Below, piece after piece: positions 1 through 64,000 of a DNA stretch of 64,000 bases. Origin of the DNA: Thermoprotei archaeon. Its GTDB lineage: Archaea > Thermoproteota > Thermoprotei > QMSL01 > B3-G16. The position numbers were made by a program, and so were the translations under genes. The notes under the pieces are model-generated. The model saw only the letters and a list, made by a program, of their open reading frames with translations. It searched no databases and was not told the origin of the DNA. The stretch is taken from the NCBI GenBank assembly GCA_021162845.1, contig JAGGXX010000048.1, forward strand, positions 13,397 to 77,396. The letters run 5' to 3'. Positions within the stretch are counted from its first letter, which is position 1; each line of letters starts with the position of its first letter.

Positions 1-161
1 TGCGGTATCCGAGACACCGCACTGACTAGATCAACTAGGTTATAGATCTGAGCGGCTAATAAAACTTACTTAGCAGACTTAAATGAGGGAAAATTAAATA
101 AGACCTCTATAGCTAGGATCAGTATGGAGGGCCCGTAGTTTAGCCAGGCAGAATGGCGGGC

Positions 162-180
162 AGAACCTTGGTTCCCGCAC
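162..180 (+). other. tRNA-Trp intron 1 (19 nt), non-canonical position 32/33
   Basis: Relaxed BHB (HBh' type): helix GCGG/CCGC, 3-nt bulge GCA, helix GAAC/GTTC with loop CTTG, then 3' bulge ACT. Cleaving after the 2nd bulge nucleotide on both sides removes 19 nt and creates U33. Confidence 0.55.
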
Positions 181-185
181 TCCAG

Positions 186-215
186 ATCGGTCCCTATAGT
201 TTGGGGCTAAGAGAC
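186..215 (+). other. tRNA-Trp intron 2 (30 nt), canonical position 37/38
   Basis: Flanked by A on both sides (1-nt positional ambiguity). Internal helix GTCCC/GGGGC; anticodon region CTCC pairs partially with AGAG of the intron. Removal gives anticodon loop CTCCAGA closed by GCGGG/CCCGC. Confidence 0.55.
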
Positions 216-477
216 ACCCGCTGGCCGGGGTTCAAATCCCCGCGGGCCCACCATGCTATTTTTGTCGAGTTCATGCTAAATTAAAGGGCTTCAAGGCACC
301 AGAAGCTCTTTACCCCGAGAGGAGCCCAAATTGCTAGATTAGGCCCCTATTTCAACGGGTATCAGGTAAGCTAGTGGTATGAACTTTGATGTGCCATAAC
401 GGCTTTTGATAAAAATTTAGGGGGACGCAGGGGCTCATTATGATTAACTTGATAATGGGCTACGAGGTGAATGACCA

Positions 478-888
478 ATGAGGTGTGAATGGATTGATGA
501 GGAATGGACTGAGGATCTCTCCTGGTGCCCCAGCCAGTGTTATAGGAGGATAAGGTGTAATGGTAGAATTTACACGTTATACCTTCGCTGGAGATGGGAG
601 GATCCTTGGCAGTTTAGCATTGCCGAAGGGGATATGTTAAGCCAGAGAGGGTTATTTGTCATAGACTTCAGAAGGGGACAAGCGGGTCGTCTCATAGGGT
701 TTGATGAGGAAGGAAAGCCCATTGTTGAGGAGCTTAAGTGGAGGTTCATAACAGGTGATTTATTCGCTGAGCTCGGGTTGTTCTTCAGAGATGAGGAGTA
801 TAGGCAAGCTGAGAGAAAAGCTGAGGAGATATTCTTTGAGTGGATTAAGAAAAGATGCCTAGGTTCATCTGACGATGCCGTTTATTAA
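478..888 (+). CDS. hypothetical protein (Cys/Trp-rich N-terminus), orphan
   Basis: 136-aa ORF between two convergent tRNA genes. No recognizable motifs, and the start codon is uncertain. Confidence 0.35.
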   Translation: MRCEWIDEEWTEDLSWCPSQCYRRIRCNGRIYTLYLRWRWEDPWQFSIAEGDMLSQRGLFVIDFRRGQAGRLIGFDEEGKPIVEELKWRFITGDLFAELGLFFRDEEYRQAERKAEEIFFEWIKKRCLGSSDDAVY

Positions 889-948
889 GCGCGGGTATTC
901 CCGACTAACCTTAAAGGACACTCATGAGAAAGCTACAGATATTTGTAG

Positions 949-1037
949 TGCCGGGGCCGGGATTTGAACCCGGGACCTCCGGATCTCCCAGAGCGCCTTA
1001 TGAGTCCGGCGCCCCAACCAGGCTAGGCGACCCCGGC
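949..1037 (-). tRNA. tRNA-Met or tRNA-Ile2 (anticodon CAT) with 14-nt intron
   Basis: Reverse complement folds as GCCGGGG / D-arm GCCT..GGGC / anticodon stem CCGGA..TCCGG with loop CTCATAA / T-arm CCGGG-TTCAAAT-CCCGG / acceptor CCCCGGC + A. G1:C72 indicates an elongator-type tRNA. No CCA is encoded. Confidence 0.75.
985..998 (-). other. tRNA-Met(CAT) intron, canonical 37/38, about 14 nt
   Basis: AGGCGCTCTGGGAG lies between the anticodon loop and the 3' strand of the anticodon stem. H helix CTCA/TGGG with bulges TA|A and AG|A. Position ambiguous by 1 nt. Confidence 0.55.
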
Positions 1038-1587
1038 GCTCTCCCCTGCCGCTTCTTCGGAATTAGTCTCCTCAAAACGCCTTAAAATGTTTTCTCTTCA
1101 TAATCACTCGCCTACTGCATGTTTCCATTGAGAGGATGAAATTGAAGAATGTCATTAGAGGGCTCTCGAGAGCTTGAATCCACGAACCCTCACGAAGCTC
1201 CACCCTTATACATCTAGCCCTTTGGACTGTGGGATCTGATTACTTTTAATCCTTTTAATCAAAGAGTACTTTTATATTAAAAAGTTTATAAGAACTCCAC
1301 TACACAATCGACATGAGGTAAGTGGTATATCGGAGGTTAAGGAGATAGCGGATTACGCGCGGATTGCCCGAGAGTTTTCAGAGTATGTAAGAACCAGGTC
1401 TAAGGCCTATGGGTTCATAGGCATTACATGGGGGATCGCCATTCTACTAAGCTTTTCCTTGGCGCACCTTCTTCTCCATAGCGGAAGGCCTTGGATCGAG
1501 ATAGCGCCATGGTACTTCTTCTCGATATCTTGGCTAGGGCACGAGATTACATGACCTGGAGGAGGCATCAGAGGGAGAAATCAGGCC

Positions 1588-1930
1588 ATGAGTGATATAA
1601 GCGAGCTGATAAGGGATTTGGATAAGACGATACGCGAGAGAGTGATTGGGCATAATGACCATATTGTACAATGGCGGAAAAGCCGATTTTAAGGCCCTTA
1701 AAGTAGCGCTTGGCGTTAAGTGATGGCAACCTAGCTACTCATCTAAAAGCCTTAGAGAAAAAGGCTACATTAAGGTAACTAAGCGTTTTATCGCCAGAAG
1801 ATCTCAGACGCTTTATGAACTTACAGATAAGGGACGAAAAGCATATGTGGGGTACGTTAGCACTTTATTGAAGATCCTAAGGGCTGATAGAAAGCCCTAT
1901 GAGTGGCATATATTCAATAATGGCCCCTAG
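1588..1930 (+). pseudogene. decayed winged-helix transcriptional regulator (multiple frameshifts)
   Basis: Three consecutive frames translate to MSDISELIRDLDKTIRERVIGHNDHIVQW.. / ..NGGKADFKALKVALGVK* / ..SYSSKSLREKGYIKVTKRFIARRSQTLYELTDKGRKAYVGYVSTLLKIL. Read together they look like one wHTH protein broken by at least 2 frameshifts and a stop. No intact ORF appears in the six-frame track. Confidence 0.5.
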
Positions 1931-2306
1931 AGTAGCAAGGAGGAGGATGGGAAGTTCGAACCGATGAGTCCTGATGACGGTTTCTTTGCCGTAAGGCTAC
2001 GGAAGAAAGGGAAGACAATTGTAGTGAGGCTCCTCAGGGCTGACGCGTATAGGTTTTGGCTCAAGACCCATAGGCTTCCATAGGTTAAGTCTGTCGATGA
2101 AATAGCCTTCGAAGGAAGGCCGCCTTTTGCCTTCTTGGAATATCGCGATGAAAAACTAGGACTGGAGCTTAAGCTTGAGGCGTTTATCCCATATCAGAAG
2201 CGATTTGATGAGCGTATCCAGTGATCACGATGGATTGCGAGGATGAAGCCAGAGCCTTAAATAACGTTTGAGCATTATTAATGTGACATGGTGATTAGGC
2301 ATCACC

Positions 2307-3215
2307 GTGCCGCTTGTGATATACGATAATGATCTGGCTGGCGATTTCGATGGCACAGTAGGCCTAGCGGTGCTGCTCAGCCTTGATAGGCTAGGATATA
2401 TAAGGCTTTATGGCATTGGTCTAGCGGACATTAGTTACTGGGGGCCAACAGCTGTTGATAACGCTGTCAGGTACGCCTTGAAGAGGGATGTGCCAATAGG
2501 GGTAAGGAAGGACGTCACACCGGATAAGCGCCCGAATCACGCTAAAGCAAGCTACGATAGGTTCGGCGCGAGGATCACTTGGCAGGACTGCGAGGATGTC
2601 GTCAAACTATACAGGAGATTGCTAGCCGATGCTCCTGATAAATCGATTGTGCTTATCTCCGCTGGCCCACTTACCAATATAGCGAATTTGCTCAGAAGCA
2701 GGGGCGATGACGTAGATCAGCTCTCAGGAATAGATCTTATCGAGAGGAAGGTCACCAAGTACATAGCTATGGCAGGAGATCTACATGTGGCTGAATTTAA
2801 GGAGTATAACGTGGTAACGGACATAGAGTCGGCTCGATATGTCTTCGACAACTTCCCAAGATCCGTACCCCTCATAGTCGTGGATTTCAGGGTGCCCTAT
2901 GAGACGTTAACAGGAGACGTATTCGCAGAGGCCCCAGAGGGACACCCCATAAGGGCACAATGGGAGTACTTCAAGGATCCTAATTTCAGTAGGCCTTCAT
3001 GGGATCCCTACGCTACATTGCTGGCCCATCCGGAATGGAGGAGGTGGTTCAGACTTATAGGCCCTGGCAGAGTGACGGTGGACGAAGAAGGACACACGGT
3101 CTTTAATGAGAGATCCAGGGAATGGAAACACTATTATATAGAGCACTTACAGGACGTAACTAAGGACATTATGAGGGAGACCATACACGAGATAATAAAG
3201 GCGGGATGGCATTAA
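2307..3215 (+). CDS. nucleoside hydrolase (IUNH family)
   Basis: N-terminal Asp cluster VIYDNDLAGDFDG (DxDxxxDD-like), SAGPLTNIA motif and EYNVVTDIESARYVF (compare E(F/W)N..DPEAA..VF). The start may be an alternative codon. Confidence 0.6.
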   Translation: MPLVIYDNDLAGDFDGTVGLAVLLSLDRLGYIRLYGIGLADISYWGPTAVDNAVRYALKRDVPIGVRKDVTPDKRPNHAKASYDRFGARITWQDCEDVVKLYRRLLADAPDKSIVLISAGPLTNIANLLRSRGDDVDQLSGIDLIERKVTKYIAMAGDLHVAEFKEYNVVTDIESARYVFDNFPRSVPLIVVDFRVPYETLTGDVFAEAPEGHPIRAQWEYFKDPNFSRPSWDPYATLLAHPEWRRWFRLIGPGRVTVDEEGHTVFNERSREWKHYYIEHLQDVTKDIMRETIHEIIKAGWH

Positions 3216-3457
3216 GGACGACGATGTAAGTGCCATAACAGAGGGACGATAATGCATTATCGATGGAGAAGCCAAAGTAAGGACTATGTAAAACCTAGCA
3301 TTATTTTTCTCGGAAGATTAAGCTGAAGGGCGTTCTTAACAGCACTTAGTGCTCCTTCATTTGAGGGATAATTGCATGGACGCCTTTCTATTCGTCTTAA
3401 TTTTAACGAGGAAGTAAGCTATTTTAAGTACTGAGAGAGCTAAATACGGTGGGATAA

Positions 3458-5938
3458 GTGACCGATAACTCAGGTTCTTCCAAGGGATTCTACATCCCTC
3501 CTAGCGTTAAACGCCCCGATATATATCATAAGAGCTGGATTGATCTTAACAAGAATGGTATCATGGATCCTTATGAGAATCCTAAGCTACCAATTGAGGA
3601 GAGAGTGGAGGATCTTCTCTCTAGGATGACTCTTGAGGAGAAAATAGCCCAGCTACAGTCCGGGATTTATATACCCAAGTGCGGAATGGGGAACCTGACA
3701 TGCGTTCTTCGCCGCCTTCCCCCGAGGGAGGGGGCTAAAAGAGCTAACGAACTTCAGGTTAGAGCCATAGAGGAGACCCGTTTGGGGATCCCTGTCATCA
3801 TACATGATGAGTGCCTTCACGGCTGTATGGCGATGTATTCTACTAGTTTTCCGCAAGCCATAGGATTAGCCGCTACATGGGATCCGGATTTAGTGTATAG
3901 GGTCGCTAAGGCAATAGGTAAGGAGACGAGGGCCAGGGGGATACACCAATGCCTCTCACCTGTAGTTAACATAGTGCGTGATGTAAGGGCTGGCAGAACA
4001 GAGGAAAGCTATGGCGAGGATCCCTACTTGACATCAGTCATGGGAGCCGCCTTTTGTAAGGCGCTACGTGAGGAGGGGGTCATAGCGACGCCTAAGCACT
4101 TCGTGACTAATTTCGTAGGCGATGGAGGAAGGGATAGCCATGAGATCCACTTCTCAGAACGCATTCTAAGGGAGATCTACTTTCCTGGTTTTAAGGCGTG
4201 TATAAAGGCTGGCGCGCTCTCCGTTATGGCGGCCTATAATTCCCTCGACGGGATACCATGCTCATGCAATAGATGGCTCTTAACGGAGGTCCTTAGGGAT
4301 GAATGGGGATTCGAGGGCTTCGTAGTCTCCGACTACGGCTCGGTGGCTGGAATACTCTATAGGCACCGAGTGGCCGCTACTTCTGAAGAAACGGCCGCGA
4401 AAGCCCTCAAGGCTGGACTAGATGTAGAATTGCCTAGGGCAGAGTTCTACAGCGAACCCTTAATTAAGGCCGTTAAGGAGGGCATGGTTCCTGAGGAAGT
4501 CGTAGATGAGGCTGTCCGCAGGGTTCTAAGAGTTAAGTTCCTCATCGGCCTCTTCGACAATCCATTTGCTAATCCAGAGGAAGCCGAGAAGATATGCGGA
4601 TGTAGGGAGCATAGAGAGCTAGCGCTTCAAGCTGCTAGGGAGGCCATCGTCCTCCTTAAAAACGAAGGCAAGCTCCTACCGCTGGATAGGGATAAGATAG
4701 GATCTATCGCCGTGTTAGGACCCTTATCGGATGAGTTACCGCTTGGCGGTTATAGTGGGATACCCCCTAGGAAGGTTACGCCTCTTGAAGCTATAAAGAG
4801 CAAGGTTAAGTCGGGCACTGAAGTATACCATGCTAAGGGGTGTACCATATTCAACACGATGAAGGAGTTCAGGAAGGCGGTTGATATAGCGAGGAAGGCA
4901 GATGTAGCCATAGTCTTCGTAGGGATAATCGAGGGAGAAGGTAAAGATAGGGCTAGGCTAGAGCTACCAAGCCTACAAGAGGAGCTAATAGAGGAGGTAG
5001 TCAAAACTGGTACGCCGACCGTAGTAGTCCTCATGACGGGGAGCGCTGTAACTGGTGATTGGATCGATAAGGTTCCCGCGATAATTCAGGCTTGGTATCC
5101 AGGTCAAGAGGGAGGCACAGCCATAGCCGAGGTACTCTTCGGCGAGTATAACCCTGGAGGTAAGTTGCCCTTCACATGGCCACGCTATGTAGGCCAGCTC
5201 CCGCTATACTACAATTATAAGCCTAGCGGGAGGGGATATGATTATGTCGATATGCCTGGGACGCCATTATTCCCATTCGGTCATGGCTTAAGCTATACGG
5301 AATTCCAATACAGTAACTTAAGAGTAGAGGTGGACGAGGAGGTAGGAAATGTAAAGATAAGCGCGGATGTCGAAAACGTTGGGGATAGGGAAGGGGACGA
5401 GGTGGTTCAGCTCTACATACGTGATGTGGTAGCTAGTGTGGCGAGGCCTCTGAAGGAGCTAAAGGGCTTCAAAAGGATAACACTCAAGCCAGGGGAAAAG
5501 AAAACAGTAACATTCACGCTAACTCCTGATGACCTTGCATTCCTCGATGCAGACATGAGGAGAGTAGTGGAGCCGGGGACGTTCGAGGTCATGATAGGAG
5601 GCTCTTCAGAGGACATCAGATTAAGAGGGGCATTCGATATTAAAAAGAGAATTACCGCCAACTTTAGATGCCTTCAACTAGTGCCCGAAAAGACGAGCGG
5701 AAGGCCGGGGGAGTCCATTAAGGTTAAGGTAGTAGTCGGAAATGAAGGTGATATTGCCGATCTAGCCTCGGTGAAGTTATTCGTAAGAGGCAAGGAAGTA
5801 TGCTCTAAACGCGTAGATCTCTCCTCTCACGAAGTGCGTGAGATTATATTCAGGTTAAAGTTCCCTGAGAAAGGCGATTACGAAGTAGCAGTCGGGATAC
5901 CCGAGCCTGAGAAGTCAATAGTCATCAAAATATTATAA
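3458..5938 (+). CDS. glycoside hydrolase family 3 beta-glucosidase/xylosidase with extra C-terminal Ig-like domain
   Basis: KHFVTNFVGDGGRDSH and VVSDYGSV motifs, GH3 C-terminal domain (PLFPFGHGLSYTEF), plus an additional C-terminal beta-rich tail of about 150 aa. Confidence 0.85.
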   Translation: MTDNSGSSKGFYIPPSVKRPDIYHKSWIDLNKNGIMDPYENPKLPIEERVEDLLSRMTLEEKIAQLQSGIYIPKCGMGNLTCVLRRLPPREGAKRANELQVRAIEETRLGIPVIIHDECLHGCMAMYSTSFPQAIGLAATWDPDLVYRVAKAIGKETRARGIHQCLSPVVNIVRDVRAGRTEESYGEDPYLTSVMGAAFCKALREEGVIATPKHFVTNFVGDGGRDSHEIHFSERILREIYFPGFKACIKAGALSVMAAYNSLDGIPCSCNRWLLTEVLRDEWGFEGFVVSDYGSVAGILYRHRVAATSEETAAKALKAGLDVELPRAEFYSEPLIKAVKEGMVPEEVVDEAVRRVLRVKFLIGLFDNPFANPEEAEKICGCREHRELALQAAREAIVLLKNEGKLLPLDRDKIGSIAVLGPLSDELPLGGYSGIPPRKVTPLEAIKSKVKSGTEVYHAKGCTIFNTMKEFRKAVDIARKADVAIVFVGIIEGEGKDRARLELPSLQEELIEEVVKTGTPTVVVLMTGSAVTGDWIDKVPAIIQAWYPGQEGGTAIAEVLFGEYNPGGKLPFTWPRYVGQLPLYYNYKPSGRGYDYVDMPGTPLFPFGHGLSYTEFQYSNLRVEVDEEVGNVKISADVENVGDREGDEVVQLYIRDVVASVARPLKELKGFKRITLKPGEKKTVTFTLTPDDLAFLDADMRRVVEPGTFEVMIGGSSEDIRLRGAFDIKKRITANFRCLQLVPEKTSGRPGESIKVKVVVGNEGDIADLASVKLFVRGKEVCSKRVDLSSHEVREIIFRLKFPEKGDYEVAVGIPEPEKSIVIKIL

Positions 5939-6086
5939 GATTTTTATAACCTAAACCCTAAAATTCCATGAAATATCAATGACAACAGCTCATTATTTTT
6001 ATAGCTTAAAGTAAAGAATTATAACGATCATCAACTAAATTCATCGTCACTAATTAGCTCAAAATTTTAGATTACATTAAGATTAG

Positions 6087-7919
6087 TTAGTACTCAGCGT
6101 CTGGATCGAGCTGGCTCATCAATATATCATGAGCCTTGAGTATGTCGCTTCTGCATATAATCCCTATTAGCTTCATTGGATCCTCTGGATCTACTACTGG
6201 TAACTGCGCTACGTTATGCTGTATCAGCTTCCTAAGCGCTGAAGCTAGGGTCTCGTTTGGTGTTACCTTTATGACCTTCTTACTCATGACCTCCTTAACT
6301 TTAATTTGCCTTCTACTCTCAGGTGATATGTGCATTACATCTTCAAATGCGAGCATGCCTATCACTTTTTCATCCCTTACTACGGGTAATCCCCTCATCC
6401 TAGAGCTCATCATGATCCTTAACGCCTCGCTCACTGTCATATCGGGACTAAGCGCTGGTACTTCAGTATTCATAACATCCCTTACGTAGATCCTCTCCAG
6501 GACATCCACGTTATACTCCCTTATGTGAGCTGGTGAGTAGGCTCTATTAGGCACTTGCTCGGAGTAAATGGCATTTTTGCCCGTGAGCATATAGGAGATG
6601 GCTATAGCTAACATGGCTGGAGGAATTATCTCGTAGCTTCCAGTCATCTCAGAAACCATGATCAATGTCGCTATGGGAGCCTTCGAGATACCACCGAATA
6701 AGGCCATCATGCCTATTAATGTAGAGGATGCTATAAACTCCTCTTTATTCAGCACTAGCGATGGTAAAATATTCACGAAGAGGTTGCCTACGGCGTTTCC
6801 CACTAAAGCTCCTATGACAAGACCTGGAGCGAAGACCCCACCACTTCCCCCAGAACCTATTGTAACGGCGGTAGCTAGTATCTTAAGCAGTGCTATAAGG
6901 AAGAGCCATACAACTCCCTCCTCCCATGTCCTAGGGAAGAGCCAACTTCCATTTAATGCGAGGATCGGGAACTTGTTGTACATGAGTCCGACGATCCATC
7001 CGTAGCCCATTTCAAGTACTTGTGGGAAGGACAACCCCAGTATTCCTATCAAGAGCCCTCCTATGGCAGGCTTTAGGTGATTGGGTATCCGTATTTTCTC
7101 GAAGAGCTCCTCTGCATAATAGAACGTCCTGACGTAAACTATACCCACTAAGGCACATGCGACGCCTAAGACGGCGTAGCACAAGAGCTCTGGTGGATGG
7201 TGGAAGGTAGTTGGTGGGATGGAGAATATGTGATCCCACCCACTATACGAGCCGAAGATGCTATACCCCACTATCGATGCTATGAAGGCTGGTATAAGTG
7301 CCTCGACCTCGTAGTCATCATGATATAATACCTCAGCGCTGAATAACGCACCTCCTAGAGGGGCTTTGAATATCGTGCCTATGCCCGCGCCTATGCCTAT
7401 CGCAGTTGCAAGCCTCCTATAGCGAGTGCCAAGGTGCAAAAAGGACGCCACCATAGAGCCGAAGCCCGCGCTTATCTGAGCCATGGGTCCTTCTCTCCCC
7501 GCGCTTCCTCCTGACCCTATGGTTATCGCTGAGGCTATCATCTTAATTAAGGGTACCCTCCCCCTCACGCGACCAGCGTACTTATGGAAGGAGGCTATGG
7601 CTGCATCCGTACCATGCCCCTTTGTCTCGGGTGCAAAGCTGAATACTATTAAGCCCGTTACTAAGCCGCCTAAGGTAGTTATCACTGGAATAAGCCAGGG
7701 CCTCCCAGGCGGAGGTGGTAGGGTCCACTTAAGGCCACACCCCGGGATGTCATATTCAGCGGTAGTTTCGAGCATGAATTTCATGCATACATCGAGTAAC
7801 TCATGGAAGAAGATGGCTCCTACGCCAGATATAATTCCAATGCATACTCCTAACAATAGCGTGTTCTTAAAGTAGACAGAGTTAAGCTTTCTCGCCCTTA
7901 GCGAAGGAAGTTTTATCAT
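6087..7919 (-). CDS. clc: ClC-family chloride channel / H+-Cl- antiporter with C-terminal CBS pair
   Basis: GSGGSAGREGP and GGVFAPGL selectivity motifs, multiple TM helices and two C-terminal CBS-like segments. Confidence 0.85.
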   Translation of the reverse strand: MIKLPSLRARKLNSVYFKNTLLLGVCIGIISGVGAIFFHELLDVCMKFMLETTAEYDIPGCGLKWTLPPPPGRPWLIPVITTLGGLVTGLIVFSFAPETKGHGTDAAIASFHKYAGRVRGRVPLIKMIASAITIGSGGSAGREGPMAQISAGFGSMVASFLHLGTRYRRLATAIGIGAGIGTIFKAPLGGALFSAEVLYHDDYEVEALIPAFIASIVGYSIFGSYSGWDHIFSIPPTTFHHPPELLCYAVLGVACALVGIVYVRTFYYAEELFEKIRIPNHLKPAIGGLLIGILGLSFPQVLEMGYGWIVGLMYNKFPILALNGSWLFPRTWEEGVVWLFLIALLKILATAVTIGSGGSGGVFAPGLVIGALVGNAVGNLFVNILPSLVLNKEEFIASSTLIGMMALFGGISKAPIATLIMVSEMTGSYEIIPPAMLAIAISYMLTGKNAIYSEQVPNRAYSPAHIREYNVDVLERIYVRDVMNTEVPALSPDMTVSEALRIMMSSRMRGLPVVRDEKVIGMLAFEDVMHISPESRRQIKVKEVMSKKVIKVTPNETLASALRKLIQHNVAQLPVVDPEDPMKLIGIICRSDILKAHDILMSQLDPDAEY

Positions 7920-8337
7920 GGTTTCACCTCCTTACGCTAGTATATCTCTGACGCCGTAGATCCAGACTCAGAAACTCTACTTGGAGGAATAAATATCTTC
8001 CTATGAAAACTAAGCCTTAAGGAATATAATGAAGCGTAAAGGGTGATTTGTACACTGAATAGGCATTGCTGTCATCAATAAATGACCGCGTTCTAACGAC
8101 TCTCCGGGCGTTAAGCACGAGTTAGATAATCGCTTAAAGGAGTATTTCCATAATTAAACAAACTACTTAGATCATAATAAAATGAGTTAATTATGAGGAG
8201 ATGTTAATATTTTTAATGATAATTTAGAAGTGAGAGTTACTAGGACATGGCCCATGAATTATAGCTCTGGAGCTTCGCCCCTCCGAGATCTTTTTATTCA
8301 TCCATCTCATAATATTCAAGACCATCGGTGGTTCTGA

Positions 8338-9720
8338 ATGAAGATACAGAGAAAGCTATTGCTAACACTAGGTGCTTCTGCTACCATAATGCTACTTTCG
8401 CTCATAGCCGGGCTTAACGCACGTCAAGCGCTAGCGGTATCCTTATTCACGGGCACCATAACGGCTCTCATCTTCTTCTGGCACTTAAAGGTCCCCATAA
8501 CGTTCCTTGGAGTCTCCCTTCTCGTCACACTAGGGCTTATAGACGTCCCTCACTTGATAGAAGCTGCCAACCTAGATGTGATCCTCTTTCTTATAGATAT
8601 GATGATAGTGACTAGATTCCTTGAGAACAGGCGTTTCTTTGAGTATATAATAGGCGTAATGCTCTCCAAGGTCGGGAGAAGCGGTTTTCTGCTAATAACC
8701 ATTCTGATGTTGCTCTCGGCCCTTTTCGCGTCCCTCGTAGGGGCGGTAGTCTCAGCACTATTTATGACGACCTCTATAGTGCATTTAGCCAGCAGGCTTA
8801 GACTGAACATAACACCCTTGGTCTTGATGATGACGTTTGCGATAAACATAGGCAGTAGTGCCACGGTAGTAGGGAATCCCGTAGGCGTGTTAATCGCGAT
8901 GAAGGGAGGGCTCACATTCTCCGATTTCCTCAGATGGGCTACACCCATATCCCTAGCGAGCCTCGCGCTTGCCATAATGATTTCCTTCCGTATGTTCAGG
9001 AAAGAGATAAGGATGTTAGATAGACGACTAAAGGAACAGCTTATCGAGAGCGATATGGGAAAGCTGGGAAGCATGATTCCGGAGAACGACCTCATGATAT
9101 GCTGGGCTTTGTTCCTAGGTACGATCCTAGGACTTCTATTTTCTCACCAATTGGAGGAGCTCCTACATTTGGAGAAGAATACCATGCTCATAGGGGTCTC
9201 GCTGCTCTCCGCAACGGCAACCCTTTTAATAGAGAAGCAGAGAGCAAGGGAGCTGATTGAGCGCGGCGTAGATTGGTGGACGCTAATGTTCTTTATGATG
9301 CTCTTCGCCTCAGTAGGCGCATTAGAGTATGTTGGTGTAACCGATGTACTTGCAAACGCCATAACGGGCGTACCCGGAGGCACGATAACCCGCTTCATCC
9401 TACTTACGCTTTTAACTGGTGCTTTAAGCGCATTTCTCGATAACGTACTAGCTGTAGCTACAATAGTGCCCGTGATAAAGGGATTAGGGGAAATGGGATA
9501 CGACACATACCCCTTCTGGTGGGGGGCGCTTTTCGCTGGGACCTTCTTTGGGAACTTAACGTTGATAGCGAGTACCGCCAATATAGTCGCCATCAGCATG
9601 CTCGAGAGAAGAGGATTAGGACGCATATCCTTCAAGGAATGGCTTAAGAGAGGCTTTGTCATAACAATGCCCACGATAGGTCTAGCTATATTACTCCTCG
9701 CATTACAATTAATGCCTTGA
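8338..9720 (+). CDS. ArsB/NhaD-superfamily (CitMHS-like) anion permease
   Basis: About 12 TM helices in two halves separated by a cytosolic loop. Resembles the arsenite/citrate permease superfamily. Confidence 0.55.
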   Translation: MKIQRKLLLTLGASATIMLLSLIAGLNARQALAVSLFTGTITALIFFWHLKVPITFLGVSLLVTLGLIDVPHLIEAANLDVILFLIDMMIVTRFLENRRFFEYIIGVMLSKVGRSGFLLITILMLLSALFASLVGAVVSALFMTTSIVHLASRLRLNITPLVLMMTFAINIGSSATVVGNPVGVLIAMKGGLTFSDFLRWATPISLASLALAIMISFRMFRKEIRMLDRRLKEQLIESDMGKLGSMIPENDLMICWALFLGTILGLLFSHQLEELLHLEKNTMLIGVSLLSATATLLIEKQRARELIERGVDWWTLMFFMMLFASVGALEYVGVTDVLANAITGVPGGTITRFILLTLLTGALSAFLDNVLAVATIVPVIKGLGEMGYDTYPFWWGALFAGTFFGNLTLIASTANIVAISMLERRGLGRISFKEWLKRGFVITMPTIGLAILLLALQLMP

Positions 9721-9835
9721 TCATTATGATCGCGAGAATTCTCCTCTAGAACTTAGCCTTTAAGGTAATTTTGAGAAAAACTTTCGAGGACGATTCTTTA
9801 TCGATAAAGAATGATAATCAATAGCGAATTCGTGG

Positions 9836-9927
9836 TGGGGCCGCCCGGATTTGAACCGGGGTCACGGGGACCCAAACCCCGCAGTCCTCTGGGACGGATG
9901 CGCCCTTCCAGGCTAGCCTACGGCCCC
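9836..9927 (-). tRNA. tRNA-Pro(TGG) with non-canonical intron of about 19 nt near the D-arm/position 26
   Basis: Reverse complement: acceptor GGGGCCG/CGGCCCC + A, T-arm CCCGG-TTCAAAT-CCGGG, anticodon arm CGGGG-TTTGGGT-CCCCG (TGG). An extra 19 nt (hairpin GTCC-CAGA-GGAC flanked by CGCA/TGCG) lies between the D-loop and the anticodon stem. Confidence 0.65.
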
Positions 9928-10085
9928 TTTTCACTTGGAGATGTTATCTCCGGGGCTTAAATATTTTCGGCCGAAAGAACATGACATTCTCTTAGCCCAT
10001 AGGCACCTTGTGAGTTCCTATGTGCATCGTTTTCGTTAAATTATTTAGAAGGAACACAATCCTTTAATCTCCATTAGTAACTTAT

Positions 10086-10097
10086 CTATCTAGATAG
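10086..10097. promoter_or_regulatory. perfect 12-bp palindrome CTATCTAGATAG immediately upstream of padR
   Basis: Seen directly, about 10-75 nt upstream of the possible PadR start codons. PadR regulators typically bind palindromic operators and autoregulate. Confidence 0.4.
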
Positions 10098-10107
10098 GTG
10101 AGTATAC

Positions 10108-10479
10108 ATGTACAGCGACCACAGAGGGCACATTAACTGTCATCGCGGAATGAGGAGAAAGTGCCCTGGTAATATGCCTGTCAGGGGCCTACTTCATTTA
10201 GCAATTCTCAAGGTGGTCAAGTATGAGCCAACATACGGTAGCGAGATACAGCGCATCCTAAGGGAGAAGTTCATGATAGATGCGCCAAGGGCTATGGTCT
10301 ATGGCCTTTTACAGAGGTTGGAGGGGCATGGCCTCTTAATTTCGACCTGGGATACGAGCGGGAGCGGCCCTGCTAGGAGGATCTATAGGATAACAGAGGA
10401 GGGCGAGGAATACCTTAGGGATGCATTAGAGAAGCTGGTCAGAGTCAAGGCCATAATAGATCGTCTGATCTCTGGCTAG
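10108..10479 (+). CDS. padR: PadR-family transcriptional regulator
   Basis: wHTH region YGSEIQRILREKF...MVYGLLQRLEGHGLLIS...RRIYRITEEGEEYL. The true start is probably an internal Met (MPVRG...). Confidence 0.8.
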   Translation: MYSDHRGHINCHRGMRRKCPGNMPVRGLLHLAILKVVKYEPTYGSEIQRILREKFMIDAPRAMVYGLLQRLEGHGLLISTWDTSGSGPARRIYRITEEGEEYLRDALEKLVRVKAIIDRLISG

Positions 10480-10489
10480 GGGGAGGCCA

Positions 10490-11407
10490 ATGTATGCGGT
10501 AGAAGCTGTGAATCTGTATAAGAGGTTTGGCGATATCGTAGCCGTAGATCATGTAAGCTTCGCTGTCAAGAAAGGGGAGGTTTTTGGCCTTTTAGGACCT
10601 AATGGTGCTGGAAAAACTACTACTATTCGTATGCTGACCGGCGTACTTAAGCCTGATGATGGAACTGCTAAAATTATGGGAATTGACGTTCATGAAGAAC
10701 CGATAAAAGCGAAGAGCCTCATAGGCGTCGTCCCTGAAGAAGCTAATCCGTATCCGGATCTCACGGTGCGAGATAACTTGACCCTAGTCGGTATGCTCTA
10801 TGGGCTTACTCAAGGGGATATAGAAGAGAGAATAAGGGGCTTACTTAAGGTCTTAGATCTATATAAGGCGCGTAGTCGTAAGGCCAGGACATTATCCAAG
10901 GGCATGAGGCAGAGGTTGTTGATAGCGATGGCGCTCATCAGTGAGCCTCAGGTGCTCTTTCTGGATGAACCCACCTCAGGGTTGGACGTGATAAGTGCTA
11001 GGAAGATACGTGACCTCATCCGGAGTCTTGCTAAGGCTGGGGTTACAGTTCTCTTAACTACGCACAACATAGAGGAGGCGGGGGCTATATGCGATAGAGT
11101 AGCCATAATAAATAAAGGGCATATAGTGGCCCTTGGGAATCCAGATGAGCTTAAGATCAAAACTAGTAAGCATATGTACCTCCTAGCGCTCTTCAATAAG
11201 CCTCTAAAAGAGGAAGAGCTCGCTCATTACCTAGGCCCCTACGAGTATAGAGTCAATGGAAGAAAGCTCTCCGTGATCTGCGAGGATCCAGGAGATGTCG
11301 TGGAAAGACTCCTAAGCTACGTTAAGAGTAGCGGGGTAAAAATGATAAGCATACAGACTTCGCAGCCTAGCTTCGAAGAGGTCTTCTTAAGGCTTGTGAG
11401 GCGGTGA
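10490..11407 (+). CDS. ABC transporter ATP-binding protein (ABC-2 type)
   Basis: Walker A GPNGAGKTT, signature LSKGMRQRL, Walker B LFLDEPTSGLD. Confidence 0.9.
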   Translation: MYAVEAVNLYKRFGDIVAVDHVSFAVKKGEVFGLLGPNGAGKTTTIRMLTGVLKPDDGTAKIMGIDVHEEPIKAKSLIGVVPEEANPYPDLTVRDNLTLVGMLYGLTQGDIEERIRGLLKVLDLYKARSRKARTLSKGMRQRLLIAMALISEPQVLFLDEPTSGLDVISARKIRDLIRSLAKAGVTVLLTTHNIEEAGAICDRVAIINKGHIVALGNPDELKIKTSKHMYLLALFNKPLKEEELAHYLGPYEYRVNGRKLSVICEDPGDVVERLLSYVKSSGVKMISIQTSQPSFEEVFLRLVRR

Positions 11408-11410
11408 ATA

Positions 11411-12166
11411 ATGGATAACTGGAGGCGTACTCTCAGGAGCATATGGGCGATATGTTGGAAGGACGTCAAAATATATTATGCGAAGGGGCCTATAGTCGTC
11501 ATGGGGGTTCTTTTTCCTTTCTTCCTATGGCTGGCCTTTCAGATAGGCAGAGGCTTAGAGGTCAAGGAAGGGATAGCTCCCTTAATCGCTATTACGGCTT
11601 TCTTCACTTCTTCGGCTGTCACGCCCATAATCCTACCATGGGAGACTAGACAGAGGACCCTTGAGATGCTCTTGGCAAGACCCATAACGATAACTAGGAT
11701 CTTAATAGGCGATATACTGGCCTCAATGCTCTTCGGATTGAGCTTCTCGTTCCTTCCTGTTCTCTATGGCTTATTATTAGGCATTGTGCCTAATAACTTA
11801 GGCACGCTCTTAGGCCTATTAGTGCTCGCTACCTTAGAGTTCTCGACTTTGGGAGTGCTTTTCTCCGCCATGCCGACCGATGTACCCGCGGATGTCGTGA
11901 TGATATCCAGCGCTGTAAAGCTCCCATTGATATTCGTAAGCGGGACGTTTATGCCGTTAAATCGGTTACCCGAGATCATGAGGTGCATAGCGTTGTTCTC
12001 GCCTCTAACGTATGTTACCGACCTGATTAGAGGCCTATATGGAGGGGGTAATTACTTCCCTTGCATCCTCGATATCTCCGTAACCGCTCTGTACACGGGG
12101 GTATTCGTCTTACTCACCGTAAAGCTCCATAAGATAACCGTTATTAGGAGGCTCCAACTGAAATGA
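11411..12166 (+). CDS. ABC-2 type transporter permease
   Basis: 6-TM protein immediately downstream of the ABC ATPase. Forms a padR-ATPase-permease operon. Confidence 0.75.
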   Translation: MDNWRRTLRSIWAICWKDVKIYYAKGPIVVMGVLFPFFLWLAFQIGRGLEVKEGIAPLIAITAFFTSSAVTPIILPWETRQRTLEMLLARPITITRILIGDILASMLFGLSFSFLPVLYGLLLGIVPNNLGTLLGLLVLATLEFSTLGVLFSAMPTDVPADVVMISSAVKLPLIFVSGTFMPLNRLPEIMRCIALFSPLTYVTDLIRGLYGGGNYFPCILDISVTALYTGVFVLLTVKLHKITVIRRLQLK

Positions 12167-12195
12167 TGAACCATTACTTCAAGGATGTATAAGTA

Positions 12196-12294
12196 TGGAG
12201 CCCCGGCCGGGATTCGAACCCGGGACCACGGGCTTTTACGCCCTTCATCAAAGGCTTTACAAGGCCCGCGCTCTGCCTACTGAGCTACCGGGGC
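12196..12294 (-). tRNA. tRNA-Thr(TGT) with 23-nt intron, CCA encoded
   Basis: Reverse complement: GCCCCGG-TA-GCTC AGTAGGCA GAGC-G-CGGGC CTTGTAA [AAGCCTTTGATGAAGGGCGTAAA] GCCCG-TGGTC-CCGGG TTCGAAT CCCGG-CCGGGGC-T-CCA. Confidence 0.8.
12235..12257 (-). other. tRNA-Thr intron (23 nt, canonical 37/38, flanking A-run gives a few nt ambiguity)
   Basis: Sits between the anticodon loop and the 3' strand of the anticodon stem. Internal helix GCCTT(T)/AAGGGC. The H helix is not canonical. Confidence 0.5.
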
Positions 12295-12365
12295 CCCTCG
12301 CCGGATAATAGGGAATAGGAGGTACTTAAACTTTAAATACGTCATTTCGATAGCATCGAGGGTCT

Positions 12366-13400
12366 TTAAAGATCCCAGTATCTCCTCAGAAACCCCTTTA
12401 CTTCGTTTAAGAATGAACTGAACGTGGACCTAAGCGATGATCTCGTCATGGAATATCGCTCTACTATATCTACGTTAAGGAGGCCTTTTATCACGTTAAG
12501 GGAGCTTTCAGCTAACGCGTTTAAGTCATAACCGCCTTCTAATATAAGGCTTATACCTCTGACCTCCTTAATTTCCTCTACCAATATTTTACATAGCTTC
12601 CAGAAGATAGACGATGATAAGTTTAAGTGCGCAAGGGGATCGTTCATGTGGGCATCAAAGCCACAGCTTATGAGGAGGAGCTCTGGCTTATATTCTTTTA
12701 ATATGGAGATGGCGATATCGTAGGCTCTTAGGTACATGTCATCTGCTATATTGGGGAAGAGGGGGATGTTCACATTATACCCTTCTCCTTCGTCTTCTCC
12801 CACCTCTGTATACCATCCCGTCCCGGGATATATCCCCCATTCATGTAATGAGATGTAGAGCACCGAGGGGTCATCATAGAATATCTCCTGCGTACCATTG
12901 CCATGATGTACGTCCCAATCCAATATCGCGATCCTCCTCGCATATCCCTTAGCTAGAGAGTCCCTTGCGGCTATGGCTATGTTATTGAGTAGGCAGAAGC
13001 CCCCAGCCCTGACCTTAGAGGCATGATGACCAGGGGGTCTTATGAGGGCAAACGTGTACTTTAACCCCTCCTTAACCACCGCTCGAGCGGCTCTCAACGC
13101 CCCGCCAGCTGCTAGTCGTGCTACTTCGAAGCTCTCCTGACAAAGGTAGGTATCTAAGTCGAGCCATCCACCGCCTTTTGCACAAAGATCCCTAAGCGAT
13201 TCTATGTATCTGAGGTCGTGTACCACGCTCAACTCCTCTATCGTGGCCACGTAAGGCTCTAACGGGTACACTAGGGACCATAATGGGCTTCTCCTAAGCG
13301 CTTCATATATGATCTCTAATCTCCTAGGATGCTCGGGGTGCTCCCCTGGAGGTCTGTGTAACGAGTAGGTATTGCTGTAGATAACTCCTATTCGCGTCAT
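12366..13400 (-). CDS. histone deacetylase / acetoin utilization AcuC family deacetylase
   Basis: LDWDVHHGNGTQ (HDAC Zn/active-site motif), GFCLLNN, and the arginase-deacetylase fold pattern. Confidence 0.8.
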   Translation of the reverse strand: MTRIGVIYSNTYSLHRPPGEHPEHPRRLEIIYEALRRSPLWSLVYPLEPYVATIEELSVVHDLRYIESLRDLCAKGGGWLDLDTYLCQESFEVARLAAGGALRAARAVVKEGLKYTFALIRPPGHHASKVRAGGFCLLNNIAIAARDSLAKGYARRIAILDWDVHHGNGTQEIFYDDPSVLYISLHEWGIYPGTGWYTEVGEDEGEGYNVNIPLFPNIADDMYLRAYDIAISILKEYKPELLLISCGFDAHMNDPLAHLNLSSSIFWKLCKILVEEIKEVRGISLILEGGYDLNALAESSLNVIKGLLNVDIVERYSMTRSSLRSTFSSFLNEVKGFLRRYWDL

Positions 13401-13436
13401 TTAATGTACCATATCATACAAGCGGCATTAAAATGT

Positions 13437-14627
13437 TTAAATTTCCTTAATGATATTGAGCTGGTGTAGCACGTATTCGCGTATCTCATCGACGGTAGGT
13501 AGGGGTTCTACTATCTCGCCTTGCCTGATATATCTCCGGAGTAAGGGTTCCATCTTGCCGTCACATAGAGGGCACACGGGTTCGGTGGACTTAAATGGCT
13601 TCACGACCAGTGTGAGGTCCTCAGGACAGCGCCATACCATTTTCTTTCCAGCAAGTTTACCGCGTTTGGCTATAGGCCTACCCTCTACTTCAACTATATC
13701 CATCGCGAAGTCTATGACCGGAGCGTTAGAGACCGAAGTACCGACTCCGAAGCCATCGGCGCCAGCTTCAGCTAACTCCTTTATGTTCTCGTCGTTAACC
13801 CCTCCCGAGACTATTATCTTTACGTGGTCATATCCCCTTATGTTCAGCTCCCACCTTACTTCCCTGATTATCTGGGGGAAGCTGCCCTTCCTAGAGCCTG
13901 GCGTATCAAGCCTGACGCCGTAAAGCCTTTTCCCCAAGGCCTCGGCAGCCATAACGGCCTCTATTTTCTCATCATAAAACGTATCGACTAGTGCTATCCG
14001 GGGGACTTCCTCGGGCATCACCTCATCGAACGCCTTCCAGGCACGGACCTGATCCCCTATCACTATTATTAGTGCATGCGGCATGGTGCCCATGGGTCTC
14101 TTGCCTATGGCCTTGGCACCCGCTATGCTCGAGACGCCATCGAAGCCCCCTATATACGCCGCTCGATCTAACATAGGTGCTAGAGCTGGGTGCATCCTGC
14201 GTATGCCGAAGGCCAGGAGTATTTTATCCCCTCCTACTATCTTTCTTAACCTAGCTGCCATGGTCGTCACACCGCTAGACTGGCAGAGGAAGCCCAAGAG
14301 CGGTGTTTCATATATGCAGAATTCGTAATAGGGCCCCTCTATGAAGAGTAACGGAATCCTTACGCCGTAATAGTCATATGGCCTGAAGAGCGTACCTTCA
14401 GGGACAGCGTATACATCAACGGGCAAGCCTTCCATTAGCTTAATGGCTTCTTCAAGGCCTGAGAGAACCCCCCATTTCCATCCCCTAGGCAGGCCGCCTG
14501 TAGTTATCTCCGCAACTACCTTTACGTTTTGAAGCCCCTTCGTTTCGAGTATCCTCTTCGTCCTAACGAAGTATATGTCCGTAGTTTCCCCCTTCTTTAT
14601 GTCCTCATCCGAGGCGATAAAGAACAC
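13437..14627 (-). CDS. nicotinate phosphoribosyltransferase (archaeal type) with C-terminal Zn-ribbon
   Basis: Archaeal NAPRTase N-terminus MFFIASDEDIKKGETTDIYF, and a C-terminal CPxxC...CPLCDG ribbon. Confidence 0.75.
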   Translation of the reverse strand: MFFIASDEDIKKGETTDIYFVRTKRILETKGLQNVKVVAEITTGGLPRGWKWGVLSGLEEAIKLMEGLPVDVYAVPEGTLFRPYDYYGVRIPLLFIEGPYYEFCIYETPLLGFLCQSSGVTTMAARLRKIVGGDKILLAFGIRRMHPALAPMLDRAAYIGGFDGVSSIAGAKAIGKRPMGTMPHALIIVIGDQVRAWKAFDEVMPEEVPRIALVDTFYDEKIEAVMAAEALGKRLYGVRLDTPGSRKGSFPQIIREVRWELNIRGYDHVKIIVSGGVNDENIKELAEAGADGFGVGTSVSNAPVIDFAMDIVEVEGRPIAKRGKLAGKKMVWRCPEDLTLVVKPFKSTEPVCPLCDGKMEPLLRRYIRQGEIVEPLPTVDEIREYVLHQLNIIKEI

Positions 14628-14709
14628 GACCTCATCACCCTCGAAGGAAGGCGATCGTGTTTACCTCGTAGACTTGGCATATTAATGCTCTTCTCGAGGA
14701 AAAGCTTGC

Positions 14710-16908
14710 TTACATCCAATACATAAGCGTGCCCCTGTTCTTTTCCTGTTTAAGTACTTCCTCGTCAACCTCTTCTCCAAGTTGGGATTTTATGCTTTTA
14801 ACGAGTTCAGCTCCTATTAACGGGACCTGTAATAGCTCCTTGATCGATGCCCTCCTCAAGCTATCGAGCGTTCTATAACCGGCCTGAAAGAGCATCCTCG
14901 CCCTTATGCGTCCTATCCCCTTAAGCTTAACCAGCTCCAATAGCTCGGGCCTAACGCCGTACTTCATCCTAAGGGTTAGCCGCTCTAGTTCTCTTACATG
15001 GTGGCTGAGACCCAGATACCTCGCTATCTCCCCCGAGGCATGAAGTAACCATTGAGCTGTCTGCGTTAAGTTATGGATGTCCCCTGGCCCCACATCATAC
15101 TCCCTGACCAGTTGATCCTCCGGCACCTCTTCTATCCAATCGTTAAGCAAGAGCGCGGTCTTTACTTCAGCTAAGTACATTTCATAACCTTCAGGATCCT
15201 CATATTCTTCAGGTGGTGGTATGAAAAATTCATCTTCATGTGCTTCAACATATGCAGCGTAGTGCTCGTATTCACCTCGCCTTAGATATAATGTGGGCAT
15301 ATCGGGGGTTTGGCAGATAAGATGGAGATAGCTTAGAGGGGTGGGACCCGCTGGGGGCTTCATCTGAAGACCCTTCCTTATGCGCACGGCAGATAGGGGA
15401 TCAACGTATAGCTCCGAGACGCGCTTGCCGAAGCCCGTGGCTTTTAGGAATTCGCCTTTATCTATGAAGTCCTCCTTAGCTAGGAAGTCCAAGACCTTCG
15501 CAACTACGTGATGTATACCTATGGTGCCATGCTGATACGCGTAGAAAGTCCGCCTCATGAAGTTCATCAGACCCTCATGGCTATTGACTATACCTGAAGC
15601 TATTATCGCCAGTACGTGGCTCCTTAAGGCCGGTTCGCTACCTAACTTAGACCATATCCTCTCAGGTTCAGCATTCACGTATCTCTCGAGCAGATAATCT
15701 ACTTCGTCCTCGCTCTTGGCTACGAGTATCGCCTCGCCTCTTATATCGTAGGTAGGACGGCCGGCCCTTCCGGCCATCTGCTTATACTCCAGGATAGGAA
15801 TCTCATAGTATCCTAGCCCAGGATCATAGCGCTTATAACTGGCTATCACCACTCTCCTAGCCGGAAGATTGACCCCTGCCGCTAAAGTCGGCGTCGCAAC
15901 TACTACCTTAATCAGGGATTCCCTAAAACCACTCTCCACGAGCCTCCTATGAGCATATGAGAGGCCCGCATGATGGAATGCTACACCATTCGCCACATCA
16001 TTAGCCAGTTCCTCGCTGATTTTCGTCCTCTCGGCGCTTTCCGAGATCTTCACGGCTAATTCTTTCAATTTCCTCCTTTCGCTCTTGCTGAGTAAGCGCG
16101 ATACGTAGCCTCTAAGCTTCCTAGCCGTGCTTACAGCCGCATAACGCGTATTGGAGAAGACCAGCACCTCCCCGCCTTTATTCAGGGCATCCACTACTAA
16201 ATCCACAACAGGATGTCTGGTCTTCACGTCTACTTTATCTATGCTTCCATCGGCGTACACTATCTCGCCGTAATAGTATACGCCCTCTTTAAGGGGGACT
16301 GGGCGCCACTCGCTCTTAACGAGCTTGGCATTTAGCCAAGATGCTAGTTCCTCTGCATTCCGTATGGTAGCGCTTAAGGCTAGCACCTGCATCTCGGGAT
16401 TCACCTGCATTAGCCTTGTCAGGACAACCTCAAGTGTAGGTCCTCTATCCGCGTAGTTAAGCAAGTGTACTTCATCAGCGACCAGTATAGCCACCTCGCT
16501 TATCCAGGGAGAGCTATGCCTTAACAGGCTGTCCACTTTCTCGTTAGTGGACACTATTATGTCGTATCCTTCCAGCCACGCGTCTGCAGAATCGTAGTCC
16601 CCCGTTGAGAGGGCGACCCTTAACCCTAGCTTCTCATATCGTTGGAACTCCTCATATTTCTCGTTAGCTAGTGCTTTGAGGGGCACCATGTATAGGGCTT
16701 TGCCTCGCCCCTCTAGCACGGCCTTAAGCATGGCTAATTCGGCTATCAGGGTCTTCCCAGCAGCCGTGGGTATTGACACTACAACGTTGGTTCCGTTTAA
16801 TATCCCGGCTCTTATAGCCTCCTCTTGAGGCGGATATAGTTCCTTGATACCCCTTTCCTTAATGAGGCTTAAGGCGTGAGGAGGGAGTGGTAGTTCATCG
16901 ATTCTCAT
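14710..16908 (-). CDS. hel308: Hel308/Hjm Ski2-like DNA helicase
   Basis: Walker A PTAAGKT, DEAH-like DEVH, and typical Hel308 N-terminus LPPHALSLIKERGIKELYPPQ. 732 aa. Confidence 0.85.
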   Translation of the reverse strand: MRIDELPLPPHALSLIKERGIKELYPPQEEAIRAGILNGTNVVVSIPTAAGKTLIAELAMLKAVLEGRGKALYMVPLKALANEKYEEFQRYEKLGLRVALSTGDYDSADAWLEGYDIIVSTNEKVDSLLRHSSPWISEVAILVADEVHLLNYADRGPTLEVVLTRLMQVNPEMQVLALSATIRNAEELASWLNAKLVKSEWRPVPLKEGVYYYGEIVYADGSIDKVDVKTRHPVVDLVVDALNKGGEVLVFSNTRYAAVSTARKLRGYVSRLLSKSERRKLKELAVKISESAERTKISEELANDVANGVAFHHAGLSYAHRRLVESGFRESLIKVVVATPTLAAGVNLPARRVVIASYKRYDPGLGYYEIPILEYKQMAGRAGRPTYDIRGEAILVAKSEDEVDYLLERYVNAEPERIWSKLGSEPALRSHVLAIIASGIVNSHEGLMNFMRRTFYAYQHGTIGIHHVVAKVLDFLAKEDFIDKGEFLKATGFGKRVSELYVDPLSAVRIRKGLQMKPPAGPTPLSYLHLICQTPDMPTLYLRRGEYEHYAAYVEAHEDEFFIPPPEEYEDPEGYEMYLAEVKTALLLNDWIEEVPEDQLVREYDVGPGDIHNLTQTAQWLLHASGEIARYLGLSHHVRELERLTLRMKYGVRPELLELVKLKGIGRIRARMLFQAGYRTLDSLRRASIKELLQVPLIGAELVKSIKSQLGEEVDEEVLKQEKNRGTLMYWM

Positions 16909-16910
16909 CT

Positions 16911-19001
16911 CTACGTCCTCTTTATGTAACCCGTTCTTGGCTCATAAATTAAACCATCATTACGCATGCGCCTTAATGTTTTTTCCACGAACTCGCGCGA
17001 GAGCCCTTGAGCTTCCGCTTCCTCGTATATCTCGTTGACAGGAACTGGCTCGCCGTCACGGCTTTCTTCGAGCATCTTTATTATGTCCATGACCTTGAGT
17101 ATCTTTTCCTGCTGACTACGCGGCTTGCCCACCATTACTATATCTATGTCAATGCTACCCGTTTCCTCGTCGTAACCGACGCTCGAGAGGTAAGTTTTCA
17201 TCAGTCGTATTGCCGCCTCTGCATCTTCTGCCGTCACGATCTCCCTCAGGGCCATCTTTGCTCTAGCCTCAGCTAGCCTAACTAGGGATTCCAGCTGTCT
17301 CGGCGTGATCGGTACAGGGGACGAACCACCTTCAGCTCGTCCTCTCATCTCCAAGTAGAAGTCCTTAATCTTCTCGATGGCCTCTACGCTTAATTTAGGG
17401 TGTATCCTCTCTCTAGCATAGGCTATGTATTTCCTGAGCAGTTCTGGAGGGATTACGCCCTCCTCTTCCACATATGTACCTCCATGAAGCTTAAGTACAT
17501 GCTCCGCTAGCCTAGCATCATGCCCACGCTCAGGTTTATCCGTGATGACGAATATCAGATCGAAGCGAGAAAGTATGGTTGGCGGTAACTTCCTCTCGTC
17601 TATGTTCTCATTAAAGCTTCTCTCGTAAACGTAACGACCGTATTTCGGATTGGCCGCTGCTAAAACCGCACAACGTGCGTTTAAAGTGGCCACTATACCC
17701 GCCTTAGCTATGCTTACAGTCTGTTGTTCCATAGCTTCATGCATGCTAGCCCTATCCTCATTATCCATCTTATCGAACTCGTCTATGCATGCTATTCCCT
17801 TATCCGATAGGACGAGGGCTCCTGCCTCTAGGTAAAATTCTCCCGTCCTCTTGTCCCTTACGACGGCTGCTGTAAGACCCGCAGCTGTAGAACCCTTCCC
17901 TGAGGTATATAAGCCCCTCGGAGCTAGCCTAGCCGCGTATTTTAAGAGCTGGCTCTTCGCTGTCCCCGGATCCCCTACTAAGAGTATGTGGATATCCCCT
18001 CTTACCCTTACCCCATCGGGATAGACCTTAGGCTCCCCACCGAACAGCTGATATGCCACGGCCTCCTTTATGTGCTCGTATCCGTATATGGAAGGCGCTA
18101 TGCTTCGGATTATACGTTCATGGATATCAGGGCTCTTCGCCAACTCCAGTATCTTTCTCTCATCTTCACTTGTAATCTCGACCTCGCCTAGGCCTGCCTC
18201 AGCCACCTCTATGTTATTCGCCTCTAGATACGTAGAGAAGGTCGATAGCTTTGCTCCCGAGACAGCCCGCTCCTGCTTGACGTTAAGTATACCTACTACG
18301 GTGACCCTATCCCCAGGGCGTGCTCGATCGACCAGATCGTCCCTCACTATTACCTCTAAGTTCCTAGGCAGTTGACCTGGTGGCAGTTCCTCAGGACGCT
18401 CCTGTACGACCAGCTTCTGCCAGTCCCTGAACTTCGATTCCTCTATTAATAGTCTCATGGATCCTCTCTTCCCGCAAGCGGGATTGGTGCATCGGGCTGG
18501 TTGCCGGAGCACGATGCCCTCCTGTGCTATTATAGTCCTCTCGCCACAGGCTTCACACTGAAAGACGGCCTCTGTTAGCTGCTGCTTTACGGGCGTAGCC
18601 CTCGTAAGTATCCCCTCTACCATTATCAACCTCCCTATGTGCTCAGCCCTGAGGCTCCTTAGAGGAATTGCCTCAGGCAACCTCCTGAACCTAGCATAGA
18701 ATACTGTGCTTTTAGCGTAATCGGGATCATCAATCTTAACTATATCCGTTATGGCCTTACTCGCTGCTTCAATAAAGATGGTAGGTGCTTTCAAGACCTC
18801 TTTAGCTAGATCTTTATCGTAAGCCACGAGATCCGGAAAATCTACTACAAGGCTCCTCTGCCTCAGGAGGATCATCTTCCTTATGCGTTCCCTATACTTT
18901 AATCGACCCTTCCTATCCTCAAATGACCTGTAGAACTCCAGAAAGCGTAAACGTGGATCCGACGTTAGCGCGACCTCGCTTCCTATCTCAGGCATGCTCA
19001 T
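16911..19001 (-). CDS. mcm: MCM replicative helicase
   Basis: Walker A GDPGTAKSQ, Walker B CIDEFDKM, Zn-finger CxxC...CxxC, 696 aa with no intein. Confidence 0.9.
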   Translation of the reverse strand: MSMPEIGSEVALTSDPRLRFLEFYRSFEDRKGRLKYRERIRKMILLRQRSLVVDFPDLVAYDKDLAKEVLKAPTIFIEAASKAITDIVKIDDPDYAKSTVFYARFRRLPEAIPLRSLRAEHIGRLIMVEGILTRATPVKQQLTEAVFQCEACGERTIIAQEGIVLRQPARCTNPACGKRGSMRLLIEESKFRDWQKLVVQERPEELPPGQLPRNLEVIVRDDLVDRARPGDRVTVVGILNVKQERAVSGAKLSTFSTYLEANNIEVAEAGLGEVEITSEDERKILELAKSPDIHERIIRSIAPSIYGYEHIKEAVAYQLFGGEPKVYPDGVRVRGDIHILLVGDPGTAKSQLLKYAARLAPRGLYTSGKGSTAAGLTAAVVRDKRTGEFYLEAGALVLSDKGIACIDEFDKMDNEDRASMHEAMEQQTVSIAKAGIVATLNARCAVLAAANPKYGRYVYERSFNENIDERKLPPTILSRFDLIFVITDKPERGHDARLAEHVLKLHGGTYVEEEGVIPPELLRKYIAYARERIHPKLSVEAIEKIKDFYLEMRGRAEGGSSPVPITPRQLESLVRLAEARAKMALREIVTAEDAEAAIRLMKTYLSSVGYDEETGSIDIDIVMVGKPRSQQEKILKVMDIIKMLEESRDGEPVPVNEIYEEAEAQGLSREFVEKTLRRMRNDGLIYEPRTGYIKRT

Positions 19002-19539
19002 TGCTCATTACACCTTCCAATAGAAGCGCTATCATTTTACGCCATTCCGAGAGAACCCTGTTTAATCTATCGTGTAAAATTCTCTCCTCTATCGTCAGGT
19101 TACCCAGATACTCCGTTAAATCAGCTCCCATCCTTATAGCCGATAGCATTTTCTGCAACCTTGAGCTCATTAAATCATCTATCATGAGCTCCATTTGCTT
19201 CTTCTCCCTGATCCTCGAGAGTCCTTCCTCCTTAGATAACCTGAGCGAAAGAGCTAATTTAGCAAAGAAATCCTCGGGTAGTTCTGCGGGCATCGGCGAG
19301 TGTTCCTCACGCCATAGAGCCTTCATTAAAGAGTCTGCGTTTATTAAGTTCTCATCGGATATCTCGACGGCGCCTTTATCAACTAGGACTTTCGCTAGCC
19401 AAAGGGGCACCTTGACCCTACTACCCTTTTCATAAGCCGAGAGATCTATACCCGCGACTTTCAAATCGATCTTTTTCCTAATCGTGACGATGACTTTCTG
19501 TTGTTCAAAGAGCAAACGAGCTAATTCAGTATCTATCAT
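18988..19539 (-). CDS. probable GINS subunit (Gins23-like), overlapping mcm start
   Basis: 183-aa alpha-helical protein directly upstream of and overlapping mcm by 14 nt. The gins23-mcm operon is conserved in Crenarchaea. The assignment rests on synteny and general similarity, not strict motifs. Confidence 0.5.
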   Translation of the reverse strand: MIDTELARLLFEQQKVIVTIRKKIDLKVAGIDLSAYEKGSRVKVPLWLAKVLVDKGAVEISDENLINADSLMKALWREEHSPMPAELPEDFFAKLALSLRLSKEEGLSRIREKKQMELMIDDLMSSRLQKMLSAIRMGADLTEYLGNLTIEERILHDRLNRVLSEWRKMIALLLEGVMSNEHA

Positions 19540-19641
19540 GAGGGCCGTCAGCCAGGTTATTTTATCTTCTGAATCCCTTTATACTTAGTGGGCTTGGCAA
19601 AAACGAAATTACCTTACTATATCTTAGAGTAATACCTTGCT

Positions 19642-19857
19642 TTACCTTGCGGTTAGCTTCCTAGCTTCTCTGGCGGTCTCCCTTAGTATCAATATATCGC
19701 CAACCCTAACGGGGCCCTTGACGTTCCTAGTTATGATCCTACCCTTGTTCGGTCCACTAAGTATCCTACAGCGTATTTGAGTTACTTCCCCAGAGACACC
19801 CGTACGTCCTATTACTTGTATGACCTCAGCAGGGGTATTCTCATCCATGCTACTCAT
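19642..19857 (-). CDS. rps28e: 30S ribosomal protein S28e
   Basis: [51 protein letters not shown]. Confidence 0.9.
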
Positions 19858-19887
19858 AGTCCATCACGCTCTTAAAGCCCCCTGAGA

Positions 19888-20289
19888 TTACTTCTGTGAG
19901 GCCTTAACCTTGAGTTCTTGGGTCTTAGCCACTATTTCATCCACGAGGCTCTTAGCTTCACCAGCTTCTATTATGCATGCAGAGGCAGCTGCTACCTCTA
20001 TCCCTGCCGCTTCGCCTAACTTCTTCTTGGATGGCACGTATACATAGGGCACTTTCTTCTCCTCACACAACAACGGGAGGTGAGCCACTATTTCGGGAGG
20101 ATCTACATCCTCAGCTATTATAACGAGTTTAGCGAGCCCTCGTTCCACTGCCTTCGTGGTCTCATTGGTCCCCTTCTTTATCCTTCCAGTCTCCCTTGCT
20201 ATCCTCATGGCCTCATACGCCTTTTCGGCCAAATCTGAAGGGACCTCGAACCGTACATAGAATGGTTTACTTGAGGACACCATAACCAC
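19888..20289 (-). CDS. rpl7ae: 50S ribosomal protein L7Ae (also snoRNP/RNase P subunit)
   Basis: [55 protein letters not shown]. Confidence 0.9.
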
Positions 20290-20452
20290 CTATGCTACAC
20301 TATCGCTTAACAGAACCGCTTAATAAAGGTTAACCCTGTACCCCGGAGGGGAGGCGGCTATCTTCGGGATTACCGATGCCCTTACACCTAAAGGGCTCAA
20401 TGAGGTTAAGTTTATGTATGTGCTGTCCATTGGGTAATGGGGGTGACCCTTA

Positions 20453-20635
20453 ATGCTGAGATTACACAGATGTTCGTTTTGCGGAAGACCCATACAGCCC
20501 GGGAAGGGCATGATATATGTTAGAAACGACGGCACAATATTGAGGTTCTGCTCTAGTAAGTGTAGGAAGAACATGTTAAACCTGAGGAGGAACCCGCGTA
20601 AGCTTAAATGGACACAAAGGTATATGAGGGAATGA
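20453..20635 (+). CDS. rpl24e: 50S ribosomal protein L24e
   Basis: [33 protein letters not shown] zinc-ribbon L24e signature. Confidence 0.85.
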
Positions 20636-20709
20636 GCTGTTAGCGTAGCACCATGGGATTCTCCTCTTAGGGGTCGATTTTTATGTCACATAATGAGAGG
20701 TGAATTTTA

Positions 20710-22485
20710 ATGCGGATAAGGTCGCCTATCGTTTGTGTATTGGGCCATGTGGATGTAGGTAAGACCGCCTTGTTAGATAAGATAAGGGGAACCGCAGTCA
20801 TGTTACGGGAGCCGGGAACTATGACCCAGCATATAGGGGCTTCGTTTCTTCCGTGGAGGGCCTTAGAAAGGGTATGTGGCCCTCTTCTTAAGATGGTTAA
20901 GGCCGAGATTAGGATACCGGGCTTCTTGATGATAGATACTCCAGGGCATGAGGCTTTTGTTAATTTAAGGAGACGAGGGGGCTCCATAGCGGATATAGCG
21001 ATCCTCGTGATAGATATATTGAGGGGATTTGAGCCTCAGACTTATGAGTCGCTAGACATATTGAGATCCAGGAAGACCCCGTTTCTAGTTGCGGTAAATA
21101 AAATAGACAGGATAGCTGGATGGAAATCAAGCCCCAATGCGCCCTTCATAGAGAGTATCAAGAGGCAGGATCCTGGGACGAGGAATAGGTTGGATGAGTT
21201 GATATACACTGTAATCGGCGAGTTCTCGCGTCTGGGTTTTAGGGCAGATCTCTACACGAGGGTACGCGATTTCTCGAGAACCGTCGCTATAGTGCCGACG
21301 AGCGCCCTTACAGGAGAGGGAATACCGGATCTACTAGTTGTGCTAGCTGGCCTCACCCAGAGGTTCATGATGAAGAGGCTTAAAGTAGAGAGCGGGCCGG
21401 CTAAGGGAGTGATCCTTGAAGTCAAGGAGGAGCCTGGTCTTGGGACCACCATTGATGTTATAATATACGATGGCGTACTGAGGCGGGGGGACATACTGGT
21501 CGTGGGTAGCATGGAGGAGCCCATAGTGACGAGGGTTCGAGGGCTCCTCTTACCGAAACCCTTGGATGAAATGCGTAGCCCGGAGGACCGCTTTATGAAC
21601 GTAAAAGAGGTTCACGCCGCCGCTGGTGTAAAGATAGTCGCACCGAATCTGGATAAGGCGATAGCTGGTGCACCAGTTTTCGTGGCTCCCAATGAGGCCG
21701 AAGTAGCAGCACTTATTGAAAAAGTTAAGGAGGAAATTGGGAGTATTAAGATCTTAAGGGAAGAGGAGGGCGTAGTAGTCAAAACAGATACGTTAGGCTC
21801 ATTAGAGGCTCTCGTGGATTATTTACAAAGACACAGCGTACCGGTTCACTTCGCTGATGTAGGGCCGGTCTCCAAAAGAGATGTAATAGAAGCCAGTATA
21901 GTTAGGAGGCAAAATAAGTACTATGGCGTTATATTAGCGTTTAACGTAAAGATATTACCCGATGCTGAGGAGTTGGCCCTCAATGAGGGCATCAGGATTT
22001 TCTCCCACAACATAATCTATAGGCTGGTGGAGGAATACGAGGAGTGGGTTAGTAGGGTAAAGGAGGCCGATTTGAAGCGCGGGTTTGAGGGGCTCGTTAA
22101 GCCAGGCATGATAAGAATACTGCCTGGTCTCGTCTTCAGGAGGAGGGACCCAGCTATCGTTGGGGTAGAAGTCCTAGCTGGACGCATTCGACCCCATTAT
22201 CCCCTAGCTAGGGCGCGGGATCTTAGGTACGTAGGGGAAATCCTGCAGATACAGGATCAGGGAAAGCCCATTCCCGAAGCTGTAAAGGGTATGTCTGTGG
22301 CCATCAGTATAAGAGGCAACATATTGGTCGGGCGGCAAATTAAAGAGGGCGATATACTATATGTGAGCGTACCCGAGGAACACATGCGTAGGCTGATGGA
22401 AGATTATAGGGATCTCCTCACGGAAGAGGAGCTTAAGCTACTTAAGGAGCTAAGAAATTTAAGGAGGAAGATAAGTAGAGCCTAG
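20710..22485 (+). CDS. infB: translation initiation factor aIF5B (IF2 homologue)
   Basis: GHVDVGKTALLDKIRGT G1 motif, DTPGHEAF, NKIDR, 591 aa. Confidence 0.9.
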   Translation: MRIRSPIVCVLGHVDVGKTALLDKIRGTAVMLREPGTMTQHIGASFLPWRALERVCGPLLKMVKAEIRIPGFLMIDTPGHEAFVNLRRRGGSIADIAILVIDILRGFEPQTYESLDILRSRKTPFLVAVNKIDRIAGWKSSPNAPFIESIKRQDPGTRNRLDELIYTVIGEFSRLGFRADLYTRVRDFSRTVAIVPTSALTGEGIPDLLVVLAGLTQRFMMKRLKVESGPAKGVILEVKEEPGLGTTIDVIIYDGVLRRGDILVVGSMEEPIVTRVRGLLLPKPLDEMRSPEDRFMNVKEVHAAAGVKIVAPNLDKAIAGAPVFVAPNEAEVAALIEKVKEEIGSIKILREEEGVVVKTDTLGSLEALVDYLQRHSVPVHFADVGPVSKRDVIEASIVRRQNKYYGVILAFNVKILPDAEELALNEGIRIFSHNIIYRLVEEYEEWVSRVKEADLKRGFEGLVKPGMIRILPGLVFRRRDPAIVGVEVLAGRIRPHYPLARARDLRYVGEILQIQDQGKPIPEAVKGMSVAISIRGNILVGRQIKEGDILYVSVPEEHMRRLMEDYRDLLTEEELKLLKELRNLRRKISRA

Positions 22486-22499
22486 GGGTGTGATACTCT

Positions 22500-22868
22500 A
22501 TGCCAGAATTCAAGATCGTGGTCTCAGACCCGAAAACTGGGAGGGCTAAACAGGTTGAGGTAAAGGATCCGCAGGCACAGGCTTTGATAGGGCTTAGAAT
22601 AGGTGATGTATTCGATGGAAGCCTCATAGGGTTAAAGGGCCTTAAATTAAAGATCACGGGAGGTAGCGATAGGGCTGGCTTTCCGATGCACCCCACGATA
22701 CCTGGTGGCGGGAAGAGGCAGATTTTACTTTCATCACCTCCCGGTTTCCATCCAAGGCGTGAAGGCGAGAGGAGGAGGAAAACGGTCCGAGGCAATATGA
22801 TCACTGAGGATATAGTTCAAATAAATGTCGTTGTGGTCCATGAAGAAGAGGCCTCTGCTAAGCAGTAA
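22500..22868 (+). CDS. rps6e: 30S ribosomal protein S6e
   Basis: KIVVSDPKTGRAKQVEVKD..LIGLRIGDVFDGSLIGLKGLKLKITGGSDRAGFPM. Confidence 0.85.
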   Translation: MPEFKIVVSDPKTGRAKQVEVKDPQAQALIGLRIGDVFDGSLIGLKGLKLKITGGSDRAGFPMHPTIPGGGKRQILLSSPPGFHPRREGERRRKTVRGNMITEDIVQINVVVVHEEEASAKQ

Positions 22869-23703
22869 CACTTGGAGAGAGCTTTAAGATTAACTCGTCC
22901 CCTCTTTGAATGCCGTATTCCCTCGAGGCGTTCCCCCTATTTATAGCGATCTCCAGATAGCCCTCACTGTTTATAAGCAGTAACCCTTTCCCTTCCTTCA
23001 CACTACCATAGGTCTCAAGGAATGGCAACGTGATCCTCTTACCGGTGCGTTTGATGCATATTTCCACTAGGCTACCTCTGTGCATGCGACCCCTTATTTG
23101 GCTCTCTTCTACGTTCGTTATGATGTTTCCGAAGACATCTACATGGATGACTGTGGCCCTGAATGTAGATCCTTCGATCTCCGCCTTAGGCAAGAAGAGA
23201 GTAACTACCTCGTCTATGGGAATAGGAGGTCCTACGTGTTCACATTTTACGCCTAGTGAGAGGTATGCCGCTACAGGTACGAACACATCTCGACCATGGA
23301 ACGTAGATGTGATCCTTTTCCTCAGCAATATAGGGTTCTTTATCTCCCTAATCGCTACAATACAATCCTTGGTGGATGCAGGAAGGAGGACCCCGTTATC
23401 TGGTCCTACGAATATGTAGTTCTTGCTCTCTATAACTATGGCCCTTCTATGAGTGCCGACACCTGGATCTACGACTACTACGTGAATGCTCCCTTTAGGG
23501 AAGTACTTGTATGCTGCCAGCAGGATGTATGCCGCTTCATGAACGTCATGCCTTTTAACATCGTGAGTTATGTCCACGATAAGCGCTTTGGGATTTATCG
23601 AGTAGATAACTCCCTTCATCTCAGCGACGTAAGGATCTTTATGGCCGAAATCCGTTAAGAGAGTTATAATCCTCATGCACACCTCTCCTTGTCTAGGAAT
23701 CAT
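22858..23703 (-). CDS. SAM hydrolase / SAM hydroxide adenosyltransferase (DUF62)
   Basis: MRIITLLTDFGHKDPYVAEMKGVI N-terminal signature of the DUF62 family. The true start is probably the internal Met at about 23676. Confidence 0.75.
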   Translation of the reverse strand: MIPRQGEVCMRIITLLTDFGHKDPYVAEMKGVIYSINPKALIVDITHDVKRHDVHEAAYILLAAYKYFPKGSIHVVVVDPGVGTHRRAIVIESKNYIFVGPDNGVLLPASTKDCIVAIREIKNPILLRKRITSTFHGRDVFVPVAAYLSLGVKCEHVGPPIPIDEVVTLFLPKAEIEGSTFRATVIHVDVFGNIITNVEESQIRGRMHRGSLVEICIKRTGKRITLPFLETYGSVKEGKGLLLINSEGYLEIAINRGNASREYGIQRGDELILKLSPSVTA

Positions 23704-23746
23704 ACACTCGTATCAACCTTAATATAATGTCTAGTCATAATACGAA

Positions 23747-24385
23747 TTGCGAAAGCCTATATCAGGGTGTGAATCCATGAAGTTCTTGGTACTTTCATGG
23801 GATGATCTATATTGGTCTACCGTTAAATTAGCGGAGAAGGTACAGATGTCGGGCTTCAAGCCAGACGTGATAGTGGGCATAGCCCGGGGAGGGTGGGTCA
23901 TAGCCAGACTTCTAAGCGACTTCCTAGATGTTTCAGAGGTGGTTAGCTTAAGAGTGGAATTTTATAAGAGCATAGGCGAGACCATGGACAAGCCTAGGAT
24001 AAGGCATCCTATAAGCGTCGATATACGCGACATGAAAGTATTACTTGCGGACGATGTAGCTGATACTGGTGGTAGCCTAGTAGCGGCCTCAGAGTATATT
24101 AGAGCTAAAGGAGTAGCTGACTTAAAGATAGCTGTCTTACATAAGAAGCCGTGGTGCAGGATAGAACCGGACTTCTTCGTTGATCTAGTAGACGCATGGA
24201 TAGTCTATCCGCATGAGTATAAGGAGACTATGAAGGAGATCGTGAGGAAGGAGGTAGCGATGGGTAATGCTAGTTTTAATTCACTGAAAACGAAGTTGCT
24301 CGGCATAGGGTTCGATGATAAAGTGATCGAGTACTTCCTCCCTAAGATTCTAAAGGAACTCGAAGTCGCTTCTAAGGGAGAATGA
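23747..24385 (+). CDS. purine phosphoribosyltransferase (type I PRTase)
   Basis: PRPP-binding motif VLLADDVADTGGSL. Probable start at the internal MKFLVLSW. Confidence 0.7.
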   Translation: MRKPISGCESMKFLVLSWDDLYWSTVKLAEKVQMSGFKPDVIVGIARGGWVIARLLSDFLDVSEVVSLRVEFYKSIGETMDKPRIRHPISVDIRDMKVLLADDVADTGGSLVAASEYIRAKGVADLKIAVLHKKPWCRIEPDFFVDLVDAWIVYPHEYKETMKEIVRKEVAMGNASFNSLKTKLLGIGFDDKVIEYFLPKILKELEVASKGE

Positions 24386-24389
24386 AGCA

Positions 24390-24399
24390 TTTATATATA
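24390..24399 (+). promoter_or_regulatory. TATA-like box tttatatata upstream of psmA
   Basis: AT-rich archaeal TATA-like element about 95 nt upstream of the psmA ATG. Implies a leadered transcript. Confidence 0.35.
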
Positions 24400-24493
24400 G
24401 ATTCCTTGGTTAGAAGAGTGAACTAAGAGAGGTGAGTAAGCCAGGAGTTCAGCTCATGTACGATGAGAGGTGTCATGTATGTTTACGCCTAGT

Positions 24494-25227
24494 ATGGGCT
24501 ACGATAGTCATCCCTAAGGGGTGACCGTAAGAGGGCTATAACGATATTCTCCCCTGATGGTAGGCTATTTCAAGTTGAATACGCCTCAGAAGCCGTAAGA
24601 AAGGGACTAACGGCATTGGGTATTAGATGCAAGGAGGGCGTCATTCTCGCAGCTGAGCGAAGGGAGTTCACGCCTTTAATGGAACCCGTGGATAAAATCT
24701 ACTCGATAGATGAGCACATAGGCCTCGTATTCTCAGGGCTTCCTTCTGACGCCAGGGTCCTTATAGATAGAGCACGCATTGAAGCACAGATAAACAGGCT
24801 CGTTTATGATGAGCCTATCAGCGTGGAGTCCTTAACTAAGACCATATGCGATATGAAGCAGGTCTACACACAACACGCGGGTGTAAGGCCCTTCGGCGTA
24901 GCCTTTATAATAGCTGGAATTGACTATAACGGCCCTCTTCTCTTTGGCACGGATCCCTCCGGGGCATATAGGAAATATTATGCACATGCAATAGGTGCAG
25001 GGGAGCAGACCGCTAGGGAGATACTCGAAAAGGAATATAGGCGCGATATGGCTCTCTCGGACATCATCGTGCTTTCATTGAAGATCCTCGATAAAGTGAT
25101 TGAAGGGGGAGTTGAGAGCTTTAAGGTGGAGATGGGCGTCGCTGATGTAAAGAGCCGCAGATTTAAGAAATTATCACAGGAGGAAATAGAGAGATATATC
25201 AGGACTTACCGAGGCCTTAAATCCTAA
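24494..25227 (+). CDS. psmA: proteasome alpha subunit, two exons (join 24494..24505, 24532..25227) after removal of a 26-nt BHB intron
   Basis: Exon 1 ATG GGC TAC GAT (MGYD) in frame 2, exon 2 AGG GCT ATA ACG ATA TTC TCC CCT GAT GGT.. ([22 protein letters not shown]..) in frame 1. Together they give the universally conserved proteasome-alpha N-terminus [22 protein letters not shown]. Unspliced, the first in-frame Met is 40 aa downstream at 24616 and an in-frame TAA lies in the 26-nt insert. Confidence 0.75.
24506..24531 (+). other. predicted BHB-type (HBh') mRNA intron in psmA, 26 nt
   Basis: Helix TACG(24500-03)/CGTA(24526-29); 5' bulge AT|A; helix GTCATCCC/GGGGTGAC (8 bp, one U-G) with loop TAA; 3' bulge AG|A. 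Cleavage after the 2nd bulge nucleotide, as in the tRNA-Trp intron 1 here, joins GAT|AGG in frame. Length is 26 nt (not a multiple of 3) and the insert contains a stop. Confidence 0.7.
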
Positions 25228-25242
25228 AGGAGGTAGATCCCT

Positions 25243-25947
25243 TTGGTCGAGAGCGGAAAATACGTCATAGCTCGATACGAGAGCCATGGAGAGCGCTTCG
25301 AGATAGTAGTATATCCCGAGGAGGCATGGCGGTATAGAGAGGGGAAAGAACGCGATTTAAGTAAAGTGTTAGTCTATGACATGGTATATAAAGACGCTAA
25401 AAAGGGGCTTAAGGCCTCAGAGGAATCCTTACTTAAGGCATTCCGAACCACCGACATCAATAAGATCGCTGACATAATATTGAGGCGCGGAGAACTCCAG
25501 GTGACGGCGGAACAGAGAAGGCGAATGATAGAGGCTAAGAAGCGCCAGATAATAAACTTCATCGTCCGTAACTGCGTGGATCCTAGAACAGGCGCGCCTC
25601 ATACCCCGACTAGAATAGAGAATGCTATGAATGAAGTAGGCGTCAGGATAGACCCGTTTAGGGATCCTGAGGAACAAGCACAGGAGGTCATAAAGGCCCT
25701 CAGAAGGATCCTTCCGTTGAAGATAGCCCGAGCTCTAATTGCGGTGAAAATATCACCTGAATATGCAGGTAAGGCATACGGAATGCTGTCTAGGATGGGT
25801 GACATAAAGCGCGAAGCTTGGCTACCTGATGGCTCTTGGATAGCGGAGATAGAGATCCCTGCTGGTCTACAGCCAAAGCTGATAGAGAAGGTTAACGAGA
25901 TAACACATGGTTCAGCTCAGGTTAAGATAATCAGTAAGAGCAGGTGA
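25243..25947 (+). CDS. sdo1: ribosome maturation protein SBDS/Sdo1
   Basis: KYVIARYESHGERFEIVVYPEEAWRYREGK N-terminal FYSH domain. Conserved position after psmA in the exosome superoperon. Confidence 0.85.
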   Translation: MVESGKYVIARYESHGERFEIVVYPEEAWRYREGKERDLSKVLVYDMVYKDAKKGLKASEESLLKAFRTTDINKIADIILRRGELQVTAEQRRRMIEAKKRQIINFIVRNCVDPRTGAPHTPTRIENAMNEVGVRIDPFRDPEEQAQEVIKALRRILPLKIARALIAVKISPEYAGKAYGMLSRMGDIKREAWLPDGSWIAEIEIPAGLQPKLIEKVNEITHGSAQVKIISKSR

Positions 25948-26639
25948 GGGAATTGGTCATATATTTTTCTCAGAGAGATGTAGTGATCCCCGGTCAACTC
26001 TTGGCTAAGGGCATGTACCGTCTGGGAGATAATGTCTATAGGATAGGACAGAGCATCTACGCCACAACCATAGGCCTTGCTGAGCTTAGGGATAACACTG
26101 TAAACGTAATCCCCCTTAAGGGGTGCTATGTGCCCCATGTAGGGGACCTAGTAATAGGCCTAGTCGTCGATGTTAGTCTGACTAGCTGGACCGTCGATAT
26201 AGCATCTCCCTATACCGCTTTGCTTCAGGTTAATGATGCGTTCAGTAAGCCTATTGACCCCCTCAAGGAGAATCTCCGAAAATACTTCGATGTGGGTGAC
26301 TACATAGTCGCTAACGTAATAGCATTCGATAAAACGCGTGACCCACTGCTCTCTACAAAGGAGCCACCGTGTGGGAAGATTGAGAAGGGAACAGTGGTCG
26401 AGATATCCCCAACTAAGATTCCCCGCCTAATAGGCAAGCGGGGCTCCATGATTAGCATCATTAGGAAAGAGCTGAGCTGCCAAATCATGGCCGGACGTAA
26501 CGGGAGGATATGGGTTTACTCTAAGAACCCTAGTTATGAAGAAATAGCTGTTAAGGTTATAAAGAAGATTGAACAGGAAGCGCATGTTGCTGGGCTTACG
26601 GATAGAGTTAAGGAGATGATAAGGAGGTTGAGGAGGTGA
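25944..26639 (+). CDS. rrp4: exosome complex RNA-binding subunit Rrp4 (S1 + KH)
   Basis: N-terminal domain [11 protein letters not shown]1 and KH ([13 protein letters not shown]) domains; synteny. Confidence 0.85.
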
Positions 26640-26643
26640 TCCT

Positions 26644-27399
26644 TTGTTAGTGAGAAAGGAGGTTAAGCCTCTGAGGCTTATAGATGAGGACGGGCTAAGA
26701 ACCGATGGAAGGCGTGTTGATGAACTGAGGAACATTAAGATAGACGTAGGAGTCCTTAAGAATGCCGATGGATCATGCTATCTGGAGATAGGGCGAAATA
26801 AGGTAATGGCAGCGGTATATGGGCCCAGAGAGGTCCATCCAAGACATCTCGCATTACCCGATAGAGCGATACTTCGTTGTCGTTATCATATGGTTCCTTT
26901 CTCAGTTCTAGAGAGGAAGTCACCTAATCCCACACGTAGGGAGATAGAGCTATCTAAGGTCATAAGGGAGGCATTAGAACCAGCACTCTTCCTTGAATAC
27001 TTCCCCAGGACGACTATTGATGTGTATATAGAGATCTTACAGGCGGATGGTGGTACCAGGACCGCTGGCATCTCCGCTGCTGCCGTTGCCCTAGCAGATG
27101 CTGGCATACCTATGAGAGATCTTGTCACTGCCATAGCGGTAGGGAAAGCGGATGGCCATATAATATTGGATCTTAATGACCTAGAAGATAAGTATGGCGA
27201 GGCGGACATGCCAGTGGCTATGATGCCCAACTTAGGCTCTATAACCCTATTACAGGCAGACGGCGAATTCACGCCTGAGGAATTTAAGGAGGCCTTGAAT
27301 CTGGCTATGAAAGGCATACGTGAAGTTTATGCCAAGCAAAGAGAGGCCCTCAGGAGGAGATATCTTAAGGTAAGGGAGGAGGTTGAAGGAAGTGTCTAG
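26644..27399 (+). CDS. rrp41: exosome complex exonuclease Rrp41 (RNase PH-like)
   Basis: [37 protein letters not shown] RNase PH fold; synteny. Confidence 0.9.
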
Positions 27400-28231
27400 G
27401 TCTGAAGAAGTAATACCGAAGTTAGAGAAGCATAAGCTCAGTTCGCTGATAAGTAAAGGAGAAAGGATCGACGGACGAGAGCTGAACGAATATAGACCCA
27501 TAACAATAGACGTTAACTGCATAGAGAAGGCGGAGGGCTCGGCCATAGTCAGCTTAGGCAATACCGTTTCCATAGCCGGAGTTAAAGCTGAGATAGGAAC
27601 ACCCTTTGCCGATACACCAAACGAAGGTGTACTAATAGTGAACGCTGAGTTCCTTCCACTAGCATCCCCCTCATTTGAACCCGGGCCGCCAGATGAGAAC
27701 GCGATAGAGATAGCACGAGTAGTTGACAGGGGGATAAGGAGTAGCAGGACTCTAGATCTTGAGCGGTTATGCATAATCCCCGGTAAGCGGGTTTGGGTTA
27801 TTTACGTAGACGTATACGTTCTCAACCATAATGGAAATATGATAGATGCCTCCGGTTTAGCCGTGCTTTCCGCATTGCTGACGGCTAAGATACCTGTAGT
27901 GAAGGTCTCGGAGGATGAGAGGATAGGGATCACAGATGAATGGGTTCCGCTTCCCATTAGGGACCGGCCCGTACCTGTTACTATGGCCAAAATCGGGGAT
28001 AAGCTAGTTGTTGATCCTAATATCAATGAGGAGCTATCGATGGACTGCAGGCTTACGTTAACGGTTAACGAGCGGGGCTCCATATGCGCTGTGCAAAAGG
28101 GTGGAAGAGGTAGTCTATCGATGAACGATATCCTTTACGCCGTCGATTTAGCCCTTAAAGTCAGTAAGGAGATAAGGAGCGCACTACCGCCTTTACCCAA
28201 AATCGAGGATATCACATACGTAGTAAAGTAA
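27383..28231 (+). CDS. rrp42: exosome complex subunit Rrp42
   Basis: [34 protein letters not shown] RNase PH-like inactive subunit; overlaps the rrp41 end. Confidence 0.85.
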
Positions 28232-28265
28232 ATAAACCCGCCTTCCTTTCTATAAGGAGAAATGC

Positions 28266-28571
28266 GTGGTCAATATGGGGAGGACTAAGGTAGTAGGTTC
28301 AGCTGGGCGGTTTGGCGCTAGATATGGAGCCACCCTTAGAAGGCGTGTAGCTTTAATAGAGAGGCGTATGCGCGACAAAAGCGTTCGCTGCCCGTATTGC
28401 CGGACAATGGGTTCCCTGAAGAGGCTTTCCTTCGGTATATGGACGTGCAGGAAATGCCATACCGTGTTCACCGGTGGTGCATATGTCCCAATCACCATAT
28501 TAGGGAAGACCTTCTCAAGGAAGGAGGAGAGGGAGCTGACGAGGAGGAGGAGCCAGTTAGCTAAAGGTTAG
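28266..28571 (+). CDS. rpl37ae: 50S ribosomal protein L37Ae
   Basis: MGRTKVVGSAGRFGARYG...CPYC...CRKC zinc ribbon. Confidence 0.9.
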   Translation: MVNMGRTKVVGSAGRFGARYGATLRRRVALIERRMRDKSVRCPYCRTMGSLKRLSFGIWTCRKCHTVFTGGAYVPITILGKTFSRKEERELTRRRSQLAKG

Positions 28572-28578
28572 GCCGTAT

Positions 28579-29142
28579 ATGGCGCGCATTATTGTAAGCA
28601 CATGTAGGGAACCTGGGCGACGTATAAGGTCTTTTTCTAAGGAGTTAGCGGCATCCCTACCTGATGCCATAAGGGTTAATAGGGGGAAGTACCCGTTAGG
28701 TGAGCTGGCTCGAATCTCATTAGAGTTAGGAGCTGATACATTAATCATAGTGGGCTCCAGGAAAGGGAATCCTGGGCGTCTTGTAATCTATCGTATTGAG
28801 GAGGACCAATATTACAAGGTTCCACCCTTAATTCGCATAAGGGGCGTTAAGCTACTCAGAGAGATAGATGAAAAATCGCCGGTGAGTGTCGTTAAGAGCC
28901 TAGTAGTTACTTGCAGTGAGGGAATGCCAGATGAGGTAAAGGAATTCGCTGAATCCTTAGCTGGAGCGTTAAGATTACCATATGTGGAAATAACGAGCTA
29001 TGATGAGGTGATGAACAGCGCGGACATCTTATTATCCCTAACGCATCGCCGCGAAGGTCATATAATACTGAAATTCCTCAATGCTAACGACCTAAAGCCC
29101 GCTGGTCCACTGATTAGAGTTGATGCCCGGCGGTTTAGATGA
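28579..29142 (+). CDS. Brix-domain ribosome biogenesis protein
   Basis: MARIIVSTCREPGRRIRSFSKELAASLP...LIIVGSRKGNPGRLVIY. Conserved partner of L37ae and Pcc1 in the superoperon. Confidence 0.7.
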   Translation: MARIIVSTCREPGRRIRSFSKELAASLPDAIRVNRGKYPLGELARISLELGADTLIIVGSRKGNPGRLVIYRIEEDQYYKVPPLIRIRGVKLLREIDEKSPVSVVKSLVVTCSEGMPDEVKEFAESLAGALRLPYVEITSYDEVMNSADILLSLTHRREGHIILKFLNANDLKPAGPLIRVDARRFR

Positions 29143-29390
29143 AGCCCCATAGAGCTCGTATCGTGTACAAAGGGCCTCCGAGACTTGTTAGAGCAGCGTA
29201 TGAGTCATTACTGCCTGAGGCCCGAAAACAGCCTACATCAGCTGGCAAGGTCTCTCTACGCCTGTTAGAAGATGATACGTTGCTCATAGAGATCACGGCA
29301 TGGCGCATATCGGTACTTAGGGCGATGGTTACGGTATATATGCGAGTTTTAAGAACGCTTAAAGACTTATATCGGGAGGTTACGCAATAG
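29139..29390 (+). CDS. pcc1: KEOPS complex subunit Pcc1
   Basis: VRAAYESLLPEARK..SLRLLEDDTLLIEITAWRISVLRAMVTVYMRVLRTL matches the Pcc1 beta-alpha-beta-beta-alpha pattern; synteny with the Brix gene. Confidence 0.65.
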   Translation: MKPHRARIVYKGPPRLVRAAYESLLPEARKQPTSAGKVSLRLLEDDTLLIEITAWRISVLRAMVTVYMRVLRTLKDLYREVTQ

Positions 29391-29433
29391 TTAAAAAGCC
29401 TAATTTCCTTCCTGATTCAAGGGGTGTGGACTC

Positions 29434-29805
29434 TTGTCATCTATAGAGCAGTTACCGCCTCGCGTCCAACAGCAATTAGCTAGGTTAGCACAAGTTCAGG
29501 AAATGCTTTCGAACATAGTGGCTAGGAGGCAACAATGGGAGGCAGAGCTTAGGGAGGTAGAAAGCGCTATAAACGAGCTAAACAAGGTCTCAGAGGATAC
29601 CCCGGTCTACAAGAGCGTGGGGATGTTACTCATAAGAACCGATAAGTCCAGCGCTCTTGCCGATCTCACCGATAAGAAGGAGACTATAGATCTCCGTATA
29701 AAGACTTTACAGCGCCAAGAAGGCCTTCTTAAAAAGCAGTTGGATGATCTTAAAAAGAGGGTATCGGATGAGTTAAGCAAGCTACGGGGGAGCTCGGGTG
29801 CGTAG
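29434..29805 (+). CDS. pfdB: prefoldin beta subunit
   Basis: Coiled coil-hairpin-coiled coil: QQLARLAQVQEMLSNI...TPVYKSVGMLLIRTDKSSALADLTDKKETIDLRIKTLQRQ. Confidence 0.8.
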   Translation: MSSIEQLPPRVQQQLARLAQVQEMLSNIVARRQQWEAELREVESAINELNKVSEDTPVYKSVGMLLIRTDKSSALADLTDKKETIDLRIKTLQRQEGLLKKQLDDLKKRVSDELSKLRGSSGA

Positions 29806-29849
29806 GGAGGCCATCTTTAAAAGTCGAGGGGAAGGTCAGTGATGACCTA

Positions 29850-30128
29850 ATGAACCGTGTGGCTAGAGTGGTGGCTGAAGCTGTAGTGGATTATATACTC
29901 TCATCTTTAAGCGAGCGATTTCTCTATGGTATTCAGGTGAACGCCGAGATGAAAAACGTACAAGAGAATACCTTTGCCTTATCGATAGAAGCTGAGGTCA
30001 ACATAAGCCCGTTTGCCCCCATAGATCCAGCCTTACTCATCCATGAGGCGATAGAGAGGGGATTTGAAGTTGGGAAAGAGGAGCTTTCGAGGAGGGGGGT
30101 TAAGACTAGATTATGGCGCTTTTCTTGA
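29850..30128 (+). CDS. hypothetical small protein
   Basis: 92-aa ORF in the superoperon. Its end overlaps the TTG-initiated DHH ORF. No motif recognized. Confidence 0.35.
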   Translation: MNRVARVVAEAVVDYILSSLSERFLYGIQVNAEMKNVQENTFALSIEAEVNISPFAPIDPALLIHEAIERGFEVGKEELSRRGVKTRLWRFS

Positions 30129-31137
30129 GGCCCTTTTAAGGCATGACCGAATAGCCCTTATCTGTCATCACAATGCTGACCCTGATTCCCTCCTAAGCGC
30201 TTATGTACTTCACCGATATCTGGAGGGCTTGGGAAAGAAGGCTGAGATATTCGCCTCTTTAGGGGTAAGTGCCTTAACTAAGAGGCTATTAGAGTCGATA
30301 GCTGTAGGGGCGATTAAAATCCATGGGGAATCGGCTCTTAACTCGTCGTTTTCATGTGCCTGCCTTATAGATACTTCATCTTTGGAGCAGCTTTCCGATG
30401 AGCTTAAACGTGAGCTCTCACAACGCTTTAAAGGCGAGATACTGATAATCGATCATCACGAACCACACCCGGATACGCTTAAGCTAGTCACAGAAGCACT
30501 AATAGACCCAAGCGCTAAAGCCACTGCCGTCATCATATATCGCTTACTTAAGCACCATAAGGTATCATTCAGCCGTGATATGGCTGAGGCATTGTTAGCG
30601 GGCATAATATATGATACACGTCGTTTTATAAACGCCGACTATGAGGTCTTCTGCATAACAGCGGAACTCCTTAGATTAGGAGCGGAATACGGTAGAATTC
30701 TGTCGCTTATTTCGCAAAAGGAGATCGACCTATCTGAGCGCATTGCAAGGCTTAAAGGAGCGCATAGATGTAGGCTATATGAAGTTAAAGTCCTTAACGA
30801 ACGCATCCTAATAGCTGTATCCCATGTTAGTTCATATGAGGCATCGGTGGCCAGGGCCCTCGTAGATCTTGGAGCGGACTTGGCCTTAGTAGCTGGCGAG
30901 CGAAAGGGCATGCTAAGGCTCTGTTCTCGAGCGACACGGCGCTTTCATGAATTGACGGGCATAAACCTAGCCCGGGACATCATGATCCCCTTAGGTGAAA
31001 TGATCAACGGCGCAGGAGGAGGGCATGCCTTGGCAGCAAGCGCAAATGGAAAGGGGACCTATGAGGAGGGCCTCAAACAAACCTTAATCTTACTTGAGAA
31101 TAAGCTTAAGATGAAATTACGAGAAATAGGAGATTAG
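30064..31137 (+). CDS. DHH/DHHA1 phosphoesterase (NrnA-like oligoribonuclease/pAp phosphatase)
   Basis: LICHHNADPDSL, LIIDHHEPH (DHH), IIYDTRRF, C-terminal GGGHALAASA (DHHA1 GGGH). No in-frame ATG at the N-terminus; the track start is TTG. Confidence 0.8.
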   Translation: MKLGKRSFRGGGLRLDYGAFLEALLRHDRIALICHHNADPDSLLSAYVLHRYLEGLGKKAEIFASLGVSALTKRLLESIAVGAIKIHGESALNSSFSCACLIDTSSLEQLSDELKRELSQRFKGEILIIDHHEPHPDTLKLVTEALIDPSAKATAVIIYRLLKHHKVSFSRDMAEALLAGIIYDTRRFINADYEVFCITAELLRLGAEYGRILSLISQKEIDLSERIARLKGAHRCRLYEVKVLNERILIAVSHVSSYEASVARALVDLGADLALVAGERKGMLRLCSRATRRFHELTGINLARDIMIPLGEMINGAGGGHALAASANGKGTYEEGLKQTLILLENKLKMKLREIGD

Positions 31138-31141
31138 AGAT

Positions 31142-31489
31142 GTGATAATGATGGATAAAAGGCTTTTCAAGAAGCTCTTCCCTAACCTCGCCAAGGAAGT
31201 AGAGGACGGTGTCATGACATTTTCCATAGGCGGTATACGCTGGTCTCAAAGATGCGAGAGATACGATGAGCTTAGGAATCCTGATGCCATATCCTTCATA
31301 CGTAGATGTAAGAATCCACAGGAGGCTGAAGAGGTTATCGATTTCCTGGAACGAAGGGGAGAGATAAGTCACGATTATGCCGAGCATTTAAGAAAGCAGT
31401 TACGTGAGAAAGGGCTTGAGAGCTTTGGAGAGCATAAGGCCCCCGGCTATTATTTCAGGAAGTACTATAGGCGTGGTAGTATCCCTTAA
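31142..31489 (+). CDS. hypothetical protein
   Basis: 115-aa basic protein. No recognized motif. Confidence 0.4.
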   Translation: MIMMDKRLFKKLFPNLAKEVEDGVMTFSIGGIRWSQRCERYDELRNPDAISFIRRCKNPQEAEEVIDFLERRGEISHDYAEHLRKQLREKGLESFGEHKAPGYYFRKYYRRGSIP

Positions 31490-33096
31490 TTCGAGAGCTT
31501 GGTCTGGATGGACTCGTACTCCTTTATGAGAAGATGCTTGGGTATGCTAACGTCTATGAAATCCCAGGGGAGTTCATCATTAGTGTCAATCGCCATATGA
31601 GCCTGCTCCAATAATCCCTTTGCCTTAAGGGCGGAGTTCCATACTGAAAGCCTAGAACCCCTATTGGCAACATATATCAAGATCTCCGTTAGCCTTTCAT
31701 CTCCTCGCGAGAGCAGTGCCTGCACCCTAGCCCATTTCGGGTTTAAAATGCTCACTGAGAAACGCGGATCCCCTCCCAAGCCTTTCAATAGGAGGCGGGC
31801 TTTTTCTCTGAGAGATTTAACGCTTTCCAGTGGCATCCACTGAAAGGGGGTATGGGGCTTAGGTATCATGGGGTTTATGGAGAGCCTTATCACCCTTAAT
31901 CCCTCATAGCCTAGATCAGCTATCCTCCTCACCATTTCCGCTATATCCTGTATGTGCTTCATCTTCTCTCCGGGAACGCCAAAGAGGAAATACAGCTTTA
32001 ATTGCTTCATACCTGCTTTAAGCGCTACCTTACAATTATCTAAGACCCTCTCTAAGTTGATCCCCTTATCTATGATGTCCATTAGTTCCTCAGAGCCTAC
32101 TTCGGGAGCTATTGTTAGTGTGCGTTGACCGCCGCGTCTGAGCAGATGGGCCAACTCTTCATCAAGCATATCTATGCGTATCGACGGGAGTCCTATTGAT
32201 AGACCCCGCTCCACTAAACCTTCAAGCAGCTTTCTGACCTGGGGATAATCGCCTATAGCTGACGAGATCAGTACGACCTTCTTAGACCCTATGGCCCGGA
32301 TGCCTCTATCAGCCAGATCTAGAAGTAAATTCAGCCCTCGATATCTATGGGGCTTAAATGTATAGCCGAGTAAGCAGAACCTACACTTATAGGGACATCC
32401 TCTTGAAACCTCAAGTAAGAAGGATCTACCGTAAACGGGCATCTGTCTCTTAGGCGCACTTAATGTAACCACTTGTCTTATGGGATAACTTACTTCATTG
32501 AGATCCCTGACGTATACCCTTCGAACTTTACCTTCAGTATATCCAGGCACATACAGACCATCTTCTCCTGAGAGCTCCTCCTTAACTCTTCGCTTTCCGC
32601 GTCTCCTATTATATCCTAAGGAAAGCAGCGTCTCCACGAACCTATCTATTAGGGCCTCAGCTTCGCCTATGAAGAAAACATCTATGAACTCTTTAAGCGG
32701 TATGGGGTTTTCGATGACGCATATTCCTCCCGCTACGAGTAATGGATAGGCCCCTTCTTCACGCCTTCTCGTAAGCGGCGGTATGCCAGATCTCAATAGC
32801 ATGCGTATGAGGTTAACGTAATCGATCTCATACTGTAAGCTAAACGCGATCACATCGAAATCCGTGAGAGGCCTACCCGATTCCATTGTTCTGGGCTCTG
32901 GAACGTGCTCGTCATAAAAACATCTCTCAGCAAGCACGTCCTCCATCGAGTTCAGATAATGATATAATATTTGAATGGCGAGGGAGCATGTTCCGGCACG
33001 GTATTCATTCGGGTAGCATATTGCTATTTTGAGAGGGATCTTTCTGAAGTCCTTAAGGATGACGTTTGCCTCATATACCGCACGTTTCCGCATCAT
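31486..33096 (-). CDS. B12-binding-domain radical SAM protein
   Basis: CxxxCxxC radical-SAM cluster motif VSRGCPYKCRFC. The N-terminal B12-binding-like domain assignment is tentative. 536 aa. Confidence 0.75.
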   Translation of the reverse strand: MMRKRAVYEANVILKDFRKIPLKIAICYPNEYRAGTCSLAIQILYHYLNSMEDVLAERCFYDEHVPEPRTMESGRPLTDFDVIAFSLQYEIDYVNLIRMLLRSGIPPLTRRREEGAYPLLVAGGICVIENPIPLKEFIDVFFIGEAEALIDRFVETLLSLGYNRRRGKRRVKEELSGEDGLYVPGYTEGKVRRVYVRDLNEVSYPIRQVVTLSAPKRQMPVYGRSFLLEVSRGCPYKCRFCLLGYTFKPHRYRGLNLLLDLADRGIRAIGSKKVVLISSAIGDYPQVRKLLEGLVERGLSIGLPSIRIDMLDEELAHLLRRGGQRTLTIAPEVGSEELMDIIDKGINLERVLDNCKVALKAGMKQLKLYFLFGVPGEKMKHIQDIAEMVRRIADLGYEGLRVIRLSINPMIPKPHTPFQWMPLESVKSLREKARLLLKGLGGDPRFSVSILNPKWARVQALLSRGDERLTEILIYVANRGSRLSVWNSALKAKGLLEQAHMAIDTNDELPWDFIDVSIPKHLLIKEYESIQTKLSN

Positions 33097-33101
33097 GAGG
33101 A

Positions 33102-33755
33102 TTAGCTACCTTCTGCCTGTACCGTTACCTCGACCTCTCTGGCCTTTGCGGCTATTTCCTTAAAATCGAGTTTCGGTGGTTCTAAGACTTTGATCTTCAT
33201 TATCTCTGCCCTTCTTAGCGGGTATATTTTCTTAGCTCTGTTATATATCTCAGAGGCTATCTTACCTAGGACGGCCTCTTGGACATAGGCATCGAAATCC
33301 AGTGCCTTAGCGTGTTCTTCCACCACTTCCTGCATTATCTTCCTTATGGCCTTTTCCTGCGAGGTCTTAGCCCTCCTTACGGTAAGTGCCAGGGCCGTGA
33401 CCCTCAGCCGAGCGCCATCCTTTGTTATTACCGTAAAGTGACCATCGACTTTAGTGCTCCCCCTGCGGACTATACTCCTTATGTAATCCCTTGCGAGCTC
33501 GTGTCCTTTAAATTGTGTATAGGCCCTATTCCCTTCGACGTATTTTATCTGAAACTTTAGCTTTATGTGAAGCTGGGAGATATCACCCGTGAGATCGTAT
33601 AACGTGGTTTCAACCGTTCGATTTATCAGTTTTTCGGGACTATCCGCTGGTACTTCCGCTACCTCAACCATGTTAAATGCTGGTGGCGCGTGAACTACGA
33701 ACCACTTCTTCCTGCTCCATTTATCCCTTCCACGAGAGCTTCTTCTTTGGGACAT
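33102..33755 (-). CDS. rps3ae: 30S ribosomal protein S3Ae (S1e)
   Basis: KWSRKKWFVVHAPPAFN...KLKFQIKYVEGNRAYTQFKGHEL. Confidence 0.9.
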   Translation of the reverse strand: MSQRRSSRGRDKWSRKKWFVVHAPPAFNMVEVAEVPADSPEKLINRTVETTLYDLTGDISQLHIKLKFQIKYVEGNRAYTQFKGHELARDYIRSIVRRGSTKVDGHFTVITKDGARLRVTALALTVRRAKTSQEKAIRKIMQEVVEEHAKALDFDAYVQEAVLGKIASEIYNRAKKIYPLRRAEIMKIKVLEPPKLDFKEIAAKAREVEVTVQAEGS

Positions 33756-33800
33756 TCCTCGATCCCCGTGAGTACAGTGTAGTTAGATATTAAGGGTATT

Positions 33801-34052
33801 TTAAACTCTTTCCCTCAACTCCCTAGTGAGGTAATGCATTATAACGTCCAGGAGGTCTATCATGAGATCAACAGCACGCTCCTCCGCCTCCAGCCTTAAG
33901 AGGAGGGCACCGTTCTCCTTTCTGATTTCGAAAGCTACCATCTGATCCTCTAGCTTCTCTTTGCATATCAGCCTATTCAATAGACTTACGATCCTCTCAT
34001 CAGATGACTTTATGTACAGCTCTATGAGGGCCCTTATGGAGCTACTTTGCAT
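33801..34052 (-). CDS. hypothetical small protein
   Basis: 83 aa, overlaps the stop of the RecJ-like gene by 11 nt. Function unknown. Confidence 0.4.
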   Translation of the reverse strand: MQSSSIRALIELYIKSSDERIVSLLNRLICKEKLEDQMVAFEIRKENGALLLRLEAEERAVDLMIDLLDVIMHYLTRELRERV

Positions 34053-35478
34053 TGTAGAGGCTCTCCCCTAAAAGCTCTAAGAACTCACGTTTTCTCTCTA
34101 TGGGTATCTGTGCTCCTGCAGCTACTTCATGTCCCCCTCCTGCACCTCCCACTTTTTCAGCGGCAAATCTAAGGGCCCTTGCTAGATCGATGCCCTTTCG
34201 ATTAAGAGCTCGTGGTAATCTAGCTGAGACCTTAATGAAGCCCTCCTTTTCTGCCCTCGTGAGCGCTATCACTGGCTTTCCCTTAGGTAATAGGGTCGCG
34301 GAGGCCGCTATGGAAGCTATGGTACCTATTATCTTCTCCTCTATGCCCACTATATCGCCATGGATGCAGTAGAATCCCTCGTATTCCTCTACTATTTCCC
34401 CGGATACCACGAGCCGGATATAGCGACCGAGTCTCTCTCTGTACATGTTGGCTACTTGTATGGCTTCTTTAAGGCTCTCCTCTCTATCTCCTAGGCATAC
34501 CGCAATAGCTACGCCGTATTTATCAAGCCTACCACATGCGTTCACTAAGGATGAATACTCCCTGGCATCGAACAGGGGACTTTCCGGTTTCTCCCTGGGA
34601 AAGAGGTACACGTAGCCTATTATCCGCTCCGCCTCTTTGCTGCTTAGACCCACATCAATCATGTATTTTATCAAGCCTGTGACCAGCTTCCTTACCTCCT
34701 CCTTGCTCAGCGATGAGAACATCCTTAATTGCCCATTCACCTCGGGTTCTATCCCTATGCTCTTCAGAAACTTATAGCTGGCCCTCTCATTGCCCGTGAG
34801 GCCAGGTATATAGGGGTTTGTGGTCCTAGCTATGCATTCGACAAGAGGCTTGCTTCTTAATCCGAAGAGCCTAAGGCTCATTTCTTCGCTTACATATCCG
34901 CTCTTAACGCCCTCTTCCACGATCCTCCTATTAAGGCCTACTAACTGTCCTTTCTCGCCGCAGTCCTGCATGTCCCCTAGAGCTCCTACTATGGCTATTG
35001 GAGCTAGGCTTATGTTACTGGAGCTCAGCCTCCTAGCTATGAGGTATGACATAGTCGAGGCGCAAGCCTCAGTATTACCGTTTATATCGTAAAGCCTCGG
35101 GTTCACCTCTATCCACGCCTTAACATTATCCGCTAGACCTCCTATCGGTTGATGGTGATCTACTACCAGAATGTTCTTATCTGCATATCTGCTGAGTAGG
35201 TTCCTTTGCCCGCTACCTAGATCCGTGAAAATTAAGAACTCATGTCTTTCTAGGAGTTTTTCAAGCCTTCTTAACGTAGGCTCATCTAGCTGATTCACTA
35301 TCTTGACATGAAAGGGTATAGCCAGATCATTAAGTACCTTTATCATTATCGAAGCTGATGTAATGCCATCTGCGTCGTAGTGTGAGATCAGCAAGGCGGG
35401 CTTACCACTTTTACTCCATTCTACTAGCGCCTCTACAGCTTCATCAAGGCCCTGATCTAGTAGCCTCTTAGCGCTCAT
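34042..35478 (-). CDS. RecJ-like DHH nuclease (archaeal Cdc45/GAN homologue)
   Basis: ISHYDADGITSASIM (DHH), VVDHH, C-terminal GGGHEVAAGA (DHHA1). 478 aa. Confidence 0.75.
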   Translation of the reverse strand: MSAKRLLDQGLDEAVEALVEWSKSGKPALLISHYDADGITSASIMIKVLNDLAIPFHVKIVNQLDEPTLRRLEKLLERHEFLIFTDLGSGQRNLLSRYADKNILVVDHHQPIGGLADNVKAWIEVNPRLYDINGNTEACASTMSYLIARRLSSSNISLAPIAIVGALGDMQDCGEKGQLVGLNRRIVEEGVKSGYVSEEMSLRLFGLRSKPLVECIARTTNPYIPGLTGNERASYKFLKSIGIEPEVNGQLRMFSSLSKEEVRKLVTGLIKYMIDVGLSSKEAERIIGYVYLFPREKPESPLFDAREYSSLVNACGRLDKYGVAIAVCLGDREESLKEAIQVANMYRERLGRYIRLVVSGEIVEEYEGFYCIHGDIVGIEEKIIGTIASIAASATLLPKGKPVIALTRAEKEGFIKVSARLPRALNRKGIDLARALRFAAEKVGGAGGGHEVAAGAQIPIERKREFLELLGESLYNAK

Positions 35479-35492
35479 GAATTCACCGAAGC

Positions 35493-35966
35493 TTAGCTGA
35501 AGATGGATATCCTGCCCGGCTCATACTTCCAATCGGGTGGCAATTTGCCTACACGCTTGTAATATTTCGCTAATCTACGTATCTTGGACTCTATGAGCTG
35601 TAAACCTCTCTTTGAGTGATAGTCCTTAGGATGCTCCTCTAGATGCCTTCTCACCCTAATCGCACGCCGTATTAGATTCGAGAGATCCTCCGGTAATTCG
35701 GGTGCTAGATTGTGCTCTTCGAGGATCTCAGATATCTTCTTGCCTACTATTTGCTTGACCAATGGGATACCATATTGATCCCTGAGGATTATGCCTATCA
35801 TTGATGGAGGATTACCCTTACGCGCTAAATCGATAACCAAGTTCTCTACTTCCTCTGGCGTATACTTTACCCATGTCGGTGGACCTTCACGCGCAGGCCT
35901 TGTGGAATGTGATTTCCCCTTCTTTTTCCTCTTCCTCAACCTGAACCACCTTGCTCTGTTAACCAT
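35493..35966 (-). CDS. rps15: 30S ribosomal protein S15 (S13e)
   Basis: [39 protein letters not shown]...[18 protein letters not shown]. Confidence 0.9.
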
Positions 35967-36505
35967 TTAGCAAGTACCCTAAAAGCTTTACCTCTATGGG
36001 ATATCTTGTTCTTCTCCTCAAAGGTCATTTCGGCATAAGTCCTACCATCACCCTCGATCGGTATAAATATGGGATCGAAGCCGAAGCCGCCCCTTCCACG
36101 AGGGGCTTCACTTATTATGCCCTTCGCTATACCCCGGAAAACGTTAACACGTCCATCGGGATGAGCATATGCCACGGCACTGACGAACTTGGCTTTCCTG
36201 TTCTTCACACCTCGCATCAATCTAATTATGCCTTCATTACCTATAGTCCTGAAGACGTAAGCTGAATAGGGACCTGGAAAGCCATTTAAGGCCTCTATGA
36301 AAAGGCCAGCATCCTCTACAACTACGGTAGTTCCTAGCTCCCTCGCCGCATGTAAGGCAGCCGTACGGGATATCTCCGCTATGTCTTCTGACTGTACCTC
36401 TAGCTTTCTCACCCTCGCAACTCTGACGTTTATTCCGAACTCGCTGAGTATGCTCCTTATCTCGAGCAGCTTATGCGGATTGCCAGTCACTAGTAATATC
36501 TCCAT
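35936..36505 (-). CDS. non-canonical purine NTP pyrophosphatase (Ham1/RdgB, dITP/XTPase)
   Basis: [16 protein letters not shown]..., [19 protein letters not shown]. The 3' end overlaps rps15 by 31 nt. Confidence 0.85.
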
Positions 36506-37188
36506 GACTTTCTCACCTCTACAGCTACATACCGTCCCCTACTCCGTATCTCCTTAACCTTCCTCAGTACTTCTCCCGTCTTATCCTTCATTATCTTCTT
36601 ATATCCGTTAATGAAGGCCTTAAAGCATAGATCAGCGATGTCCGTATGGGTACTCTCTAAGGCCCTTAACATGAGGTGTATATCGGTCCCCATGTCCTCT
36701 AGATCCCATGTATGGCCGCCTAGCCCGAAATCTATCAGGTATACGTTTCCTGTCTCCGTTAGTATCATGTTCGAGGTAGTTAGATCTCCATGCACGATGC
36801 CGTTAGAGTGCAGTATCCCAACATTTTCCCCTATATTTCTGAAGAGACATTCGATGAAGTCTTTATCGAACCTCTCCAGTGAGTCACGTAGCCGCTTACC
36901 AGGTATATACTCCATGGTTAAACTGTTCCTCCTTATATCGATGTCTATGAGGGCTGGGACGGGTATCCCGAGTAGTTTGGCCTCATGGAGCAGACGGGCC
37001 TCGAGTATCGTCCTAGCCCGCCTTAACATTACGTCGAGATGAGGGTTCCTGTATCTCTTTGAGATCCTAATCTTCTCGACTACGAGCATTCCATACCATA
37101 ATTTCAAGAGGAGTATGGCCTCTGCTCCTTTACTGAGCACATTTACCTTTATGCTCTCCATGGTATCTCCACCTCGTCCATGCGCCAC
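36490..37188 (-). CDS. bud32: KEOPS kinase Bud32
   Basis: KGAEAILL..., catalytic loop HGDLTTSNMIL, DFG (IDFGLG). Overlaps the kae1 3' end by 40 nt but is not fused. Confidence 0.85.
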   Translation of the reverse strand: MAHGRGGDTMESIKVNVLSKGAEAILLLKLWYGMLVVEKIRISKRYRNPHLDVMLRRARTILEARLLHEAKLLGIPVPALIDIDIRRNSLTMEYIPGKRLRDSLERFDKDFIECLFRNIGENVGILHSNGIVHGDLTTSNMILTETGNVYLIDFGLGGHTWDLEDMGTDIHLMLRALESTHTDIADLCFKAFINGYKKIMKDKTGEVLRKVKEIRSRGRYVAVEVRKSWRYY

Positions 37189-38135
37189 CTCTGCCTTATG
37201 AAGCTCTCCTTAGGCGAGATGGATACTCCATGCTTATACGCTAATAGCCCTGTCCACGCTATCATCGCCCCGTTATCCCCTGCATATTCATCCGGGACCA
37301 CATAAAAAGCGGCACCGTGTTCTTCGGCCACCATACGCATTATGTCCTGAAGTCGCCTGCTTCTCGCTACCCCCCCTGCTAATACGAGTTCCTTCTTCCT
37401 CGTATGCGCTAGCGCTCTCTCGGTAACCTCGGCCAGCATGGCATAAGAATATTCGATGACGCTTAAGCATAAGTCCTCCAGCCTAACCCCTTTCTTTAAT
37501 TCCCTTAAGGCAGCCGTTAGAAGTCCCGAGAAAGACATGTCCTGCCCCTTAACTACATAAGGCAGTTCCACGAGGCGTTCTCCCTTTGAGGCTAGCTCCT
37601 CGACCCGGGGTACACCGGGTTGTGGTAGTCCTATCTCCCTAGCAAAGGAATCTAAGAAGTTCCCCAGTGGCATGTCCAAGGTCTCACCAAATACCCTATA
37701 TCTACCCTTAGAATAAGCAACTATCATAGTGTTACCCCCTGAGACGTAGACGAAGAGCGGGTCCTTAGTTCCCGTAGCCATTATAGCTATTTCCACATGA
37801 GCTACTGCATGGTTCACTGGAACGAGGGGCTTGTCGAAGTATACCGCTAGGAAGCGTGCAATCATCGCTCCTACACGAAGGCAGGGACCAAGCCCTGGCC
37901 CTAGGGATACCGCTATAGCGTCTACATCCTCTAGCCTTACATTACTCCTGACTAACCCGTTTTTTATAGCCCTAGTGGCCTTCACTAAGTGATGGCGAGC
38001 AGCTTCTCTGGGTAGGAGTCCTCCATATCTGGGAATATAGATCTCATTTACATTAGCCAAGATCTTATCGTCAGCAGCTATGCCTACGCCAAAAGTATGA
38101 GCCGTTGATTCTATCCCTAGAACTATAGTGCTCAT
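37149..38135 (-). CDS. kae1: tRNA t6A37 threonylcarbamoyl-adenosine synthase Kae1
   Basis: LGIESTAHTFGVGI, HHLVKATR... ASKH/ASKHA fold, C-terminal GDNGAMIA. Confidence 0.9.
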   Translation of the reverse strand: MSTIVLGIESTAHTFGVGIAADDKILANVNEIYIPRYGGLLPREAARHHLVKATRAIKNGLVRSNVRLEDVDAIAVSLGPGLGPCLRVGAMIARFLAVYFDKPLVPVNHAVAHVEIAIMATGTKDPLFVYVSGGNTMIVAYSKGRYRVFGETLDMPLGNFLDSFAREIGLPQPGVPRVEELASKGERLVELPYVVKGQDMSFSGLLTAALRELKKGVRLEDLCLSVIEYSYAMLAEVTERALAHTRKKELVLAGGVARSRRLQDIMRMVAEEHGAAFYVVPDEYAGDNGAMIAWTGLLAYKHGVSISPKESFIRQRWRMDEVEIPWRA

Positions 38136-38332
38136 CGAGAACGAGCTTCCCTCCTACCGCTTCTACCACCTTCCCTTAGGAATTCCGTATAATGGCAATA
38201 GCCGCAGTACCACCTCGCTACGGGCTCTTTATGATAGGCCATGATTCTACCACATCGAGGGCAGGTCCTGTTCTTAAGCCTAATGGTTCCCGTGGCGTAA
38301 TCATATTCATATCTTCTATGCGCTGAGGCCAT
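38132..38332 (-). CDS. rps27ae: 30S ribosomal protein S27ae
   Basis: CPRCG....WYCGYCHYTEF zinc ribbon. Confidence 0.85.
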   Translation of the reverse strand: MASAHRRYEYDYATGTIRLKNRTCPRCGRIMAYHKEPVARWYCGYCHYTEFLREGGRSGRREARSR

Positions 38333-38673
38333 CAGCTACCACCCCTTCGAGCTTCTAGGAGTTTCTTCCTCTCCTCGGGGTTTAGGTTCCTGATTCTGAT
38401 ATGTCTAGGCTCTACTTCTTCCCCTATCGCTGGATCTTCGTACACGTGTATCTCTCCTACTGTCTTTCCTATACCGTACTCCGTTAATAGCCTCCTCACG
38501 TATACAGCGTTAACTGGTCTCCCGAGGAGCTCCGCTATCTTCTTTCTGATCACATGACGAGGGGGCGTTCCTTTTCCTTCATGATATATTTCGGCTAATA
38601 CTTCGGTTCTTCCTAAGAGCTTGTTCTCCTTAGTTTTCACTATCTTCAGTTCGATACCGCTCTCCGGAGTCAT
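38332..38673 (-). CDS. rps24e: 30S ribosomal protein S24e
   Basis: LLGRTEVLAEIYHEGKGTPPRHVIRKKIAELLG.... Confidence 0.9.
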   Translation of the reverse strand: MTPESGIELKIVKTKENKLLGRTEVLAEIYHEGKGTPPRHVIRKKIAELLGRPVNAVYVRRLLTEYGIGKTVGEIHVYEDPAIGEEVEPRHIRIRNLNPEERKKLLEARRGGS

Positions 38674-39233
38674 TCAACGAACCTCCTAGCCATTTTAAGG
38701 AGTATTCTCTTAATTTTATCCTTTTTGCCTTCATCTACATAAACTAACACTAGCCCTTCATTAGGCTGACCGTAGAGGATGATGCTCTTTAATGGCGCAT
38801 GATAGGAGGCCACGAGCGCGAGCAAATCCTCCTCCCCGATGACCCTTATGAGGGTCCTCTTAGTGGAGACAAACGCTTTTCGGACAGCTTCCCATGCCTC
38901 AAGCGTTATACAGCTAGGCGGATTGACTACTTCAAGTACTAGGCCGTAAGTCGATAGTACTTCTGCCTTAGTACTAAATGTAGCGCTCCTCTTTACCCTA
39001 AGATCCACTATGGCTACGTCTGGAGTCAACTGCGATCTTAAGCAGTTAAGCGTGACGAAGTCTCCAACGCTACATAACTTCGGTGGTCTTAGTACGCTAA
39101 TCAATAGCTTGGCCCATCTCAACGCGATCTTAGGTTCTTCGGGTATGAGTATGCCTAAGGGCCTTCTTATCAGCTTACAAACCTCCGACGTAGTTAGTAA
39201 TATCTCCCCCTTCCGCAGGAAGGGCTCCTGCAT
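38670..39233 (-). CDS. DUF359 protein (GTP-dependent dephospho-CoA kinase family)
   Basis: Conserved spt4-DUF359-S24e-S27ae gene order. CS..GDFVT..C motif typical of DUF359. Confidence 0.6.
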   Translation of the reverse strand: MQEPFLRKGEILLTTSEVCKLIRRPLGILIPEEPKIALRWAKLLISVLRPPKLCSVGDFVTLNCLRSQLTPDVAIVDLRVKRSATFSTKAEVLSTYGLVLEVVNPPSCITLEAWEAVRKAFVSTKRTLIRVIGEEDLLALVASYHAPLKSIILYGQPNEGLVLVYVDEGKKDKIKRILLKMARRFVE

Positions 39234-39237
39234 TTAG

Positions 39238-39468
39238 TCACCTTACCTTGATAGCGTAGCGTCCAGGCTTCGTTATTCCCAATCTTTGCGCTATGATCGA
39301 TGTACTAGGATCGAAAATTATTATCAGGCCACTCCAATCATCGGAGATGTCCGTGGAGCCGCAGTTAGGACATCGTATGGGCTCGTTCTTTTCAGTTACC
39401 TGAAATATAGTCTTGCACTTTCTACAGGCCATGAAGGATGCTAAAGGCCCTCTCCTGGGCATTTCCAC
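39238..39468 (-). CDS. spt4: transcription elongation factor Spt4 / RNAP subunit E''
   Basis: MACRKCKTIFQV....CPNCGSTD zinc ribbon. The real start is probably the internal Met (about 39432). Confidence 0.85.
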   Translation of the reverse strand: MEMPRRGPLASFMACRKCKTIFQVTEKNEPIRCPNCGSTDISDDWSGLIIIFDPSTSIIAQRLGITKPGRYAIKVR

Positions 39469-39475
39469 TCCCCGA

Positions 39476-40069
39476 TTAACCTCTTACCTTCTTAGTTTCC
39501 CGGGGCTTAGCCTTATGTGCTCGCTCTACCTCCTTCTTTATCCACTCCAATTTGCCTAAGAAGGGCTGTCTCATAGTCATTCCTATCCTTATGCTCCTAG
39601 CCCCTCCACTAGTGCTTACGCTTATCGTGACTATCCTAGCCCTTACTATGTCCTTAGTTCTGAGCTCATAGTGCGTGTCCCTACCTAGCAAAACGCCTTG
39701 TCTCCTATCGTATGAGAAGTAATCATCATAGATTTGTGATAGGTGCACGAACCCGTCCGTGGGCCCTAGCCTCACGAATATCCCGAAGTCCGTTACCTCT
39801 ACTACTTCACCTTCCACTACTTCCTGCAGTTGAGGTACGAAGGTCAGCACTTCGTACTCCGCATTATGATACGTAGCCCCATCACCGGGGATTATGATCC
39901 CCTCTTCCGATACCTTAACGTCTAAGACGGCTACTATTATGCCGAGCTCTGGATCCAACGCCCCTTCGTACTCCTCTCGTAATATGTCTTTAGCGGCTTT
40001 CTCAAGCGGTTCGTTAAACTTATTTGGGGGTATCCTGACAAGGCCTTTAAGCTTAACGAGCTGATACAT
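39476..40069 (-). CDS. rpo7: DNA-directed RNA polymerase subunit E' (Rpo7)
   Basis: MYQLVKLKGLVRIPPNKFNEPL.., S1 domain GEVVEVTDFGIFVRLGP.DGFVHLSQI. Confidence 0.9.
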   Translation of the reverse strand: MYQLVKLKGLVRIPPNKFNEPLEKAAKDILREEYEGALDPELGIIVAVLDVKVSEEGIIIPGDGATYHNAEYEVLTFVPQLQEVVEGEVVEVTDFGIFVRLGPTDGFVHLSQIYDDYFSYDRRQGVLLGRDTHYELRTKDIVRARIVTISVSTSGGARSIRIGMTMRQPFLGKLEWIKKEVERAHKAKPRETKKVRG

Positions 40070-40278
40070 GCCAGAACCACCGTGGAACTATGGTCATTAT
40101 GCCTTCTGCGCACATGTTCTTAAAGCTTACTTAGCATGATCGCCATTCCCTCTCCTTCGCTCCTACTTCATTCCATTGCATTTTATTTCACTTTAACTAA
40201 CGTAACTTTAATCAACTTCAATTTCACATTAGCAATAAGATAAATGGCTCCTTAGCTAGATACTCACGTTGGGGTATT

Positions 40279-40689
40279 ATGAGCACGAAGGGTTCGCTAA
40301 AAGTATTACTTGACACGAACTTCCTTTTGCTTCCTGCCATTAAGCGTATCAATTTACTAGTGGAGTTAGACAGGGTTTTAGATAGGAAATACGAACTTCT
40401 CGTACCTTCACCATGCATGGAGGAGCTTCATAAGCTGAAAGCCATCGGTGGAAAACTTGAAAAAGCCGCTAACTTAGCTCTTAAGTTAATTGAAAGACAT
40501 GCACGAATCCTGGACGTCCCAAGACATGACTCTGAGACCGTCGATGATCTCATAGTTAGGATCGCTAAGGAGATCCACGCCGTAGTGGCTACATGCGACA
40601 AGGAGTTGAGGAAAAGGTTGCGTGCTGAAGGGATCCCCGTTGTCTTTTATAGAGCCTATAAGAAGCTTGAGCTAAATGGAGAGGTATAG
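40279..40689 (+). CDS. PIN-domain ribonuclease (Fcf1/VapC-like)
   Basis: LLDTNFLL N-terminal Asp motif, central E, C-terminal TCDKELRKRL acidic residue. Conserved next to aIF2-gamma in archaea. Confidence 0.55.
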   Translation: MSTKGSLKVLLDTNFLLLPAIKRINLLVELDRVLDRKYELLVPSPCMEELHKLKAIGGKLEKAANLALKLIERHARILDVPRHDSETVDDLIVRIAKEIHAVVATCDKELRKRLRAEGIPVVFYRAYKKLELNGEV

Positions 40690-40700
40690 CTATTGACCCT

Positions 40701-41975
40701 TCACTTTATGTAACCCCAGCCTATTAGGCGCCATCTTCCTTCTATTCTCCTACTTATCGCGACGCGAGCACCTTCCTCCGCGCAAACGGGTATCTCCAAT
40801 TTTAACTCTACGTGATCGTCACGTACATGTACGACCTTGCCTAGCGTAGTGGCTGTACCAACGTTCACTATCAATGGTTCATTCATCCTTATCTTTTCGA
40901 CCTTGATCATTCTTTCCATGCCTACCACCCTTTCCATTAAATGGACCTCAAGCTCTAATTCATCCCATATAGGAGGCAGGGTTCCAGGCCGTCCAGCCAC
41001 GCTACCTATCAGAGAATCCGCCTTAGTTAAGCTAGGGTCTAGCAACGTGCCCACGCCTATCAGACCGCCCGGATATACTTCCTTAACATCCACTTCTCCG
41101 GCTTTAAGGCTCACGACCTCAGTGTATAAGGGCTCGTATTCTACCTTACCGCGCTTGACGATCCTTAACCCTGGCCGTATCTCTAATTCCTCGCCTATTG
41201 CCAATTTACCCTGAACCAAGGATCCGCCTATGACGCCTCCCATGAGCCTCTCAGGAGGGGTCCCAGGTTTATTGACGTCGAAACTCCTAGCTATCAGCAT
41301 CCTCGGGGGTTTCGTATAATCCCTCTTAGGGGTCGGTATGACCTTCTCTATAGCTTGTATGAGCACATCCACGTTTACTTTATGCAACGCGGATATCGGT
41401 ATTATCGGCGCTTTTTCGGCCCATGTGCCCTTAACGAACCTCTTAACCCTCCTGTAGTTTTCAAGTATCGTTTCCTTGGACACTATCTCTATCTTGTTCT
41501 GAGCGATTATCAGCCTATTAACCCCTACTATTTCTAAGGCCTTGAAATGCTCCCTCGTTTGAGGAAGTGGTTCCTCACGTGATGCATCGACTACTAATAT
41601 GGCCCCATCCATCAGAGTAGCTCCGGCCAGCATTATTGCCATCAGCATCTCATGCCCTGGCACGTCGACGAACGAGACGCGCCTTATCACCTCAAGCTTT
41701 GAGCCGCATCGCCTACATACACCCTCCGGCGAAAGAGCGTTCGTGGTATAGCACTCAGGCTCAGGGCATCGTGGACATTTCATTATTATGCAGTCAGCAT
41801 AACCTAGCTTGAGCGTGATGCCTCGCTTAAGCTCCTCGGAGTGATATGCGGTCCACTTTCCAGTAAGGGCCTGCACTAAGGTGCTCTTGCCATTATCGAC
41901 GTGGCCCGCTGTTCCTATGTTAGTAAGCGGTTGCACCTTTTCTATAGCTTTTATATCCTCATCCGTTAGCGCCAT
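40701..41975 (-). CDS. eif2g: translation initiation factor aIF2 gamma
   Basis: GHVDNGKSTLVQALTG, Zn-knuckle CPRC....CRRCG, NKIE. Confidence 0.9.
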   Translation of the reverse strand: MALTDEDIKAIEKVQPLTNIGTAGHVDNGKSTLVQALTGKWTAYHSEELKRGITLKLGYADCIIMKCPRCPEPECYTTNALSPEGVCRRCGSKLEVIRRVSFVDVPGHEMLMAIMLAGATLMDGAILVVDASREEPLPQTREHFKALEIVGVNRLIIAQNKIEIVSKETILENYRRVKRFVKGTWAEKAPIIPISALHKVNVDVLIQAIEKVIPTPKRDYTKPPRMLIARSFDVNKPGTPPERLMGGVIGGSLVQGKLAIGEELEIRPGLRIVKRGKVEYEPLYTEVVSLKAGEVDVKEVYPGGLIGVGTLLDPSLTKADSLIGSVAGRPGTLPPIWDELELEVHLMERVVGMERMIKVEKIRMNEPLIVNVGTATTLGKVVHVRDDHVELKLEIPVCAEEGARVAISRRIEGRWRLIGWGYIK

Positions 41976-42028
41976 ATCAGTTACCCTAATGAATGAAGCT
42001 AAGGGATTAATTTAAAGGTAGAGCCGCT

Positions 42029-42826
42029 ATGGGTGAGCTAATCTTCATAGGACTTGGCCTTGATTCAGAAGAGGACATAAGCCTGCGTGGCCTCAAAGCG
42101 GCTGAAGCGGCTGATGAGGTCTTTTTAGAGGCATATACGAGTCTGATGCCGCATCTTGACATAGCCAGGTTAGAAGAACTCATAGGAAAGAGGATCACGA
42201 GGTTATCCCGCAGACAAATGGAGGAGGAAATGGATTACGTGCTTAGGGAAGCGAGATCGAAACGAATAGCCATACTATGCCCTGGAGACCCTTTCGTCGC
42301 TACGACGCATATAGCTCTGAGAATCGAGGCCGAGAAGCAGGGCATAAAAACTAAGGTTATAAATAACGCGTCCATTATAAGCGCTGTGACCAGTGCTACT
42401 GGTCTGCAGAGCTATAAACTCGGGCGTACCGTTACGCTCACGTTTCCTCAGATGGGCAGTATACCTGAGACAGTATATGACGTTACTAAGGATAATCTTG
42501 CCATGGGCCTTCATACGTTGATCTTATTAGAGATAGACGTAGAAGGGAGACGTTACTTAAGAATAGATGAGGCAGTGGAGCTACTAAGGGCATTAGAGAA
42601 TAGACGTAAGGAGGGCATATTCACTGAGGATAGGTTGATTGTAGGTTTAGCCCGCCTAGGTTCTGAGGACATGATAGTCAAGGCAGACATATTAGCTAGG
42701 CTTAAGCTATATGATTTCGGCCTTCCACCGCATAGCCTCTTAGTGCCGGGGCGCCTCCACTTCATGGAAAAGGAGGCGCTTAAGATCTTGGCATCCGCGC
42801 CAGATGAAGCATTAAGGGGCGCTTAA
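42029..42826 (+). CDS. dphB: diphthine synthase
   Basis: MGELIFIGLGL..DISLRGLKAAEAADEVFLEAYTS tetrapyrrole-methylase fold typical of Dph5. Confidence 0.85.
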   Translation: MGELIFIGLGLDSEEDISLRGLKAAEAADEVFLEAYTSLMPHLDIARLEELIGKRITRLSRRQMEEEMDYVLREARSKRIAILCPGDPFVATTHIALRIEAEKQGIKTKVINNASIISAVTSATGLQSYKLGRTVTLTFPQMGSIPETVYDVTKDNLAMGLHTLILLEIDVEGRRYLRIDEAVELLRALENRRKEGIFTEDRLIVGLARLGSEDMIVKADILARLKLYDFGLPPHSLLVPGRLHFMEKEALKILASAPDEALRGA

Positions 42827-42828
42827 TT

Positions 42829-43530
42829 ATGAACTCAGCTGAGGGAAGGATAAGGGGGTATATACGGGGCCTTGAAGAAGCGCTTAGCTCTATTAAAATA
42901 TTGAAAGAAGACGTTAAGGTGCATGAAGTACTTGAAAACGTTAAGGCGTATCTAGATGATGCCAGATATTACTTAGAGAAGGGCGATTTGTTCACTAGCT
43001 TGACCTGTGTGGCTTACGGCGAAGGACTGCTCGACTGCTTAAGGGCGCTGGGATACGTAAGCTATGAATGGGCCAAGTATAGGTTGAAGCGCCCAAAGGT
43101 CTTAGTCGCTGGTACCTTTGACATATTGCATCCCGGACACATATACATACTGAGGAAGGCTTGGGAGCTGGGAAGAGTATACGTCGTGATCGCACGTGAT
43201 GTGAACGTCGAGCGCTTTAAAGGAAGGAAGCCCATAATCCCTGAGAGACAGCGACTTGAATTAATACGCAATATAAAGTGGGTTCATGAGGCTGTCCTCG
43301 GGGACAAATCAGATATCATAAGGAGCGTTGAGCTCCTACAGCCTGACATCATACTATTGGGCCCAGACCAACCCATAAAAGAGGAGGAGCTCCATAGGGA
43401 GCTCGTTAAGCGTGGCTTAAATCCTAAGATAATAAAGCTTGAGGAGAGGAGCCAGGAATATCCGCTTTCCAGCACTCAGAAGATAATCAATAGGATAATC
43501 CATGAGTATAAGGAGCATGAGCCATCCTGA
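42829..43530 (+). CDS. cytidylyltransferase-family nucleotidyltransferase, probably FAD synthase RibL, with extra N-terminal helical domain (about 95 aa)
   Basis: VAGTFDILHPGHIYILRKA (T/HxGH). The closest memory match is archaeal RibL rather than PPAT. The N-terminal domain is unrecognized. Confidence 0.55.
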   Translation: MNSAEGRIRGYIRGLEEALSSIKILKEDVKVHEVLENVKAYLDDARYYLEKGDLFTSLTCVAYGEGLLDCLRALGYVSYEWAKYRLKRPKVLVAGTFDILHPGHIYILRKAWELGRVYVVIARDVNVERFKGRKPIIPERQRLELIRNIKWVHEAVLGDKSDIIRSVELLQPDIILLGPDQPIKEEELHRELVKRGLNPKIIKLEERSQEYPLSSTQKIINRIIHEYKEHEPS

Positions 43531-43585
43531 TCATGCCGATATGCGGTATGTCTTGGAGATCATGCACCTATTCGGGCATTTAATT

Positions 43586-44284
43586 CTATGACTCCTTTTC
43601 ATTCCCGTTTGAGTAAATGGTTACCTCAACCATACTTCCGTCCCTTAGGCGCAAGGTCTTCCTGAGATTTACTGTCGAAACTATCTCAATTACATCGTCC
43701 CCATAATGCGTCCTCTCTATTATCAACGCTAGACACGGTATATTGTCTATCGAGGCCTTAAAGCACCTTACTGATCCGAACGTCCTCGCACCGCTTTTAA
43801 AGGCTGGGATTATCGTTCCGCGTGAATTCTTCAGCTCTCGTCTCACCGATAAGCTCAGCTCATCCACGATCCTTAAGTTAAGGGTTCCCGGGTATATTCT
43901 CCCGCCTAGCAATTCCTCGAAAGCCCTTCTGTACTTGGGTATATTAGTATAATAGGCTCCCTCTCCAAGGCCTGTGAAGACTATCCCCCTTATTTTAAAT
44001 ACTCGAGGATACGCGCCTCGAAACACCTTGCTCAAGTTCACGTACACCTCCCTTAGAGTCTCGAGCCCTTTAGCCGTTAACATGACATATGTGCCTCGTC
44101 CCGTCACCCGTCTTCTCACTAGCCCATGCGCTTCGAGTTCCATTAATCTCCTTGAAGCGGTCTGCTGAGATACCCCCAGTATTCCTCCTAGTCGCCTGGT
44201 AGAGATGTTTATGGGCCCTCTATGTGCCCCTAAGATCGTTAATGCGTATAAGGCCATTAGCAATTCGCCCTTAACCCTTCGCAT
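43586..44284 (-). CDS. ribK: CTP-dependent riboflavin kinase (archaeal RibK) with N-terminal wHTH
   Basis: N-terminal HTH, then YPGTLNLRIV..., THYGDDVIEI matching the MJ0056-type kinase. Confidence 0.7.
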   Translation of the reverse strand: MRRVKGELLMALYALTILGAHRGPINISTRRLGGILGVSQQTASRRLMELEAHGLVRRRVTGRGTYVMLTAKGLETLREVYVNLSKVFRGAYPRVFKIRGIVFTGLGEGAYYTNIPKYRRAFEELLGGRIYPGTLNLRIVDELSLSVRRELKNSRGTIIPAFKSGARTFGSVRCFKASIDNIPCLALIIERTHYGDDVIEIVSTVNLRKTLRLRDGSMVEVTIYSNGNEKES

Positions 44285-44951
44285 GACGCCTGGCCTCCCT
44301 TGTAGCTAATATGTGAGCCATTCTTATGGGCTCTGGTAATTTATACCCACGGCACGTCCTAAGTACAAGTTCCGCTGCTGTCCTTAACGAGATTTTATGA
44401 CCTACGCTGACGAATATGGGTTTGCATCCCCTCTTGGTTATGAGGGCGACTCCGATTATCTCCCCCTTATCCAATAAGGGGGCACAATCGCCATTGAATT
44501 CGCCTATAATGCCGCATAGTTTCTTCTTAGCTACGCCTATGGTGGGGACGTCTAGGACTACGCCTATATGAGATGCTATACCCAGCCTATAAGGATGGGC
44601 CCGTCCCTGTCCATCTATGAATAGGACGTCAGGCCTTAACTTTAAAGCCCTGATCGCCCTAATTACTGGACCCGCTTCACGGAAGGAGAGTAATGTGGGT
44701 ATGTACGGAAAGAAGACCCTTACACGTTTAATAGTATATCTGATCACAGTTAGGCTTTTGAAGTCCAATGCTACAGCGGCCGCGTATGCGAAGTCCCCCC
44801 TATAGGCTACATCACAGCCCACAACGATCTTTATCTCCGAAGGCAGTTCGTCTCTTTCAATGACCTTTGATGCCAACCATCTCTGCACGCTCCTAGCCCG
44901 CTCTAGAGAAAAGCCAGAAGGGACTTTAACCTCGCGACCATATATCCTCAT
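44271..44951 (-). CDS. nfi: endonuclease V
   Basis: VGCDVAY..., LFIDGQGRAHPYRLGIASHIGVVLDVPTIGVAKKKL. Confidence 0.85.
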   Translation of the reverse strand: MRIYGREVKVPSGFSLERARSVQRWLASKVIERDELPSEIKIVVGCDVAYRGDFAYAAAVALDFKSLTVIRYTIKRVRVFFPYIPTLLSFREAGPVIRAIRALKLRPDVLFIDGQGRAHPYRLGIASHIGVVLDVPTIGVAKKKLCGIIGEFNGDCAPLLDKGEIIGVALITKRGCKPIFVSVGHKISLRTAAELVLRTCRGYKLPEPIRMAHILATREARRHAKG

Positions 44952-45609
44952 GGTTATCGGTACTCCTTCCCTTAAGGGTATGTAAGGCCTTCTTTACGCT
45001 ATTCACCAGTTCAGCCTTCATCTTAGCTTCAACTATGTGGGACCTTGTAATCTCGACTAGTTGACGCCCTCTATCGCACTTATGCCTCAGCCCCGGGATG
45101 AGCGCCTCTGGATAGCTTATTTCACGTAGGATAAGGTAAAGGCTCTCCATGGCCGAAAATGTTCTCTCGGCGCCCTCGAGATCCCCGCTTCTGAGGAGAT
45201 CTAAGATCCTGCGTCGAAGCTCCCCGAGCAAATCCGCTAGGCCTGTGAGATAATAGGGTAATGGGACGTTAAGTTCCTCATATGAGGGAATCCTCTGCTC
45301 TTCAATTAACTTAATAAGCGCATAGGCCTCTGTGTACTCCTGAAAGCTCATACCCATTATACCACCATAGGCTATATCAGGGAATCTTCTGGCTATGTCG
45401 CATAGCTCATTAAGTTGACTCCGAGCCTTTGCTAAATTGTCCTTAGCCTGCTCCAGATTGCCTGAATGAGTTAGAAATACCGCTTCCCTTATCAGCCTAT
45501 TGGCCTCCCGTGTTCTCCTGATTACGATTTCCCTTATTTTATCCTTCTCCTCAAGCTCTTTAAGAGCGCCTTCTATAGCCTTTCGAAATAACTTTCGCAT
45601 GTCCTTCAA
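44926..45609 (-). CDS. translin-family protein (probable)
   Basis: All-alpha, about 225 aa, with central GLADLLGELRRRIL resembling the translin/TRAX fold. Moderate confidence. Confidence 0.45.
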   Translation of the reverse strand: MKDMRKLFRKAIEGALKELEEKDKIREIVIRRTREANRLIREAVFLTHSGNLEQAKDNLAKARSQLNELCDIARRFPDIAYGGIMGMSFQEYTEAYALIKLIEEQRIPSYEELNVPLPYYLTGLADLLGELRRRILDLLRSGDLEGAERTFSAMESLYLILREISYPEALIPGLRHKCDRGRQLVEITRSHIVEAKMKAELVNSVKKALHTLKGRSTDNHEDIWSRG

Positions 45610-45618
45610 TTAGATCAC

Positions 45619-46581
45619 CTAATAGAGTTTAATGGGCTTCTCTAACTTGCTGAGAAGCACCACCCTAGAGTGTAAGTATTCGTCTATGATGTTGTACCCC
45701 GTGAGGTCTGCTAACTTCTCGGCGAAACTCCTTATGTGTTCATGTCGGGGCATGGCCTCCCTAGGTAATCTTCGAAGGAAGAAGCCAAGGGACATTGCGG
45801 CCTTTACCTCTACGTAGGTGGAGTCTGCCTTCTTTATTAGCCTCGCATATCCTTCTGCGTCCGTCATATTATACCCTTTAACCATGGTCAGGCGGAGTAC
45901 AGTGGGGCATTTGAATGAAGAGAGAAGCTCTAGGCTCCTATTGAGCCTTCTCCACCCATCAGGTAGAAGAGGACGACAGACCCTCTTGTAGATCTCCTCA
46001 TTGGGTGCGCTTACGCTTATGTAAAGTTGTGTCGGCTCGGTATCCAACCTAGAGAGTACCTCTGGGAAGGTCCCATTGCTGACTAGGAATACGGACTTAA
46101 AGTTCCTCTTAAAGGCGTATGAGAAGAGCCTGCTCAGCCTTTCCGCACCATAGAGTAGCGGTTCTCCTACAAGCGATGGTGTGAAGTGTACGGGGTTCAT
46201 GGCTTCTTCGAGAAGTCGGGGATCTATATCCCGCCTTCCCTTAAAGCCTATTAGCATCTTACGCTGCTCCTCAATCATCCCATCTAACAAGCTTTCGGGT
46301 TCATCTAAATCCTTGGCCCCCATTTCGTTCCATGAGATGCCTAGATCATCGGGCATTACACGCCAACAATACAGGCACCTCTGTGAGCAACCGGGGAATA
46401 GGGATACCTGCAGGCATCTATGGGATGGTACGCCATAGAACCTCTGTTTATAGCAGTACTCCTTACCCCCGCTTCTGAGGCTCTTCTTAAGCCAATGGCA
46501 TTGTTTAACTAGGCCGTATCTCCCAACGAAATGATAACCTTGTTTTTTATAGATCCTCCTGAGCTCATCCGGGAAGGGCAT
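45619..46581 (-). CDS. taw1: tRNA 4-demethylwyosine synthase Taw1 (radical SAM)
   Basis: KQGYHFVGRYGLVKQCHWLKKSL, CxxxCxxC (CSQRCLYC). Confidence 0.85.
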   Translation of the reverse strand: MPFPDELRRIYKKQGYHFVGRYGLVKQCHWLKKSLRSGGKEYCYKQRFYGVPSHRCLQVSLFPGCSQRCLYCWRVMPDDLGISWNEMGAKDLDEPESLLDGMIEEQRKMLIGFKGRRDIDPRLLEEAMNPVHFTPSLVGEPLLYGAERLSRLFSYAFKRNFKSVFLVSNGTFPEVLSRLDTEPTQLYISVSAPNEEIYKRVCRPLLPDGWRRLNRSLELLSSFKCPTVLRLTMVKGYNMTDAEGYARLIKKADSTYVEVKAAMSLGFFLRRLPREAMPRHEHIRSFAEKLADLTGYNIIDEYLHSRVVLLSKLEKPIKLY

Positions 46582-46592
46582 TATATTCGCAC

Positions 46593-47249
46593 CTAAACAG
46601 GGTAAAAGCTTTCCTTAGCTTCATTCTTCGTAATCACTAATGTGTCAACACCATCCCCGCTTATAGCATCTCGCGAGATAGCGCTCTTTACAGCCCTCAC
46701 TGCTATTTCCTCGGCCTCTTTTACTGAGAGCTCCTCCTTATAGGCGTTTTCAATAATACCTATGGCTATCTGAGCGCCCGAGCCTACCGCGGCGTATTTA
46801 TCCTCTATGAGTGAGCCGAGCGGATCTAAGACGAAGATATGAGGGCCTTCTTCGTCAACTCCACCTAGTACAGTCTCGGCTATGTAAGGGAAGTACCTCT
46901 GATTGAAGAGTATTATCGAGAGGAGCTTAGCTGCCGCCCTTATGGGCATCAGCCTATTATGATCTAGCTCGTAAAGCCTAGCCTCCGCTGCCAGAGTCCT
47001 CGCTATCGCCTGCATATCAGCGATTATCCCCGCACAAGCTATGCCCATCCTATTGTTTATCTTAAAGAGCTTTTTACCAGCCTTACTGATAAGAGCAAAG
47101 CCATAGGATACTCTTTTCTCCGAAGCTAGCACTACGCCTTCCTTCGTCGCTAGCCCGACCACTGTCGCACCTGGCATTGGAATGCCCAGGTACTGCTCCC
47201 TACGTGAATCAGTAGGTAAATTATAATTATATGTCATTATGATAAACAC
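46593..47249 (-). CDS. psmB: proteasome beta subunit, probably non-catalytic (Ala at position 1)
   Basis: ..PGATVVGLATKEGVVLASEKRVS aligns to TTTVGI... with Ala in place of Thr1. Confidence 0.75.
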   Translation of the reverse strand: MFIIMTYNYNLPTDSRREQYLGIPMPGATVVGLATKEGVVLASEKRVSYGFALISKAGKKLFKINNRMGIACAGIIADMQAIARTLAAEARLYELDHNRLMPIRAAAKLLSIILFNQRYFPYIAETVLGGVDEEGPHIFVLDPLGSLIEDKYAAVGSGAQIAIGIIENAYKEELSVKEAEEIAVRAVKSAISRDAISGDGVDTLVITKNEAKESFYPV

Positions 47250-47456
47250 CTCGTAGCCAAGATATCCTCACTAAAGGTGAATTTAAATCTATACTGGCAT
47301 CCTAAGAGTGAAACGCTTCCCTCGGTGCTAATACTTCCTAATCTATTAATTTAATTAGTTAGTACGTACTCTAACCGAGTTATAGCTTCATGGACATTAT
47401 GAGGGGATACCTTAGCGATTATGTGTCTTCATTATTTATGGAAGTGAAAGAGGGGA

Positions 47457-48407
47457 TTACGTCCTCCTAAACCACCCCTTTTCCATCCATGTACGCCTCA
47501 TAGCCTCGATGTTTTCCCATGGATATCGTAGCGAATGCCCCGGCGCTAGGATCAGACCCCCGTTTCTGCCGAGCCTAATGCATTCCTCTACTTCACGTGT
47601 CACATCCTCAGGCGTTCCTCTATCAAGCGTCCTGGCACTGACTCCTCCCCATAGGGTTACCCTATCACCATAGAGCCTCTTAATCCAGTGCCAGTCGTTA
47701 CACTCCCTCTGTACATTAAGTATATCGACCCCTATCTCCACAAGATCCGGTATCAGCGCTTCTACCCTTCCATCACTATGTTGAAAGACCAAGACATCGT
47801 TCTTCTTAGCGATTTTATAGAGCTCGGCCTGCCAAGGCTTTATGAAGCGTCTCCACCACTCAGGAGAGAAGAGAAGCCTATCCTCCATCCCCCAGTCATC
47901 CCCATATAGGATTACGTCAACTCCAACTTCCTCTATTAGCCTCTCGCTTAAGCGGATCTTGACTTCAGCAATCCGCTCTATCAACCTCTCCACGACCTCA
48001 GGTTGCGTGAAAGACCATAGGAATAACCTACGCATGCTGACCAGGAGCCACGCTCTCTCAAAGAGCCCCCATCCATTATCTCCTGCTAAGATGACTTTAC
48101 CCCGGTTCACGCGAGATGCTTTTTCCTTAGCCTCCTTTATGACAGTAGATCCCTCAGGGGACGGCATAGGGTAATCGTCCACCTCACTTGGATCCTTAAG
48201 GGGATGAGAGGAGGGAAATGGACCTGACCTGGGATCCCTTAACGTCCACTTAACGCCCCATGCATCTTTGCCCTCCTCGCAATGTTCTATTAGGCCATGC
48301 TTTATGACTACAACAGAGCCATCGAACATAGGGCAGGGTATCCAGAGAGGAGGTTCATGGTTTACGGCCAAAAGAAAGTTCTCCTTGGGAGAGAGTGAGG
48401 TATACAT
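47457..48407 (-). CDS. uroporphyrinogen decarboxylase (URO-D) family protein
   Basis: TIM-barrel URO-D/MtaA-like pattern. Confidence 0.5.
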   Translation of the reverse strand: MYTSLSPKENFLLAVNHEPPLWIPCPMFDGSVVVIKHGLIEHCEEGKDAWGVKWTLRDPRSGPFPSSHPLKDPSEVDDYPMPSPEGSTVIKEAKEKASRVNRGKVILAGDNGWGLFERAWLLVSMRRLFLWSFTQPEVVERLIERIAEVKIRLSERLIEEVGVDVILYGDDWGMEDRLLFSPEWWRRFIKPWQAELYKIAKKNDVLVFQHSDGRVEALIPDLVEIGVDILNVQRECNDWHWIKRLYGDRVTLWGGVSARTLDRGTPEDVTREVEECIRLGRNGGLILAPGHSLRYPWENIEAMRRTWMEKGWFRRT

Positions 48408-48519
48408 GATAAAAGCTAGGAAAGGCTAAGCTCTTAAGCCTTCGATAAAAAGCGGGAGATACACTAATATCCCACGTACGCATAGGAGATATGCTTAGTA
48501 GCGCTGTGAGCTGAGGATC

Positions 48520-49152
48520 ATGTATTATAGGACTAGGCCCGTTAGGAAAATTGGCGTGCCCAAAATGGCCACGGTTCTGACCTGCATCTGCGTTATCGTT
48601 TATATAGCATTGGCAGTACTCAGCCGGAATCCCATCACCATAAGCAGTTACTGGCTCGCACTGGCTGGCCAGTTTAACTATATGGTGCTCAAGGAGGGGT
48701 GGTGGTGGCAGACGTTCACGGCGCTTTTCGTTCACGTGTCGTTGCTTCACTTAGCCTTTAACGCCTTCTATTTATACACCATAGGCTCATCGTTCGAAAG
48801 CAATTATGGTGTTCGCTTCTTCCTGTTGACGTTCTTCGCTTCGGGCATAGCAGGGAATTTAATAACGTTAGCTTTAGGGCCTAACATCATCAGCGCAGGG
48901 GCCTCAGGTGCCATATTCGGCCTAATAGGCGCCATGACGATGATTACTAGGGCGCGATATGGAGGGTACATGAAGGAGGCGCTCTCCTCACTCATAATAC
49001 TTCTCCTGATCAACTCCATATGGCAAGGGGTGAACATCTTGGCCCATGCAGGCGGGTTAGCAACAGGGGTCATTCTAGGGTTAGCTTACAACAGGTTCAA
49101 GCGTCCGAGATATGGTAGCTATCCGTATATGGTGCGCTATTACCGCTGGTGA
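48520..49152 (+). CDS. rhomboid-family intramembrane serine protease
   Basis: GASGAIFGLIG (GxSG) and HAGGLATGV (catalytic His), 6 TM. Confidence 0.85.
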   Translation: MYYRTRPVRKIGVPKMATVLTCICVIVYIALAVLSRNPITISSYWLALAGQFNYMVLKEGWWWQTFTALFVHVSLLHLAFNAFYLYTIGSSFESNYGVRFFLLTFFASGIAGNLITLALGPNIISAGASGAIFGLIGAMTMITRARYGGYMKEALSSLIILLLINSIWQGVNILAHAGGLATGVILGLAYNRFKRPRYGSYPYMVRYYRW

Positions 49153-49159
49153 GTCACCT

Positions 49160-50137
49160 TCATGTATCCCTTAGGTGGACTATATCGCCCACAGCGATCT
49201 TCTTCAGCCCCTCTGAGGTGAGCAATATCAGGGATCCGTCATTCGCTATATCCACCGCCTTACCGATTATCGTCCTTTCATGGAGCACTACCTTCACGCG
49301 CTTTCTCAATGTGGAGCTGAGCTTCCTCCATTCATCCAATATATTGCTTGGATCCTCGATCACGATAGGAATCCTAGGGCAAAGTTGGAGCAGGATAGCT
49401 CTTAGCAACCATAACCTGGGTACGGGTTTTTTGAGTATAGCTTTTAAGGACGTAGCGGAGGGCACTAAGTCTTTTGGGATGTCATTATTGACGTTTAGCC
49501 CAATTCCCATACAGATTAAGGCCTCAGCGTCGCTTAATGACGCTTCAATTAATATGCCGCAAACCTTTTTCCCATTCACCAAGACGTCATTAGGCCACTT
49601 AACTTTCGCATTTAAGGACGTGATGTTCTCTATAGCTTTTGCCACGGATACGGCGCCTGCCATGCCGAAAATGGGTATCTTAGCGCCTTGTAATTGTATG
49701 CGTAAAGCGAATGTCATCCAAATACCCCCTGGACTCGAGATCCAGCGCCTATCTAACCTCCCCCTGCCACGCGATTGCTCCTCGGCTATTACGAGGATGG
49801 AATGTATCTCCTGCTCTCTCATCAACTCCTTCGCGATATCCTGCGTAGATGTCACCTTTTCTAGGAAACATATATCGAAGTGATATTTCGTCGAGATGTC
49901 CTGAAGATAAATACCTGCTAGGCGGGGATCATCCTCACATATTAGCTGATATCCTACTCTCTCGTCACCCTTCAATATGAAGCCACGTCGCATGAGCTCC
50001 TTTAACTTCATGAAGATCAGTTGTGGTGGGAGTTTAAGAGCCTTCGAGAGCTCGGTAAGTGATACCGGACGGTCGGTATTTCTCATTAAATAGTTTACTA
50101 TCAAACCTTCGGGAGACATCTCATGGGCAGACATCAT
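49160..50137 (-). CDS. birA: bifunctional biotin--protein ligase / repressor BirA
   Basis: N-terminal HTH, QSRGRGRLDRRW (GRGRxGRxW biotin-binding motif), KWPNDVLVNGKKVCGIL. Confidence 0.85.
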   Translation of the reverse strand: MMSAHEMSPEGLIVNYLMRNTDRPVSLTELSKALKLPPQLIFMKLKELMRRGFILKGDERVGYQLICEDDPRLAGIYLQDISTKYHFDICFLEKVTSTQDIAKELMREQEIHSILVIAEEQSRGRGRLDRRWISSPGGIWMTFALRIQLQGAKIPIFGMAGAVSVAKAIENITSLNAKVKWPNDVLVNGKKVCGILIEASLSDAEALICMGIGLNVNNDIPKDLVPSATSLKAILKKPVPRLWLLRAILLQLCPRIPIVIEDPSNILDEWRKLSSTLRKRVKVVLHERTIIGKAVDIANDGSLILLTSEGLKKIAVGDIVHLRDT

Positions 50138-50180
50138 GCTCCTCTCAATAATCTCAAGGAGGTTACAGACCTAAAACATT

Positions 50181-50945
50181 CTATGTGAGGTCCCCGCATA
50201 CACAGAAAGCCTCGTGGATTAGGTCATACAGCGCCTCGAAGCCTAGTCTATTCTTAGCGGAGATCTTAACTGTTCTAGCTGATTGAGAGAAGTAAGTCAA
50301 TAACTCACTCAAGGAGGAGACTACATCGCTCAATAGGCCTTTTGCGATGCCCTTTTCCAGTTCTTCCCGCAGATAGCTAGGATCGCTTAGGAGTTCGCTC
50401 ATCTCCTGATCTTCCAGGATATCGGACTTATTTAACACCATTACCATAGGCACCATTAACTTAAGTTGTACGATTAAGCCTAATAACTCCGCTGTGATGA
50501 GGTCCTCGAGCGATGAGACTAGCTCTAGATCTAAGAGGAATACAGCTATCGCGTTTTCGGCACGTGTAAGCCTATTAACTAACTCAGGGCCGGTCCTCCT
50601 TAGTACGAAGGCTTCCATCTGGCCAGGGGTGTCTATCAGCCGGAAATCCCCCTTTAAGTTTAGGAGGTCCCTCAGTATTTTATCTATGCTCCCTAACATC
50701 AAATCCATACAGCGCAATATGGCTCCATTCGGGCCTAGTTTCTCCTCCCTCATTACATCCTCTACCGTGATGAGCTCGCGTATATCATAGTCTGGCTTAT
50801 AAGGCGTATAATCCGCTCCTGGATCTAAGTTCACGTAGCGTACCCTAAAGCCCATGTACTCATTGAGCCATGCGCCAAAATTAGCCGTGAGCGTGCTCTT
50901 ACCTGAGCCAGCAGGTCCTAAGAACACTAGGTTTGTGATAACCAT
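50181..50945 (-). CDS. GPN-loop GTPase
   Basis: FLGPAGSGKST P-loop and LGPNGAIL (GPN motif). Confidence 0.85.
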   Translation of the reverse strand: MVITNLVFLGPAGSGKSTLTANFGAWLNEYMGFRVRYVNLDPGADYTPYKPDYDIRELITVEDVMREEKLGPNGAILRCMDLMLGSIDKILRDLLNLKGDFRLIDTPGQMEAFVLRRTGPELVNRLTRAENAIAVFLLDLELVSSLEDLITAELLGLIVQLKLMVPMVMVLNKSDILEDQEMSELLSDPSYLREELEKGIAKGLLSDVVSSLSELLTYFSQSARTVKISAKNRLGFEALYDLIHEAFCVCGDLT

Positions 50946-51157
50946 TGCAATGTTAGGATCACACGCTAAAATCTTAAAGTTAGCGCGCTGACGAGGAGTT
51001 TGATTGCCTTAACGGTAAATGAAGGTTTATCTTTAAGCCTTGATGAGGACTAAAGCAAGGCGCAAGGCCCCTTGCGCTAAATCAGCAACGCATAGCCCTT
51101 GGCCTATGGGAATCCTAGTTAACATTGCTCGGTAAGTAATGATGCCTAGGTTCTGAG

Positions 51158-51595
51158 CTAGGAGCGGCTTACCGTATACACTTTTCCCTTTCCTCTCTTA
51201 GATCTCCTCACGAGGCCTAGCTCCTCTAATTTGGCTAGCTTTTTAGATATCGTCCTTCTTGAAGCCCTACCTCGCCATTGCCTCAAAATTCTCGCTAACT
51301 GCGAGATATTCATGGGACCATAAAGCGCTAACAGGCGCAATAACCACCTCGAAAGATCGTCCGCAAAGCCCTTCTGCCTCAATACACGCTCAACGCGGAC
51401 TATGTCCCGGATTAGATTAATCACGTTACCTTCGAAGGAGACGCTTCCTACGGCCAAGGAGAGGAGAATTAGAATCTCTTCGCGAGATTGAGGTTCTAAG
51501 GCCAGCAAATCCTCTATTAGCTTCAATTTACGGAGGACCATGTTGAGCTGCTCTTCTATTTTATCAAGGCGTCTCTCTAAGCTCAATCGTATCAC
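51158..51595 (-). CDS. hypothetical coiled-coil + winged-helix protein
   Basis: N-terminal coiled coil and C-terminal wHTH (ISQLARIL...LAKLEELGLVRR). Last gene of a 3-gene cluster. Confidence 0.45.
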   Translation of the reverse strand: MIRLSLERRLDKIEEQLNMVLRKLKLIEDLLALEPQSREEILILLSLAVGSVSFEGNVINLIRDIVRVERVLRQKGFADDLSRWLLRLLALYGPMNISQLARILRQWRGRASRRTISKKLAKLEELGLVRRSKRGKGKVYTVSRS

Positions 51596-51604
51596 CTAAT
51601 TAAT

Positions 51605-51880
51605 TTAACGCTTGAGCAGTTCCCTTACGATGGTCCAAGGACTTAATATAGGCTCAAATGCCTCGTCTAAGCTCTTAATGAAGTCAGCTGTGATTAACTC
51701 GACCAATTCCCTTGGAAGCTGCCCCCTCAATCGGTTCCTTAACGCCCGCTTCACCAGGATCCGCCTCGCCCTAATCCTTATTAGCAGAAACAGGTAGCCG
51801 CCCACGAAGGTAGAGAGCAGAAGCATACTCCTTAGAGCCAGTAGCAGGAGTACTGTAAAGCGCGCTCTGGGCGGCTTCAT
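51605..51880 (-). CDS. hypothetical small membrane protein (1 TM + basic tail)
   Basis: 91 aa, TM helix followed by an Arg-rich segment. Middle gene of the cluster. Confidence 0.4.
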   Translation of the reverse strand: MKPPRARFTVLLLLALRSMLLLSTFVGGYLFLLIRIRARRILVKRALRNRLRGQLPRELVELITADFIKSLDEAFEPILSPWTIVRELLKR

Positions 51881-51884
51881 TCAT

Positions 51885-52274
51885 CTATGCCTCTTCTCCC
51901 GGCCTCTCACTGGCTAGTTCTTCCTTCACCTTCTTTACTGCCTTCTCTAGGTCCTTAAGGCTTTCAGGATGCTTGATGATACGTGATAATAAGCCCCCGA
52001 GGTTCCTCAATATCATGGTATCGTTGTAGAAGCGCAGGGTCATTTCTCGCGCCATTTCTTCGGGGAGGCCTGACTCCTTTAGCTTCTTGTAAAAGGAGGC
52101 CACGCTTTCGCCTACTCGTTCACCGAAGTCCCCTGAGTAGACTGTGAATAGCAGGTCCTTAGCTATTTTGTTCAGCTGATTCAGAAAGCTGGAGACGGCT
52201 TCAAGGATCTCATGAAGTTCCTTGACGTCCTCACTACTGTACTTCTTCCCCTCCTCCCTATGCTCCATGCCCAA
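51885..52274 (-). CDS. hypothetical alpha-helical protein
   Basis: 129 aa, first gene of the cluster. No motif recognized. Confidence 0.4.
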   Translation of the reverse strand: MGMEHREEGKKYSSEDVKELHEILEAVSSFLNQLNKIAKDLLFTVYSGDFGERVGESVASFYKKLKESGLPEEMAREMTLRFYNDTMILRNLGGLLSRIIKHPESLKDLEKAVKKVKEELASERPGEEA

Positions 52275-52350
52275 TACGAATCACCTCACGTTTATTAGGA
52301 CTGTTCATTAATAAAATGGTTCTGAGTACTCTTGCACAGATCGAATGTCC

Positions 52351-52737
52351 CTAAGATTGAGGCTTAGGGAAGCTAATCGGTACATAATAGTCCCTACGTT
52401 CTATGGGACCAAGGGATACCTGACGCATATGACCCTGATAGTAAACTATGATCATATACCTCTCCCCCACTGTCGCCTCAAAGGTCACCGAGTGAGTATT
52501 ATTCCAAACCTTCATCGGGAACATCACGATTACGCGATCGGCTTTAACGGGCTCGCCATCGACCCATATGGAGATCGTCACGTAGACTTTACTTCTAGCA
52601 TAATTATATACAAAGTATACATCGAATAGATAAATTGTCAGGGAAGGCAATAGAAAGAGGAGCGTGACCTGAATGCCGTCGATCAGGAACCTCCTGATGA
52701 ACCTCATAAACCTCGGGGTATAGTAATTGACATACAT
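52351..52737 (-). CDS. hypothetical membrane protein
   Basis: 128 aa with 2 predicted TM helices. Confidence 0.35.
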   Translation of the reverse strand: MYVNYYTPRFMRFIRRFLIDGIQVTLLFLLPSLTIYLFDVYFVYNYARSKVYVTISIWVDGEPVKADRVIVMFPMKVWNNTHSVTFEATVGERYMIIVYYQGHMRQVSLGPIERRDYYVPISFPKPQS

Positions 52738-52776
52738 ATTGTTAAAAGTGTTCCTGCATGAGAATACCGAAGGAAC

Positions 52777-53244
52777 TTGTATGGGGGTACCTTAAGTATG
52801 GCTGTTAAGGAGGAAGTGCTTAAGACATTTAAGTTAGCGTTACCAATAGGCTTCTTGTTAACGTTCATAGCAGCATTACTATGCGTAGTGATAGCACTCT
52901 TACCGTGGGGCTTTAAGGAAGGTAAATGGATTTTCCTCCCCCTTCTCCCAGAGAGACGTACCATGGAGCTCTGCTTAAGCTTTGCCTCAGGGTTCATGCT
53001 GGTGAGCGCATGGGCTTATAGGAGGTTTGGGGAGAGGCGTATCATAGCGATGACGCTGGGGATTCCCGCGCTCGCCTTATTACTTTTCGGCGTACTTAGC
53101 CTAAACGAGAAATTCGGATTCCCTGAGTATGGGATAGGCCTTAAACTGCTTCTAGTGACATTTCTATTACATATAATAGGAATGTTATTAGTGCTCGGTA
53201 ACATAGGTAATATCGAAATTGAGGTTCAGCTCATTAAGGAATGA
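52777..53244 (+). CDS. hypothetical membrane protein (4 TM)
   Basis: 155 aa, hydrophobic. Confidence 0.4.
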   Translation: MYGGTLSMAVKEEVLKTFKLALPIGFLLTFIAALLCVVIALLPWGFKEGKWIFLPLLPERRTMELCLSFASGFMLVSAWAYRRFGERRIIAMTLGIPALALLLFGVLSLNEKFGFPEYGIGLKLLLVTFLLHIIGMLLVLGNIGNIEIEVQLIKE

Positions 53245-53303
53245 GGAGTAATTCTAGGCCAGCATATAATAGGCGGTTCACCACTAGGGATTATTGAGAG
53301 CAT

Positions 53304-54713
53304 ATGCTATTAGTGAGAACGCTCGTAATAATCCTACTGGTTACGCTCATATGTAATGCAGTCGTGAACGAAAATAGTAATGATGCCCCCGTAGTCGTAA
53401 ACATCGATGTTAAGGGAGAGATAACGCCCATCACGGTACGATTTGTGCATGAGGGATTCAGCTATGCTAGATCTATCGGAGCTCGATTGATAGTGTTAAG
53501 GTTAGATACCCCTGGAGGGCAGGTTGAGGCGGTTAAGGAATTAATGGTGGACATAGAATCCATGGAAATACCTGTGGCAGCCCTTGTCGTCCCCATAGGA
53601 GCCGTCGCTTGGAGTGGAGGCGCTTATGTTCTCATGGCATCGCATATAGCTGCTATGGCTCCCGGCACAACGATAGGTTCATGTCAACCAATACAGGTGA
53701 CTCCCTGGGGCATACGCTATGTGAATAGCTCTAAGGTACTAAATGCCATGAGCGAGCTACTAGCTAACCATGCGAGGCTTCATTCCAGGAATGAGACCGT
53801 TGCCAGATTGTTCGTCGAGGAGAACCTAAATATAGGACCCAGTGAGGCATTGCGGATGCATGTTATAGAGTTCATAGCTGAGGATGTAAGGGACCTCCTT
53901 CAACAACTAGAGGAGTGGTGTTTGGTGAAGTGTGAGGCAGGCACAGGCGATTTTAAGTGGAGACTCGTAAAAAGCGAGACCCTTACTAAGGATAAGGGTT
54001 TAAGGAGGATATGCTTCAGGGGAATAGCGCGCGCTAGGATAGTGAAGATAACGCCTGGCCTACAACAAGGTCTTCTTCAACTGATATCAAATCCCCTCAT
54101 AGCTGACCTTCTGCTATTGATAGGCCTCTTCACCCTTGTTACCGGGCTTAAGACCCCAGGTGTAGGCATGGAATTGGCGGGTACCTTAATGATATTGCTA
54201 GCGATAATGGGGTTTGGAATTATAGGCATAGAAGAGGGGGGACTATTCTTAGTAATACTAGGCTTTATCCTAGCTATAGCGGAGCTCAAGACGCATGTAG
54301 GCATCTTATTGGTATTAGGATTAATTTGTATGACTTTAGGTGGATTATTGATCCTACCCTTAAGGAGTTGGTGGATACCCCTCACGGAGCTCAGGAGAAT
54401 CCTGCTAACATTAACCATAGCATCGTGTTCCATAGGGGTGCTTTTCGGCTTGTTGGTTTATAAAGCTACACAGGCTCAAAGAAGGCAGAGGAAAACGGGA
54501 CCCGAGGCCCTAATAGGCAAGAAGGGAATAACGCTATGTGATCTCAAGCCAATCGGGGAGATTAGGGTGGGAGGAGAGATATGGAGAGCTACCGCCATCT
54601 CCGGGACCATTAAAAAGGGAAGGCACGTGGAAGTAGTCAGGAGGGATGGGCTTACTCTCATCGTCAGGGAATGCGATGAAGGGAAAGGCTTATCTGAAGA
54701 GAAGAAGCCTTAA
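53304..54713 (+). CDS. NfeD-family membrane-bound serine protease (ClpP-class) with C-terminal OB domain
   Basis: N-terminal ClpP-like domain (LRLDTPGG...WSGGAYVLMASH), TM segments, C-terminal NfeD OB-fold. Paired with stomatin as in Pyrococcus PH1510/PH1511. Confidence 0.75.
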   Translation: MLLVRTLVIILLVTLICNAVVNENSNDAPVVVNIDVKGEITPITVRFVHEGFSYARSIGARLIVLRLDTPGGQVEAVKELMVDIESMEIPVAALVVPIGAVAWSGGAYVLMASHIAAMAPGTTIGSCQPIQVTPWGIRYVNSSKVLNAMSELLANHARLHSRNETVARLFVEENLNIGPSEALRMHVIEFIAEDVRDLLQQLEEWCLVKCEAGTGDFKWRLVKSETLTKDKGLRRICFRGIARARIVKITPGLQQGLLQLISNPLIADLLLLIGLFTLVTGLKTPGVGMELAGTLMILLAIMGFGIIGIEEGGLFLVILGFILAIAELKTHVGILLVLGLICMTLGGLLILPLRSWWIPLTELRRILLTLTIASCSIGVLFGLLVYKATQAQRRQRKTGPEALIGKKGITLCDLKPIGEIRVGGEIWRATAISGTIKKGRHVEVVRRDGLTLIVRECDEGKGLSEEKKP

Positions 54714-55515
54714 GGAAATAGGCGATCGTATGGATTTTGGTTTATTTCTATGGATGATAGTACTCTTCGTGGCCCTTTTCTTCCTAAGCGGCATAAAGGT
54801 GCTTAAAGAATGGGAGAGAGCCCCTGTATTGAGACTCGGACGATATGTGGGGATGAAAGGGCCGGGCATTATATATGTCTTCCCGTTAATCGACCGCATA
54901 CCTAAGGTCATATCCACGAGGATAAAGACTATGACCTTTAAATCGGAGCAGACTCTCACCTTAGATAACGTGCCCGTGACCGTAGATGCGGTCATGTATT
55001 TTAAGCCCATAGATGTGGAGCTATGCGTCCTTAACGTTGAGGACTATAATAATGCCACGTACTGGGCTGCTCAGACGACATTAAGGGAGGTAATAGGAAG
55101 GGTACATCTTCAAGAGCTCCTATCCCATAGGGAGAAGATAGGTGAAGAGCTCAGGAAGATAATAGACGAGAAGACGGAGGCATGGGGCGTAAAGGTTTTA
55201 TCGGTTGAAATAAAGGATGTCGTCATACCGCAAGCACTTCAAGATGCCATGTCCAGGCAAGCACAAGCTGAACGGGAACGGATAGCCAGGGTCACGTTAG
55301 CTAATGCTGAATACGAGGCGGCCAGTAAGATGGTGGAGGCGGCTAAGCTGTACGAAGAAACACCTCAGGCCATAACGCTTAGATGGATAAACGTGCTCTC
55401 AGAGATATCATCTAAGGGCAATATGGTGGTCATAATCCCAGCGCAGATACCTGGGGCAGGAATAGCGCCCATAGGCCTTCTGGGGCTTAATAAGGAGCGA
55501 AAAGACGAGGCGTAA
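54646..55515 (+). CDS. stomatin/SPFH (band 7) family protein
   Basis: SPFH domain ...VLRLGRYVGMKGPGIIYVFPLIDR... with the stomatin EAxxAxxxA-type C-terminal helix. Probable real start at MDFGLF (about 54730). Confidence 0.85.
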   Translation: MGLLSSSGNAMKGKAYLKRRSLKEIGDRMDFGLFLWMIVLFVALFFLSGIKVLKEWERAPVLRLGRYVGMKGPGIIYVFPLIDRIPKVISTRIKTMTFKSEQTLTLDNVPVTVDAVMYFKPIDVELCVLNVEDYNNATYWAAQTTLREVIGRVHLQELLSHREKIGEELRKIIDEKTEAWGVKVLSVEIKDVVIPQALQDAMSRQAQAERERIARVTLANAEYEAASKMVEAAKLYEETPQAITLRWINVLSEISSKGNMVVIIPAQIPGAGIAPIGLLGLNKERKDEA

Positions 55516-55548
55516 GGCTTAAGGCGGAGACTTCCGTAAAGGAGGGTT

Positions 55549-55926
55549 ATGACGTTAGGGCTGAGTTGTCATGAGATAAGGGTAAAGAGCAATGGCTATG
55601 GTAGCGCAGTGGACGTAACGCCGATGTTGAGGAGATGCGCTGAGGGCATAGAAAGGGGATTAATGAACGCTTATGTCTCAGAGGAAGACGCAGCCTTAGT
55701 GACTATCGAGTACGAGAGGGGGCTTCTCGAGGACTTGAAGAAGTTCGTTGAGGAATACATGAAGGCCTTTAGGGGATTGGCACCGACTATACTTGGGAGG
55801 AGCCTTGACCTGCCTATCGTTAATGGAAACATTAGGCTAGGGACCTGGCAACAGGTAGTGTTCATAGATCTAGGACACAGAGCAAGGGAGGTGAGCATCT
55901 ACGTCACGATTATATATGAGGATTGA
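55549..55926 (+). CDS. YjbQ/UPF0047-family protein (paralog 1)
   Basis: C-terminal LGTWQQVVFIDL hallmark. Confidence 0.7.
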   Translation: MTLGLSCHEIRVKSNGYGSAVDVTPMLRRCAEGIERGLMNAYVSEEDAALVTIEYERGLLEDLKKFVEEYMKAFRGLAPTILGRSLDLPIVNGNIRLGTWQQVVFIDLGHRAREVSIYVTIIYED

Positions 55927-56317
55927 GATCGGAGATTTCATCATTAAGACCTACGGGCCGAATGCGCTTTTCGACATAACAAAAGAAATATTATCCTTCC
56001 TAAATAAGGCTAAAGCGATACGAGGCTTGCTCTTGATAAGCGTCATGGGTAGTACGGGTTCTTTAGTATTAATCCCACCAGAACAAGTTGATCCTATTAA
56101 GAACAATGAACTATGGGCACTCGTGCCAGTTAATGCTGGGTGGAAGCACGAGGGAAACGCCTATGCTCATCTGAGGTCCACAGTGCTCGGTACGAGTATC
56201 ACAGTACCCATAAGGGATGGAAAGCCCGTGTTAGGCAGGCACAGAATCTACTTCATCGAGAATCAATGTTATATGGCTAGAGAACGTCACTTTTACTTAG
56301 TTTACATAGGTGAGTAG
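55916..56317 (+). CDS. YjbQ/UPF0047-family protein (paralog 2, divergent)
   Basis: DITKEI...GSTGSLVL...HEGNAYAHLRSTVLGTSITVPI..GKPVLG pattern, but GRHRI replaces GTWQ. Confidence 0.6.
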   Translation: MRIEIGDFIIKTYGPNALFDITKEILSFLNKAKAIRGLLLISVMGSTGSLVLIPPEQVDPIKNNELWALVPVNAGWKHEGNAYAHLRSTVLGTSITVPIRDGKPVLGRHRIYFIENQCYMARERHFYLVYIGE

Positions 56318-56446
56318 ACAAAATTAAAATAATTTTCAACTTCATGAAAAAATTCGTTACACCCAAATGGAGTACACTAACATCCCCATGTAGACGCCAT
56401 ATTTAGAAACATTTAAATTGGAGATTACGTATAGCAAAACACGTTG

Positions 56447-56519
56447 AGGATCTCCGCCCATGAGGGTGTAAGCTCCCCATAGGAGCTCGAATATGAAGGG
56501 GTGTGGGCGGAGAAGATCC
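56447..56519 (+). ncRNA. candidate structured RNA element (nested hairpins), function unknown
   Basis: GGATCTCCGCCCA pairs with TGGGCGG-AGA-AGATCC (13 bp with a 3-nt bulge), enclosing the hairpin AGCTCC-CCATA-GGAGCT and a large asymmetric internal loop. Intergenic. ACA triplet 7 nt downstream. Confidence 0.25.
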
Positions 56520-56573
56520 GATGAGACAAAAAGCTAACCATCCCTTAAATTTTTAATGAGAGACTGAGATTGA

Positions 56574-56933
56574 TCAGGCGGTTCCCTGTCTCTCGGCTAT
56601 TAAACGCGATAAACGGAGTATTAACTGAATGCATTCATCCTTTACCTCTTCAAGGGGTATGGACCGATATAGGTAAACGTAACCTCCTTCTCTCCTCAGT
56701 ACCCTTCTCCTCTGCAGGAGCCTTAAATCCATCAACCTGCTTAGCGCCTTCTGCGCTGAGGGTCTGCTACACCCAAGCCTCTCAGCGACCTCCTTAACCG
56801 TCAAGGGGCCTTCGCTCCTCAAGAGCCTATAGGCTGCCACTTCCAGGAAGCTCAGACCCATGATGCATCGTAATATCTCGAGCGGATCACAGATACTTTG
56901 GCTCCGAGTGTTCGTCCTAGAGCACATCTGCAC
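56574..56933 (-). CDS. winged-helix transcriptional regulator
   Basis: LTVKEVAERLGCSRPSAQKALSRLMDLRLLQRRRV HTH. Probable start at the internal MGLSF. Confidence 0.6.
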   Translation of the reverse strand: MQMCSRTNTRSQSICDPLEILRCIMGLSFLEVAAYRLLRSEGPLTVKEVAERLGCSRPSAQKALSRLMDLRLLQRRRVLRREGGYVYLYRSIPLEEVKDECIQLILRLSRLIAERQGTA

Positions 56934-56971
56934 CGCCTATTAATAAGACAAGAAATCTCAGTTATTAAGGT

Positions 56972-57433
56972 GTGATACCTATGCCAGAGGAGGAAAGGGA
57001 TCCCATCTTAGAAAGGATACTATTGAGGAAGCTCAAATCGCTTATGGAACAAAGCATGAGAAAGGAGGAGGTAAGTAAGGAGCGCATAATACACGTGAGG
57101 AGCTTAAAGGAGCTAAAAGCCCTTCTGAATAAGGCCACAGGGGAGAGGAAGCCCGTTATAGTTGACTTCTGGGCACCTTGGTGTGGCCCTTGCTTAGCCC
57201 TTGCACCTGTATTTGAACGAGTAGCGAGGGAATTCGGAGATAGGGCATACTTCGTGAAGGTGAATGTAGATGAAGCAACGGAAATAGCATTCGAGTTCGG
57301 AATAATGAGCATACCTACACTTATAGCGTTCGTAAATGGAGAACCCGCGGACATACGTATAGGATACATGCCTGCTAAAGTTCTCACGAAATGGATCGGA
57401 GGCTTGATAAAGAGGGCCCTTAATGAGAGCTAG
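56972..57433 (+). CDS. trx: thioredoxin
   Basis: WAPWCGPC active site; N-terminal extension of about 50 aa. Confidence 0.85.
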   Translation: MIPMPEEERDPILERILLRKLKSLMEQSMRKEEVSKERIIHVRSLKELKALLNKATGERKPVIVDFWAPWCGPCLALAPVFERVAREFGDRAYFVKVNVDEATEIAFEFGIMSIPTLIAFVNGEPADIRIGYMPAKVLTKWIGGLIKRALNES

Positions 57434-58109
57434 AGGCATCCAAGTCGCAATTTTTATCATAATAATAACGTTATTGGCCTTTACGGTTTTAATACTAGCG
57501 AGTAGTATAAAGTGGTTAGGATATGAGGATGGATTAAGGTTAGGAAAGGAGACGAACAAGCTGGTGTTCATATACTTCTTCTCACCTACATGTCCTTATT
57601 GTAAGCTTATGGAGAGGGACACCCTGCAGGACCCTTGAATCATAGATATCCTAAGTGAGGAGTACATTCCTGTTAAAGTTAATGTGGTCGAACGCCCTGA
57701 TCTTGCGAGGAAATTCGGAGTACCAGGAGTACCATGCGTTCTGCTCATAACCCCAGACGAGAAGCCCATAAAGGGGCTTGTGGGTTATGCCTCTCCAGAG
57801 GAACTACTTAAGATCTTAAAAAGCCGTAATGAAGAGGAGAAAAGAGATAATAGGGGGAGCGATGAACTCGTGACGGCGTTTCTAGCAGGAATGTTAAGCA
57901 TACTTAACCCTTGTACTCTGCCGCTGATGATGTTGTACCTCGGATTTGGGCTTAGAGCGGGATTTATATGTTATACTGCCTTTTCGTTGGCGCCTAAGGA
58001 GAATTGCTTATGTGATTACCGCCCTATCTTGATGCGAGGACACGTCATCATGAGTGATGAGCTTCCAAGCTCGACTACGAGGGCGGGGAAATTAATTACA
58101 TTCAGCTAA
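57423..58109 (+). pseudogene. thioredoxin-like/CcdA(DsbD) fusion gene disrupted by in-frame TGA (57636-57638) and C-terminally truncated
   Basis: The ORFs 57423..57638 and 57684..58109 are in the same frame. Read through the TGA they give a signal anchor, CPYC thioredoxin-like fold (CPYCKLMERDTLQDP*IIDILSEEYIPVKVNV..FGVPGVPCVLL) and a CcdA TM motif LSILNPCTLPL. Only about 2 TM helices follow before the stop. Confidence 0.55.
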
Positions 58110-59009
58110 AGACTTCACAGGGATGAGCGCTTCAAAGACCTCTATACCACGCCAACTTATGATGACTCTTAAGCTCCATTCTCCGGAGAGCTCTACATAA
58201 TCCCCTATGTGTAACACCTTGCCAGGGACATATGTGAGTTGCGTCACGTAATATGCGTAGAAGAGTATTTCGTCCGTACGGCCCCTATAATCGGTCTCCA
58301 TGAGCGCTATTCTAAACCACTCACCGGTTTCCAGGCGCTGATCAACACGCACTAAGGCCTGACGTACGGGCCATCCATTAAGCGCTTTCACAGTGAAACG
58401 CGTCAAGAAGGCATAGCATTGAATCGACGTCCCGTTGAGGGAGCAGAGAGCTCTTCCATCTAGGAGGTCATGATAGAGTAGGTAGTACAGAGTTCTATTA
58501 TGTATCTGCTCCTCGAGAATTATGGTGATATTATAGTACGTATTTGGATATACCCATAAACCTTCCCAAGTCCTCTCTTTCCATAGAGGCGCCCAAATTG
58601 TCATGTTCAGCCAGCCTTCCTCGTTTATCCTAGTTTCTGTCACGAGCATGGCGAAGTCGCTCCTAACCACATAATGTACTCTGGGGCGCTCGCCGAGCAC
58701 GCTATAGGTCACGTTGTAGATCGCTATTATGACCCGTTTACCGCATAAAGCGCTCTTATTCTCGAGATCGGTATCCGATGAATTGATGGTGGTATATGTC
58801 AGAAGGAGGTACAACTTCACGTAATCTCCCAACACGAAGCCCTTCTCATCATGTGAGGTAGTCCTTACTTGCGGATGAGCACTGACATTATGGTCTTCTG
58901 AAGCCGCATGCACCTCGACATGGGTATTAACGCCAATGCGCTGTGATAAAGCTGCTTCATAGGTGCATGAGGTCATTATTAATATGAGAAAACACATTAA
59001 GGCGATCAT
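58092..59009 (-). CDS. hypothetical secreted/surface protein (signal peptide, many N-glycosylation sequons)
   Basis: N-terminal hydrophobic signal MIALMCFLILIMTSC, and at least 10 NxS/T sequons. Confidence 0.5.
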   Translation of the reverse strand: MIALMCFLILIMTSCTYEAALSQRIGVNTHVEVHAASEDHNVSAHPQVRTTSHDEKGFVLGDYVKLYLLLTYTTINSSDTDLENKSALCGKRVIIAIYNVTYSVLGERPRVHYVVRSDFAMLVTETRINEEGWLNMTIWAPLWKERTWEGLWVYPNTYYNITIILEEQIHNRTLYYLLYHDLLDGRALCSLNGTSIQCYAFLTRFTVKALNGWPVRQALVRVDQRLETGEWFRIALMETDYRGRTDEILFYAYYVTQLTYVPGKVLHIGDYVELSGEWSLRVIISWRGIEVFEALIPVKSLAECN

Positions 59010-59065
59010 ACTGAGCGTATTCCTCGTTACATAATCCCATTAGCCCACATTCTAAAAGTTAACTG

Positions 59066-59734
59066 TTACATGAACCACTCTATCAGTGGCGCTAATGCTA
59101 AGGCTGGAAGTAAATTTATGACCTTAACGCGCTTTAACTCAAGTAGGTTCACACCCAGGCCAAGCAGTAAGACCCCGCCGGTCGCCGTAAGGGAGTAGAG
59201 CATGTCTGTTGAGAGGGCTTGCTTAAGCAGAGAGGCTAATGCGGCTATAGATCCTTGATAAAGTAACAGGGGTACGACGCTAAACACGACGCCTACACCC
59301 ATTGATGTTGCATAGGCGACGGCCATGAAGCCATCAAGTAGGGATTTAGCGAAGAGTATGGAAGGGTTACCTAACCCGTCTTCTATTGAACCTAAGACCG
59401 TCATAGGGCCTACGCAGAAGGTTATGAATGCGGTCACCATTCCGTCGATAAAGGTGCCCTCAGCACCTACTAATCCCTTCATTAAGCCCGCAAAGGAGTT
59501 AAACCTGGACTCTAGGTCAAAGCACTCACCTATGACACCGCCTATGAGGAGAGCTAGTACTACGGGAATAGGGGAGGACATCTTCATGATCATCATTATC
59601 GAGAGACCTATCGTGGCTAAACCTATGGCATCCCTAACTATTGCGCTTAATCTCTGGGGAATGCCCTTGCGTAAGACTAGACCTATGGTGCCCCCGATGA
59701 GAACTGATGTGGCATTAACTATTGTACCCAGCAT
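59066..59734 (-). CDS. DUF554-family membrane protein
   Basis: 6-7 TM, glycine-rich helices. Resembles the DUF554 family. Confidence 0.5.
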   Translation of the reverse strand: MLGTIVNATSVLIGGTIGLVLRKGIPQRLSAIVRDAIGLATIGLSIMMIMKMSSPIPVVLALLIGGVIGECFDLESRFNSFAGLMKGLVGAEGTFIDGMVTAFITFCVGPMTVLGSIEDGLGNPSILFAKSLLDGFMAVAYATSMGVGVVFSVVPLLLYQGSIAALASLLKQALSTDMLYSLTATGGVLLLGLGVNLLELKRVKVINLLPALALAPLIEWFM

Positions 59735-59803
59735 GGAATATCATAGCCTAAGTATGGGCAAATAAACGCATAATATAGATATCCTTTAAGGAATAAATCG
59801 AAG

Positions 59804-60127
59804 TTAGTTACTCGATTCCCGGGATCCCCGTCCTTGACCCTCGGTCTTTTCCTCAGGTTTACTTTCTTCTTCTTTCTTCTCTTCCTCCTCGGGTTCCGAA
59901 GATAGCTCAGGGATCTCGGAGGTTATCTCTTCCGGTGGTGGTGTAGTAGACATAGTCCACCCAACCCATGCTACTATCCCCAGTACAGCCGATATGGCCA
60001 CGAAAGCAGTTATCTTCAGTATTAAGACATCCCAAGCGGAGAGGAATACCAACCAAAAATACAATGCTATGCCTAAGAGGCTTCCTACGAATATAAGGGC
60101 CCCGATTAACTGATCTTTACTCGCCAA
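59804..60127 (-). CDS. hypothetical small membrane protein with acidic/Lys-rich tail
   Basis: 2 TM then EEITSEIPELSSEPEEEEKKEEESKPEEK. Confidence 0.4.
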   Translation of the reverse strand: MASKDQLIGALIFVGSLLGIALYFWLVFLSAWDVLILKITAFVAISAVLGIVAWVGWTMSTTPPPEEITSEIPELSSEPEEEEKKEEESKPEEKTEGQGRGSRESSN

Positions 60128-60296
60128 GGCTCACACCTCAGACATTGCGCGTATCATTTAAACCTAAAGGGAAGTTATATATAGCTTATAGCTACGCTTG
60201 ACATTCCTTTCCATCGGGAGGAGAGCGATTATTCCTTAGGACCTAGCTGAAACTCGAATGGAAGCATTTTAATAAGCGTTAAACACCTGGAAGCAT

Positions 60297-61094
60297 GTGA
60301 TGAAGAGACTTTCAACGGGCGTGAAGAAGCTCGATGAACTACTGGCTGGAGGGATACCTCAGGGGTTCTTCGTAGCGCTTACAGGTATGCCAGGTACTGG
60401 AAAGACGATAGCATGTCTACACTTCATCTGGGCAGGCCTTAAGGAGGGGGAGAGGTGCATATACGTTACGACGGAAGAAAGCCGGGAGAGTATAGTCAGA
60501 CAGGCCGAGCAGTTTCATATGGATTTCAGGAGTGCGCTTGAAGAGGATAAGTTAGTGATAATAGATGCCCTAATGAGGGAAAAGGAGGACGAGTGGAGTT
60601 TAAAGGAGGTTTCAATCGAGGAGATGATAAATAAGGTCATATCAGCGAAGAGGCTTCTAAGGAAGAATGTCACGAGGCTCGTTATAGACTCCATGAGCGC
60701 ATTCTGGCTTAGGGCTCCAGCTAAGGCCAGGGAGGAGAGTTATGTCGTTAAGAGAATTCTAAATAAATGGCATTTCACGATATATGCCACTTCGCAGTAT
60801 GCTATAACCACAGGCGCTGCCTTCGGATGGGGCGTTGAGCACATAGCTGACGGTATAATACACTTCAGGAGGAGGCTAGTTAATGGTATGCTAAGGAGGT
60901 ATATAGTAATAGAGAAGATGAGGCAGACACCGCATGATCTTCGAGCGTGGGAGATAGATATCATTGATGGAGTAGGCCTGATGCTTCGCAGACCCTTGGC
61001 TAGAAGGATCGAGGACGAAGTCTTGCCTGAGGAAGTGATGAGAAGAATTAAGAGGAATATTAAGAGCGAGACACGAGATGATCTCGTGTGGTAG
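60297..61094 (+). CDS. KaiC-like RecA-superfamily ATPase (aRadC-type RadA paralog)
   Basis: LDELLAGGIPQGFFVALTGMPGTGKT (Walker A), YVTTEES, about 265 aa single KaiC domain. Confidence 0.8.
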   Translation: MMKRLSTGVKKLDELLAGGIPQGFFVALTGMPGTGKTIACLHFIWAGLKEGERCIYVTTEESRESIVRQAEQFHMDFRSALEEDKLVIIDALMREKEDEWSLKEVSIEEMINKVISAKRLLRKNVTRLVIDSMSAFWLRAPAKAREESYVVKRILNKWHFTIYATSQYAITTGAAFGWGVEHIADGIIHFRRRLVNGMLRRYIVIEKMRQTPHDLRAWEIDIIDGVGLMLRRPLARRIEDEVLPEEVMRRIKRNIKSETRDDLVW

Positions 61095-61435
61095 CAGGGA
61101 GGGCTCATGATGAAATGTTCAGCCGCGCCTTAGCTACCTTTAGGAGCATGTTTGAGGGGGAGAAGGGGCAAGCTTGGATTAAGCGTTGTGTGAGGAGATT
61201 ATCTTCTGTAAGGCGTCTCTCGGTTTCACCTATCATGGAGTTCTGGGTCGTGAAGGGGGATCCCTCGTTAGGGGATAGGAGGCGAACGTACATAGTTACC
61301 TATGACAAGAAACGGAGGACATACACGTGTTCTTGTTATGAGGTCATAAGAAAATACTCTAGCTGGAGGCGTAGGAGGACGTGCACTCATGTTGGTGCGG
61401 TAATACTTTACAAATTAATCAATCGCGAAGGCTAA
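61088..61435 (+). CDS. SWIM zinc-finger protein
   Basis: CSCYEVIRKYSSWRRRRTCTHVG = CxC..(n)..CxH SWIM signature. GTG start overlaps the KaiC stop; in-frame ATG at 61115. Confidence 0.55.
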   Translation: MVAGRAHDEMFSRALATFRSMFEGEKGQAWIKRCVRRLSSVRRLSVSPIMEFWVVKGDPSLGDRRRTYIVTYDKKRRTYTCSCYEVIRKYSSWRRRRTCTHVGAVILYKLINREG

Positions 61436-61514
61436 ATACTCTCATAAATTTATTATGAAAATATTGTTAATGAAAAACATTCATGGGCTTCCGGTCCGTG
61501 TTGTTTTTGTAATT

Positions 61515-63983
61515 CTATAGCCTAAGTTCCTCCTCGTAATTGGGTCTGCGGATTACGTTCCTCTTGAATACCTCTTCCTCGAGCTCGTTTAGGCGTTCGA
61601 GCATTATCTTCCTCTCTATGCTAGCTACAAGGTATCGCGTTTGTACTACGACATCTGGGTTTACGCTAACGCTATCTATGCCGTGCCGTACGAGGAATTC
61701 GGTAAACTCGGGATAGACGCTAGGCGCCTGCCCACATATGCTCACGGTTCTGCCGTACCTATGGGCCACTCTTATTAGATGAGCTATGGCCCTTCTGACA
61801 GCAGGATCTCGTTCATCGAAGTAACGTGAATCTATGGCCGGTAGTATCTGGCTATCCCTATCTGTGCCGAGGATTAACTGTGTTAAGTCATTGCTACCGA
61901 TGCTGAACCCATCACAGAGCTTGCTGAACTCATCTGCCAAGAAGATGATCGATGGGACTTCCGCCATGAACCATACCTTAAAGTCCCTTCCTCTCCTTAG
62001 GCCCTCCTCCTTTAATAACTCATTAAATCTCTCGGCCTCCCATGTGGTCCTCACGAAGGGTGCCATTACCCATACGTTCTTTAATCCGTATTCCTCCCTA
62101 ACCCTTACTATGGCCTGGCATTCAAGCCTGAACGCCTTCTCATACTGCTTGGATATGTATCGGCTAACGCCCCTCCAACCGAGCATCGGGTTATCTTCAT
62201 GCGGCTCGTATTTCTCGCCACCGACCAGCTGTCTGTACTCATTGGTCTTGAAGTCAGAGAACCTGACCACTACAGGTCTTGGGTAAATGGCCCTTGCTAC
62301 AGTCGCTACGCCCTCGCTTAGCTTATCAACGAACTTCTTCTCGTTACCTGTCTCTATCAGGTAAAGCGGGTGCTCACCTATGTATGAGGCCATTATGAAC
62401 TCTATTCTCATGAGCCCTATGCCATCGAAGGGTAGGTTCTTGTAATCCTCGATCTTCTCAGGAACGCCCAAGTTCATGTAGATCTTAGTACCGGTCGGTG
62501 GCTTGTATATAAGCTCTATAGCCGGGAGCTCTACCTTTCTCTCCTTTTCCCTCTCAGCGGGCTTGGCGTATTCCTCTAAGATTCCTTCATAGACCACACC
62601 AGCTTTAGCGTCCACGGTATAGTCCTTTCCTGTCTGTAAGACCTTCGTGGCATTTCCCGTGCCCACAATGCATGGTATACCGAGCTCTCTGCTTACTATC
62701 GCCGCGTGACAGGTCATCCCACCTTCATCCGTGATTATCGCTGAGGCTATCCTCATGTAGGGTACCCAATCAGGATTCGTCATCCTAGTGACAAGGATGT
62801 CCCCTTCCTGCATTAACTTACTAGCCTCTTCGGTCGTAAGCGCTACCTTAGCTTTACCCCACGCTATTCCTGGGCTCGCGGGAAGCCCCTTTACTACGAC
62901 TTTCCTCTCCGTGGTTACAGTTACTGCCGCCTTCTCAGCTTTAGCCTCTTCAGCCTTCGCCTTCCTAACGCTCCACACGGTCTCAGGCCTAGCCTGTACT
63001 ATGAGAACGCTATCTGGAAATGGCAAATCCTTGTCTATGGCCCACTCTATGTCCATATGCCGCCCGTAGTGCTCCTGAATTCTAACAGCTAACTTGGCCA
63101 GCTCTAAGATCTCCTCATCAGTAAGGCTTGGCTTATTACGAAGCTCCTCAGGAACTTCCGCCTCTTTGGTCTCACTAGTGTTGGGATCCCTTATGGTCCA
63201 AACGCGCTTCTCGTTAATCCTGCGCTCTACTATCTGTAGTGTACTCTTGTCAACTACGAATTCATCAGGAGTAACTGCTCCGCTAACGACCGATTCGCCG
63301 AAGCCCCAGTTAGACTCTATTACTATCTTGCTCTCATCACCAGTTACCGGGTGTAACGTGAACATGACACCAGCTGCCTTCGCGTTGACCATCTTTTGAA
63401 CCGCTACGCTGATGAGCACTCTTTCGTGCTTAAACCCCTTCTGCTCCCTGTAGAATATGGCGCGTGGTGTGAAGAGGCTCGACCAGCACTTCCTCACTTT
63501 TTCTACGACTTCATCTTCACCAACGACGTTTAGGTATGTCTCCTGCTGCCCAGCAAAGCTAGCATCAGGGAGGTCCTCCGCTGTAGCGCTTGACCTTACC
63601 GCAACAGGCAACTTTGCCTCCTTGAGTCCAACTCTATTGCATAGCTCCACATAAGCCTCACGAATTGCCTTCTCTATATCCTTTGGCATTTCAGTGCTTT
63701 CTATTAAAGCACGTATACGCCTGCTAGCCTCCTGGTATTCCTCGGGCTTCTTCTCCTTTACGACATCACTAATGATTTTATAGATTTCGTCCTTTATCCC
63801 TGTCTCCTCTATAAAGCGCTTATAAGCATAGGCAGTGACAGCGAAGCCAGGAGGAACGGGAATCCCAGCGTTAATCATCTCGCCCAAGTTTGCGTTCTTA
63901 CCACCTACAAGCGGTACGTCCTCCTTTCTGAGCTCCTCGAACCATAAGATCAAAGCCGTTTGCTTATCGACCATGTGAAGCAC
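61515..63983 (-). CDS. ppsA: phosphoenolpyruvate synthase (pyruvate, water dikinase)
   Basis: N-terminal ATP-grasp VPLVGGKNANLGEM, phospho-His domain GGMTCHAAIVSRELGIPC, PEP-utilizing C-terminal TIM barrel. 822 aa. Confidence 0.9.
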   Translation of the reverse strand: MLHMVDKQTALILWFEELRKEDVPLVGGKNANLGEMINAGIPVPPGFAVTAYAYKRFIEETGIKDEIYKIISDVVKEKKPEEYQEASRRIRALIESTEMPKDIEKAIREAYVELCNRVGLKEAKLPVAVRSSATAEDLPDASFAGQQETYLNVVGEDEVVEKVRKCWSSLFTPRAIFYREQKGFKHERVLISVAVQKMVNAKAAGVMFTLHPVTGDESKIVIESNWGFGESVVSGAVTPDEFVVDKSTLQIVERRINEKRVWTIRDPNTSETKEAEVPEELRNKPSLTDEEILELAKLAVRIQEHYGRHMDIEWAIDKDLPFPDSVLIVQARPETVWSVRKAKAEEAKAEKAAVTVTTERKVVVKGLPASPGIAWGKAKVALTTEEASKLMQEGDILVTRMTNPDWVPYMRIASAIITDEGGMTCHAAIVSRELGIPCIVGTGNATKVLQTGKDYTVDAKAGVVYEGILEEYAKPAEREKERKVELPAIELIYKPPTGTKIYMNLGVPEKIEDYKNLPFDGIGLMRIEFIMASYIGEHPLYLIETGNEKKFVDKLSEGVATVARAIYPRPVVVRFSDFKTNEYRQLVGGEKYEPHEDNPMLGWRGVSRYISKQYEKAFRLECQAIVRVREEYGLKNVWVMAPFVRTTWEAERFNELLKEEGLRRGRDFKVWFMAEVPSIIFLADEFSKLCDGFSIGSNDLTQLILGTDRDSQILPAIDSRYFDERDPAVRRAIAHLIRVAHRYGRTVSICGQAPSVYPEFTEFLVRHGIDSVSVNPDVVVQTRYLVASIERKIMLERLNELEEEVFKRNVIRRPNYEEELRL

Positions 63984-64000
63984 CCCTAAGTGTTACCATG

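Follow-up and report, generated by a model that had tools for sequence, protein, structure and literature searches.

Organization of the tRNA-Trp locus

A tRNA-Trp(CCA) gene carrying two introns lies near the start of the window, by which we mean the whole 64-kb stretch of DNA analysed (Table 1). Without its CCA, the gene is 122 nt long, and splicing in silico gives a product of 73 nt plus CCA. Exon 1 comprises the 5′ strand of the acceptor stem (GGGCCCG), U8 and A9, the D-arm (GUUU-AGCCAGGCA-GAAU) with its 9-nt D-loop, G26, the 5′ strand of the anticodon stem (GCGGG) and C32. Exon 3 comprises A38, CCCGC, a 4-nt variable loop (UGGC), the T-arm (CGGGG-UUCAAAU-CCCCG), CGGGCCC and A73. The coordinates, the intron lengths and the 122-nt gene length given in a preliminary description of this DNA were all present in the window sequence, and its D-loop (AGCCAGGCA), anticodon loop (CUCCAGA) and A73 were as described.

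Table 1. Coordinates of the tRNA-Trp(CCA) gene and its flanking signals in the window
Feature	Position	Strand	Basis
Purine-rich BRE-like stretch, directly before the TATA box	85–93	+	Sequence reading
Putative archaeal TATA box, TTAAATAA	94–101	+	Sequence reading; putative
tRNA-Trp(CCA) gene, two introns	129–253	+	
Exon 1, tRNA positions 1–32	129–161	+	Rfam alignment
Intron 1, 19 nt, position 32/33, AGAACCTTGGTTCCCGCAC	162–180	+	BHB register, covariation
Exon 2, 5-nt micro-exon UCCAG (U33, anticodon C34 C35 A36, G37)	181–185	+	Alignment
Intron 2, 30 nt, canonical 37/38 site	186–215	+	Relaxed BHB
Exon 3, A38 to discriminator A73	216–250	+	Rfam alignment
Genomically encoded 3′ CCA	251–253	+	Sequence
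T5 run, likely transcription termination signal	259–263	+	Sequence; putative at this site

The TATA-like box is located 28–35 nt 5′ of the mature 5′ end, a spacing that fits the promoter-to-tRNA distance of 30–49 nt given for T. pendens tRNA genes in PMC3218864. A/T-rich TATA-like boxes were also detected upstream of two orthologous genes, one in a different species (L125) and one in Thermoproteaceae archaeon S141_100 (L033). The T5 run begins 6 nt past the CCA, and oligo-T terminates archaeal RNA polymerase. Most of the listed Thermoproteota orthologs likewise have an encoded CCA, and the Nanoarchaeota genes do not.

Identification of the gene as tRNA-Trp

Default ARAGORN and a whole-window Rfam gathering run with standard filters both missed the gene at 129–253. 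In a permissive run, the Rfam tRNA model (RF00005) matched positions 129–250 with 47.2 bits, the gathering score being 29; the match spanned model positions 1–71 of 71 (E=2.5e-9 locally, 5.8e-7 for the whole window), and the alignment placed a 55-nt insertion in the anticodon loop. The spliced 76-mer was called tRNA-Trp(cca) by ARAGORN. Its anticodon arm, GCGGG-CUCCAGA-CCCGC, consists of a 5-bp stem and a 7-nt loop with U33, the anticodon CCA and a purine at position 37, and both U33 and purine-37 are near-universal in tRNA. A73 (position 250) and the G1–C72 pair (G129–C249) are archaeal/eukaryal Trp identity elements. No further tRNA-Trp was found by Rfam within the 64-kb window.

ARAGORN was also tried, and rejected, as an arbiter between gene models. 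Run with -i on 5,481 variants, in each of which one segment of 8–70 nt had been deleted, it returned dozens of isotypes, including Phe, Pro, Trp, Gln, Thr and Ser, and is thus unable to discriminate between the models; for the same reason, a consistent hand-fold is insufficient as proof. The deciding evidence for the gene model, as judged from sequence, is comparative.

Alignment with seven intron-less tRNA-Trp genes was collinear, and the only length differences were two insert blocks at the proposed sites. The micro-exon UCCAG was invariant in all aligned tRNA-Trp genes and identical (5/5) in L125, L033 and a fourth ortholog, L082, from Thermoproteales archaeon T2. The spliced product was identical to the intron-less Nanoarchaeota YN1 tRNA-Trp at 66 of 73 positions without gaps, and to the Pyrobaculum oguniense TE7 tRNA-Trp at 64 of 74; exon 3 alone (216–250) showed 97% identity to the YN1 gene over 35 nt. 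L125 belongs to a different species, with 67% nucleotide identity in the neighbouring gene and a rearranged gene order. Between the window and L125, the exons were identical at 75 of 76 positions (33/33, 5/5 and, for exon 3 plus CCA at 216–253, 37/38), the lone difference lying in the variable loop, while the introns were identical at 40 of 51 (15/21 for intron 1 and 25/30 for intron 2). Conservation of the exons while flanks and introns diverged points to purifying selection acting on the spliced RNA. Over the tRNA body, identity to the window was 99% for L125 and about 90% for L033.

Intron models were enumerated in addition. All 18 single-intron models lacked U33 and a bulge–helix–bulge (BHB), and the anticodons implied by them were not conserved. 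Among 5,202 two-intron models, the combination of 32/33 and 37/38 ranked first in the window, in L125 and in L033. A permissive two-insert matcher, applied to the 120 scan loci listed, also fitted about a dozen Met, Ile and Arg tRNAs with one canonical intron as two-intron Trp genes; these artefacts were removed, and the tRNA-Trp scan kept only genes without a simpler model. The Trp isotype and the positions and lengths of both introns, as originally proposed, were upheld by the ortholog comparison, the enumeration and the alignment. On the sequence evidence, 129–253 is confirmed as a real tRNA-Trp gene with two short introns, a solid annotation rather than a discovery.

Splice motifs of the two introns

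Strict-register BHB scoring of intron 1 gave a central helix H in which G27–G30 are paired with c175–c178 (4/4), flanked by the bulges G31 C32/a162 and a179 c180/U33 (the slash marks the boundary). The inner helix h′ (163–166/171–174, GAAC/GUUC) has 4 bp and the loop CUUG, and the outer helix has only 1 bp. Based on the complete central helix, the 3-nt bulges, the 4-bp h′ and the 1-bp outer helix, the motif was classed as HBh′. The boundary is ambiguous by 1 nt, C161 being identical to C180, and intron 1 was placed at 32/33 because the central helix has 4/4 pairs in that register against 2/4 in the other. Each of the four orthologs has a 4/4 central helix, and h′ covaries (GAAC/GUUC, GAUU(G)/(U)AAUC and CGGC/GCCG), all four of its pairs being altered on both sides. 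The pair cells of intron 1 were paired in 96.9% of cases across the four orthologs, compared with 24–62% in slid-partner controls, and the covariation score was 0.604 against a shuffle mean of 0.307, for a set of four distinct sequences of which two (L033 and L082) are near-identical. The helix of intron 1 is maintained by compensatory changes, and the HBh′ motif first proposed at 32/33 by hand-folding was borne out by both the strict-register scoring and this covariation.

The motif of intron 2 is a slightly relaxed, near-canonical BHB. Its outer helix is the anticodon stem itself (27–31/39–43; 5–6 bp), its bulges are A36 G37/a186 and a214 c215/A38, and its central helix has 3/4 pairs (C32–g213, U33–a212 and C34–g211, with the mismatch C35×a210); the inner hairpin GGUCCC/GGGGCU (189–194/203–208) requires a 1-nt bulge. 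Here again the boundary is ambiguous by 1 nt (A186 is identical to A216), and the 37/38 site was chosen because of its register (3/4 against 2/4 pairs). Intron 2 of L125 has the same architecture and likewise a 3/4 central helix, with the mismatch shifted to C34 and a G·U pair of the hairpin changed to A–U. In L033, a 13-nt intron is located at 37/38, and its central helix is 4/4 once intron 1 has been removed.

Folding and proposed processing

Unconstrained minimum-free-energy folds of the whole window precursor did not reveal the BHBs. Unconstrained folding is unreliable for such motifs, and strict-register scoring and constrained folds were used. When the cloverleaf arms were fixed, the window precursor had isoenergetic intron-1 BHB (−44.7 kcal/mol) and anticodon-stem (−44.8 kcal/mol) states, and a fold with pairing between introns 1 and 2 exceeded either BHB state in stability by about 3 kcal/mol. 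In L033, the intron-1 BHB state was the optimum (−55.8 versus −43.0 kcal/mol).

A plausible pathway would begin with transcription from the TATA-box promoter and end at the T-run. As the sequence comparison shows, intron 1 carries the splice motif for its own removal: the CCGC in its 3′ part resembles the 3′ anticodon-stem strand and pairs with G27–G30, so that the 3-nt bulges with the cleavage sites flank the resulting 4-bp central helix and the 4-bp intron hairpin closes it. Once intron 1 is out, G27–G31 would be free to pair with positions 39–43 as the real anticodon stem, and the restored stem would form the outer helix of the intron 2 BHB at 37/38. By analogy with known systems, we infer that a relaxed-specificity EndA, the archaeal splicing endonuclease in its (αβ)2 or ε2 form, cleaves both introns and that an RtcB-type ligase joins the exons, which would yield a 76-nt tRNA with the loop CUCCAGA, A73 and G1–C72. 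Removal of intron 1 before intron 2 is the order favoured by the structures, and closely spaced introns that require sequential removal have been documented (PMC8450103). According to the abstract of PMC5829648, only the (αβ)2 and ε2 forms of EndA cleave non-canonical introns, and a requirement for a relaxed-specificity endonuclease can be soundly inferred (PMC5829648; PMC4090602). A Pfam scan of ten window ORFs of 183–233 aa found no tRNA-intron endonuclease domain among them.

Alternative gene models

Run with -i on the unspliced gene, ARAGORN did assign a different isotype, tRNA-Phe(gaa) i(37,49), corresponding to a tRNA-Phe(GAA) with a single 49-nt intron (165–213) inside the anticodon loop and a retained 5-bp anticodon stem. 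This call formally triggers the refutation condition set in the preliminary description. The model itself fails, however: its loop CAGAACA has A33 and C37 in place of U33 and a purine, its boundaries are without a BHB (central helix 1/4, inner helix absent), its gene body aligns with tRNA-Trp genes, and its ‘anticodon’ GAA becomes GAU in L125 and CGG in L033 despite bodies that are 99% and about 90% identical. The call also comes from a program that does not discriminate in this case, and we consider tRNA-Phe hardly credible. Next to no weight can likewise be given to a tRNA-Gln(UUG) with introns at 162–199 (38 nt, 32/33) and 205–215 (11 nt, 37/38) and the micro-exon UUUGG (200–204). This model was the runner-up of the two-intron enumeration in both the window and L125, and with the loop CUUUGGA and central helices of 3/4 and 4/4 its summed score equals that of the Trp model; but its inner helices are near-absent (h′ of 1 and 0, versus 4–5 for intron 1 of the Trp model), and it has no equivalent in L033 or L082, although the tRNA body is shared. 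Moreover, UUUGG sits in the part that diverges between the window and L125, with a 2-nt indel just upstream, and the body is collinear with, and 86–90% identical to, intron-less tRNA-Trp genes.

A tRNA-Trp pseudogene, decaying or non-functional, with two insertions and coincidental BHB-like pairings would account for the failure of the default tRNA finders, and chance indeed often produces a BHB-like motif with 4/4 central-helix pairs in sequence as GC-rich as this, with 46 candidates over about 110 nt. Nevertheless, the near-complete identity of the exons across two species with diverged flanks and introns, the compensatory changes in the helix of intron 1, the TATA box, encoded CCA and T-run, the persistence of the two-intron layout in L033 and L082, and the lack of another tRNA-Trp in the window make such a pseudogene very improbable. 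There is a small chance that the mature product is the same and the details of its excision differ, with sites shifted by 1 nt (31/32, removing 161–179, and/or 38/39, removing 187–216) or with intron 2 removed first. The shifted sites are indistinguishable from sequence alone, owing to the identical nucleotides at the boundaries, but the BHB register prefers 32/33 and 37/38. As to the order, the central helix of intron 2 can form in the primary transcript of the window and L125 with c180 replacing C32, and the two fold states are isoenergetic in the window; against this, intron 1 of L033 ends in G, so that the central helix of intron 2 is complete there only after removal of intron 1, and the intron-1 BHB state is favoured there by 12.8 kcal/mol. 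Taken together, the locus very probably encodes a tRNA-Trp(CCA) precursor in which two BHB introns flank a 5-nt micro-exon and which is spliced by the EndA/RtcB pathway.

Comparison with known intron-containing tRNA genes

Multi-intron tRNA genes with non-canonical BHB introns are described for Crenarchaeota/Thermoproteales of the Pyrobaculum and Thermofilum type in PMC4090602, PMC4033280 and PMC8450103. These genes likewise have two protein-spliced introns, one at 37/38 and one non-canonical with a relaxed HBh′ motif, and one BHB that is complete only after removal of the neighbouring intron (PMC8450103). The window introns (19 and 30 nt) are short, as are published ones, for which PMC3218864 gives a median of 15 nt. 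The differences lie in the host, an unclassified member of the Thermoprotei, and in the combination of 32/33 and 37/38 introns around a 5-nt micro-exon in a tRNA-Trp.

This architecture was found to be identical in L033 and L082. In all three genes, a 19-nt intron at 32/33, composed of A, a 4-bp hairpin with a 4-nt loop, CCGC and AN, precedes the UCCAG micro-exon, which is followed by another intron at 37/38. Intron 1 of L033 and L082 is unrelated to that of the window (9/19 identical) save for CCGC, which is forced by the exon, and intron 2 is 13 nt rather than 30 nt long with a perfect central helix, while the body is about 90% identical. Either ancestry or convergence may explain the shared layout. 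It was present in at least 2 of about 40 species-level tRNA-Trp genes among the matches listed, figures that are lower bounds and biased towards the acceptor strand GGGCCCG. Thus, the 32/33 position, initially described as rare, is uncommon but has precedents in L033, L082 and the split tRNA-Gln(UUG) of Nanoarchaeum equitans, for which a BHB-processed junction at 32/33 is given in PMC3218864. The N. equitans tRNA is assembled by trans-splicing of separately transcribed halves, whereas the window gene is contiguous, predicted to be cis-spliced and of the isotype Trp.

The tRNA-Trp genes of Acidilobaceae/Desulfurococcales share the same body (GGGCCCGUAG...CUCCAGA...) and have a short non-canonical BHB intron just 5′ of the anticodon, but this single intron is located in the anticodon stem, at 29/30–30/31 instead of 32/33, and no intron is present at 37/38. 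The euryarchaeal tRNA-Trp of the Haloferax type has the same isotype and also an intron at 37/38, which encodes a box C/D guide RNA (PMC4090602; PMC3218864). Direct reading of both window introns, AGAACCUUGGUUCCCGCAC and AUCGGUCCCUAUAGUUUGGGGCUAAGAGAC, revealed neither a C box (RUGAUGA) nor a D box (CUGA), and since they are also too short, at 19 and 30 nt, they cannot encode a guide sRNA.

Because the layout is found, with intron sequences that are unrelated, both in this Guaymas-associated Thermoprotei lineage and in the Thermoproteaceae/Thermoproteales MAGs L033 and L082, two distant lineages of Thermoproteota, the 5-nt anticodon micro-exon between the 32/33 and 37/38 introns could be a selected device rather than an accident of intron gain, a reading that we regard as unlikely. 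If it were true, intron 1 would tie up the 5′ anticodon-stem strand by mimicking its partner, so that the two splice motifs would be mutually exclusive, and simultaneous cutting of both introns would lose the 5-nt exon. Splicing would then be forced into a strict order, giving the only Trp decoder a checkpoint in its own maturation; alternatively, the arrangement might shield the anticodon-loop DNA from integrating elements.

Host lineage and other interrupted genes

The preliminary description had linked the gene to Thermoproteales, a setting that did not hold: no Thermoproteales name appeared among the top 120 matches of the host helicase. This protein was 100% identical to an NCBI protein labelled ‘MAG: Thermoprotei archaeon’, the next relatives being 73% and about 61% identical, with further matches in Geothermarchaeota, Nezhaarchaeales, Bathyarchaeia, Methanomethylicia, Promethearchaeota and Njordarchaeota. 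Loci of Vulcanisaeta, Caldivirga and Pyrobaculum were not syntenic with the window and had a single gene in common with it, about 48% identical at the protein level. Judging from the helicase, the host belongs to an unclassified Thermoprotei lineage and not to the classical Thermoproteales, a placement based on one protein rather than on a phylogeny. The sister-species ortholog and a contig of the same species stem from a Guaymas Basin sediment assembly.

All four tRNA genes of the window are interrupted, one of the others by an HBh′ intron in the D-arm, and psmA carries a 26-nt BHB insert. These interruptions suggest a general reliance of the host genome on BHB splicing at sites that are relaxed or non-canonical. 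The six introns of the window were compared in search of a ‘transposition’ family, and no pairwise similarity was significant after multiple testing (best p=0.01 and 0.036 over 15 pairs).

Implications

Among heat-loving archaea, tRNA genes with two introns are well known; reportedly, multi-intron archaeal tRNA genes were treated by Marck & Grosjean in 2003 and by Sugahara et al. in 2007/2008. The mechanism is accordingly nothing new, non-canonical multi-intron tRNAs and the sequential removal of close introns having been described since 2003–2008. In practical terms, two of the window's four tRNA genes, among them its only tRNA-Trp, escaped default ARAGORN and Rfam with standard filters, so that automated annotation could wrongly report this MAG as lacking a Trp decoder; tRNAscan-SE 2.0 can deal with tRNAs that have several introns, non-canonical ones included. 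For the biology of the group, the locus adds an unclassified Thermoprotei lineage, found also in Guaymas Basin sediments, to the known hosts of intron-rich tRNA genes and relaxed BHB splicing. The occurrence of both the tRNA-Trp introns and the psmA insert indicates, at the level of sequence, that the splicing endonuclease of this host may act on several types of substrate.

Detection and layout of the tRNA-Trp gene

The tRNA-Trp(CCA) gene was reported neither by default ARAGORN nor by a whole-window Rfam run at gathering thresholds. Under permissive filters, the Rfam tRNA model (gathering score, 29) matched 129–250 over 71/71 positions at 47.2 bits (E-value 2.5e-9 local and 5.8e-7 for the whole window), with 55 nt inserted into the anticodon loop. 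After in silico removal of introns 1 and 2, the resulting 76-mer was identified by ARAGORN as tRNA-Trp(cca). Between the introns lies a 5-nt micro-exon (U33–G37) that carries the anticodon. The 3′ CCA is genomically encoded and, together with the TATA-like box and the T5 run, plausibly bounds the transcription unit. C/D boxes were absent from both introns on reading of the sequence, indicating that no guide RNA is encoded, in contrast to the guide RNA-encoding tRNA-Trp intron of Haloferax.

Features of the window (tRNA-Trp segments, TATA-like box and T5 run by sequence reading)
Feature	Position	Strand	Description
TATA-like box	94–101	+	TTAAATAA
tRNA-Trp(CCA)	129–253	+	GGGCCCGTAGTTTAGCCAGGCAGAATGGCGGGC / AGAACCTTGGTTCCCGCAC / TCCAG / ATCGGTCCCTATAGTTTGGGGCTAAGAGAC / ACCCGCTGGCCGGGGTTCAAATCCCCGCGGGCCCA + CCA
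Intron 1	162–180	+	32/33
Intron 2	186–215	+	37/38
T5 run	259–263	+	
tRNA-Met/Ile2(CAU)	949–1037	−	canonical 14-nt intron at 37/38; full hBHBh′ (H 4/4, h′ 2, h 5)
Probable tRNA-Pro(UGG)	9833–9927	−	19-nt HBh′ intron gggcgcatccgtcccagag, D-loop/D-stem junction, ~21/22
tRNA-Thr(UGU)	12199–12294	−	23-nt intron at 37/38 or 38/39
psmA	24479–25227	+	interrupted after ...MGYD
psmA insert	24506–24531	+	26 nt, AGTCATCCCTAAGGGGTGACCGTAAG; in-frame stop inside
ORF run downstream of psmA	~24.5–29.1 kb	+	
Second proteasome-family gene	46593–47249	−	Pfam PF00227

Selection of the gene model

A consistent hand-fold of this locus is weak evidence for a gene model. When each segment of 8–70 nt was removed in turn (5,481 variants), with ARAGORN free to add another intron, dozens of isotypes were obtained, owing to the strength of the acceptor, D and T arms. 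Chance occurrence of bulge–helix–bulge (BHB)-like motifs was common, with 46 candidates having a perfect 4-bp central helix in this GC-rich stretch, and a permissive two-insert matcher misread approximately 12 Met, Ile and Arg tRNAs of other genomes as two-intron Trp genes. These results indicate that the choice of model must rest on comparative data.

The preliminary description had proposed ARAGORN as a check. Run with -i on the native sequence, the program returned tRNA-Phe(GAA) with one 49-nt intron, but this model lacks both U33 and a BHB, its implied anticodon is not conserved, and it fails comparison across orthologs. By exhaustive enumeration, 18/18 single-intron models failed in each of three orthologs; none restored U33 or a BHB, and the implied anticodon was GAA, GAU or CGG, although the genes are otherwise 90–99% identical. 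The failure of every single-intron model rules out the ARAGORN tRNA-Phe model. Among 5,202 two-intron models in the window, 50 gave a 5-bp stem, U33 and a purine at position 37. Ranked by BHB quality, the 32/33 + 37/38 model (arm GCGGG-CUCCAGA-CCCGY) came first in the window, in L125 (a metagenome ortholog from a sister species) and in L033 (Thermoproteaceae archaeon S141_100). The sole near-tie, tRNA-Gln(UUG) with 38-nt and 11-nt introns, has virtually no inner helices, however, and its counterpart is missing in L033.

Comparison with other tRNA-Trp genes

A genome-collection scan (at least 120 loci) and a metagenome scan both yielded tRNA-Trp genes. Among the matches listed, introns were absent in Pyrobaculum oguniense TE7, several Vulcanisaeta, one Caldivirga, Thermoproteaceae/Thermoproteales MAGs and Nanoarchaeota; one intron was located near 30/31 in Acidilobaceae and Desulfurococcales, and one at 37/38 in Thermoproteus sp. 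CP80. Among these matches, the MAGs L033 and L082 (Thermoproteales archaeon T2) carry two inserts whose sites coincide exactly with those of the window gene. Aligned with MAFFT, the window gene was collinear with seven intron-less tRNA-Trp genes save for two insert blocks, and its spliced form was identical to the Nanoarchaeota YN1 gene at 66/73 positions, ungapped, and to that of P. oguniense at 64/74.

The L125 ortholog, from the metagenome scan, belongs to a different species: the adjoining transporter gene shows 67% nucleotide identity, the upstream DNA differs and gene order is rearranged. Identity with the window was 33/33, 5/5 and 37/38 for the exons and 15/21 and 25/30 for introns 1 and 2, and divergence begins and ends at the proposed exon/intron boundaries. 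The comparative data and the exhaustive model tests bear out the preliminary two-intron analysis overall, and the coordinates and features it listed were all correct in sequence.

On L125, the tRNA-Trp gene and a tRNA-Pro-like gene lie in tandem on the same strand (12517–12743, −) with a 7-nt spacer (CCA-TGATTCA-GGGGCC), suggesting that they may be co-transcribed. Their window counterparts lie on opposite strands, separated by 9.6 kb.

Splice motifs of the two introns

In the strict BHB register, a 4-bp helix separates two 3-nt bulges, each cut (↓) after its second base. Intron 1 has the relaxed HBh′ form, as initially described, with a perfect central helix (G27–G30 with c175–c178), bulges G31 C32↓a and a c↓U33, a 4-bp inner helix (GAAC/GUUC) and an outer helix of only 1 bp. 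L125 shares this architecture (GAUUG/UAAUC), as do L033 and L082 (CGGC/GCCG). In a covariance-model alignment of four distinct sequences, 96.9% of intron 1 pair cells were paired, the sole unpaired cell being an alignment artefact from the longer L125 loop, and 4/4 inner-helix pairs were changed on both sides; pairing fell to 24–62% in the slid-partner control. Register 31/32 gave a central helix of just 2/4.

For intron 2, the outer helix is the anticodon stem and the 3′ bulge is a proper 3 nt (a c↓A38). The central helix has 3/4 pairs, the mismatch being C35×A in the window and C34×A in L125; in L033 it is 4/4 after intron 1 removal. The hairpin GGUCCC/GGGGCU shows a G·U to A-U change in L125, and register 38/39 gave 2/4. 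The GGCUAA of this intron (205–210) is perfectly complementary to UUAGCC of the D-arm (140–145), a pairing retained in L125 with one wobble (GGCUAG) and driving some minimum-free-energy folds. Approximately two such 6-mers are expected by chance for this sequence length, and the complementarity is probably coincidental.

Proposed order of splicing

In intron 1, CCGC acts as a mimic of the anticodon-stem 3′ strand, so that the intron 1 BHB competes with the true stem, the outer helix of intron 2, for G27–G30. In constrained folds with the cloverleaf arms fixed, the two states were isoenergetic in the window (−44.7 versus −44.8 kcal/mol), and the intron-1 state was the global optimum in L033 (−55.8 versus −43.0 kcal/mol). 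These energies favour an order in which intron 1 would leave first, the anticodon stem would form and intron 2 would then leave, in agreement with the sequential removal needed by closely spaced archaeal tRNA introns (PMC8450103). From the established pathway, the archaeal splicing endonuclease (EndA) would cut and RtcB would ligate (PMC4090602). Non-canonical introns are reported to be cut only by the (alpha-beta)2 and epsilon2 enzyme types (PMC5829648), and such an EndA would therefore be needed here. An EndA domain was not found among ten candidate ORFs of the window.

Placement of the gene and its host

The gene is a member of, and resembles in its mode of action, an established archaeal class: multi-intron tRNA genes whose BHB introns are non-canonical. 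The 32/33 position, seen in 2 of approximately 40 species-level tRNA-Trp genes among the matches listed from a pattern-biased scan, is uncommon, yet precedented by L033, L082 and the split tRNA-Gln of N. equitans, whose junction shares this position (PMC3218864).

The window helicase was 100% identical to a protein of NCBI 'MAG: Thermoprotei archaeon', with next relatives at 73% and ~61% and more distant named matches in Geothermarchaeota, Nezhaarchaeales, Bathyarchaeia and others. Two further window proteins matched on ENA metagenome scaffolds only, and a Guaymas Basin sediment assembly was the source of L125 and of L126, a contig of the same species as the window. On these matches, the host belongs to an unclassified lineage of the Thermoprotei and is not a demonstrated member of the Thermoproteales, of which the preliminary description had called such introns a hallmark.

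Other interrupted genes in the window

Protein-coding genes with BHB introns are rare, cbf5 being a known case. Removal of the psmA insert restored the frame, giving a 241-aa protein with a conserved N-terminus. The insert has a BHB core, in which the central helix is 4/4 (UACG/CGUA), the inner helix is 8 bp long and the bulges are AU↓A and AG↓A; it seems of greater interest than the tRNA-Trp finding. By position, the downstream ORF run is a candidate for the conserved archaeal exosome/proteasome cluster, which typically comprises psmA, SBDS-like, Rrp4/41/42, L37ae and Brix-like genes.

All four tRNA genes within the 64-kb window are interrupted. In tRNA-Thr(UGU), an A-run renders 37/38 and 38/39 sequence-equivalent, and the BHB register favours 38/39 (H 4/4 including two G·U pairs; h′ 6 bp). 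The gene at 9833–9927, given as '???(ccca)' by ARAGORN and scoring 45 bits in Rfam under permissive filters only, is probably tRNA-Pro(UGG) with a D-arm intron at a candidate junction (H CUGG/CCAG 4/4; h′ 4 bp). All 4/4 differences from its L125 ortholog lie within the candidate intron segment. The spliced model has a C12×A23 mismatch in the D-stem; shifting the deletion by 2 nt makes the D-stem perfect and loses the BHB. Rfam, run with default filters and gathering thresholds, reported 2/4 of these tRNA genes, although all four score 45–61 bits, and default ARAGORN reported 1/4, with a nonsensical anticodon. An automated annotation would probably miss some of the tRNAs in this MAG.

Follow-up and report, generated by a model that had tools for sequence, protein, structure and literature searches.

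The question raised by this locus is how an archaeon produces the alpha subunit of its proteasome when the 5' end of the gene (psmA) does not lie in a single reading frame. The window, by which we mean the whole stretch of 64,000 nucleotides analysed, comes from an uncultured 'Thermoprotei archaeon' lineage represented by a metagenome-assembled genome (MAG); the membership of Thermoproteales assumed in an earlier sequence-only reading is not demonstrated. In this window psmA is the first gene of a conserved proteasome/exosome cluster, psmA-SBDS-Rrp4-Rrp41-Rrp42, and a Pfam scan of 40 window ORFs revealed no second alpha-type gene. The residues MFTPSMGYD are encoded at 24479-24505 (MGYD by ATGGGCTACGAT, 24494-24505) and the rest of the protein, down to GLKS and the stop codon, at 24532-25227 in a different frame. 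The 26 nt in between (24506-24531, AGTCATCCCTAAGGGGTGACCGTAAG) contain a TAA at 24515-24517 that is in the frame of MGYD. Upstream of 24532 the second frame is blocked by a TAG at 24505-24507, and its first canonical start is the TTG at 24616. Everything that the sequence-only reading had stated about the letters themselves, namely the different frames of MGYD and the downstream segment and the TAA-bearing 26 nt that separate them, holds.

The answer that we favor, with a probability of roughly 85%, is that psmA carries a pre-mRNA intron of the bulge-helix-bulge (BHB) type that is removed by EndA-type splicing. This had been proposed in the sequence-only reading and is now backed by the N-terminal signature of the protein, by an insert found in ten sequences, by compensatory changes and by the geometry of the tRNA introns in the window. 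Excision of the intron (24506-24531, 26 nt, AGUCAUCCCUAAGGGGUGACCGUAAG) converts the unspliced GGCTACGATAGTCATCCC into the predicted junction GGCTACGAT|AGGGCTATAACG. Joining after the second of the three bulge nucleotides at both sites, in line with the cleavage rule given in PMC2738675, gives GAU|AGG, read as ...GYD|RAITIF..., which restores the frame, rebuilds the YDR gate motif and would lead to a functional product.

The spliced protein read from the ATG at 24494 (235 aa) was used for the profile scans and matches PF00227, PF10584 and TIGR03633. PF10584 (Proteasome_A_N) is matched over its whole length (1-23/23; 51.3 bits, cutoff 27.7 bits), in the spliced product only. The unspliced ORF has no match to it and, with TTG 24616 as its first canonical start, is left devoid of the gating N-terminus, as had been anticipated. 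The TIGR03633 match reaches 320 bits (cutoff 287.35) and covers profile positions 1-229 of 230, which identifies the product as a PsmA equivalog. The complete N-terminal signature is thus obtained only when the gene is spliced, in agreement with the in-frame GAT|AGG joint that had been put forward. The protein encoded by exon 1 plus exon 2 from the upstream ATG (240 aa) aligns through residues 3-233 to the alpha subunit of A. fulgidus (PDB 6HE5, chain A), and the alignment is ungapped at the junction. The spliced N-terminus also matches that of the intronless relative P0130, and exon 1 resembles the N-termini of intronless homologues (P0130 and P0010).

Exon 1 had originally been taken to begin at MGYD (ATG 24494). 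Judging from the sequence upstream, the most likely start is the ATG at 24479, located 15 nt before it. A Shine-Dalgarno (SD)-like GAGGTG (24467-24472) is found 6 nt 5' of this codon and a TATA box of the psmA promoter (TTTATATA, 24390-24397) 89 nt 5' of it, all of these features being on the + strand. There is no SD match for ATG 24494 or TTG 24616, and for the ATA at 24538 there is just a GGTGA, 13 nt 5' of it. Exon 1 (24479-24505) thus delimited reads ATG TTT ACG CCT AGT ATG GGC TAC GAT. The same arrangement is seen in the orthologues described below: all ten have a SD-like match 4-8 nt 5' of the equivalent ATG, and nine of them a TATA-like motif 85-89 nt before it (61 nt before it in the remaining one, L004).

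The fold proposed for these 26 nt, a relaxed HBh' motif, forms part of the minimum free energy structure of a 121-nt context, and its register is backed by the covariation described below. The 5' strand of the central helix H (UACG, 24500-24503) belongs to exon 1 and pairs with the 3' strand (CGUA, 24526-24529) within the intron. The 5' bulge AU|A (24504-24506), with predicted cleavage at 24505/24506, has no pairing partners in the fold and reads ATA in each of the ten sequences. It is followed by the h' hairpin (24507-24525), with an 8-bp stem (24507-24514/24518-24525, GUCAUCCC/GGGGUGAC) that includes one G.U pair and a UAA loop (24515-24517), and this stem stacks back on H. The 3' splice-site triplet AG|A (24530-24532), with predicted cleavage at 24531/24532, is ARA in all ten. 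The motif therefore has the 4-bp H, the 3-nt bulge and the stacked h' of the relaxed HBh' type. The strict hBHBh' type would in addition need an outer helix h, formed between the exons and closing another 3-nt bulge, and this is lacking: after the ARA triplet the ten sequences allow no more than one or two invariant pairs between exons, with zero covariation. Because no convincing outer helix h closes the 3' triplet, we have classed the motif as relaxed HBh'.

A motif of this kind is not by itself stand-alone evidence, since it occurs in the window at chance frequency. With stems of at least 6 bp, 20 HBh' motifs were observed (17.4 expected), and with 8-bp stems just one (1.5 expected). The significance of the psmA motif comes, therefore, from its register and its conservation. 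Another HBh'-like match, at 48460-48499 on the - strand, falls where two ORFs overlap. It does not represent a split gene: the URO-D-like gene there comes with an N-terminus of its own, and the second ORF is antisense noise.

Conservation was examined in ten distinct orthologous sequences, which represent about seven lineages of related, uncultured Thermoprotei, with amino acid identities of 73-91% between lineages. The suggestion that orthologous psmA 5' regions be aligned proved fruitful: all ten have an insert at the identical D|R codon boundary, with lengths of 24, 25, 26 or 31 nt, and homologues such as P0130 and P0010 are intronless. What is preserved across the ten is the structure rather than the sequence, with length free to vary, as is the case for BHB introns. 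In exon 1 the variation is mainly at third codon positions, MGYD is invariant, and L004 has a single 3-nt insertion, in frame. Two ENA assemblies made independently contain the identical insert between the exons. A JGI contig that is 98.8% identical differs in the intron only by a change of the G.U pair of the stem to G-C and by one loop base; in the strain L084 the G.U pair is G-C and the loop is UUA.

In the proposed register 97.5% of the cells are paired, against 33-51% when the partners are slid. Compensatory changes were found at six pairs. Double changes of this kind affect five of the eight pairs of the h' stem, and one pair of H, in which the third base of the Tyr codon pairs with an intron base, is also compensated. 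In the latter (columns 24-54) C-G is replaced by U-A in L001, L081 and L082, and columns 22-56 of the same helix are U-A or U-G. None of 500 shuffles reached the observed covariation score. Some of the covariation counts are inherited and not independent because the sequences are related. Placing the compensatory changes on the protein tree demands several independent events. RNAalifold offered a different outer pairing (columns 20-22 facing 61-63, and 26-27 facing 54-55), which was rejected as the main model and leaves the C-to-U change at column 24 unexplained. Helix H is preferred because this change and the G-to-A at column 54 co-occur in the same three sequences.

The window itself provides a standard of comparison in its tRNA genes. 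The introns of tRNA-Met, tRNA-Thr and tRNA-Pro all have the arrangement seen in psmA, a 4-bp H followed by a 3-nt bulge and h', with purine-rich bulges. In tRNA-Met(CAU) H is CUCA/UGGG and the bulges are UA|A and AG|A, and in tRNA-Pro(UGG) H is CUGG/CCAG with bulges AA|G and AG|G. The last of these, at 9833-9927 (-), had been taken for a tRNA-Trp with several introns. The shared intron geometry stands, and the identity does not: deletion scans and BHB enumeration favor a tRNA-Pro(UGG) that has one 19-nt intron, in the D arm (tRNA nt 23-41). [quoted passage not shown] In length, the psmA inserts (24-31 nt) fall inside the range of tRNA introns (11-175 nt).

Could the split gene be accounted for in some other way? 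If there were no splicing, the alpha subunit would be made from the ATA at 24538 (GenBank MCD6510075.1) or from the TTG at 24616, with MFTPSMGYD being no more than a relic in decay or a short upstream ORF that has no relation to the gene. Gene callers and PGAP did give such models (P0001, 229 aa, and P0002, 203 aa) and the spliced product was not found on record. We nevertheless consider this improbable, given that about seven lineages conserve exon 1 at the level of its codons, together with its own SD and TATA, whereas the downstream starts have the poor or missing SD noted above and ATA is a non-standard start codon. The truncated proteins would lack the Tyr-Asp of YDR or the entire N-terminal signature, and compensatory changes in the hairpin and in the exon-intron helix are not expected of a relic. 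Translational recoding would be a different solution, either by a frameshift inside the 26 nt or by bypassing as in phage T4 gene 60, the hairpin acting as stimulator. A stable hairpin and a stop codon just past the take-off region are indeed reminiscent of known bypass and frameshift sites, and cbf5 introns were formerly mistaken for frameshift sites (PMC2738675). However, a separate shift would be needed for each insert length (24, 25, 26 and 31 nt), the in-frame insert of 24 nt contains a TAA, and a frameshift would add 8-10 residues within the invariant YDRAITIF signature. Neither a constant offset with a slippery site nor matched take-off and landing codons were found: GAU precedes the insert, AAG or AAA precedes the exon-2 AGR, and there is no GAY landing codon. 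A covarying 4-bp exon-intron helix with 3-nt bulges fits instead a substrate of the endonuclease, and recoding appears very improbable.

Even less credible, and in our opinion extremely unlikely, is that we are dealing with a pseudogene, an assembly or sequencing artefact or a small palindromic element of recent insertion. In favor of such explanations, the reading frame is broken and the data are MAG sequences, yet independent assemblies, made by different centres and from different samples, contain the same insert. About seven diverged lineages have it together with intact exons (no stops, and no indels beyond the in-frame insertion of L004), in a gene that leads a conserved cluster and has no alpha-type substitute among the ORFs scanned. 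The intron could also be real and be removed from the RNA by an enzyme other than EndA, such as a hairpin-recognising endonuclease followed by RtcB repair. The missing strict hBHBh' architecture would be in line with this, as would the absence of EndA among the 40 window ORFs scanned. On the other hand, the geometry and the bulge sequences agree with those of the tRNA introns of the window, the literature searched names only EndA for archaeal tRNA, rRNA and mRNA introns, and 24-31 nt is too small for a self-splicing intron, so that removal by another enzyme seems very unlikely.

In the EndA-type splicing that we favor, a precursor psmA mRNA would be transcribed from the promoter with the TATA box at 24390 and, nine codons past ATG 24479, would fold into the relaxed bulge-helix-bulge. 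Archaeal EndA would cleave both triplets behind their second nucleotide, in the manner of the tRNA introns of the window, and a ligase of the RtcB type would join the exons, GAU|AGG then coding for Asp-Arg and completing the Tyr-Asp-Arg gate motif and the alpha N-terminus. Cleavage by EndA, ligation and the exact cut sites in psmA RNA are what we infer from the comparisons above. A shift of one nucleotide at both cut sites would lead to an identical mRNA. Production of the alpha subunit would depend on splicing because the unspliced RNA can only yield the peptide MFTPSMGYDSHP. Exact look-ups of the ten predicted spliced proteins in a collection of 15 billion proteins, mostly derived from DNA assemblies, retrieved nothing. 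A search with the spliced N-terminal region (104 residues) gave zero clade-specific matches spanning the junction, the best match (72% identity) being an intronless relative. The lack of spliced products in public collections says little, because these consist mostly of DNA assemblies. The GenBank model of 229 aa was looked up as well, with zero contigs on record, and Pfam scans of 40 ORFs of the window revealed no EndA, RtcB or cbf5 gene.

It is conceivable, and at present rather doubtful, that the intron acts as a control point tying proteasome assembly to the tRNA-splicing machinery (EndA and RtcB). Unspliced translation would stop after 12 codons, and therefore the rate of splicing would set the output of alpha subunit if such a control existed; this rate may in turn depend on temperature or on competition with translation. 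The same doubtful proposal includes an altered gate in at least one lineage, L001, where the unspliced message could also give an alpha N-terminus without YD and hence a proteasome with a modified gate.

The closest known system is the cbf5 pre-mRNA intron of Desulfurococcales and Sulfolobales (Watanabe 2002; Yoshinari 2006; Yokobori 2009, PMC2738675). These introns are often in relaxed motifs, which the heterotetrameric endonuclease of crenarchaea cuts behind the second of the three bulge nucleotides (PMC2738675). Both cases share a short intron within the coding sequence, a BHB-like and often relaxed motif and a predicted cut between the second and third bulge nucleotides, a distribution limited to one crenarchaeal clade, and annotations that routinely miss the intron or call a frameshift. 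They differ in the host gene, an RNA pseudouridine synthase in one and the proteasome alpha subunit in the other, and in that the psmA intron is found in an uncultured Thermoprotei clade of hydrothermal sediments, nine codons from the start, where it splits the YDR gate motif. Splicing of cbf5 is backed by cDNA and in vitro data, whereas that of psmA is predicted. Relaxed BHB motifs (hBH, HBh') are also typical of the non-canonical tRNA introns of crenarchaea (Marck & Grosjean 2003, reviewed in PMC6379350). In contrast to these, the psmA substrate is an mRNA in which the exon side of helix H is coding sequence (the Tyr codon), and since it has no tRNA body, recognition must rest on the motif alone.

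Apart from tRNA and rRNA, the splicing endonuclease also acts on an mRNA of Haloferax volcanii: HVO_1309 has a 46-nt BHB intron in its 5' UTR, likewise close to the 5' end of the message, which circRNA-seq and cleavage in vitro have verified (Schwarz et al. 2020, PMC7714728). That intron is located in the untranslated leader and leaves the reading frame uninterrupted, unlike the one in psmA, which lies within the coding sequence. Outside Archaea there is a parallel in the splicing of XBP1 (26 nt) and HAC1 mRNA by IRE1 and RtcB in eukaryotes, where a small intron defined by structure is removed by a protein endonuclease without a spliceosome. There too the exons are sealed by an RNA ligase, which for XBP1 is RtcB, and removal shifts the frame and decides which protein is made. 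IRE1 and its twin stem-loops are unrelated to the archaeal endonuclease and motif, and regulation of psmA splicing would be hypothetical. To our knowledge, Archaea do not have IRE1.

No intron in psmA has been reported in the literature searched, which agrees with the original remark that coding BHB introns are known mainly from cbf5 in Crenarchaeota, with none known in psmA. A systematic study of 2020 (PMC7714728) states that introns in archaeal coding sequences are known only from cbf5, where they were first reported in 2002, and reviews of 2019 and 2025 cite only the cbf5 papers. According to the literature searched, psmA would be the second archaeal protein gene family, after cbf5, to need BHB-type splicing. 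An unrelated housekeeping gene with covariation throughout a clade would indicate that mRNA splicing of the endonuclease type is not a one-off. It would also provide a second natural substrate for the recognition of relaxed motifs by EndA outside a tRNA body, and make an essential protease dependent on the tRNA-splicing machinery. Frame-aware BHB scans of uncultured TACK genomes may well reveal more such introns. The psmA entries in GenBank begin at the ATA or read through the intron and therefore all lack the correct gate-forming N-terminus, what would amount to a systematic annotation error.

The gene for the proteasome alpha subunit (psmA, + strand) is split between two reading frames. MGYD is encoded by ATGGGCTACGAT (24494-24505) and the following 26 nt, AGTCATCCCTAAGGGGTGACCGTAAG (24506-24531), put a TAA at 24515 into that frame. 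The exon-2 frame, which is not that of MGYD, is open from 24532 to the stop at 25225-25227; a TAG at 24505-24507 shuts it immediately upstream, and its earliest canonical start is TTG 24616. The split, with its two frames and the 26 nt between them, had been described in a sequence-only reading and was found again on re-reading. The interpretation offered there, a pre-mRNA intron of the bulge-helix-bulge (BHB) type, is supported, although the start of exon 1, the tRNA used for comparison and the taxon (an uncultured 'Thermoprotei archaeon' MAG lineage, where relatives in the Thermoproteales had been invoked) had to be corrected. We consider it very probable (roughly 0.85) that the insert is an endonuclease-type intron and that splicing is required for PsmA.

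Profile comparisons were carried out with the 235-aa spliced product that begins at ATG 24494, the start originally proposed. It covered 23 of the 23 positions of the Pfam profile Proteasome_A_N (51.3 bits, cutoff 27.7) with a match that crosses the junction, a signature absent from the unspliced 203-aa ORF in the Pfam comparison, and positions 1-229 of the 230 of the NCBIfam equivalog TIGR03633 for archaeal alpha subunits (320 bits, cutoff 287.35). The splice junction divides the Tyr-Asp-Arg motif after its Asp; this motif gives the gate of the 20S particle its shape.

The start of exon 1 is better placed at an in-frame ATG (24479) located 15 nt 5' of ATG 24494, giving MFTPSMGYD as exon 1. 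This N-terminus matches that of the intronless relatives P0130 and P0010, and the correction also rests on the placement of a Shine-Dalgarno (SD)-like GAGGTG 6 nt and a TATA box, TTTATATA, 89 nt before ATG 24479 (both + strand). No SD match was found at ATG 24494 or TTG 24616. The resulting 240-aa product aligns without gaps across the junction with solved archaeal alpha subunits (e.g. 6HE5). In all ten orthologous sequences that we collected (see below) an SD-like motif lies 4-8 nt 5' of the equivalent ATG; nine of them have a TATA-like motif 85-89 nt 5' of that ATG, the tenth (locus L004) at 61 nt.

The fold proposed for the insert was recovered within the minimum free energy structure of the 121-nt context: a UACG/CGUA helix (the central exon-intron helix, H), an unpaired AUA and an 8-bp hairpin, GUCAUCCC-UAA-GGGGUGAC, that stacks directly onto CGUA. 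No convincing outer helix closing the 3' splice site was found, and the psmA motif is therefore of the relaxed HBh' type. Motifs of the form H (4 bp)-bulge (3)-hairpin-H were counted over the window and in composition-matched random sequences. Stems of at least 6 bp gave 20 matches on both strands versus 17.4 in random sequences, and 8-bp stems a single one, the psmA motif itself, versus 1.5 expected; the HBh' motif alone is not beyond chance in the window. What chance leaves unexplained is the register: a single operation joins both frames, namely excision at the canonical positions, which lie between bulge nucleotides 2 and 3 (PMC2738675). Another HBh'-like motif (7-bp stem, 12-nt loop) at 48460-48499 (-), just 5' of a URO-D-like gene (47457-48407, -), was rejected as a second split gene, there being none at this place, and is probably a chance match.

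Orthologous loci were gathered by a genome scan, three contig look-ups and a structure-agnostic DNA pattern applied to a metagenome collection, yielding ten distinct sequences that represent about seven lineages and have mutual protein identities of 73-91%. This comparison, suggested in the sequence-only reading as a check, revealed an insert at the identical D|R boundary in every one of them, with lengths of 26, 26, 31, 25, 25, 25, 25, 26, 24 and 25 nt. At the proposed register 97.5% of the base-pair cells hold standard pairs, versus 33-51% after the partners have been displaced by 1-3 columns. Compensatory double changes occur at 6 of the 12 pairs, and the covariation score was reached by none of 500 shuffles. 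In H, one compensated pair joins the Tyr codon at its third position (C or U) to a G or A of the intron. The changes in the intron hairpin, mapped on the protein tree, need several independent events. The bulges vary little or not at all (5' AUA, 3' ARA), changes in exon 1 affect chiefly third codon positions, and exon 1 of L004 is longer by exactly one codon.

Around the splice sites in the same alignment (A1, columns 25-28 and 57-60; window 24503-24506 and 24530-24533), the Asp codon ending exon 1 is GAT in the ten sequences and never GAC, and the Arg codon opening exon 2 is always AGR and never CGN. This codon usage generates the splice-site triplets AUA and ARA and suggests that the bulges are under sequence constraint beyond staying unpaired.

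Other explanations of the insert fare worse. Translation of the alpha subunit from a downstream or ATA start, as in GenBank MCD6510075.1, does not explain the conserved exon 1 with its SD motif, nor the covariation; the sole SD-like match of ATA 24538 is a GGTGA located 13 nt upstream. Insert lengths of 24, 25, 26 and 31 nt are incompatible with frameshifting or bypassing, as are the absence of a matching landing codon and a stop inside an in-frame insert: the 24-nt insert of locus L081 leaves the exons in one frame yet carries a TAA, which also rules out simple read-through. A pseudogene or an assembly error, the latter raised at the outset as a possible artefact, is excluded, since both exons are intact and the insert is kept in independent assemblies. 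It is identical in two independent ENA assemblies, and a JGI contig (98.8% identical) has two intron differences only, one turning a G.U into a G-C pair and one in the loop. Removal of the insert by another nuclease is an improbable alternative that nothing calls for.

If the insert is an endonuclease-type intron, the public gene models of the psmA clade that we compared (MCD6510075.1, RLF20895.1, RLF16800.1 and RLF23300.1) are wrong in three ways, and the correct N-terminus is missing from all. The MCD6510075.1 type is a 229-aa model with an ATA start (24538) just past the intron; RLF20895.1 has an ATA start and translates the 25-nt intron (238 aa, MATHKGGRERAITIF); other models use downstream starts (195-218 aa, e.g. 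the 203-aa TTG 24616 model). The ten predicted spliced proteins were absent from a collection of 15 billion sequences, mostly DNA assemblies, and a query with the N-terminal region in spliced form, in collections of the same nature, retrieved only intronless relatives at ≤72% identity; given that make-up, these negatives weigh little against splicing.

As for the mechanism, we infer that the archaeal splicing endonuclease (EndA) would cut the pre-mRNA at AU|A and AG|A and that the ligase RtcB would then join the exons, as for tRNA and cbf5 introns; this is the most likely route. Because the intron and exon 2 both begin with A, the mRNA would be unchanged if both cuts were shifted by one nucleotide. 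Relaxed motifs are frequent among cbf5 introns, and the crenarchaeal heterotetrameric enzyme is characterised by its cleavage of such motifs outside a tRNA (PMC2738675). EndA, RtcB and Cbf5 were not found among the 40 window ORFs scanned against Pfam.

The three tRNA genes of the window, all on the - strand, contain introns. In tRNA-Met/Ile2(CAU) (949-1037) a 14-nt intron (985-998) adjoins the anticodon and forms a strict motif (H CUCA/UGGG, bulges UA|A and AG|A), in an arrangement like that of psmA; in tRNA-Thr(UGU) (12199-12294) a 23-nt intron, at about 12235-12257, also adjoins the anticodon. The gene at 9833-9927, previously taken for a tRNA-Trp, is best read as tRNA-Pro(UGG), canonical once 19 nt of the D-arm (about 9887-9905) are removed. 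ARAGORN gives it a 4-base anticodon and Rfam has no match at the gathering threshold. Its intron shows a BHB (H CUGG/CCAG, bulges AA|G and AG|G, 4-bp hairpin), the exact junction being tentative, with a C.A mismatch in the D-stem after splicing where assumed. Introns at non-canonical positions imply a splicing endonuclease of broad specificity (PMC5829648, PMC6379350), and this D-arm intron is indirect evidence that the organism has one.

The literature searched, whose coverage excluded most subscription-journal papers, contained no report of a psmA intron, and cbf5 was its only archaeal protein-coding sequence with an intron of this kind. A 2020 paper (PMC7714728) names cbf5 as the one further case on record and itself contributes an intron in the 5' UTR of HVO_1309, and reviews of 2019 and 2025 cite the cbf5 papers alone. 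The cbf5 introns resemble that of psmA in the mechanism proposed but differ in host gene and lineage, which are both new here, as is the location of the intron within the gate motif.

psmA opens the conserved archaeal cluster psmA-SBDS-Rrp4-Rrp41-Rrp42 (24479-28231, +) and is followed by SBDS (25243-25947), Rrp4 (25944-26639), Rrp41 (26644-27399) and Rrp42 (27383-28231), all on the + strand; a beta-type proteasome subunit gene (46593-47249, -) lies 21 kb from psmA. In two short ENA contigs, L090 (3305-4698) and L091 (1651-3004), which are 99.9-100% identical to the window over psmA, the genes called further downstream, around Rrp4/Rrp41, are broken up or without Pfam matches, unlike those of the window, a discrepancy that may be due to differences between strains or to errors of assembly. 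Two adjoining, overlapping genes (55549-56317, +), either of which has a full UPF0047 domain, are tandem paralogues and do not form a split gene. Finally, in L001 (2958-3023; the same in L087; proteins P0008 and P0126) the exon-2 frame runs open through the 31-nt intron, which is preceded by an ATG inside TATGAT, so that in this one lineage the unspliced RNA could encode an alpha subunit starting MIATSTNGGGHKRAITIF, without Tyr-Asp.
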